Part shown: one piece after another, positions 1 to 31,005 of the stretch | Layout: each line of letters begins with the position of its first letter | Position numbering within the stretch: the first letter of the stretch is position 1 | Virus record (IMG/VR): IMGVR_UViG_3300007520_000051 | Coordinates: 1-31,005 of that record | Length of the DNA stretch: 31,005 nt | Direction: 5' to 3' (one strand) | DNA from: a virus | Taxonomy: Duplodnaviria; Caudoviricetes | Translations under genes and position numbers: made by a program | The notes under the pieces: generated by a model | The model's input: the letters and a program-made list of their open reading frames with translations, nothing else | Databases searched by the model: none | Told to the model about the DNA's origin: nothing

Positions 1-2
1 AC

Positions 3-119
3 TGTGAGAAATTTCTTAATGAGTTTGAAGATGATGGTTTAGAAATAGATTTAACTAAAGTTCAAATCACAACTGCTCATCAAATATTCTCAGAATTAAT
101 AAAGGAGCTAACTAACTAA
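3..119 (+). CDS. Partial hypothetical protein (C-terminus; 5' end outside window)
   Basis: Frame 3 is open from the window edge (CEKFLNEFEDDGLEIDLTKVQ...ELTN) to TAA at 117-119. Confidence 0.55.
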   Translation, partial: CEKFLNEFEDDGLEIDLTKVQITTAHQIFSELIKELTN

Positions 120-281
120 TGAGGGATAAAGATGAACGTTTAGTATTATTTTTATATAAGCTGTTTCTTCACTTGGATTTACTTCTTTAGGTTATCTTTT
201 AGAAGTAGAACGTGGATATAGGATATAGATTTATTTGACAGAGTTGAGGTAAGTTTTAGTTATGTTTAGGAAATTAAATTA

Positions 282-527
282 ATGGTTGCATCAAAATTGT
301 CAGATATTCCTGAATCTAAAGCTGATTTCTGTCCTTGCAATAGATGCTCGGTGGCAAGAAAACAAGGTAAACAAGAAGCAGAAGTTAGAGTCACAGAACT
401 ACTAAATAAAATTTCTCGGCTAGAAAAACAAATTTACAATGCTGAAGGCTATTGTGAGATCTCAAAGAAAACCTGCGGAATATGTCCAATGAAGCAACTT
501 TGCATAAAGACAGGGCAAACAAGTTAA
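282..527 (+). CDS. Hypothetical Cys-rich phage protein
   Basis: 81-aa ORF with CPCNRC and CGIC; AGGA upstream; stop overlaps the next ATG (TAATG). Confidence 0.6.
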   Translation: MVASKLSDIPESKADFCPCNRCSVARKQGKQEAEVRVTELLNKISRLEKQIYNAEGYCEISKKTCGICPMKQLCIKTGQTS

Positions 528-955
528 TGCTAAAAAATAAAGCAATTATTGTTGATATTGATGGCACTATAGCTCATTATGACCCAGAAGTTAGAGATCC
601 ATATGACACAGACTTTGAGAAGATTATCCAAGATTCTCCAGACAGAACAGTAATTAAAGTCATTGAATCACTCTTCCACCAAGGACATACAATAATCTAT
701 GTAACTGGTAGAAATGAAGAAACTGAAGAGGCAACTAGAGAATGGTTGCGTCTGTTTGCTCCTCCTTACGCTTATCTATATATGAGAAAACGTAATGACT
801 ACCGTCAAGACTCCGAGGTAAAGAAAGAAATATATGAAACGCATATTGTCAATCACTTTGATGTGCTTTGTGTTTTTGATGATCGTCAGCAAGTCGTAGA
901 CATGTGGCGCGAGATCGGACTTGTTTGTATGCAAGTTGCTCCAGGAGATTTTTAA
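527..955 (+). CDS. HAD-family phosphatase, T4 PseT (polynucleotide kinase) 3'-phosphatase-domain-like
   Basis: Motifs DIDGT, VTGR, LYMR..ND.R.D...K, FDDRQQVVDMWREIGL.CMQVAPGDF. Start placed at the TAATG overlap (527) rather than 482. Confidence 0.88.
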   Translation: MLKNKAIIVDIDGTIAHYDPEVRDPYDTDFEKIIQDSPDRTVIKVIESLFHQGHTIIYVTGRNEETEEATREWLRLFAPPYAYLYMRKRNDYRQDSEVKKEIYETHIVNHFDVLCVFDDRQQVVDMWREIGLVCMQVAPGDF

Positions 956-1018
956 TGAATAGAAAAAACGTAAGTCCTAAGTAAAATAAAGTAATTTTAA
1001 ACAGGAATAGGTATTTAT

Positions 1019-1252
1019 ATGCAGTCTGAATTTAATCAATACTCCTACCCACACTCAGTAGATCAGAGTATTTCTCAGAACGAAAAATTGTTTCAAATTT
1101 TAGAAAAGCTTCAGAGTATTATTGATAGCATCAAAATACGCAAAGAAGCTGAACAGTTTATTTATGGAGTACGAGCAAGTATGGATGTCATACTTGTTGA
1201 AATTAGAGGGAAAAGTAATCCAAATCAAGAGAGTATTTCTTACCCCGAGTAA
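1019..1252 (+). CDS. Hypothetical protein
   Basis: 77-aa ORF with an AGGAATAGG-like RBS; no recognisable motif. Confidence 0.5.
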   Translation: MQSEFNQYSYPHSVDQSISQNEKLFQILEKLQSIIDSIKIRKEAEQFIYGVRASMDVILVEIRGKSNPNQESISYPE

Positions 1253-1322
1253 ATACCCCTAGCGTTCTACTGCTAGTATTCTAAATCTAACGCAAATACC
1301 CCCTATCAAAAAAGGTAAACCT

Positions 1323-3392
1323 ATGTCTAATTCAATGTTCTCATTCCGTCTAAACGAAGAGTTTGTAGCTTCTTACAAAGATAAAAAAGCTCCGTTTGGT
1401 TATAGAGATGCAGCTGGGAACTCAGTAGGCGAGATTACTTTCTTACGTACTTACTCACGTATTAAAGAAGATGGCACCAAAGAAACATGGGTGGATGTCT
1501 GTGTGCGCGTTATCAATGGCATGTACTCGATTCAAAAAGATCATTGCAAAACATCGCGTCTTCCTTGGTCGGATACTCGCGCAGCAGCTTCAGCTAAAGA
1601 AGCATTTGATCGCCTATATAATTTGAAGTGGACACCTCCAGGTCGTGGACTCTGGGTTATGGGAACTCCACTAGTTAACGAGCAAAAGAACTCTGCAGCA
1701 CTTCAAAATTGCGCGTTTGTTTCAACGCGAGAGATGACAAAAAATGATCCAGCAAAACCATTTGCATTCCTTATGGAAGCATCAATGCTTGGCGTTGGTG
1801 TTGGATTTGATGATCTTGGAGCAGATAAAGACTTTATTATTTATAAGCCAAAAGAAGATGTGACAACTGTAGTAGTTGCAGATACTCGCGAAGGTTGGGT
1901 AGAGACAACTTCACAGCTTATTAATTCTTACCTAAAAGCAGATCAACCAACATTTGAATTTGATTACTCGCTTGTTAGACCAGCTGGCGCACCAATTAAA
2001 ATCTTTGGTGGAACTGCAGCAGGTCCAGAACCACTAATTAGACTTCATAACTACATTAGAAATCTTTTTGTTGGAAGAGAGAACCAGAAGGTTACTCGTA
2101 CTGACATTGCTGATATTGGTAATCTTATTGGCGTTTGCGTAGTTTCTGGAAACGTTCGTAGATCAGCTGAATTATTAATTGGTCGCTTAGATGATGAAAC
2201 ATTCCTTAACTTAAAGAATGCAGAAGTATTCCCAGAACGTAACTCTTACGATCCAAAAGCTCCTGGCTGGGGATGGATGTCTAACAACTCTGTATCAGCA
2301 GAAGTTGGACAAGACCTTTCAGGAATTGTTGAAGGTATTGCACTTAATGGAGAGCCAGGTGTTGTTTGGCTTGACCTATCAAGAAAGTATGGTCGCTTGA
2401 TAGATCCACCTAACAACAAAGATCATCGCATCATGGGCTACAACCCTTGTGCAGAGCAATCTCTTGAGTCATATGAAATGTGTACTCTTGTTGAAACATA
2501 TTTAAATCGTCACGATGATATTGATGACTTTAAGCGCACTCTAAAGTTTGCATACCTCTACGCAAAGACTGTAACTCTTCTTCCAACTCATTGGGAAGAG
2601 ACCAACGCAATCATGCAACGTAATCGACGCATTGGTACATCGATTTCTGGAGTTGCTAACTTTGCAGATAGTATTGGATTACCAGTAATGAAAGAGTGGA
2701 TGAATCAGGGATATGCAGTAGTTAAGGGCTACGATGTCACTTACTCAGAGTGGTTAGGTATTCGCGAGTCAATTAAGACAACAACCGTTAAACCATCAGG
2801 AACTGTTTCAATTCTTGCAGGTGAATCCCCAGGAGTTCATTGGACTCCAGGTGGTAAGTACTTTAATCGTGCTATTCGCTTTGCTAACTCAGATCCAATG
2901 CTTCCACTATTTAAGATGGCAAACTACAGAGTCGAACCAGCATCAGAATCTCCTGACACAACCTCTGTAGTCTTTTTCCCAATTAGGTCAGATGCAGAGC
3001 GTGCAGAAAAAGATGTAACAATCTTTGAGAAAATGGCCCTTGCGGTCACTGCTCAGCGTTACTGGTCAGATAATTCTGTATCTGTAACTATTTCTTTTGA
3101 TCCTGAGACAGAGAAGCAACATGTTGGCACAGTTCTTCATATGCATGATGGACAGCTTAAGACAGTTTCATTCCTACCTTCAGGAAACTTTACATATCCT
3201 CAAATGCCATACACCCAGATCACAGAAGAAGAGTATGAGCAAGAGGGTTCTATGAAGCTATTCCCAATTGACTTCTCTGGTGTCTACGCGGGTATGGCTT
3301 CTGATGCTATTGGCGAGGCGTACTGCACAACAGATGCTTGCGAAGTTAAGTTAATTTCGGAAAACACTAAAAATCTTAAAAAGGATAAGTAG
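1323..3392 (+). CDS. nrdJ: Class II (adenosylcobalamin-dependent) monomeric ribonucleoside-triphosphate reductase
   Basis: Motifs TPPGRGLW, ALQNCAF, GNVRRSA, GEPG, the NPCAEQ catalytic finger loop, TTVKPSGT, and C-terminal CTTDAC shuttle cysteines. Confidence 0.95.
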   Translation: MSNSMFSFRLNEEFVASYKDKKAPFGYRDAAGNSVGEITFLRTYSRIKEDGTKETWVDVCVRVINGMYSIQKDHCKTSRLPWSDTRAAASAKEAFDRLYNLKWTPPGRGLWVMGTPLVNEQKNSAALQNCAFVSTREMTKNDPAKPFAFLMEASMLGVGVGFDDLGADKDFIIYKPKEDVTTVVVADTREGWVETTSQLINSYLKADQPTFEFDYSLVRPAGAPIKIFGGTAAGPEPLIRLHNYIRNLFVGRENQKVTRTDIADIGNLIGVCVVSGNVRRSAELLIGRLDDETFLNLKNAEVFPERNSYDPKAPGWGWMSNNSVSAEVGQDLSGIVEGIALNGEPGVVWLDLSRKYGRLIDPPNNKDHRIMGYNPCAEQSLESYEMCTLVETYLNRHDDIDDFKRTLKFAYLYAKTVTLLPTHWEETNAIMQRNRRIGTSISGVANFADSIGLPVMKEWMNQGYAVVKGYDVTYSEWLGIRESIKTTTVKPSGTVSILAGESPGVHWTPGGKYFNRAIRFANSDPMLPLFKMANYRVEPASESPDTTSVVFFPIRSDAERAEKDVTIFEKMALAVTAQRYWSDNSVSVTISFDPETEKQHVGTVLHMHDGQLKTVSFLPSGNFTYPQMPYTQITEEEYEQEGSMKLFPIDFSGVYAGMASDAIGEAYCTTDACEVKLISENTKNLKKDK

Positions 3393-3547
3393 TGAAGCAT
3401 GTAGCCATGTTCTCTGGAGGAATAGGTTCCTGGGCGTGCGCTAAAAGAGTTGCAAATAAATATGGAAAAATGATTTGTATAGAGTGTGCTAAACAGTACC
3501 CATGTAAAACTAGTATGTTATTGCGAGAGAAAAAGAAGAATAAGTAA
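3392..3547 (+). pseudogene. Short ORF (51 aa) with a PP-loop/PAPS-reductase-like N-terminus; probable truncated remnant
   Basis: GTG overlaps the nrdJ stop. Translation MKHVAMFSGGIGSWACAKRVANKYGK has the SGGxxS PP-loop, then switches to MICIECAKQYPCKT...* (not in the ORF track). Confidence 0.55.
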
Positions 3548-3548
3548 A

Positions 3549-3692
3549 ATGGCAACTTACGAATACAAATGCTCACTAGATCATATATATGTAGAAGAAC
3601 GTCCTATTACAGAGGATCAAATAGTCACTAAGTGTCCTAAATGCAATAGCGCACTGACTGGTCGCCAAATTAAATATACAAAACTCTCTTAA
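3549..3692 (+). CDS. FmdB-like zinc-ribbon protein
   Basis: MATYEYKC...H...CPKC; ATG at 3549 directly follows the preceding stop. Confidence 0.75.
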   Translation: MATYEYKCSLDHIYVEERPITEDQIVTKCPKCNSALTGRQIKYTKLS

Positions 3693-3732
3693 ATAGTGGC
3701 GTTTCCCGCTCAATCTATGTCATAATACATTT

Positions 3733-3921
3733 ATGGCAAAAGGAAAAGGCGGGAAACCCGCAGCACCAGTTCAAACATCTGGTCGTAAAAATAACAAACC
3801 CTCTAAGAAATATCCACGCACTGCTCCAGCAACAAGTGGTAGAGGTAGAGCAACAGGGAGAACCGTTGGCGGTTACTCCCCAGAAAAGCTACAGATTAGA
3901 GCGCAAAGGCGCAGTCAGTAG
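3733..3921 (+). CDS. Small, highly basic (K/R/G-rich) protein, probably leaderless
   Basis: 62 aa, MAKGKGGK...; CATAAT -10 lies 6 nt before the ATG. Confidence 0.65.
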   Translation: MAKGKGGKPAAPVQTSGRKNNKPSKKYPRTAPATSGRGRATGRTVGGYSPEKLQIRAQRRSQ

Positions 3922-3927
3922 TGTCTA

Positions 3928-4716
3928 ATGCTAACTAACCAATACAAAAGCATCAATAAAGAAGTTTTAGACTTTATGGTTACTTTGATACCCAGTAAAG
4001 ATAAATATTTAAATACTCACTTTAGAAGGCTTGCTAGAACTGTAGAAGTAATACTCGATCAAAAACCTACTGGAAAGCTTTTAGAAATAGGTACAAGTGG
4101 AGTAATACCTATCGTGTTGGATAAGTTTGCACCTGATCTAGAAGTAGTAGTTACAGAGTTTGATCTAAAGCAACCTAAAAAAGGATCAACAACCGTTCAA
4201 GTAGGTAAGTATAAAAAAACTTTAGAATGCTACAGAGTAAATCTAGAGTCTACAAAACTTCCAGCAAAAGATGAATCTTTTGATTATGTTGTTTGCTCGG
4301 AAGTAATTGAACATTTGGAAAGAGATCCCATGTTCATGCTTAAAGAAATAAACAGGGTACTAAAAACAAGTAAAAGTCTTATATTAACTACGCCTAATGT
4401 TGTTAGTAGTAGAGGTATTACAAAAATGCTTTTAGGTATTGAACCTTACTTTTACATGCAATACAACAGAGATTTATCTTTATATAGACATAACTATGAA
4501 TACAGCATTCACTCTCTAACTAAACTTTTAAAAGCAGCTGGCTTTGACGGAAGCGCTTGGACTGAAGATACTTTTGAAGATCCAATTATGAAAGACATCC
4601 AGAAACTAAGAAGTATAGGTTATCCAATGAATCACATTGGTGACAATATTTTTACAGTTTCTAGTAAAGTATCTGCCCCCACAGGGGAATATCCAGATTG
4701 GATATACGCAGGCTAA
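3928..4716 (+). CDS. Class I SAM-dependent methyltransferase (Methyltransf_11-like)
   Basis: LLEIG motif I; LP..DESFDYVVCSEVIEHL...P..ML.EI.RVLK..LILTTPN. Confidence 0.88.
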   Translation: MLTNQYKSINKEVLDFMVTLIPSKDKYLNTHFRRLARTVEVILDQKPTGKLLEIGTSGVIPIVLDKFAPDLEVVVTEFDLKQPKKGSTTVQVGKYKKTLECYRVNLESTKLPAKDESFDYVVCSEVIEHLERDPMFMLKEINRVLKTSKSLILTTPNVVSSRGITKMLLGIEPYFYMQYNRDLSLYRHNYEYSIHSLTKLLKAAGFDGSAWTEDTFEDPIMKDIQKLRSIGYPMNHIGDNIFTVSSKVSAPTGEYPDWIYAG

Positions 4717-5657
4717 TGTTTAACAAAGAAAATCCAAACATCAAAGAGCTTGGCGGAGAGATCATAGATCTAAGACGCTTAGTGGATCCAGATGATAAAA
4801 CTTGGTCAGCTACAAATCCTTCTATTGGTGTAGACAATAAAGGAAAAATGGCAGTTGGTATTAGATCTAGTAACTACGTAATCCTTCCTAATGGCACGTA
4901 TCACGTTACCGTTGGCGGTTTAATTAAATCTCACGTGTGGTTTTCTGAATTAGATAAAGACTACAAAATTACTAATTTACGCAAGATAAATGTAGATACA
5001 ACCGATACAAAGTTTGTTCGTGGTCTAGAGGATCCAAAGATTTTTTGGAGAGATGGATCTTGGTGGTTTACAGCAGTTACCCTTGAGAAGCACGAAACTC
5101 CATTTGCTCGAATGGTTACATGTAAATTAAACAAGAGATGCACTGAAATTGAATCTGTAGAAAAACACATAGGTTTTGATCAGAAACGTCCAGAGAAGAA
5201 TTGGATGCTCCCATACAACTCAAATCCAAACTTTGATTTTATTTACGGGCCGAACTCAGTCATCAAAGACAATGTTATGACTACGTGGCTAACTGATAAT
5301 GAAGAAGTAAGCGCACTACGAGGCAGCACAAACTTGCTAGATCTTCAAGATTCTACCTATTTAGCCGTTACACACAAGCTTTTTCAAAAATCAGACATGG
5401 TTTATCAAGAAAATTCATTTGGAATGATTAAAGCCAGTCTGCGTAACTATATTCACTACTTTACAAGGTATGACGAGTACGGAAAGATACTTGGAATATC
5501 AAAGGGTTTTTATCTTTACAAACCAGGTGTTGAGTTTGCAGCTGGAATAATTCAAAAGAAAAACGATTTTATAATCAGTTTTGGCAGAGAAGATGTCTCA
5601 TCTCACCTTGCTATCATTAAAAAATCAACAGTATTGGACGGCTTACAAGGAGTCTGA
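4716..5657 (+). CDS. Beta-propeller glycosidase/phosphorylase-like protein (GH130/GH43-like fold)
   Basis: Motifs NPSI, GLEDPKIF, EKNW.P, LRGST and VEFAAG...ISFG..D, typical of this phage-borne family. Start placed at the TAATG overlap. Confidence 0.7.
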   Translation: MFNKENPNIKELGGEIIDLRRLVDPDDKTWSATNPSIGVDNKGKMAVGIRSSNYVILPNGTYHVTVGGLIKSHVWFSELDKDYKITNLRKINVDTTDTKFVRGLEDPKIFWRDGSWWFTAVTLEKHETPFARMVTCKLNKRCTEIESVEKHIGFDQKRPEKNWMLPYNSNPNFDFIYGPNSVIKDNVMTTWLTDNEEVSALRGSTNLLDLQDSTYLAVTHKLFQKSDMVYQENSFGMIKASLRNYIHYFTRYDEYGKILGISKGFYLYKPGVEFAAGIIQKKNDFIISFGREDVSSHLAIIKKSTVLDGLQGV

Positions 5658-5683
5658 TCAGTGCAGCAAAATAAAATTGATGT

Positions 5684-6181
5684 ATGTCGAAAAAAGCCCT
5701 CTACGTTATTTTACTCAGCCTCTCACTAACATTATCTTCTTTAGTACCAACACCAGCTAACGCTAAAGGCGTTGAAATTTGGAAATCAACAACCAATCAA
5801 TCAATCTCAAGAAGTAAGTGGACAACACTTAAATTTGGAGACAGAAGAGAGATGAACCCAACAGGTTCTAGATCTTTGTATTGCTCCCAGGTTCACTTAA
5901 AAATACCTAAAAAGAATAAACCAAAATGGGTAAAGATTAGATTTGCTAGAGTTTTATCCAATGGAAAGCTTGACAGCACAGGAACTACTACCTGGACGCT
6001 AGGTAAAAAAGCTCCTCTGAACTGGCAAGGGTCAACTTGTTGGCCTATAAACCCTGACTACCCAGTGGTTGCTCAGGTCAAATATGGAGGTGGTCCAAAA
6101 TCTATTACGTCCCCGTTAAGGCAATTCAAATCTTGGAACCCTGGCGCAGAGATAGAAGATAGTTTATTTATTTTTAATTAA
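5684..6181 (+). CDS. Secreted hypothetical protein
   Basis: Signal peptide (MSKKALYVILLSLSLTLSSLVPTPANA); leaderless TAAAAT-N6-ATG. Confidence 0.7.
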   Translation: MSKKALYVILLSLSLTLSSLVPTPANAKGVEIWKSTTNQSISRSKWTTLKFGDRREMNPTGSRSLYCSQVHLKIPKKNKPKWVKIRFARVLSNGKLDSTGTTTWTLGKKAPLNWQGSTCWPINPDYPVVAQVKYGGGPKSITSPLRQFKSWNPGAEIEDSLFIFN

Positions 6182-6203
6182 TATTTCTTTGATATAATTA
6201 AAT

Positions 6204-6428
6204 ATGAAATACGAAGATTTTGACGGGTCCTTTAATTATGAAGATATGCCCATAGAGTCCCTCATAGAGGCTCTAGAGTCCCTAATTAGTTACTTAATGG
6301 AAAATACAGGTCTAGATAGACAATCCTTGTCAGACCACATTAAGAATCTTGTAGACCTATTAGGGGAAGAAGAGTGCATGAACCTAGATATAGATCAAAC
6401 TGTAGACTGGATTAACTCTCTTAAGTAG
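6204..6428 (+). CDS. Small acidic hypothetical protein
   Basis: 74 aa, D/E-rich; TATAAT 5 nt before the ATG. Confidence 0.65.
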   Translation: MKYEDFDGSFNYEDMPIESLIEALESLISYLMENTGLDRQSLSDHIKNLVDLLGEEECMNLDIDQTVDWINSLK

Positions 6429-6723
6429 CTTCTTTACGTTCTTTAATAAGATTCTCAGCAATTTTGTTTTTTCTATGAACCGTCTTAACCCTGTCCACCC
6501 TAAATGAGCGCCACATTTTTACGCCCTTAACTCCACCAACTACATCTACCCACTCAGCTGTATCGGTCTTAACGTGTTTCATAAACCTAAAACGGCCTCG
6601 TTCCCCACGTATGGAAACTTCAGTACCTTGAGTAATATTTCTACCGTTTACCTGAATTTCGTAAGTTTCAACCCAGGACGGGTTTGGGTTAGGTTGACCC
6701 TTAGAACTGCGCTTCTTAGACAT
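6421..6723 (-). CDS. Hypothetical protein, SH3-like beta-barrel (actinophage type)
   Basis: GTEVSIRGERGRFRF...WVDV.G...RSF..DRVK pattern; leaderless TATTAT-N6-ATG on the minus strand. Confidence 0.7.
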   Translation of the reverse strand: MSKKRSSKGQPNPNPSWVETYEIQVNGRNITQGTEVSIRGERGRFRFMKHVKTDTAEWVDVVGGVKGVKMWRSFRVDRVKTVHRKNKIAENLIKERKEAT

Positions 6724-6736
6724 GCACCCATAATAC

Positions 6737-7174
6737 CTAACTTGATACTGGGGCTACCCTACCAAACACGACTCTAGTACTCCAAATAGTCTCTACACGA
6801 ACATCTCTACCATACCTAGGGGAGTGGATAATTTTATTGTTTCCTAGGTAGATACCTACATGATAAACATAGCCACTCTTATTTCTAAAGAACACTAGGT
6901 CTCCAGGAACAGCCTCTGACCTAGTTATTTTCTCAGCTAATCTATACTGTTGCTGAGCAGTTCTAGAAAGGTTTACTCCATTTTTGTCATAAACAAAAGA
7001 AGTAAACCCAGAGCAATCAAAACAGTCAGATGTAACTCCACCTCTGCAATAAGGGGTTCCCACGTATCTCTGGGCTGTGTCAATCAAAGCTGCATCACTA
7101 GTAGAACCACTAACAGGCATCACACCTGTTGCAACAAACGCAACGGACAATAACGAACTTATTACAAGACCCAT
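6737..7174 (-). CDS. Secreted NlpC/P60 (C40) cell-wall peptidase
   Basis: Signal peptide, G.PY..GG, catalytic FDCSG, PGDLVFF, HVGIYLG...IH; AAGGAGG RBS. Confidence 0.92.
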   Translation of the reverse strand: MGLVISSLLSVAFVATGVMPVSGSTSDAALIDTAQRYVGTPYCRGGVTSDCFDCSGFTSFVYDKNGVNLSRTAQQQYRLAEKITRSEAVPGDLVFFRNKSGYVYHVGIYLGNNKIIHSPRYGRDVRVETIWSTRVVFGRVAPVSS

Positions 7175-7369
7175 AAATAAAAAAACCTCCTTATGGGAGT
7201 TGCTTTAATTATAACACAAAAAGATTCAAAAATGCACATTTATGCAGGAAGGTTGTTAAATAAAAATGTTTTTTGTCTCTACTGTCCACAACTCAACCTT
7301 TAATTAAATGTAATAAAATAGAGTGGTAACTTAAATAAATAAACAATGTTTACAATAATTAATAAATAT

Positions 7370-7378
7370 TTATCCACA
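7370..7378 (+). promoter_or_regulatory. DnaA box (TTATCCACA)
   Basis: Perfect consensus in an AT-rich intergenic region; near-match CTGTCCACA at 7282-7290. Confidence 0.5.
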
Positions 7379-7412
7379 GGCTTTTTATTAAATATTTAAA
7401 CTGTTTCAATAA

Positions 7413-7778
7413 ATGAGAGATTTAGCTATGGATGAAGACGCTGAGCTAGTAGTTCTACAGATGCTTGTTGACGAAGGAGCACTAGAGATAATCTCTATTG
7501 ATAAGGATGGCGAACCCATTTATAGGGTTACAGAGAAGTGTAAAGAGATATTTCCAGAGCTTTTTTACAGTCATATATCAGAAGTAAATAACATAGCATT
7601 TGACCTATGGAACTTAGGGGTAATTGAAATCCAGTTTAATGAAGAAAATCATAGAGTCTCTTTTACAAAAGAAAACTTTATTAAATACGTAGAACTAAAA
7701 GACACTTTGACAGAAGATCAAATTAACTTCCTTAACGCCATCATAGACAAAAACATTCTAAATAACCCACAAACTTAA
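7413..7778 (+). CDS. Hypothetical protein (possible winged-helix-like)
   Basis: 121-aa ORF; LVDEGALEI...DGEPIYRVT pattern. Confidence 0.65.
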   Translation: MRDLAMDEDAELVVLQMLVDEGALEIISIDKDGEPIYRVTEKCKEIFPELFYSHISEVNNIAFDLWNLGVIEIQFNEENHRVSFTKENFIKYVELKDTLTEDQINFLNAIIDKNILNNPQT

Positions 7779-7844
7779 CACACACAAACCTTTTTTCCTG
7801 GCTTCTTCCTCCTCCTTTTATAAAGGAAAGAGAGCGCGAAAAAA
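7778..7844. repeat. Hairpin repeat, copy 1
   Basis: ACACACAC-AAA..T6..CCTC..TAAAGGAAAGAGAGCGCGAAAAAA; 24 bp (7821-7844) identical to copy 2. Confidence 0.85.
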
Positions 7845-7894
7845 CCCATTTATGCTACAGTTAAGAATCATTAATTCCAGCAAGGAGTAGCTAC

Positions 7895-8143
7895 ATGGCA
7901 TACGTAAGATTTAATCGCGGATCCGATCTTTATTTATTTATGTCCCCCTCAGGTTTAACTTGTTGTGGCTGTAGACTCTTATCGATCTATGCACCGTTAG
8001 AAAATGATGGTTTATCTTTTTACGCAAAATCAACACAGGAAATGATTACTCATTTAGCTTCTCACAGAGAGCTAGGCGACATGGTCCCAATGGGGATTGA
8101 AGAGAGTTTATTAAATGACGACAAAAATAACTACCCAACATAG
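7895..8143 (+). CDS. Hypothetical phage protein (MAYxRF...SDxY...CCGC, putative metal-binding)
   Basis: AAGGAG RBS; Cys/His cluster. Confidence 0.7.
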   Translation: MAYVRFNRGSDLYLFMSPSGLTCCGCRLLSIYAPLENDGLSFYAKSTQEMITHLASHRELGDMVPMGIEESLLNDDKNNYPT

Positions 8144-9137
8144 TTTTACATTTGCTGATCTGTTTGCTGGTATTGGTGGCATGCGTATCGGTTTCGAAGC
8201 AGTTGGTGGAGAGTGCGTATTAACCAGCGAAATTGATCAAAAAGCTATGGAAACATATAGTGCCAATTTTATTGACTCAGAGTCTCATAAATTTGTTGCA
8301 GACGTAACCAAGTTAACTAGAGAAGACTTTCCAGAAAACCTTGACGTATTAGTTGCAGGTTTTCCATGTCAGCCTTACAGCATGGCTGGACCACGTAGAG
8401 GACTAGAAGACAAACGCGGCGGAGATATCTTTGATGCTCTAATGCACCTACTTAAAGAAGTAAAGCCAAGAGCATTTCTTTTTGAAAACGTAAAAGGCGT
8501 ACTTGGTCATGACGAAGGCAAGACGCTAGATCACATGCTTGGTCTCATGCTTGATCAGGGTTATCATGTTAGATACGAGACCTTAAACTCAATGACTCAT
8601 GCAAACATCCCTCAAAACCGTGAGCGAGTATTTTTTGTTGGCTTTAGATATCCATACGAAGCAAAAATCTTTAACTACCCAAAACCAGTAGAGCTTACAA
8701 AAACTATCTCTGACTGCTTTGAAAAAGGTCTTGTAGACGACAAGTTTTACTACACAGATAGAACAGAAGTTGGGAAGCTAATTCAGCACCACATTAAAGA
8801 AAAAGACACTATCTACCAGTGGCGTAGAAGCTACGCTCGCGATAATAAGAGTAACGTCTGCCCAACACTAACTGCCAACATGGGAACAGGTGGAAACAAC
8901 GTACCAATCATTGTTGATGACTCTGGGCCACGTAAACTAACTCCAAGAGAAGTATCTAACTTCCAGGGCTTCCCAGAAGAGTTTATTCTGCCTCTTATGG
9001 GACTTAGCAATCTGTACAAGCAATTTGGCAATAGCGTTACCGTTCCTTTAATTTCCCGCGTAGCTGCCCAGATCAAACAAACCCTAGACACACCCACAAA
9101 TTTTTCCCTGATGCATCCTCCTCCTACTCATAGGTAA
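8115..9137 (+). CDS. Orphan C5 cytosine DNA methyltransferase (M.Bsp6I/GCNGC-like)
   Basis: Motifs FAGIGG, GFPCQ, ENV, QNRERVF, GNSV; target-recognition domain (TRD) YQWRR...NKSNVCPTLTANMGTGG.NVP. Confidence 0.93.
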   Translation: MTTKITTQHSFTFADLFAGIGGMRIGFEAVGGECVLTSEIDQKAMETYSANFIDSESHKFVADVTKLTREDFPENLDVLVAGFPCQPYSMAGPRRGLEDKRGGDIFDALMHLLKEVKPRAFLFENVKGVLGHDEGKTLDHMLGLMLDQGYHVRYETLNSMTHANIPQNRERVFFVGFRYPYEAKIFNYPKPVELTKTISDCFEKGLVDDKFYYTDRTEVGKLIQHHIKEKDTIYQWRRSYARDNKSNVCPTLTANMGTGGNNVPIIVDDSGPRKLTPREVSNFQGFPEEFILPLMGLSNLYKQFGNSVTVPLISRVAAQIKQTLDTPTNFSLMHPPPTHR

Positions 9138-9158
9138 AGGAAAGAGAGCGCGAAAAAA
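9088..9158. repeat. Hairpin repeat, copy 2 (overlaps the MTase 3' end)
   Basis: ACACACCCACAAATTTTT..CCTCCTCC..TAAAGGAAAGAGAGCGCGAAAAAA. Confidence 0.85.
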
Positions 9159-9270
9159 TGCGTTTTTTACTATAGTAATTTCCCTACAGGAGGATTGCTA
9201 ACGGGAATTGTTTGGGATCTAGTCAAGATTTTACTAATTAAAGCCTGAAAAACTTACTTTTAAGACCTAC

Positions 9271-9300
9271 TTGCACTTTGTCAGGGAGTATGTCTATAAT
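9271..9300 (+). promoter_or_regulatory. Sigma70-type promoter driving a leaderless mRNA
   Basis: TTGCAC-18nt-TATAAT with the ATG 6 nt downstream (9307). Confidence 0.7.
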
Positions 9301-9306
9301 AATTCT

Positions 9307-9495
9307 ATGGAAACAGAAACACGAGAAGAGAAGCTTTTTAAGCTTAATGAAATTGTAAAAGGCAGAACTGCCATCTGCGACATGATTAAATGCAAAACCG
9401 AGAGACCATCTGATGCAGTCATGTTACCTTTCTTTAGGTACAACGAAACGCAAGAAACCGATAGCTATTACTGCGGGTGCATAGGGTGGGACTAA
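9307..9495 (+). CDS. Small Cys-containing hypothetical protein
   Basis: METETREE...GRTAIC...C...D.YYCGC.GWD; start moved to the leaderless ATG. Confidence 0.7.
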   Translation: METETREEKLFKLNEIVKGRTAICDMIKCKTERPSDAVMLPFFRYNETQETDSYYCGCIGWD

Positions 9496-9917
9496 TGGGG
9501 GGCTCAGAGATATCATTTGAAGTTGTAGAAGAAATTCACTACAGGTACAAACAAACAGGCAAACCAGTGAGCTTATACACAAACAGTTTTATTGTTGAAG
9601 CGGAGAGCTCAGATGAGAAAAGATCCTATGAGATCTCAATTGAATACACTTGGTCTCACACAGACCCCGAGACCTTTGGAGAGTATCTTCTTTACGTAGC
9701 TGAATATGAATCATACGATAATGCTAAATACGTAATTGAAAAGCCTAGTCATTATTACCAGGAAATCTTAGAGTTTTGGCTGAAGAAAGAGATTCATCAA
9801 TTAAACGTTTCTTCTGATCAAGTTTTTGTCAATTTTGAAAATGAACTTAAGCACTCTGGTTTAGTTTCCCGCTGGGAGCTTCTAGAAGATGAGGATGAGA
9901 GCCTCGCACTAAATTAA
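9495..9917 (+). CDS. Acidic hypothetical protein
   Basis: ATG overlaps the preceding TAA (TAATG); about 140 aa. Confidence 0.65.
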   Translation: MGGSEISFEVVEEIHYRYKQTGKPVSLYTNSFIVEAESSDEKRSYEISIEYTWSHTDPETFGEYLLYVAEYESYDNAKYVIEKPSHYYQEILEFWLKKEIHQLNVSSDQVFVNFENELKHSGLVSRWELLEDEDESLALN

Positions 9918-9951
9918 GCCTTGTCGGGGTCCCTTAATCTAAGTGCGAGGC
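9901..9951. other. Long inverted repeat/hairpin over a stop codon
   Basis: GCCTCGCACT (9901-9910)/AGTGCGAGGC (9942-9951) is a perfect 10-bp stem, plus ATTAAG/CTTAAT. Confidence 0.6.
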
Positions 9952-10065
9952 AATCTGACGCCCACTAGAGCCATGACGCTCTATTCAGTGTCTAACTACC
10001 ATCCTAGATAGTTTCAATTTAATTATATAAAACAATAAAGGCAGCTACTCCTGCAGAAAAGCCAA

Positions 10066-10131
10066 ACACACACACACAATTTTTTTTAAAGCGTCCTCTC
10101 GCGTTTATAACGGGAAGAGAGCGCGAAAAAA
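10066..10131. repeat. Hairpin repeat, copy 3
   Basis: (AC)n-AATTTTTTTT..CCTCTC..TATAACGGGAAGAGAGCGCGAAAAAA. Confidence 0.8.
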
Positions 10132-10144
10132 TGCGGTAATTAAC

Positions 10145-10354
10145 TTAACTTTCTCCACGAAGATGCTTCTCATAGATCACTTCTCGATTACCCAATTTTA
10201 ATTTTCTACTAACTCGTCTCTTTCCAGTTGAAATAACTAATGACATAGGAATTTGAGTTGTCTTGCCCTCGACGTAGTCAGCTCGCGCTTTTCCTAACTC
10301 GATTGGGATGCCCAGAGAATTAAATGCCTCTTTAGCTAAAGTCTCACTTGTCAT
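10145..10354 (-). pseudogene. C-terminal fragment resembling a DUF6088/AbiEi-like type IV antitoxin
   Basis: LAKEAF..LG....G.A...Y..GKTTQIPM...ISTG.RRVSRKL..G...V.YE; the N-terminal HTH half is missing and replaced by a tandem repeat. Confidence 0.5.
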
Positions 10355-10429
10355 TTGTGTACACAATTAATGTTTAATGCTCATTTTGTGTACACAATTA
10401 ATGTTTAATGCTCATTTTGTGTACACAAT
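10351..10429. repeat. 31-bp tandem repeat (about 2.6 copies), each with palindrome TTGTGTACACAA
   Basis: Palindromes at 10355-10366, 10386-10397 and 10417-10428. Confidence 0.9.
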
Positions 10430-10624
10430 GTACCAGTTTGAACTGTTCGGGATTTCCGTACAGTTGGGGGATTAGTCGCACTAGTCATGGGGATTTAGTC
10501 GGTTTGATTCTTATTCTAGCCTATAGTCTCATTTTGAAAAGATTAAGAACAGTTATCGGGCTAAGAATTACTTTCTAAATAGTAAGATAAGATATATCTA
10601 ACTCTACAGGAGGCAGGTGCTGAC

Positions 10625-10852
10625 ATGTACATGGACTCAGCTACCCCCGACAATAAAGTTGCAACTATTGGCGACGTTAACGCTGGTCCAGGAGGAGGCG
10701 GTGGAAGTGATTTAATGGATTTAATCAGTGGAGAACACTTTAAAATCCTAACCGAGCCCTTCGCAGAAGTACTGACTGAACTAGGAATTGTCTGGAAGGA
10801 AACAGAATTCCCACTCGCAATGCCAGTTGAAACAACAAACGAACTGTGTTGA
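10625..10852 (+). CDS. Hypothetical protein, possibly a structural-gene fragment
   Basis: AGGAGG upstream; NKVATIGD plus a poly-Gly linker of the kind seen in phage fibre proteins. Confidence 0.4.
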   Translation: MYMDSATPDNKVATIGDVNAGPGGGGGSDLMDLISGEHFKILTEPFAEVLTELGIVWKETEFPLAMPVETTNELC

Positions 10853-11131
10853 CTAATCCCCCAACTCATGCAGATTTTGCAACAATTCAAACTTGTACAG
10901 GTTTTTGTACAGAAGTGATTAAGAAATACCACGCAATTCAAAGTGGACTAACATAACTGGGACTTATCTAAACCTATAACTCATACGTTATAACGTATAG
11001 GAAACAGCGAAAGCCTATAAAGAGGGAACAAAAGGTGGGGGGTTTAAGGGGTAGTGAGGGAACTGGTTGCAGGGTAGCGTAGAAGATGGTTGTGAGGTAG
11101 CGCAAATTGTTTGCAAGTAAAATTAAATCAA

Positions 11132-11210
11132 GGGGCAGGAAGGTTTCGACTAACTGTAAAACCGCATGACGGTCTATGTTAGGACAGGGGTTCGATTCCC
11201 CTCTGCTCCA
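11132..11210 (+). ncRNA. Mini-tmRNA (tRNA-like domain only, no tag ORF)
   Basis: Acceptor stem GGGGCAG/CTGCTCC-A with G3:U70; GAAGGTTTCGAC D-loop region; P2a CTAAC/GTTAG; GAC; T-arm AGGGG-TTCGATT-CCCCT; TAAAAT -10 at 11118-11123. Confidence 0.85.
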
Positions 11211-11215
11211 CGAAT

Positions 11216-11250
11216 GACAAATGCGTACCGTTTGCAGTACGGTTTTGTCA
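11216..11250 (+). terminator. Hairpin downstream of the mini-tmRNA (terminator or processing signal)
   Basis: TGACAAA/TTTGTCA outer stem with CGTAC/GTACG inner stem; no clear U-tail. Confidence 0.4.
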
Positions 11251-11280
11251 CGGTAAAGGAATAGGCTAAGTTGTAAAAAG

Positions 11281-11289
11281 TTATCCACA
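11281..11289 (+). promoter_or_regulatory. DnaA box (TTATCCACA)
   Basis: Perfect consensus; shares TTATCCACAGGCT (13 bp) with the 7370 site. Confidence 0.5.
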
Positions 11290-11376
11290 GGCTAGGCAGT
11301 TGCTTTTTGCTATTTTTCTGTATACATTTAAGTCTAACTATGTACGTGTAAACGACAAAAAGACAGGATAATTATT

Positions 11377-11877
11377 ATGGACAATAGTGTTAAATACCTA
11401 AATACCACTGCAAATCACTTTGAACATTGCGATTGGGACTACACCAGGTTGTCCCACATTAAATCTATTAAATATGAATCAAAGCATGATAAAACAAATT
11501 CATTTTTATTTAGACTAAAAAGTGTCCTTAGGTGGCTATTCGGTCCAACACCTAATTTCATTAAAGAACTAGAACCAACTTTGCTTGGAAGAACTAAAAA
11601 TCGTATCTGCATAGCATATTTTTTATTTATTAAAGAAAAGAATGTTCCAGATGGAGTTTTATTAAACAGTGGTGGAGTTATTACTGAGTGGGAGGAGACT
11701 GGAGAGTATCTTCAGCTAGTACAACCCTCTGTAGGAGCTCTATTAGCTGATTTCCTTAAGGAAGACCCAGAGCACCCTCATGCCAAGATAATTACTGCTG
11801 AACTCGATCGAATTATAGAAAGATATAATGAAAGAGTGATTAATGGAGAAGTAGATGGAAACAGGCGAAATGTCTAA
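11377..11877 (+). CDS. Hypothetical protein
   Basis: 166-aa ORF with AGGA RBS; C-terminal P.VG.LLAD.L pattern. Confidence 0.7.
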   Translation: MDNSVKYLNTTANHFEHCDWDYTRLSHIKSIKYESKHDKTNSFLFRLKSVLRWLFGPTPNFIKELEPTLLGRTKNRICIAYFLFIKEKNVPDGVLLNSGGVITEWEETGEYLQLVQPSVGALLADFLKEDPEHPHAKIITAELDRIIERYNERVINGEVDGNRRNV

Positions 11878-12535
11878 AGAAATAGCATATTGCTATGCTC
11901 GCGTATCTACCCAGATGCAGGTAGAAGATGGCATGTCTTTAGGGGCCCAGGAGAAGCAACTTAACTATGCTGCCGATGCTGCTGGTTATGAAGTTGTTAT
12001 GCTACGCGAAGAAGGACGCTCAGGTAAGAGCATTCAGGGCCGTCCAGTGCTCAGGGAAGCCTTACACAGGTTAGATGCAGGAGAAGCTAACGCTTTGTAT
12101 GTAACTCGTCTAGATCGCCTTGCTCGCTCTACTAAGGACTTCCTAAGCATTATTGATAGGTCTCACAAGCATGGCTGGCGTCTGGCGCTACTAGATCTAG
12201 GTTTAGACACTGCCACCTACCAGGGGAGGTTTGTAGTTACCATTATGGCAGCTATGGCAGAGATGGAACGAGGGATGATCTCTCTTAGACAAAAAGACGT
12301 TCATCAAGATCGTAGAGATAACGGTAAAGTCTGGGGAGTTGATTTAGGACCAAAACCTATAATTAATGATGTAATAAGGGAAAGAATTAAAGCAGAAAGA
12401 GACGCTGGAATTTCTTACAAACTTATTGCTGATAGTTTAAATAGAGAAGCAATACCCACTGCCCATGGGGGCAAAGAATGGTACTCATCAACAGTAAGAG
12501 CTATCCACACTTCTTATTTAAAAACTTTAACTTAA
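11855..12535 (+). CDS. Serine recombinase (resolvase catalytic domain plus short C-terminal DNA-binding domain)
   Basis: YARVST (catalytic Ser), SGK...RP.L, RLDRLAR, AEMER, IA..LN...IPT..GG..W..STVR. Confidence 0.92.
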   Translation: METGEMSKEIAYCYARVSTQMQVEDGMSLGAQEKQLNYAADAAGYEVVMLREEGRSGKSIQGRPVLREALHRLDAGEANALYVTRLDRLARSTKDFLSIIDRSHKHGWRLALLDLGLDTATYQGRFVVTIMAAMAEMERGMISLRQKDVHQDRRDNGKVWGVDLGPKPIINDVIRERIKAERDAGISYKLIADSLNREAIPTAHGGKEWYSSTVRAIHTSYLKTLT

Positions 12536-12594
12536 TTAACAACACTTTACTGATGTAAAATTCTAGTGATCTTAAACAGTCGCTGGAGCTTTAC

Positions 12595-14331
12595 TTGTTT
12601 AATAAATTTCGTATTTTATTTTTGTCTACTCTTTTTTTGTTGTACTCATTTATTGGCGCATCTTTTGCACCTGTAGGTGCATCTATATCTGAACAGCCTT
12701 GTAGTACATATTCATGGAGTGAAGAAGATGATGTTGCACATCAAATGTCTCTTCCTTACAGTCTACCTTTAGGTAGTACAACATATGACACGGTTTACGT
12801 GACAACTAACGGAACTCTGACTTTTGGTACACCTGACCCAACATTTCATACTTACCCATCAACTTCATCTATCTCCCTTGCGGGCTGGGACTGGGTTACC
12901 TGGGGTGGAGGATACTTAAGTTATGGAGTAACTGACACTGGATTTTGTGTTGAGTGGAGGGTGCGTCCTTACCCTGAATCAAGTGGTGATTTCACAACAA
13001 TCAAATTAACTGTTGATACTTCACGTTTACCAACTTGGTCAGGAATTGTTGAGACAACAGGGTGGCTTCCTCAGGATTTACGTCGTGGAATTCGTTTTGA
13101 ATCTAATCAAGATGTTGTAGTTATTTCTGAAGCATTTACTATTAACGGCGGGGTTCCAGTTGAAATGCAAACTTGCTGGGATGGGACAATTATTCCTATG
13201 TCTGGAACTTGTCCAGCAGAACCGCCACCAGGAGAGTGCTGGGACGGATCAACAGTTGCTTATAACCAGACTTGTCCACAAGTGCCACCAGATACGCAGT
13301 GTTGGAATGGGACATGGGTTGCGTGGAGCCAAACTTGTCCTCAACAGCCAGCACCAATTGAATGCTGGGACGGATCAGAAGTTAATTACGATCAACAATG
13401 TCCTCCAGTACCAGATCCTGTTGTTAGTCCAACCCCAGAACCAACGCAAACAATAGCACCCACCCCAGAGCCAACAGTGACACCTGAGCCGTCACCATCA
13501 GAAACACCGACAATAGAGCCAACTTTAGAACCTTCACCAGAACCTAGTTTTTCTCAGGCTCCAGTAGAGTCCCCAGCTCCTGCCCCTTCAGAGAGTTTAA
13601 CTCCTCTTCTACTTCCAAGTTCTCCAGAACCAGTAGAGCCTTCACCCACATTTGTCCCAGAAGATCCAGAACCTTCATTTACACCAACTCCTAGTCAAGA
13701 AACAATTATAGAACCAGAAATACCAATTGATTTTGACGAGCCATTTACTAAAGAAGAAGTCGAAGAATTTATTAGTGATTTGCTTTCTGATGGAAATATT
13801 AGTCAAGAAGAAGTAAATAATTTACTAAAAAATCTTACTGAAGACGGAGTTTTAACTCAAGAAGATAAGGAACTACTTGTATCCGTTATTATTGCTCAAG
13901 CAGATGGAGAGGCAGTATCTTCTGAATTAATTGATGAGTTGGGTCTTGATTATGAAGATTTACCACCAGATCAGTTGGTTATTTTATCTAATGCAGTGGT
14001 TTTAACTGCAGAAGTTTTAGATGCTATTGAAATCTTTGAAAGTCCCTCCGAACTTCTAGCAACAATTTTTTCTGATCCAAGTAAAGCAGTTAAAGCTTTA
14101 CTTAATGTCGGCGCAGACATGACTGAAGAAAAACGCGAAGAAGCTCAAACAGTTGTTGTTGCGGCAATTATTGTGACACAGGTAGCTGCAATAGCAGCTG
14201 TTGCATCTTCTGGTTCTACAAGTTCCTCAGGAAGCACTGGAGCAGGAGTTCCTGCAGGTGAAGAGAGAGTTAGAAAATCAAAAAAGAGAGTTATTAAAAA
14301 AACCCCTAAAAACAGGAAAATTAAAAGATAA
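12595..14331 (+). CDS. Large exported/membrane protein: NIDO-like domain, 4 CW(D/N)G repeats, Pro/Glu-rich linker, C-terminal TM and basic tail
   Basis: Signal peptide; DD...LP...G..YDTVYVTTNGTLTFG; 4 x 21-aa repeats; VGADMT.E.REEAQ.VVVAAIIV.Q. Confidence 0.8.
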   Translation: MFNKFRILFLSTLFLLYSFIGASFAPVGASISEQPCSTYSWSEEDDVAHQMSLPYSLPLGSTTYDTVYVTTNGTLTFGTPDPTFHTYPSTSSISLAGWDWVTWGGGYLSYGVTDTGFCVEWRVRPYPESSGDFTTIKLTVDTSRLPTWSGIVETTGWLPQDLRRGIRFESNQDVVVISEAFTINGGVPVEMQTCWDGTIIPMSGTCPAEPPPGECWDGSTVAYNQTCPQVPPDTQCWNGTWVAWSQTCPQQPAPIECWDGSEVNYDQQCPPVPDPVVSPTPEPTQTIAPTPEPTVTPEPSPSETPTIEPTLEPSPEPSFSQAPVESPAPAPSESLTPLLLPSSPEPVEPSPTFVPEDPEPSFTPTPSQETIIEPEIPIDFDEPFTKEEVEEFISDLLSDGNISQEEVNNLLKNLTEDGVLTQEDKELLVSVIIAQADGEAVSSELIDELGLDYEDLPPDQLVILSNAVVLTAEVLDAIEIFESPSELLATIFSDPSKAVKALLNVGADMTEEKREEAQTVVVAAIIVTQVAAIAAVASSGSTSSSGSTGAGVPAGEERVRKSKKRVIKKTPKNRKIKR

Positions 14332-14356
14332 CAAAAACATTCTGGAAGGAATAAAT

Positions 14357-14554
14357 ATGATTAAGAAAATCGCTTCAGCCATCTGGGCTGTAGTTAAAGA
14401 TCTAATTGCTGAAATGTGGACTTTACTAGGTATGTTTATTGCCTGGGTAACTCTAGATGGATCTGCTAAATCCGTTGTAGGTATGGCCACTTTAATTGCA
14501 CTAACAGTGTGGATTATCAGCCTACCCTTACGTATGGAAAAAGATGAAGATTAA
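14357..14554 (+). CDS. Small two-TM membrane protein (partner of the upstream gene; holin-like topology)
   Basis: GAAGGA RBS; MIKKIASAIW...WTLLGMFIAW.TLDGSAK.VVG.AT...; start moved from 14201. Confidence 0.75.
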   Translation: MIKKIASAIWAVVKDLIAEMWTLLGMFIAWVTLDGSAKSVVGMATLIALTVWIISLPLRMEKDED

Positions 14555-14562
14555 CCCCTAAA

Positions 14563-14591
14563 TTGCCTATTGTAGTACCTACTGGTATGTT
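14563..14591 (+). promoter_or_regulatory. Putative promoter for the terminase operon
   Basis: TTGCCT-17nt-TATGTT with an extended TG. Confidence 0.45.
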
Positions 14592-14631
14592 TACAATAAG
14601 AAACATTCTACTACAATAGGAGAAATAAAGA

Positions 14632-15093
14632 ATGAGTGACGATTTAATAAAAGAATATAAAGACAAAATAGACCCTATCCTATTATTGGCAAAAAAAGCT
14701 TATGGATCTAGGACTCAAAAAACCCCAGCTCATGATGCCAGCAGAAGATACACAGATTTGCTTATTGAATTTAAATTAAAAGGCGGAAGTCTTCCAGGGC
14801 TTGCCAGAGAACTAAATGTTGCATATGCAGGAGTAAGACGACGTGTGGTTATGAAGGACGTTACAGTAGCTTCTGTACGACCAAAATCACGTACTTTAGA
14901 TGAAAATTCTGTAATTGAAGCATCTGAAAGAGTTAGAAAAGCTAAAGAAAATGGCGTAAGTAGCTACCACGATCAACTGGCAAAAGAGTATCAAGATGGC
15001 ATACCAATGTCAGGACTTGCCCGAGGATTAGGGCTAAGCTCGGCTGCTCCGTTGTATTATGGAGTTCAGAGAAGTTTACAGAGAAATAATTAG
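14632..15093 (+). CDS. Tandem HTH-like protein, candidate terminase small subunit
   Basis: Two similar repeats (GGSLPGLARELNVAY; GIPMSGLARGLGLSS) directly upstream of TerL. Confidence 0.55.
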   Translation: MSDDLIKEYKDKIDPILLLAKKAYGSRTQKTPAHDASRRYTDLLIEFKLKGGSLPGLARELNVAYAGVRRRVVMKDVTVASVRPKSRTLDENSVIEASERVRKAKENGVSSYHDQLAKEYQDGIPMSGLARGLGLSSAAPLYYGVQRSLQRNN

Positions 15094-15103
15094 GTAGGTC
15101 TGA

Positions 15104-16525
15104 ATGGGTAAAAGTTTGATGGAAACCATCGCTCTATTACCCGAAGAAGAACGCGCTTTGATACTTTCTGATATTGATCTGGACGAGCTCGTGTGGGATT
15201 GGTCTGCATGGGCTCGTCCAGAACAATTAGCACCTGAGGGTGATGACTGGAACGTTTGGCTTGTACTTGCAGGTCGTGGCTTTGGTAAAACAAGACTTGC
15301 TGCTGAGTGGGTAAGAGAGCAAGCAAAATATACAACAGAAGGTCAACGTAGATTTGCTTTAGTAGCACGTACTGCAGCAGACGTTCGTGACGTTATTGTT
15401 GAAGGTGAATCGGGCATTATTAATATTTCGCCACCTAGCGAAAAACCCCATTATGAGCCATCTAAGCGTAGATTGACTTGGCCTAACGGAAATACAGCAA
15501 CACTTTTTACAGCAGACGAACCTGACTCCCTCCGTGGTCCTCAATTTACTCACTCGTGGGGGGATGAGATTGCAGCTTGGCGTCAGACTCCAGATGCTGC
15601 AGGTATGACTGCATTTGATAACTTACGAGTCGGTACTCGTCTTGGAGCAAAACCAAAAATTGTCTGCACAACAACTCCTAAGAGGGTTCCTCTTTTATAT
15701 AAACTTATTGAAGAATCAAATAAAACTCTAAATACCGCTGCAAAAGTAGTTGTTACAAAAGGTTCAACTATGGACAACGCTGGAAATTTATCTGGTGCAT
15801 ATCTTGAAACAATCATGGGAGTTTACGAAGGAACTTCTCTTGCTAAACAAGAACTTTATGGGGAAATGCTTGACGATATGGAAGGCACCCTATGGAATAT
15901 GGAGATGATTGAATCTTCACGTCAAAATATTATGCCTTCTTATGCACCACTAAGAGTTATCGGTGTTGACCCATCTGTTGCAGAAAATCCAAGAGATGAA
16001 TGTGGAATTATTGTTTGTGCCTCTACATCAGATAGAGATCTATATAAACGTCACGCATGGGTTTTAGAAGACGCATCAATTCTTGGTTCACCAGAAGTCT
16101 GGGCTAATAAAGTAGTAGAAATGGCTAGAAGATGGGGATGTCCTGTTGTTGCGGAAGTTAATCAGGGTGGCGCTTTGGTGCGCAATGCCATTAATGCTAT
16201 TGACCCTAATGTTAAAGTTCTCGAAGTCCACTCAAAATATGGTAAAGCACTACGAGCAGAACCTACAGTCCTTGCCTACGAGCAAAAACGTATTCACCAC
16301 GTTGGCTATCTTTCAGATCTTGAAAGTCAAATGACAACATGGATACCAGAGTCGACTAAAAAATCTCCAGACAGAGTAGATGCATTAGTTCACGCACTAA
16401 CAGCTTTATTAATTAAACCACCAGCTGGTTTTGTTGGCGGAAAAATTACTGCAAAATCACCAGCGGCCCGTAGAATTCCTATAATCGGATCTACAGGCCG
16501 TGGTGCAAGGATTATTAATCCTTAA
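15104..16525 (+). CDS. terL: Terminase large subunit (Terminase_6 type)
   Basis: AGRGFGKT Walker A, LRGPQF, WGDE Walker B, TTTP coupling motif, IGVDP and SPDRVDA RNase H-like nuclease. Confidence 0.93.
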   Translation: MGKSLMETIALLPEEERALILSDIDLDELVWDWSAWARPEQLAPEGDDWNVWLVLAGRGFGKTRLAAEWVREQAKYTTEGQRRFALVARTAADVRDVIVEGESGIINISPPSEKPHYEPSKRRLTWPNGNTATLFTADEPDSLRGPQFTHSWGDEIAAWRQTPDAAGMTAFDNLRVGTRLGAKPKIVCTTTPKRVPLLYKLIEESNKTLNTAAKVVVTKGSTMDNAGNLSGAYLETIMGVYEGTSLAKQELYGEMLDDMEGTLWNMEMIESSRQNIMPSYAPLRVIGVDPSVAENPRDECGIIVCASTSDRDLYKRHAWVLEDASILGSPEVWANKVVEMARRWGCPVVAEVNQGGALVRNAINAIDPNVKVLEVHSKYGKALRAEPTVLAYEQKRIHHVGYLSDLESQMTTWIPESTKKSPDRVDALVHALTALLIKPPAGFVGGKITAKSPAARRIPIIGSTGRGARIINP

Positions 16526-16528
16526 GTA

Positions 16529-17212
16529 TTACTTAACGATTGCTGCCCAGGATTTTGGACCAACAATGCCATCTGGAGTTCCAAGAGCTTTGTAAGTTTT
16601 TTGAAAATTTACAACAGCTTTTTTAGTTTTAGCATCATAAACTCCAGTTGCAGAAACTTTAAGAGCAATTTGAAGAGCCTTTACATGCTCTCCAGATTCT
16701 CCTGGCTTTACTGGATGACCAGGGTACGCCTTTGATGGTCCAGCAGGCTTAGCAGGCTTAGCAGGCTTAGCAGGCTTAGCAGGCTTAGCAGGGACAACAG
16801 GCGCAGATCCACTATCACTTGCAAGAAGTTCTGCAGGATTAATACCGCCACCTTTAGTCCAAGTAGGTTTTGCTTGTGCTTCAAGATGAAGATGAGGGCC
16901 AGTTACGTTTCCCTCTTTACCAACTTCTCCAACTTTTTGTCCTGATTTAACAGAATCACCTTTTTTAACAAGTAACTTGCTCATGTGAGCGTACATTACA
17001 AAAAGTTTTCCATGTTGGATTACAAGAGACTTACTTCCATAAGCACCGCCCCAAACTCCAGTTCCGATAACTTTACCGTCACCAGCAGCGAACACAGGGG
17101 TACCAACAGGAGCAGCAAAATCTACCCCTTCGTGGCGTCCTGTTGTCCACATTTTCCCGGGCTTTGCAAAAACGGTCGTAATTTTATAATTTGATGGTAC
17201 TGGCCAAGCCAC
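16529..17212 (-). CDS. Endolysin: M23 peptidase, (PAK)n linker and peptidoglycan-binding domain
   Basis: HEGVD (HxxxD), YAHM, TGPHLHLE (HxH); C-terminal V..LQ..L....G.Y...T..AV..FQ...DGIVGP..W. Confidence 0.9.
   Translation of the reverse strand: MAWPVPSNYKITTVFAKPGKMWTTGRHEGVDFAAPVGTPVFAAGDGKVIGTGVWGGAYGSKSLVIQHGKLFVMYAHMSKLLVKKGDSVKSGQKVGEVGKEGNVTGPHLHLEAQAKPTWTKGGGINPAELLASDSGSAPVVPAKPAKPAKPAKPAKPAGPSKAYPGHPVKPGESGEHVKALQIALKVSATGVYDAKTKKAVVNFQKTYKALGTPDGIVGPKSWAAIVK
16742..16792. repeat. 9-bp tandem repeat (AGCAGGCTT, about 5.7 copies) encoding the PAK linker
   Basis: Perfect repeat visible in the sequence. Confidence 0.9.
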
Positions 17213-17280
17213 GTATATACACCTCGTGTTAGATAAAAAGATTTACTTATCTAAAATACACGAAATACAGAGTAGTGATT

Positions 17281-19935
17281 TTATCGAGCAAATCTCATAG
17301 CAGTTGTCCAGTCCGTGTCCATTGACTCTACAGCTCTAGGAATTAAGATTTTTCCATTTATAAGTGCTTTAGCTCCAGTGCCAACAATGTTTAGATTTCT
17401 ATCCGTAAGCTTTCTTTGGAATGCAATCTGAGTCATAGCTCTCTCACCGCGTTGCTCGCTCCAAAGCTTGTAAATTGTGTACACGTCTTTTAGAGGAACT
17501 GAAGATCCTTCAATATCTCTCATTTCTTCATCTAAAAACATACCAATTCTATCTTCATTTTTTCTGTAAATTTCAGAAGCTTCATTTACAGCAGCACACG
17601 AACCCAAAGCATCTTTAGATCCAGATCCTAAAATTTTAATTGCACCTTCAACTGCCCAAGAAAGTACAGCAGGAAGAGCACCATTAGGATCAAAAATATA
17701 TTCTTTTAAGTCAGGGTCAGAAACCTCTGGTGGTCGCATCAATGGAATAGGTTTAATACGACGCCACATGGCTTCATCAGTAATAATTGGCCTATGGTTA
17801 GTTGTAATCCAAAGCTTAGCTTTTGACTCGAAAGTAAATGGACGTTCACCTGGAGAACGCGCAGAAATTTCTGTAGATCCAGTAAGTTTCTTTACGGCAT
17901 TTTCTTTTAAACGTTCTGACTCAGGTAATTCATCCACCCAAACCATTCGGCGACCACGAAGCATCGCCCAGTGGTACAAATCTGAACTGTTAGATTGTCC
18001 GTCATTCATAGCAAGAATTGTTGAGTCCATAGGGAATGCATACTGATCCGTACCTAATGCTTTAACTAATGCCTCGACTAAAGTATTTTTACCAGATCCA
18101 GCAGGACCGTAAACTAAAAACATAACGTCATACTTACGAGAACCAGTAAGCGTGTAGCCAGCTGCTCTTTGAATAAATTCCTGAAGCTCTTTATCTCCAC
18201 CAGTTGCATAATCAATAAATTGTTGCCATCTAGTGTTAGTTAGACCAGGGGTGTATGAAATCGGAGACTTTCTTGTTATAAATAAATCTTGTCTACCTTT
18301 AAGAAGTTCTCCAGTTCTTAAATCAACTACCCCATTTGATACACCTAAGTAGTGCTCATCTTTATCCCACTCGCTAACTTCTACCAAAATTCTTGGGTCG
18401 GAGTTTGCACTTCTAATTGCAGCATCAATTCTTGCATTTGACTTTGATGTTTTAGCAAAACCAAGAATTTCTCCTTGCTTATCAGTATCACCTGCATAGT
18501 GCGATACTTCACTGCCAATTACTGAAGCAAGTTTTTTTGATATTTCTTGCATACCGAGAAGTTCTATATCTGGTCGCCAATAAACTCCATCCCATTTAAA
18601 CCAACCAAGACCTTCAGAATAACGAATGTTTTGACCAAATACGTCAACAATTCTTCTACCATTACCAGTGTCGGTGAGAGATCGTAAACCAATCATTCCC
18701 CCATCAGATTCAGATATAGCATCAACATCTCTAGGAATATTCATATTAGTTAAAGAGACTGCCTCTTCAAACGAACTTCCACTTTCCAATGCTTCACTAA
18801 TAGATCCAGCAGGGGTACCTGGTAGAGGACTATTGGTATTAAAAGTTTCATACTTAGGTTGGACAACGCCAGTTAGCGCCTTAGGAACAATATCTTCCGT
18901 ATTACCCTGAGAGGCAGAAATTTTTTCTGCGTTATTTTTCATCCATTCATCAACATAAGGAGCAATCTTTTTGATTATTGGATTTTGTTGTACAAAATCA
19001 AAAGCACGATTAAATTGAAAAAGAACGCCCTCTGGACCTTCAAGAGGAAGAGGTGGACGAACTTTTTCATGATTAAAACGAATAATTAAAGCTTCAGCTG
19101 CAGATCGATTAATTGGATCTACACCCATTTTATTTGCAAGAGCGCAAGATAGTTTGTAGATATCTACAACGCGGTGACCCTCATCAAGACCTTCATCAAG
19201 AATTTTGTCTATATCTACACGTTCGCCATCAATCTCTACGTCACCAAATACATAATCCCAGTCAAGTTCTCCCAAAGACATTTTAGATTTAGCAGATCTA
19301 GTTCCATTTTTGCGAAGTAAAGACAGTAGGTCTTCAGGAGCCTCTGCCATTTCTATTTCCCACGGGGCATGTCCCTCTACCCAGTTGTAGCAATATCCAG
19401 AGAAGTGTCGAGATGGCGCAATAAGTACATAACCATTGTGTTTAATATCAACACCTTTGAGGTTATTCTTCATCAAATTACCATGAAGGGCTTCTGAAGG
19501 ATCGCACTTGTAAAATAAATGACGACCACGAACGGTTCTACCGTTTAAGGTATATTCTCCCGTTAAAGCTTCAACGGTGGGAGGAAGATTGCCATCTAAT
19601 AATTCTTCAAATCTTTGAAAAGACTCAAAACCACCAGAGCGCGGATCAACATCTATAACAAGAAATCCTGAAGAACGACAGGAAACAGCAACGTTTGCTT
19701 CGGGAGTTTGACTCCACCAGTCTTCAATAACTTCTTGATCGTCGGTAGCACGGATGTTCCACTCATCAATTGCTGGATGCTTAGCTAAATCTTTAGGCTC
19801 CGAGTGAGGACGACCACATGTACATCTTCCACCGTCAATAATTCCATGACAAGGGAGAATCTTCCACCCCTGAGATGCGTACCACTCAGCTGCTTTAAAT
19901 AGTCGACCACTATCAGCTGCCTCCCAACCTGCCAC
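17281..19935 (-). CDS. Bifunctional primase-polymerase (AEP) fused to a D5/P4-family SF3 helicase
   Basis: KHP, VIDVDPR (DxD), GRHLFY, GYVLIAPSRH; TDTGNG.R; GPAGSGKNT Walker A; WVDE; ITTNHRP. Confidence 0.92.
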   Translation of the reverse strand: MAGWEAADSGRLFKAAEWYASQGWKILPCHGIIDGGRCTCGRPHSEPKDLAKHPAIDEWNIRATDDQEVIEDWWSQTPEANVAVSCRSSGFLVIDVDPRSGGFESFQRFEELLDGNLPPTVEALTGEYTLNGRTVRGRHLFYKCDPSEALHGNLMKNNLKGVDIKHNGYVLIAPSRHFSGYCYNWVEGHAPWEIEMAEAPEDLLSLLRKNGTRSAKSKMSLGELDWDYVFGDVEIDGERVDIDKILDEGLDEGHRVVDIYKLSCALANKMGVDPINRSAAEALIIRFNHEKVRPPLPLEGPEGVLFQFNRAFDFVQQNPIIKKIAPYVDEWMKNNAEKISASQGNTEDIVPKALTGVVQPKYETFNTNSPLPGTPAGSISEALESGSSFEEAVSLTNMNIPRDVDAISESDGGMIGLRSLTDTGNGRRIVDVFGQNIRYSEGLGWFKWDGVYWRPDIELLGMQEISKKLASVIGSEVSHYAGDTDKQGEILGFAKTSKSNARIDAAIRSANSDPRILVEVSEWDKDEHYLGVSNGVVDLRTGELLKGRQDLFITRKSPISYTPGLTNTRWQQFIDYATGGDKELQEFIQRAAGYTLTGSRKYDVMFLVYGPAGSGKNTLVEALVKALGTDQYAFPMDSTILAMNDGQSNSSDLYHWAMLRGRRMVWVDELPESERLKENAVKKLTGSTEISARSPGERPFTFESKAKLWITTNHRPIITDEAMWRRIKPIPLMRPPEVSDPDLKEYIFDPNGALPAVLSWAVEGAIKILGSGSKDALGSCAAVNEASEIYRKNEDRIGMFLDEEMRDIEGSSVPLKDVYTIYKLWSEQRGERAMTQIAFQRKLTDRNLNIVGTGAKALINGKILIPRAVESMDTDWTTAMRFAR

Positions 19936-20271
19936 TTACATGTCACCAACAACTGCGTAATTATCATTAAAGGTTGACAAAGATAAAAACCAAGATTCGG
20001 CATCATTAATTAAAATATAAACTCGTTCTCTGCCAGTTTCAGTTTTTGTTAAAACTGCTGGAAGCTCCCCCACAGAAACTGCTCTAAATATAACTCTAGT
20101 TGGTAACCCATACTTAAGGGCAATAGCCCTAACACTCAGTCTTTTTTGAGTATTCAATGCAGTTTCCTTCTCTGATACAGATAATTTTAATAGAACGTAC
20201 CCTAAATAAATCTTTTCGTCAACATCTTTACAAATTTGATTAATTAGGTGAATAACGAAACTATACATCAT
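19936..20271 (-). CDS. HTH (excisionase/MerR-like) DNA-binding protein; true start probably downstream of 20271
   Basis: LSVRAIALKYGLPTRVIFRAV..GELPA; abuts the primase start. Confidence 0.55.
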   Translation of the reverse strand: MMYSFVIHLINQICKDVDEKIYLGYVLLKLSVSEKETALNTQKRLSVRAIALKYGLPTRVIFRAVSVGELPAVLTKTETGRERVYILINDAESWFLSLSTFNDNYAVVGDM

Positions 20272-20360
20272 TTTAAATTTAGGTAGATAAGAATCGCCAA
20301 TAGATGTTTTAAACCTAGATTAGAATTAGCTATTATTACTTAAAATACTTTAGGACATAA

Positions 20361-20717
20361 ATGTTTCCAATTAGCTGGTGGGAGCCAGGTACTCCAAGTT
20401 CTTTAGATATCGGAGATGCATCAGCTATTTTATTTTTCTTAATAGGCCTTGCAACAACCGCCATGGGAATGGGTCAATGGTGGATGAAAAAACTTAAGTA
20501 TGCAATAAAACAAGAAATCATCACTGCTACCATACAAATCCAACCTACAGCTAATGGTGGTCTAAGTCTGCCAGATGTGGCAAGAAGATTACAAAAAGTT
20601 GAAAGAGTGCTAGACGAAGTTCAGCTACAAAATTTAGAAACAAGAGATATAATACTTCAAGTTTTAGTAGATAAAGAAGTAAAAACAAAACGACCAAGAG
20701 TGAATAAAAGCGCCTAG
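20361..20717 (+). CDS. Single-TM membrane protein (actinophage lysis-region type)
   Basis: Hydrophobic helix followed by IQP.ANGG.SL.D and a coiled coil; AGGA RBS. Confidence 0.7.
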   Translation: MFPISWWEPGTPSSLDIGDASAILFFLIGLATTAMGMGQWWMKKLKYAIKQEIITATIQIQPTANGGLSLPDVARRLQKVERVLDEVQLQNLETRDIILQVLVDKEVKTKRPRVNKSA

Positions 20718-20767
20718 TTTCTGAGCACTTTTATTAAATAAACGACACGCCGAAAGTATCTTTATAC

Positions 20768-20797
20768 TTGCGCATTAATTATTTCTTTTGATAGAGT
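20768..20797 (+). promoter_or_regulatory. Putative sigma70-type promoter
   Basis: TTGCGC-18nt-TAGAGT, preceded by CGACACGCCG. Confidence 0.45.
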
Positions 20798-20885
20798 TTT
20801 AATCAGAGATTTTGCTCTTTTTGATGCAACCCTTGTTAGTTGAGTTGTTTAAAAAGACAAACCATATTAGAAGGAAAAAACTTCA

Positions 20886-21185
20886 ATGAGCCTGTCAGAA
20901 AAACTTTTAGAAGTTACGCCCCCATCATATGGTCTCCCTTGTGGCATATCCGAAGTCAAAAAACAAATGAGCGAAAAAGACTTAGAAGCTTTAGATTCTG
21001 CAATGCTAATTGGCAAGGAATCCCCTAAGCGTTTGTCAAATAGACAGATTCAACAAGTCTTAATTAGCGAAGGCTACGAAGTGGCGTACTCATCGATATC
21101 CCTACATAGGCGTCAGCAGTGCAGATGCTTTACAGGTAAAAGCCGTAATTATAAAGAAAATTCAGCTTCTAAGTTAGGTCTTTAA
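20886..21185 (+). CDS. Small putative zinc-binding/HTH protein paired with the phosphoesterase
   Basis: C near the N-terminus and H..x.CxC at the C-terminus; GAAGGA RBS. Confidence 0.7.
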   Translation: MSLSEKLLEVTPPSYGLPCGISEVKKQMSEKDLEALDSAMLIGKESPKRLSNRQIQQVLISEGYEVAYSSISLHRRQQCRCFTGKSRNYKENSASKLGL

Positions 21186-21187
21186 CT

Positions 21188-22387
21188 ATGAGTGAAAGTC
21201 TATCCGACAAGTTTGAAGCTTTAGTTAGCCCTGGCCCATCTGGCTCCGATGTTAGGCAAACTAATACCCCCGAAGCTTGGCGCCCGAGAATGGATGTTGG
21301 CGAAAAAGATGGCGGATATGTCATATCTACCGCACGAAATATTGATCAAATTCCAGATGTAGAAGATATTTTAAGTGAATTTGACTTAAATCCTGAGTCC
21401 TGGCACGTAACTTCAGTACGTCAATCAAGATGGCAAAAATTTGATGGAGAGTGGCTTCAGGCATTTAGAGTAAACCTTGTACCAGCAACTTCACTTCTTG
21501 AGTCAGATTTAGACCTAGAAAAACTTGTTGACGAAATAAAAAACTGGAAACCTGCAAAGTTAGAAAAAAATATAAATGGAAACATTGCATACATGGTATC
21601 GGCATCCGATCAACAAATTGGTAAAAAAGCCAACGGAGAAGGCACCCAGCAATCTGTAGAAAGAATTCTTAGTGGAACCGAAGGGGCAGTACATAGGCTT
21701 CATGAACTAAGAAAAATAGGAAGAAGCGTTGGAACTATAGTTCTTGCCTTACCTGGAGATCACGTAGAAGGTAACGTATCCCAGCACGGAAGATTGCAAG
21801 GTTTAGCCTCCTCTGATCTAGGACTAACAGAACAAACTCGTGTAGCCAGACGTATACTTATGGCTCAAATAAAGGCTTTTGCACCACTTTGTGAAAGACT
21901 GATCGTTCCTGTAGTTAATGGAAATCATGACGAAGTTACACGTCAAGTAGTAGCAGACCCATCTGATGGCTGGAACGTAGAGATTGCATCAGCAGTACAA
22001 GATGCTTGCGCTGAAAATCCAAACTTATCTCACGTAGAGTTTAGATTTCCAGCAAAAGGTCATCAAACACTAGCTGTAGATATTTGCGGCACAATGCTTG
22101 GACTTTTCCATGGGCATCAGTCTGGTAGAGATGTAACAAAATATTTATCAGGGCAAGCTGCAGGGCAAACATCCTTAGGAATGTGCGATGTTTGGGTATC
22201 AGGGCATTTTCACAACTATAAAAGTATGGATATAGGTACGCGCCTATGGGTCCAATGTCCCACTACAGATCCTGGATCCGAGTGGTTTAGAGATAGACAA
22301 GGCTTAGAATCTAAGCCAGGTCTACTTACCATGGTTATAGGTGAGGACCATGATCCAAGACGTGATATCAGCATTATTGGAGTATAA
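21188..22387 (+). CDS. Calcineurin-like metallophosphoesterase
   Basis: Motifs SDQQIG, GDHVEG, GNHDE, FHGH, GHFH. Confidence 0.85.
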   Translation: MSESLSDKFEALVSPGPSGSDVRQTNTPEAWRPRMDVGEKDGGYVISTARNIDQIPDVEDILSEFDLNPESWHVTSVRQSRWQKFDGEWLQAFRVNLVPATSLLESDLDLEKLVDEIKNWKPAKLEKNINGNIAYMVSASDQQIGKKANGEGTQQSVERILSGTEGAVHRLHELRKIGRSVGTIVLALPGDHVEGNVSQHGRLQGLASSDLGLTEQTRVARRILMAQIKAFAPLCERLIVPVVNGNHDEVTRQVVADPSDGWNVEIASAVQDACAENPNLSHVEFRFPAKGHQTLAVDICGTMLGLFHGHQSGRDVTKYLSGQAAGQTSLGMCDVWVSGHFHNYKSMDIGTRLWVQCPTTDPGSEWFRDRQGLESKPGLLTMVIGEDHDPRRDISIIGV

Positions 22388-22435
22388 ACAGGCTAGAATA
22401 GCCAAGTAGTCTTTGCAAAAATATCGTAATATTAG

Positions 22436-26845
<4,410 letters not shown>

Positions 26846-26876
26846 TGAAAATAATTATTTTAAGAGGAGGTAACTA

Positions 26877-27566
26877 ATGGCTATAAATTTCCCAAATACT
26901 CCAGCAGTAGATGACATTTATACTTACCTAACTCAAACATATATTTGGAACGGGTTTTATTGGAGACTAGTTCGTACTAGCGCTGTAGGCCCAACTGGTC
27001 CAACAGGGCCTGCTGGCGCTGACTCAACTGCCGTAGGATCAACTGGTCCCACTGGAGATCTAGGTTCAACGGGACCTACTGGCCCAGCTGGCATAATTCC
27101 TGGCCCAACTGGTCCAACAGGTCCTGCAGGATCTTTTGGTTTCACCGCTTGGACAACATACAGCCCTACTTGGACTTCCAATGGTACGCAACCTGTATTA
27201 GGTAACGGAACTTTAACTGGTAGATATGTATCGCTAGGGGCAACTATTGTTGGCGAGATAAGAATGGTTGCTGGTTCTAGCGGTTTTAGTAGAGGAAGTG
27301 GGAAGTACTACTTTTCTCTTCCTTCTACAGGTGTAGCAGAAAATTTTCAACCAATGGGTCAAGTTGTTATTAGAGATGAAGGCCCTGGTCTGACTTACTT
27401 CGGTACAGCAATTTTTAATGAAGGAAATGATGCAAGAATTGAAGCCTGGGTGCATGGTCAATCAGCAGCTTATGACGAAGGTTTTCCTGTCGGCTCAGAT
27501 GTACCTTTTTTGTTCAGTGCAAGCGATAGAATTTTAATTCACTTTACATATGAATCGGTGGTTTAG
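26877..27566 (+). CDS. Short collagen-like fibre protein with a C-terminal beta-sandwich tip
   Basis: MAINFP N-module; GXT repeats; WT.Y.P.W.....GNGTL.GRY tip domain; GGAGG RBS. Confidence 0.85.
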
Positions 27567-27573
27567 TTAATAA

Positions 27574-28983
27574 ATGGCTATTAATTTTCCAGACACACCA
27601 ACTCTAAACCAACAGTATTCTTTTGGATTTAACACCTGGGAGTGGGATGGAGTTGCTTGGCAACTTGTTATTTCTGAGGTAGTTGGTCCAACGGGGCCTA
27701 CTGGTCCTACAGGTAACGCATCAACAGTTACAGGTCCTACAGGTTCTACAGGTAACTTTAATACAGTTTCTGATACCCCTCCTGCAGATCCAGACCCAGG
27801 TGATGCTTGGTTTAACTCAGCTACAGGTCAAATATATGTATATTATGACGGTTTTTGGATTGAATCTGCTTCTAGCAGTATCGGACCGCAAGGACCAACG
27901 GGTGCAACCGGGCCTATCGGAGATGCGAGCACGGTAACTGGTCCTACTGGACCTACAGGTTCAACTGGTGCAACAGGATCTATAGGTCAAACGGGTCCCA
28001 CAGGTCTATCAGTTACTGGCCCAACTGGACCAACTGGACCAAGAGGGTCAACTGGACCACAGGGAGTTACTGGACCTGATGGTCAACAAGGTGTTATTGG
28101 ACCGCAAGGGTCAGCTGGTGATATCGGTTCTCAAGGTATTGAAGGACCAACTGGGCCTACTGGCGCTACTGGGTCTCAGGGTCCGCAGGGTCCTACTGGA
28201 GTTAGAGGTTTTACAGGATTTACAGGACCGCAAGGTGCTACAGGTGCTACGGGTGCATCTGTTACTGGATCTACGGGACCTAGCGGACCAACTGGTCCTA
28301 GTGGCGGGCCAACTGGACCAACGGGTTCTACAGGTGCTACAGGTGCTACAGGTATTCAAGGCGAGACTGGTCTTAGAGGTGTAACTGGTGCAACGGGTGC
28401 TACAGGTGCTGCCTCAACAATTGCAGGTCCAACGGGCGCTACGGGACCAACTGGCCCTATATCCACACAGCCGTCAGTGACCCCTGGCCCAACTGGTCCG
28501 ACGGGTGCAACGGGTGCTGCTTCTCAGGTAACAGGACCAACTGGTGCACTAGGCCCAACTGGTCCGACGGGTGCAACGGGTGCTGCTTCTCAGGTAACAG
28601 GACCAACTGGTGCACTAGGCCCAACTGGTCTAACGGGTGCTAATTCAGTAGTACCTGGACCACCATTTTATGATCTAGTAGTTGCTTCAGCTAGTGGAAC
28701 TAGTTACACGTTATCTCTCGATGATAGAGGGGATCTAGTACAAACAATTGGATCTGCTGCTGTATCAGTTATTATTCCTACGGATGCAAGCGTACTTTTC
28801 CCTACAGGAGCTCAAATTCTTCTTGTGCAAGGAGGGGAAGGGCAAGTAACTATAACTGAAGCTGTAGGTGTAACTTTAGTGTCAGAAGGTAGTAGAAGAA
28901 AAATTAAATCTCAATATGGCGTTGCTTCACTAATTAAATTATCTTCGAATAGATGGCTTTTAACTGGAAACATAGTGTCTTAA
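27574..28983 (+). CDS. Collagen-like fibre protein
   Basis: MAINFP module; GDAWF module; C-terminal SYTL...D...V.IP.DA.V.FP.G..I...Q.G.GQV...W.L.G domain. Confidence 0.85.
28486..28630 (+). repeat. 66-bp tandem duplication
   Basis: GGCCCAACTGGTC... recurs at 28486, 28552 and 28618. Confidence 0.85.
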
Positions 28984-28986
28984 ATT

Positions 28987-29979
28987 ATGTACACAGTGAC
29001 TCATGCATTTATTTCAACAGATTTTACATCATTTACTCCCATATCTTGGGCTCAAGTAACTAACACAGCTTTTGGTCTGTCAAATATAAACTCTGTTGCC
29101 TTTGGAAATGAAAAGTATCTTGTAGTGGGGGATGCTGGAAAAATGTCAATAAGTTCTACTATCTCATCAGGATGGTCTTTAGTTGCAAATTCTTCTTTTG
29201 GAACAGCAAAAATAGTTACAGTAAGCTATGGAAACAATTTATTTGTAGCAGCTGGTGCAGTAGGAAAACTTGCTACATCTGTAAATGGAATTAATTGGAC
29301 TCAGCGCTCCTCATCATTTGGATCAGCAACAATTATGTCTGTAGCCTACTCAAGTGCGTTTAATAAATGGTATGCGGTAAGTAATGATGGAAAAATTGGA
29401 ACTTCAGTAAATGGAATATCTTGGACTTTAATTGCAACACCTTTTAGTTCTACGCAAATTAACACAGTATATGTAGGAAAAATTTACACTATATCGAGTA
29501 CAGAATTTGACATAAACGGACTTCCTATAGTTACGTACTCAGGGCAAGACATAGTTGTAGCTGCTGGCTATGAAGGAAAACTTGCTACATTTACTGCAGG
29601 AGACAATGCTTGGATACTTAGAGAATCTGGTTTTGTGACAGATACAATATATGACATTTCTTCAGATGTAGAAAATAGATATGTTGCAATTGGAGATCTA
29701 GGTAAGGTTGCAATCTCTAATGGAGGTACTGTTTGGCAATCGGCATATCCATCAACATCATTTGGTTCATCAACAATTAGAACAATTTCTGTTGCTCCAA
29801 TCTACGGAACGGCTTTTGTAGCAGCTGGTGCAGTAGGAAAACTTGCTACATCTTATGCTGGAGCTTCATGGGATCAAAGAACCTCTTCTTTCGGATCGAG
29901 TACAATAAACAGTATACTTGTGACAGAAGACAGAGCTGTAGCCGTCGGCAATGCTGGAAAAATAGCTTACTCACTATAA
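28987..29979 (+). CDS. BNR/YCF48-like beta-propeller virion protein (putative receptor-binding)
   Basis: Repeated SFG.S.I..V.YGN..FVA.G..GK.ATS.NG..W units. Confidence 0.8.
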   Translation: MYTVTHAFISTDFTSFTPISWAQVTNTAFGLSNINSVAFGNEKYLVVGDAGKMSISSTISSGWSLVANSSFGTAKIVTVSYGNNLFVAAGAVGKLATSVNGINWTQRSSSFGSATIMSVAYSSAFNKWYAVSNDGKIGTSVNGISWTLIATPFSSTQINTVYVGKIYTISSTEFDINGLPIVTYSGQDIVVAAGYEGKLATFTAGDNAWILRESGFVTDTIYDISSDVENRYVAIGDLGKVAISNGGTVWQSAYPSTSFGSSTIRTISVAPIYGTAFVAAGAVGKLATSYAGASWDQRTSSFGSSTINSILVTEDRAVAVGNAGKIAYSL

Positions 29980-29988
29980 GGAATTAAA

Positions 29989-30141
29989 ATGTATACATAT
30001 GAAGTTACTGGAACTCCACCAATCTGTAAAATTATGTTTGATGGTAATGTAATAGATAACAGCGGGCCTTGGGAATCTAAAGAAGCCGCTGAGCGATGGG
30101 CAGAAGCCTACACAAACAAGTTAAACGCTGGTTTAAACTAA
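29989..30141 (+). CDS. Small protein (50 aa), possible fibre-associated chaperone
   Basis: AAGGA RBS; MYTYEV...GPWESKEAAERWAE; below the ORF-track cut-off. Confidence 0.7.
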   Translation: MYTYEVTGTPPICKIMFDGNVIDNSGPWESKEAAERWAEAYTNKLNAGLN

Positions 30142-30209
30142 TCTAACTTTAAATTTTTAGGTTAGAATAGACTTTAGCCACCAGACCGCCAATAAGGAGA
30201 CACCAGACC

Positions 30210-30860
30210 GTGTCAGCAATTGATTTCCCATCTCCAGCCGAAGTCGGTGAAGAATTTACCTCAGGCGGGCATACTTGGATTTGGACAGGCACCGTTTGGG
30301 AAGTAAAAAGAACAGCCCCGCTCGGTCCTACTGGTGCAATAGGTCCAACGGGAGCTCAGGGTCCAACTGGTGCAACGGGTGCAACGGGCTCTCAAGGCGA
30401 GCAAGGTGTTACAGGACCAGAATCAACAATAGCTGGCCCTACTGGTCCCACTGGAGATCTAGGTCCTCAAGGACCAACTGGTCCACAGGGTGATACGGGA
30501 CCACAAGGTTTTAGAGGATTTACAGGACCTACAGGCGCTGATTCTCAGGTAGCTGGTCCTCAGGGGCCAACGGGACCAAGAGGTATTGTTGGATTTACAG
30601 GGCCTACAGGTGCGCAATCTGTCGTACCAGGTCCTACGGGACCTACAGGTCCGCAAGGTAAATTTACTGCATCGCCTACGCAACCAGATGTAGAATTATC
30701 TACAGATGGCGATGCTTGGTTTGATACCAATACAGGGCTAACTTACATCTTTTTTGGGGGACTATTTATTCAGGCTGCTGGTGGCACTATTGGTTCTACT
30801 GGACCGACTGGTTCGCAAGGGACACTCGCTGTATCTACCTCTTGGTGGTTAGGTGTTTAA
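30210..30860 (+). CDS. Collagen-like fibre protein
   Basis: AAGGAG RBS with GTG start; MSAIDFP module, GXT repeats, GDAWFD module. Confidence 0.85.
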
Positions 30861-30890
30861 TATGAAAGTAACTATTGGAGAGGTAATCTA

Positions 30891-31005
30891 ATGCCTGGTT
30901 TTTTGGGTGGTAGCACTGGTGGTGGTGGTGGAACTGGTGGAGAGATTCGTTTTCCAAAAGAGTTCATTGATCCAGTAACTAAACTTCGTGTCAGTCAACC
31001 TGAAA
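30891..31005 (+). CDS. Partial structural protein (N-terminus)
   Basis: GGAGAGG RBS; MPGFLGG...IDPVTKLRVSQPE, open to the window edge. Confidence 0.65.
   Translation, partial: MPGFLGGSTGGGGGTGGEIRFPKEFIDPVTKLRVSQPE

Follow-up and report, generated by a model that had tools for sequence, protein, structure and literature searches.

What is the role of a phage tmRNA gene that has both ends of the molecule and none of the message in between? The stretch of DNA analysed here (the window) is the whole 31,005 nt of its record, and a sequence-only reading of it had placed a 79-nt tag-less mini-tmRNA gene, running from G1 to the discriminator A, at 11132-11210 on the + strand, with an acceptor stem, a stemless D region, helix P2a, a GAC and a T arm. 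We found each of these parts in the sequence. The 5' strand of the acceptor stem (11132-11138), which holds G3, pairs with 11203-11209 at 7/7 positions, while the 3' side (11203-11210) carries U70 at 11207 and the discriminator A73 at 11210, confirming the proposed G3:U70 wobble and discriminator A. G3:U70 together with A73 specifies charging by AlaRS. The stemless D region (11139-11150) ends in the tmRNA-type UUCGAC motif and fits the RF00023 consensus; judged from the TLD literature (PMC3929946, accessible text), it is the predicted SmpB-binding face. A closed P2 arm (11150-11182), supported by covariation, consists of P2a (11150-54/11178-82), an A-rich internal loop and a tip hairpin (11161-64/11170-73) with a 5-nt loop, a layout shared with DS6A. 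The GAC connector (11183-85) and T arm (11186-11202), together 11183-11202, are supported by sequence, RF00023 and the alignment. All of these elements lie on the + strand. The P2 region is where pseudoknots and the tag frame normally lie, and here, as had been claimed, 23 nt closed by the tip hairpin separate the two P2a strands; pseudoknots and an mRNA-like domain (resume codon, tag frame, stop codon) are absent from the gene. Both tmRNA ends are present in standard order with a complete tRNA-like domain, and CCA is not encoded, again as had been claimed, since A11210 is followed by CGA.

A search with the Rfam tmRNA model RF00023 (gathering cut-off 47 bits) matched 11132-11213(+) at 57.8 bits with an E-value of 2.4e-20. 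The match covers model positions 1-374, with 17 nt standing for 308 consensus positions, so that both ends of the model were matched and the middle was skipped, the outcome that the sequence-only reading had expected. Our family model R1 scores the gene at 87.4 bits, the window itself being part of the R1 alignment, and ARAGORN called 0 tRNA or tmRNA genes in the window. Since the isolated fold of the gene is only modestly stable (z = -2.0, with 6/200 shuffles equally stable), the case for the gene rests on comparison.

The gene content of the window is that of a tailed phage (37 ORFs scanned), and the record is approximately 23% complete by CheckV. Its proteins include a terminase, a class II ribonucleotide reductase, a primase-polymerase, an M23 endolysin, collagen-like tail proteins, a polynucleotide-kinase-type phosphatase and a serine recombinase. 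The host is probably an actinobacterium on these sequence grounds, because the terminase has 75% identity to that of the freshwater Actinomycetia phage DSL-LC01 and the other best protein matches are to Microbacterium, Gordonia and Arthrobacter phages. DSL-LC01 itself gave no RF00023 match. Sequencing runs with large shares of the window are freshwater, estuary and salt-lake metagenomes. An identical longer assembly of 48.9 kb (37% complete) adds 16 kb upstream of the window, with one tRNA-Arg, and smpB (PF01668) was found neither in the window, 23% complete, nor in this assembly.

Assembly collapse, which the sequence-only reading had named as a way in which it could fail, is ruled out by the other sequencing runs. 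The short form was present in 4/4 sequencing runs examined (of 13 runs with the sequence), and 5/5 metagenome matches to the first 23 nt of the gene are also of the short form. A contig of 92 nt in each of runs X2, X3 and X7 covers 11120-11211 and has 0 differences from the window, and a 540-nt contig of run X5 matches 11132-11211, likewise with 0 differences. Other contigs of the examined runs carry paired changes in P2a (11152 with 11180, 11153 with 11179); the one from X3 has a depth below 5 and may hold errors, and those from X7 have a depth of 11-14.

Comparison of related strains indicates that the gene is held more tightly than the DNA around it. L292 matches 10803-11275 at 88% identity, yet it has 0 changes in the mini gene. 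L293 and L295 have only 11120-11211 in common with the window and carry 3 changes each: all 3 fall in the tip loop in L293, while L295 has one loop change and one compensatory pair (11164/11170 in the tip hairpin), the latter found also in L027. For L252, L253 and one X5 contig the match to the window begins only at 11276, and no mini gene lies within 990 and 508 nt upstream in L252 and L253, respectively. From this comparison of L292, L293 and L295 with L252 and L253, the mini gene sits on an exchangeable non-coding module (10803-11275, without strand), delimited by the L292 match and the L252/L253/X5 breakpoint, and is more conserved than its flanks. L253 is also without approximately 400 nt of a 166-aa ORF at 11377-11877 (L253:683-688 against window 11455-11852).

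The wider family was collected by pattern. A strict pattern run on viral contigs returned 98 stretches, nearly all of the tag-less form, with a few att-like fragments and permuted genes. Because this pattern fixed U70, we used a second pattern that fixed no acceptor-stem base; it returned at least 119 stretches, at least 98 of them distinct, of which a pairing filter (at least 6/7 acceptor pairs and at least 4/5 T-stem pairs) passed 84 and dropped 14. Among the matches listed from this acceptor-blind scan, G3:U70 is present in 83/84 and A73 in 84/84 distinct copies, acceptor pairs 4-6 vary freely while G3:U70 holds, CCA is encoded in 24/84, and the sole exception to G3:U70, L138, appears shifted by a small deletion. 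Both pattern scans and one genome scan, taken together, gave at least 200 matches, and at least 138 different sequences among them pair perfectly in the acceptor and T stems. Among the matches listed, 117/138 distinct copies are 77-80 nt long (range 65-95), and the 138 have a median identity to the window gene of 67% and form 112 clusters at 90%. Since the listed matches of the second scan extend only to about the 28th of the 98 loci of the first, a few hundred copies in the viral collection is a fair extrapolation and not a count.

We found that the inner arm has at least 5 contiguous pairs in 95/112 clusters, compared to 4.7% of swapped controls, and that D-region length and arm length are inversely related (rho -0.53, uncorrected for kinship). 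A DS6A-type hairpin motif occurs in 37/112 clusters. Covariation was scored on 32/112 clusters, chosen for equal D-region length and with the structure supplied. In this alignment 96.6% of cells pair, both partners vary at 14/22 pairs, and covariation scores 0.64 compared to 0.14 in shuffles; G3:U70 and A73 are near-invariant also among these 32 copies, all of which share the closing pair of the mini-specific hairpin. The TTCGAC, GAC and T-loop motifs are parts of the patterns themselves, so their conservation is circular and was not used as evidence. Our data, which are sequence data, indicate that these genes are a common phage gene class of tight size and near-invariant alanine identity.

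A short RF00023 match over the cut-off is present in 49/49 viral records that carry a mini gene. smpB was found in 0/49 of these records, in 0/18 of those at least 90% complete and in 0/4 complete cultured carrier genomes (three cultured carriers and DS6A); since no phage smpB was found in the records searched, host SmpB would be needed. One of the 49 records, the 124-kb phage G004, carries both a mini gene (C1:46486-46567) and a full 392-nt tmRNA (C1:77588-77979). By BLAST, cultured carriers include the Streptomyces phages LuckySocke, GiJojo, pSt2308, BRock and Alone3 and the Stenotrophomonas phage Jojan60. Three cultured carriers score 81-90 bits with R1, and the four complete cultured genomes (these three and DS6A) have, apart from the mini gene, no tmRNA-like gene that comes close to the cut-off or passes it. 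The window gene itself gave no BLAST record among cultured phages covering 80% of the query; of four matches examined, two are short T-arm matches and the others are the GodonK and S-CAM1 genes described below. The class is strongly under-counted: ARAGORN misses the window copy, and the mini gene is annotated as RNA in 0/3 cultured carrier records. Two other unannotated tmRNAs came to light in phages, a full-length one of 529 nt scoring 90 bits in Gordonia phage GodonK (MK620899 84631-85159; L220/L247) and one of permuted type in Synechococcus phage S-CAM1 (L221).

Genes for prohead protease, capsid, portal and terminase are found repeatedly beside the mini gene, and a tRNA lies beside it in 18/80 flank loci (ARAGORN, after removal of 3 'tmRNA' calls overlapping the mini gene). 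Several copies lie within head-gene operons or tRNA arrays, a placement consistent with high expression. No ribosome-rescue factor was found among 95 flanking proteins (approximately 92/113 immediate neighbours and three cluster members). We rejected a dedicated partner gene, as these proteins fall into many clusters, the largest of which, the prohead proteases, occurs in 10 loci.

The sequence-only reading had also given the gene its own -10 box, the hexamer TAAAAT at 11118-11123 (+), and this proposal was not borne out. A sigma-70 scan called no + strand promoter at the gene, 109 hexamers equal to TAAAAT in quality lie on the + strand of the window, and the site is kept in L292 and lost in L027, L293 and L295. 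Of 110 family copies, 6 have a -10-like hexamer at a distance of 4-10 nt upstream of G1, compared to a control mean of 1.0, and a few copies may have a -10 box of their own. The downstream hairpin that had been described (11224-11241, +) is real and terminator-like, and it is kept in L292 but missing from L027, L293 and L295. In six of the 110 copies (L011, L020, L041, L071, L100 and L203) an upstream ORF ends in a stop codon that shares bases with G1 or the acceptor stem; by sequence, cleavage at G1 would make the mRNA of these six non-stop.

Several features of the surrounding DNA were observed in passing. The stretch 9918-11376 is long and mostly non-coding and is possibly an origin or recombination region. 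Within it, a 31-nt unit is repeated in tandem at 10354-10415 and has a third copy that is partial, the arms of a perfect 16-bp inverted repeat (10462-77/10851-66) flank a 75-aa ORF (10625-10852), and a 16-bp palindrome lies near 10983. Three 9-mers, at 7370, 9573 and 11281, match the DnaA-box consensus. A 27-nt direct repeat contains the 9-mers of 7370 and 11281, and its 11281 copy lies at the 11275/11276 strain breakpoint. A 38-nt repeat has three copies (7807-7844, 9121-9158 and 10094-10131), two of which flank a C-5 DNA methylase gene (8115-9137). A second structured RNA at 10900-11131 was considered and rejected (z = 0.29).

Outside viruses, the genome collection returned 20 matches: 7 minis in standard order, 11 cyanobacterial permuted genes and 2 permuted-like genes in Microvirga. 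A full tmRNA is present too in 4/5 searched genomes of this kind. A mini gene was found in 1/151 genomes of the phylum of G052, namely the centre genome only, with 30 candidates scored per genome, and an order-level search around G051 covered 1 genome. Phage-type minis of 81-82 nt with the same tip hairpin occur in the Saccharimonadia contigs L267:2962-3043 (+), L268:3049-3130 (-) and L287:2567-2647 (-); L267 and L268 score 91 and 81 bits with R1, and L268 adjoins aminoacyl-tRNA synthetase genes. A 73-nt tag-less TLD at L227:3324-3396 (+) lies approximately 570 nt from smpB (3975-4367, -), with thymidylate kinase and ThyX around it, and it is the only RF00023 match over the cut-off in its 0.5-Mb Saccharibacteria MAG; this copy may be a CDS-less tmRNA of the cell itself, or else a product of deletion or of faulty assembly.

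In Saccharimonadia we also observed a second tmRNA-like gene of 136-139 nt beside the full tmRNA in 9/151 genomes (L279-L286 and L270; for example L279:2643-2780 - and L281:2604-2742 +), and tmRNA-like forms of 71-90 nt in 6 more of the 151. The 136-139-nt RNAs have G3:U70, an encoded CCA, a long P2, a three-way junction and a conserved A-rich loop. In 3/9 this loop reads GCC followed by a stop, which may be compared with 2-residue Ala-Ala tags (PMC11915505, accessible text). The chromosomal neighbours of these second genes are CysRS, UvrA and TrmB-type regulators, and our literature search found no description of them.

We then weighed what the window gene could be. It is very improbable that the gene has no function and is what remains of an att site, debris of a recent deletion, a collapsed assembly or one half of a two-piece tmRNA. 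A serine recombinase gene does lie 640 nt downstream, att-like fragments and permuted tmRNAs were among the matches of the pattern scans, and the window holds only about 23% of the phage (CheckV). Weighing against these points are the ends in standard order with 7/7 pairs, the inner arm that is self-paired in 95/112 clusters against 4.7% of swapped controls, the short form in every run and metagenome match examined, a gene unchanged within an 88%-identical module, and the absence, from 4 complete cultured genomes, of any other tmRNA-sized match close to or above the cut-off. An att fragment of ssrA is rejected because both gene ends are present and paired, not one end only, and an att site tied to the serine recombinase because both ends are intact and the relatives have other neighbours. 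The permuted two-piece model RF04321 scores 24.6 bits (E 0.24), under its cut-off of 47, and the order is not reversed; the true permuted genes caught by the pattern scans do show reversed order, with the 3' acceptor piece upstream of the 5' piece. No second tmRNA piece was found elsewhere in the window, and since P2 closes on itself a partner is not needed. A tRNA (RF00005) is rejected as well, ARAGORN giving 0 genes and the tip loop having 5 nt, not the 7 nt of an anticodon loop; among relatives the tip loop is 4 nt in 68/112 and variable in sequence. Two further ways in which the sequence-only reading had allowed that it might fail, a two-piece partner and homologues that are all full-length, do not apply, the homologues found being short. 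Its view that this is a selected RNA and not debris is supported by the short relatives, the intact pairing and the covariation.

Our preferred reading, which we hold with moderate confidence from the sequence evidence, is that the gene may encode an RNA that is charged with alanine, works with the SmpB of the host and accepts stalled chains without giving them an SsrA tag. RNase P and the CCA-adding enzyme mature RNAs of such kind. Host RNase P and 3' nucleases would cut the transcript and the host would add CCA; host AlaRS would charge the RNA, SmpB and EF-Tu would bind it, and peptidyl transfer would follow. In stalled ribosomes the mini-tmRNA would take the position of host tmRNA and would add alanine but no SsrA degradation tag. 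After transfer there would be no message to resume, and the chain might receive more alanines from further mini-tmRNA or, alternatively, be freed by ArfB or by peptidyl-tRNA drop-off. The net effect would be competition with host trans-translation for SmpB and stalled ribosomes, and less tagging and proteolysis during infection. In favour of this reading are the retention of G3:U70 and A73, the lack of phage smpB, the inhibition reported for DS6A, and the template-free formation of polyalanine on ribosomes by TLD and SmpB in vitro (PMC3929946 and PMC2481249, accessible text). Against it, inhibition was independent of charging in the cited assay (PMC4131195, accessible text), repeated origins of minis could mean that G3:U70 is partly a legacy of full-length ancestors, the presence of both a mini and a full tmRNA in G004 is awkward for simple inhibition, and organellar tag-less tmRNAs are read as helpful (PMC11915505, accessible text). 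The gene is also dispensable at its site, because the sister strains L252 and L253 are without it there. An extension by analogy, which we consider speculative and rather doubtful, is that minis, as a widespread phage class, and host SmpB might cycle through non-stop ribosomes as an RNA-only, template-free alanine-tailing device that puts one or more alanines where the SsrA tag would go, a counterpart of RqcH in hosts without RqcH, such as Actinobacteria, and perhaps present in Saccharimonadia chromosomes. Among 3,213 Actinobacteriota genomes, arfB is listed in 2,245 and rqcH in 0 (PMC11633108 Table 1, accessible text).

Three other functions can be set against the charged, ribosome-entering RNA. 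A pure SmpB sponge, which would sequester SmpB only and for which charging and ribosome entry would be irrelevant, fits the absence of smpB from the phage records searched and an inhibition seen whether or not the RNA is chargeable, perhaps by SmpB titration (PMC4131195, accessible text). Such a sponge would need no G3:U70 pair, and since alanine identity is held (near-invariant G3:U70 and A73) while neighbouring pairs turn over, we prefer the charged RNA and regard the pure sponge as quite improbable. A decoy or stand-in, absorbing or replacing the target of enzymes or sensors that hit tRNA-Ala-like ends, tmRNA or tmRNA-SmpB, is unlikely in our estimate. A decoy of a charged RNA would likewise retain G3:U70, the length stays close to tRNA length (the 117/138 at 77-80 nt, among the matches listed), the window encodes a polynucleotide-kinase-type phosphatase, and the module is swapped between sister strains. 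Counter-defence genes are often swapped between strains. CoCoNuT defence systems, moreover, have SmpB-like domains predicted to bind tmRNA (PMC11090510, accessible text), but this link is only a prediction, the 95 flanking proteins show no recurring defence or RNA-repair neighbour, and a literature search gave no tie of phage tmRNA to a decoy function. Also unlikely is a helper role, in which the RNA would rescue ribosomes without tagging and make their recycling during infection faster, much as CDS-less tmRNAs would in mitochondria and in some plastids. The organellar RNAs co-occur with SmpB (PMC11915505, accessible text), the charging identity is retained, G004 has both forms, and the 73-nt Saccharibacteria copy lies near smpB as its MAG's only over-cut-off match, but that case is one incomplete 0.5-Mb MAG, and the accessible text of PMC11915505 states that an RNA without a stop codon cannot itself trigger release and that the DS6A form inhibited endogenous tmRNA in E. 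coli. Decoy and helper both predict charging as well. The effect of a tag-less tmRNA in a living cell, and with it phage tuning of ribosome rescue, is directly testable in the cultured phages, whose hosts are laboratory strains of Streptomyces.

Compared to known systems, the sequence-only reading went too far in calling this an undescribed system. The DS6A tmRNA is listed as 'TLD only' in Table 2 of PMC4131195, whose accessible text, citing Mao et al. 2009, states that a molecule like it strongly inhibits tmRNA and already proposes SmpB titration; the accessible text of PMC11915505 also covers the DS6A RNA. We located the DS6A gene at 28478-28560 of JN698994, and it scores 64.8 bits with R1 built without it, compared to 43.2 bits with RF00023. 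DS6A and the window gene are alike in standard order, G3:U70, A73, no encoded CCA, a genome without smpB (as far as searched), a closed P2 arm in which an A-rich loop and a tip hairpin of one type are common to both, and in size (80 and 79 nt, respectively). They differ in sequence and phage group, and DS6A is off consensus at the D region and GAC connector whereas the window gene is on consensus. With standard tmRNA (ssrA, RF00023) the window gene shares the acceptor stem, alanine identity, D region, P2a, GAC and T arm, but it is without pseudoknots, resume codon, tag frame and stop codon. The CDS-less tmRNAs of mitochondria (jakobids, oomycetes) and Mallomonadaceae plastids likewise have no tag frame and are thought to work with SmpB on incomplete mRNAs (PMC11915505, accessible text); unlike the phage RNA, which meets a full host tmRNA, they are mostly permuted and are the only tmRNA of their organelle. 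Alanine tailing by RqcH/RqcP also adds alanine to stalled chains without a template (PMC11633108, accessible text), but this is a functional analogy only, as RqcH, a protein without homology to the RNA, acts on split 50S subunits with ordinary tRNA-Ala. A 2025 tmRNA database holds 9 'standard, no CDS' entries among 97,179 sequences, 79 of which are from phages, and further CDS-less phage entries, at most 9 in all, may be among those 79 (PMC11915505, accessible text). In the literature searched, mostly without subscription journals, we found no description of tag-less phage tmRNAs as a widespread family. Taken together, our sequence comparisons indicate that the window gene is a DS6A-type TLD-only tmRNA and not a standard or permuted tmRNA; what is new here is the breadth of the family (at least 138 distinct sequences compared to 9 in the database), its size constraint, its alanine identity and its cultured Streptomyces carriers.
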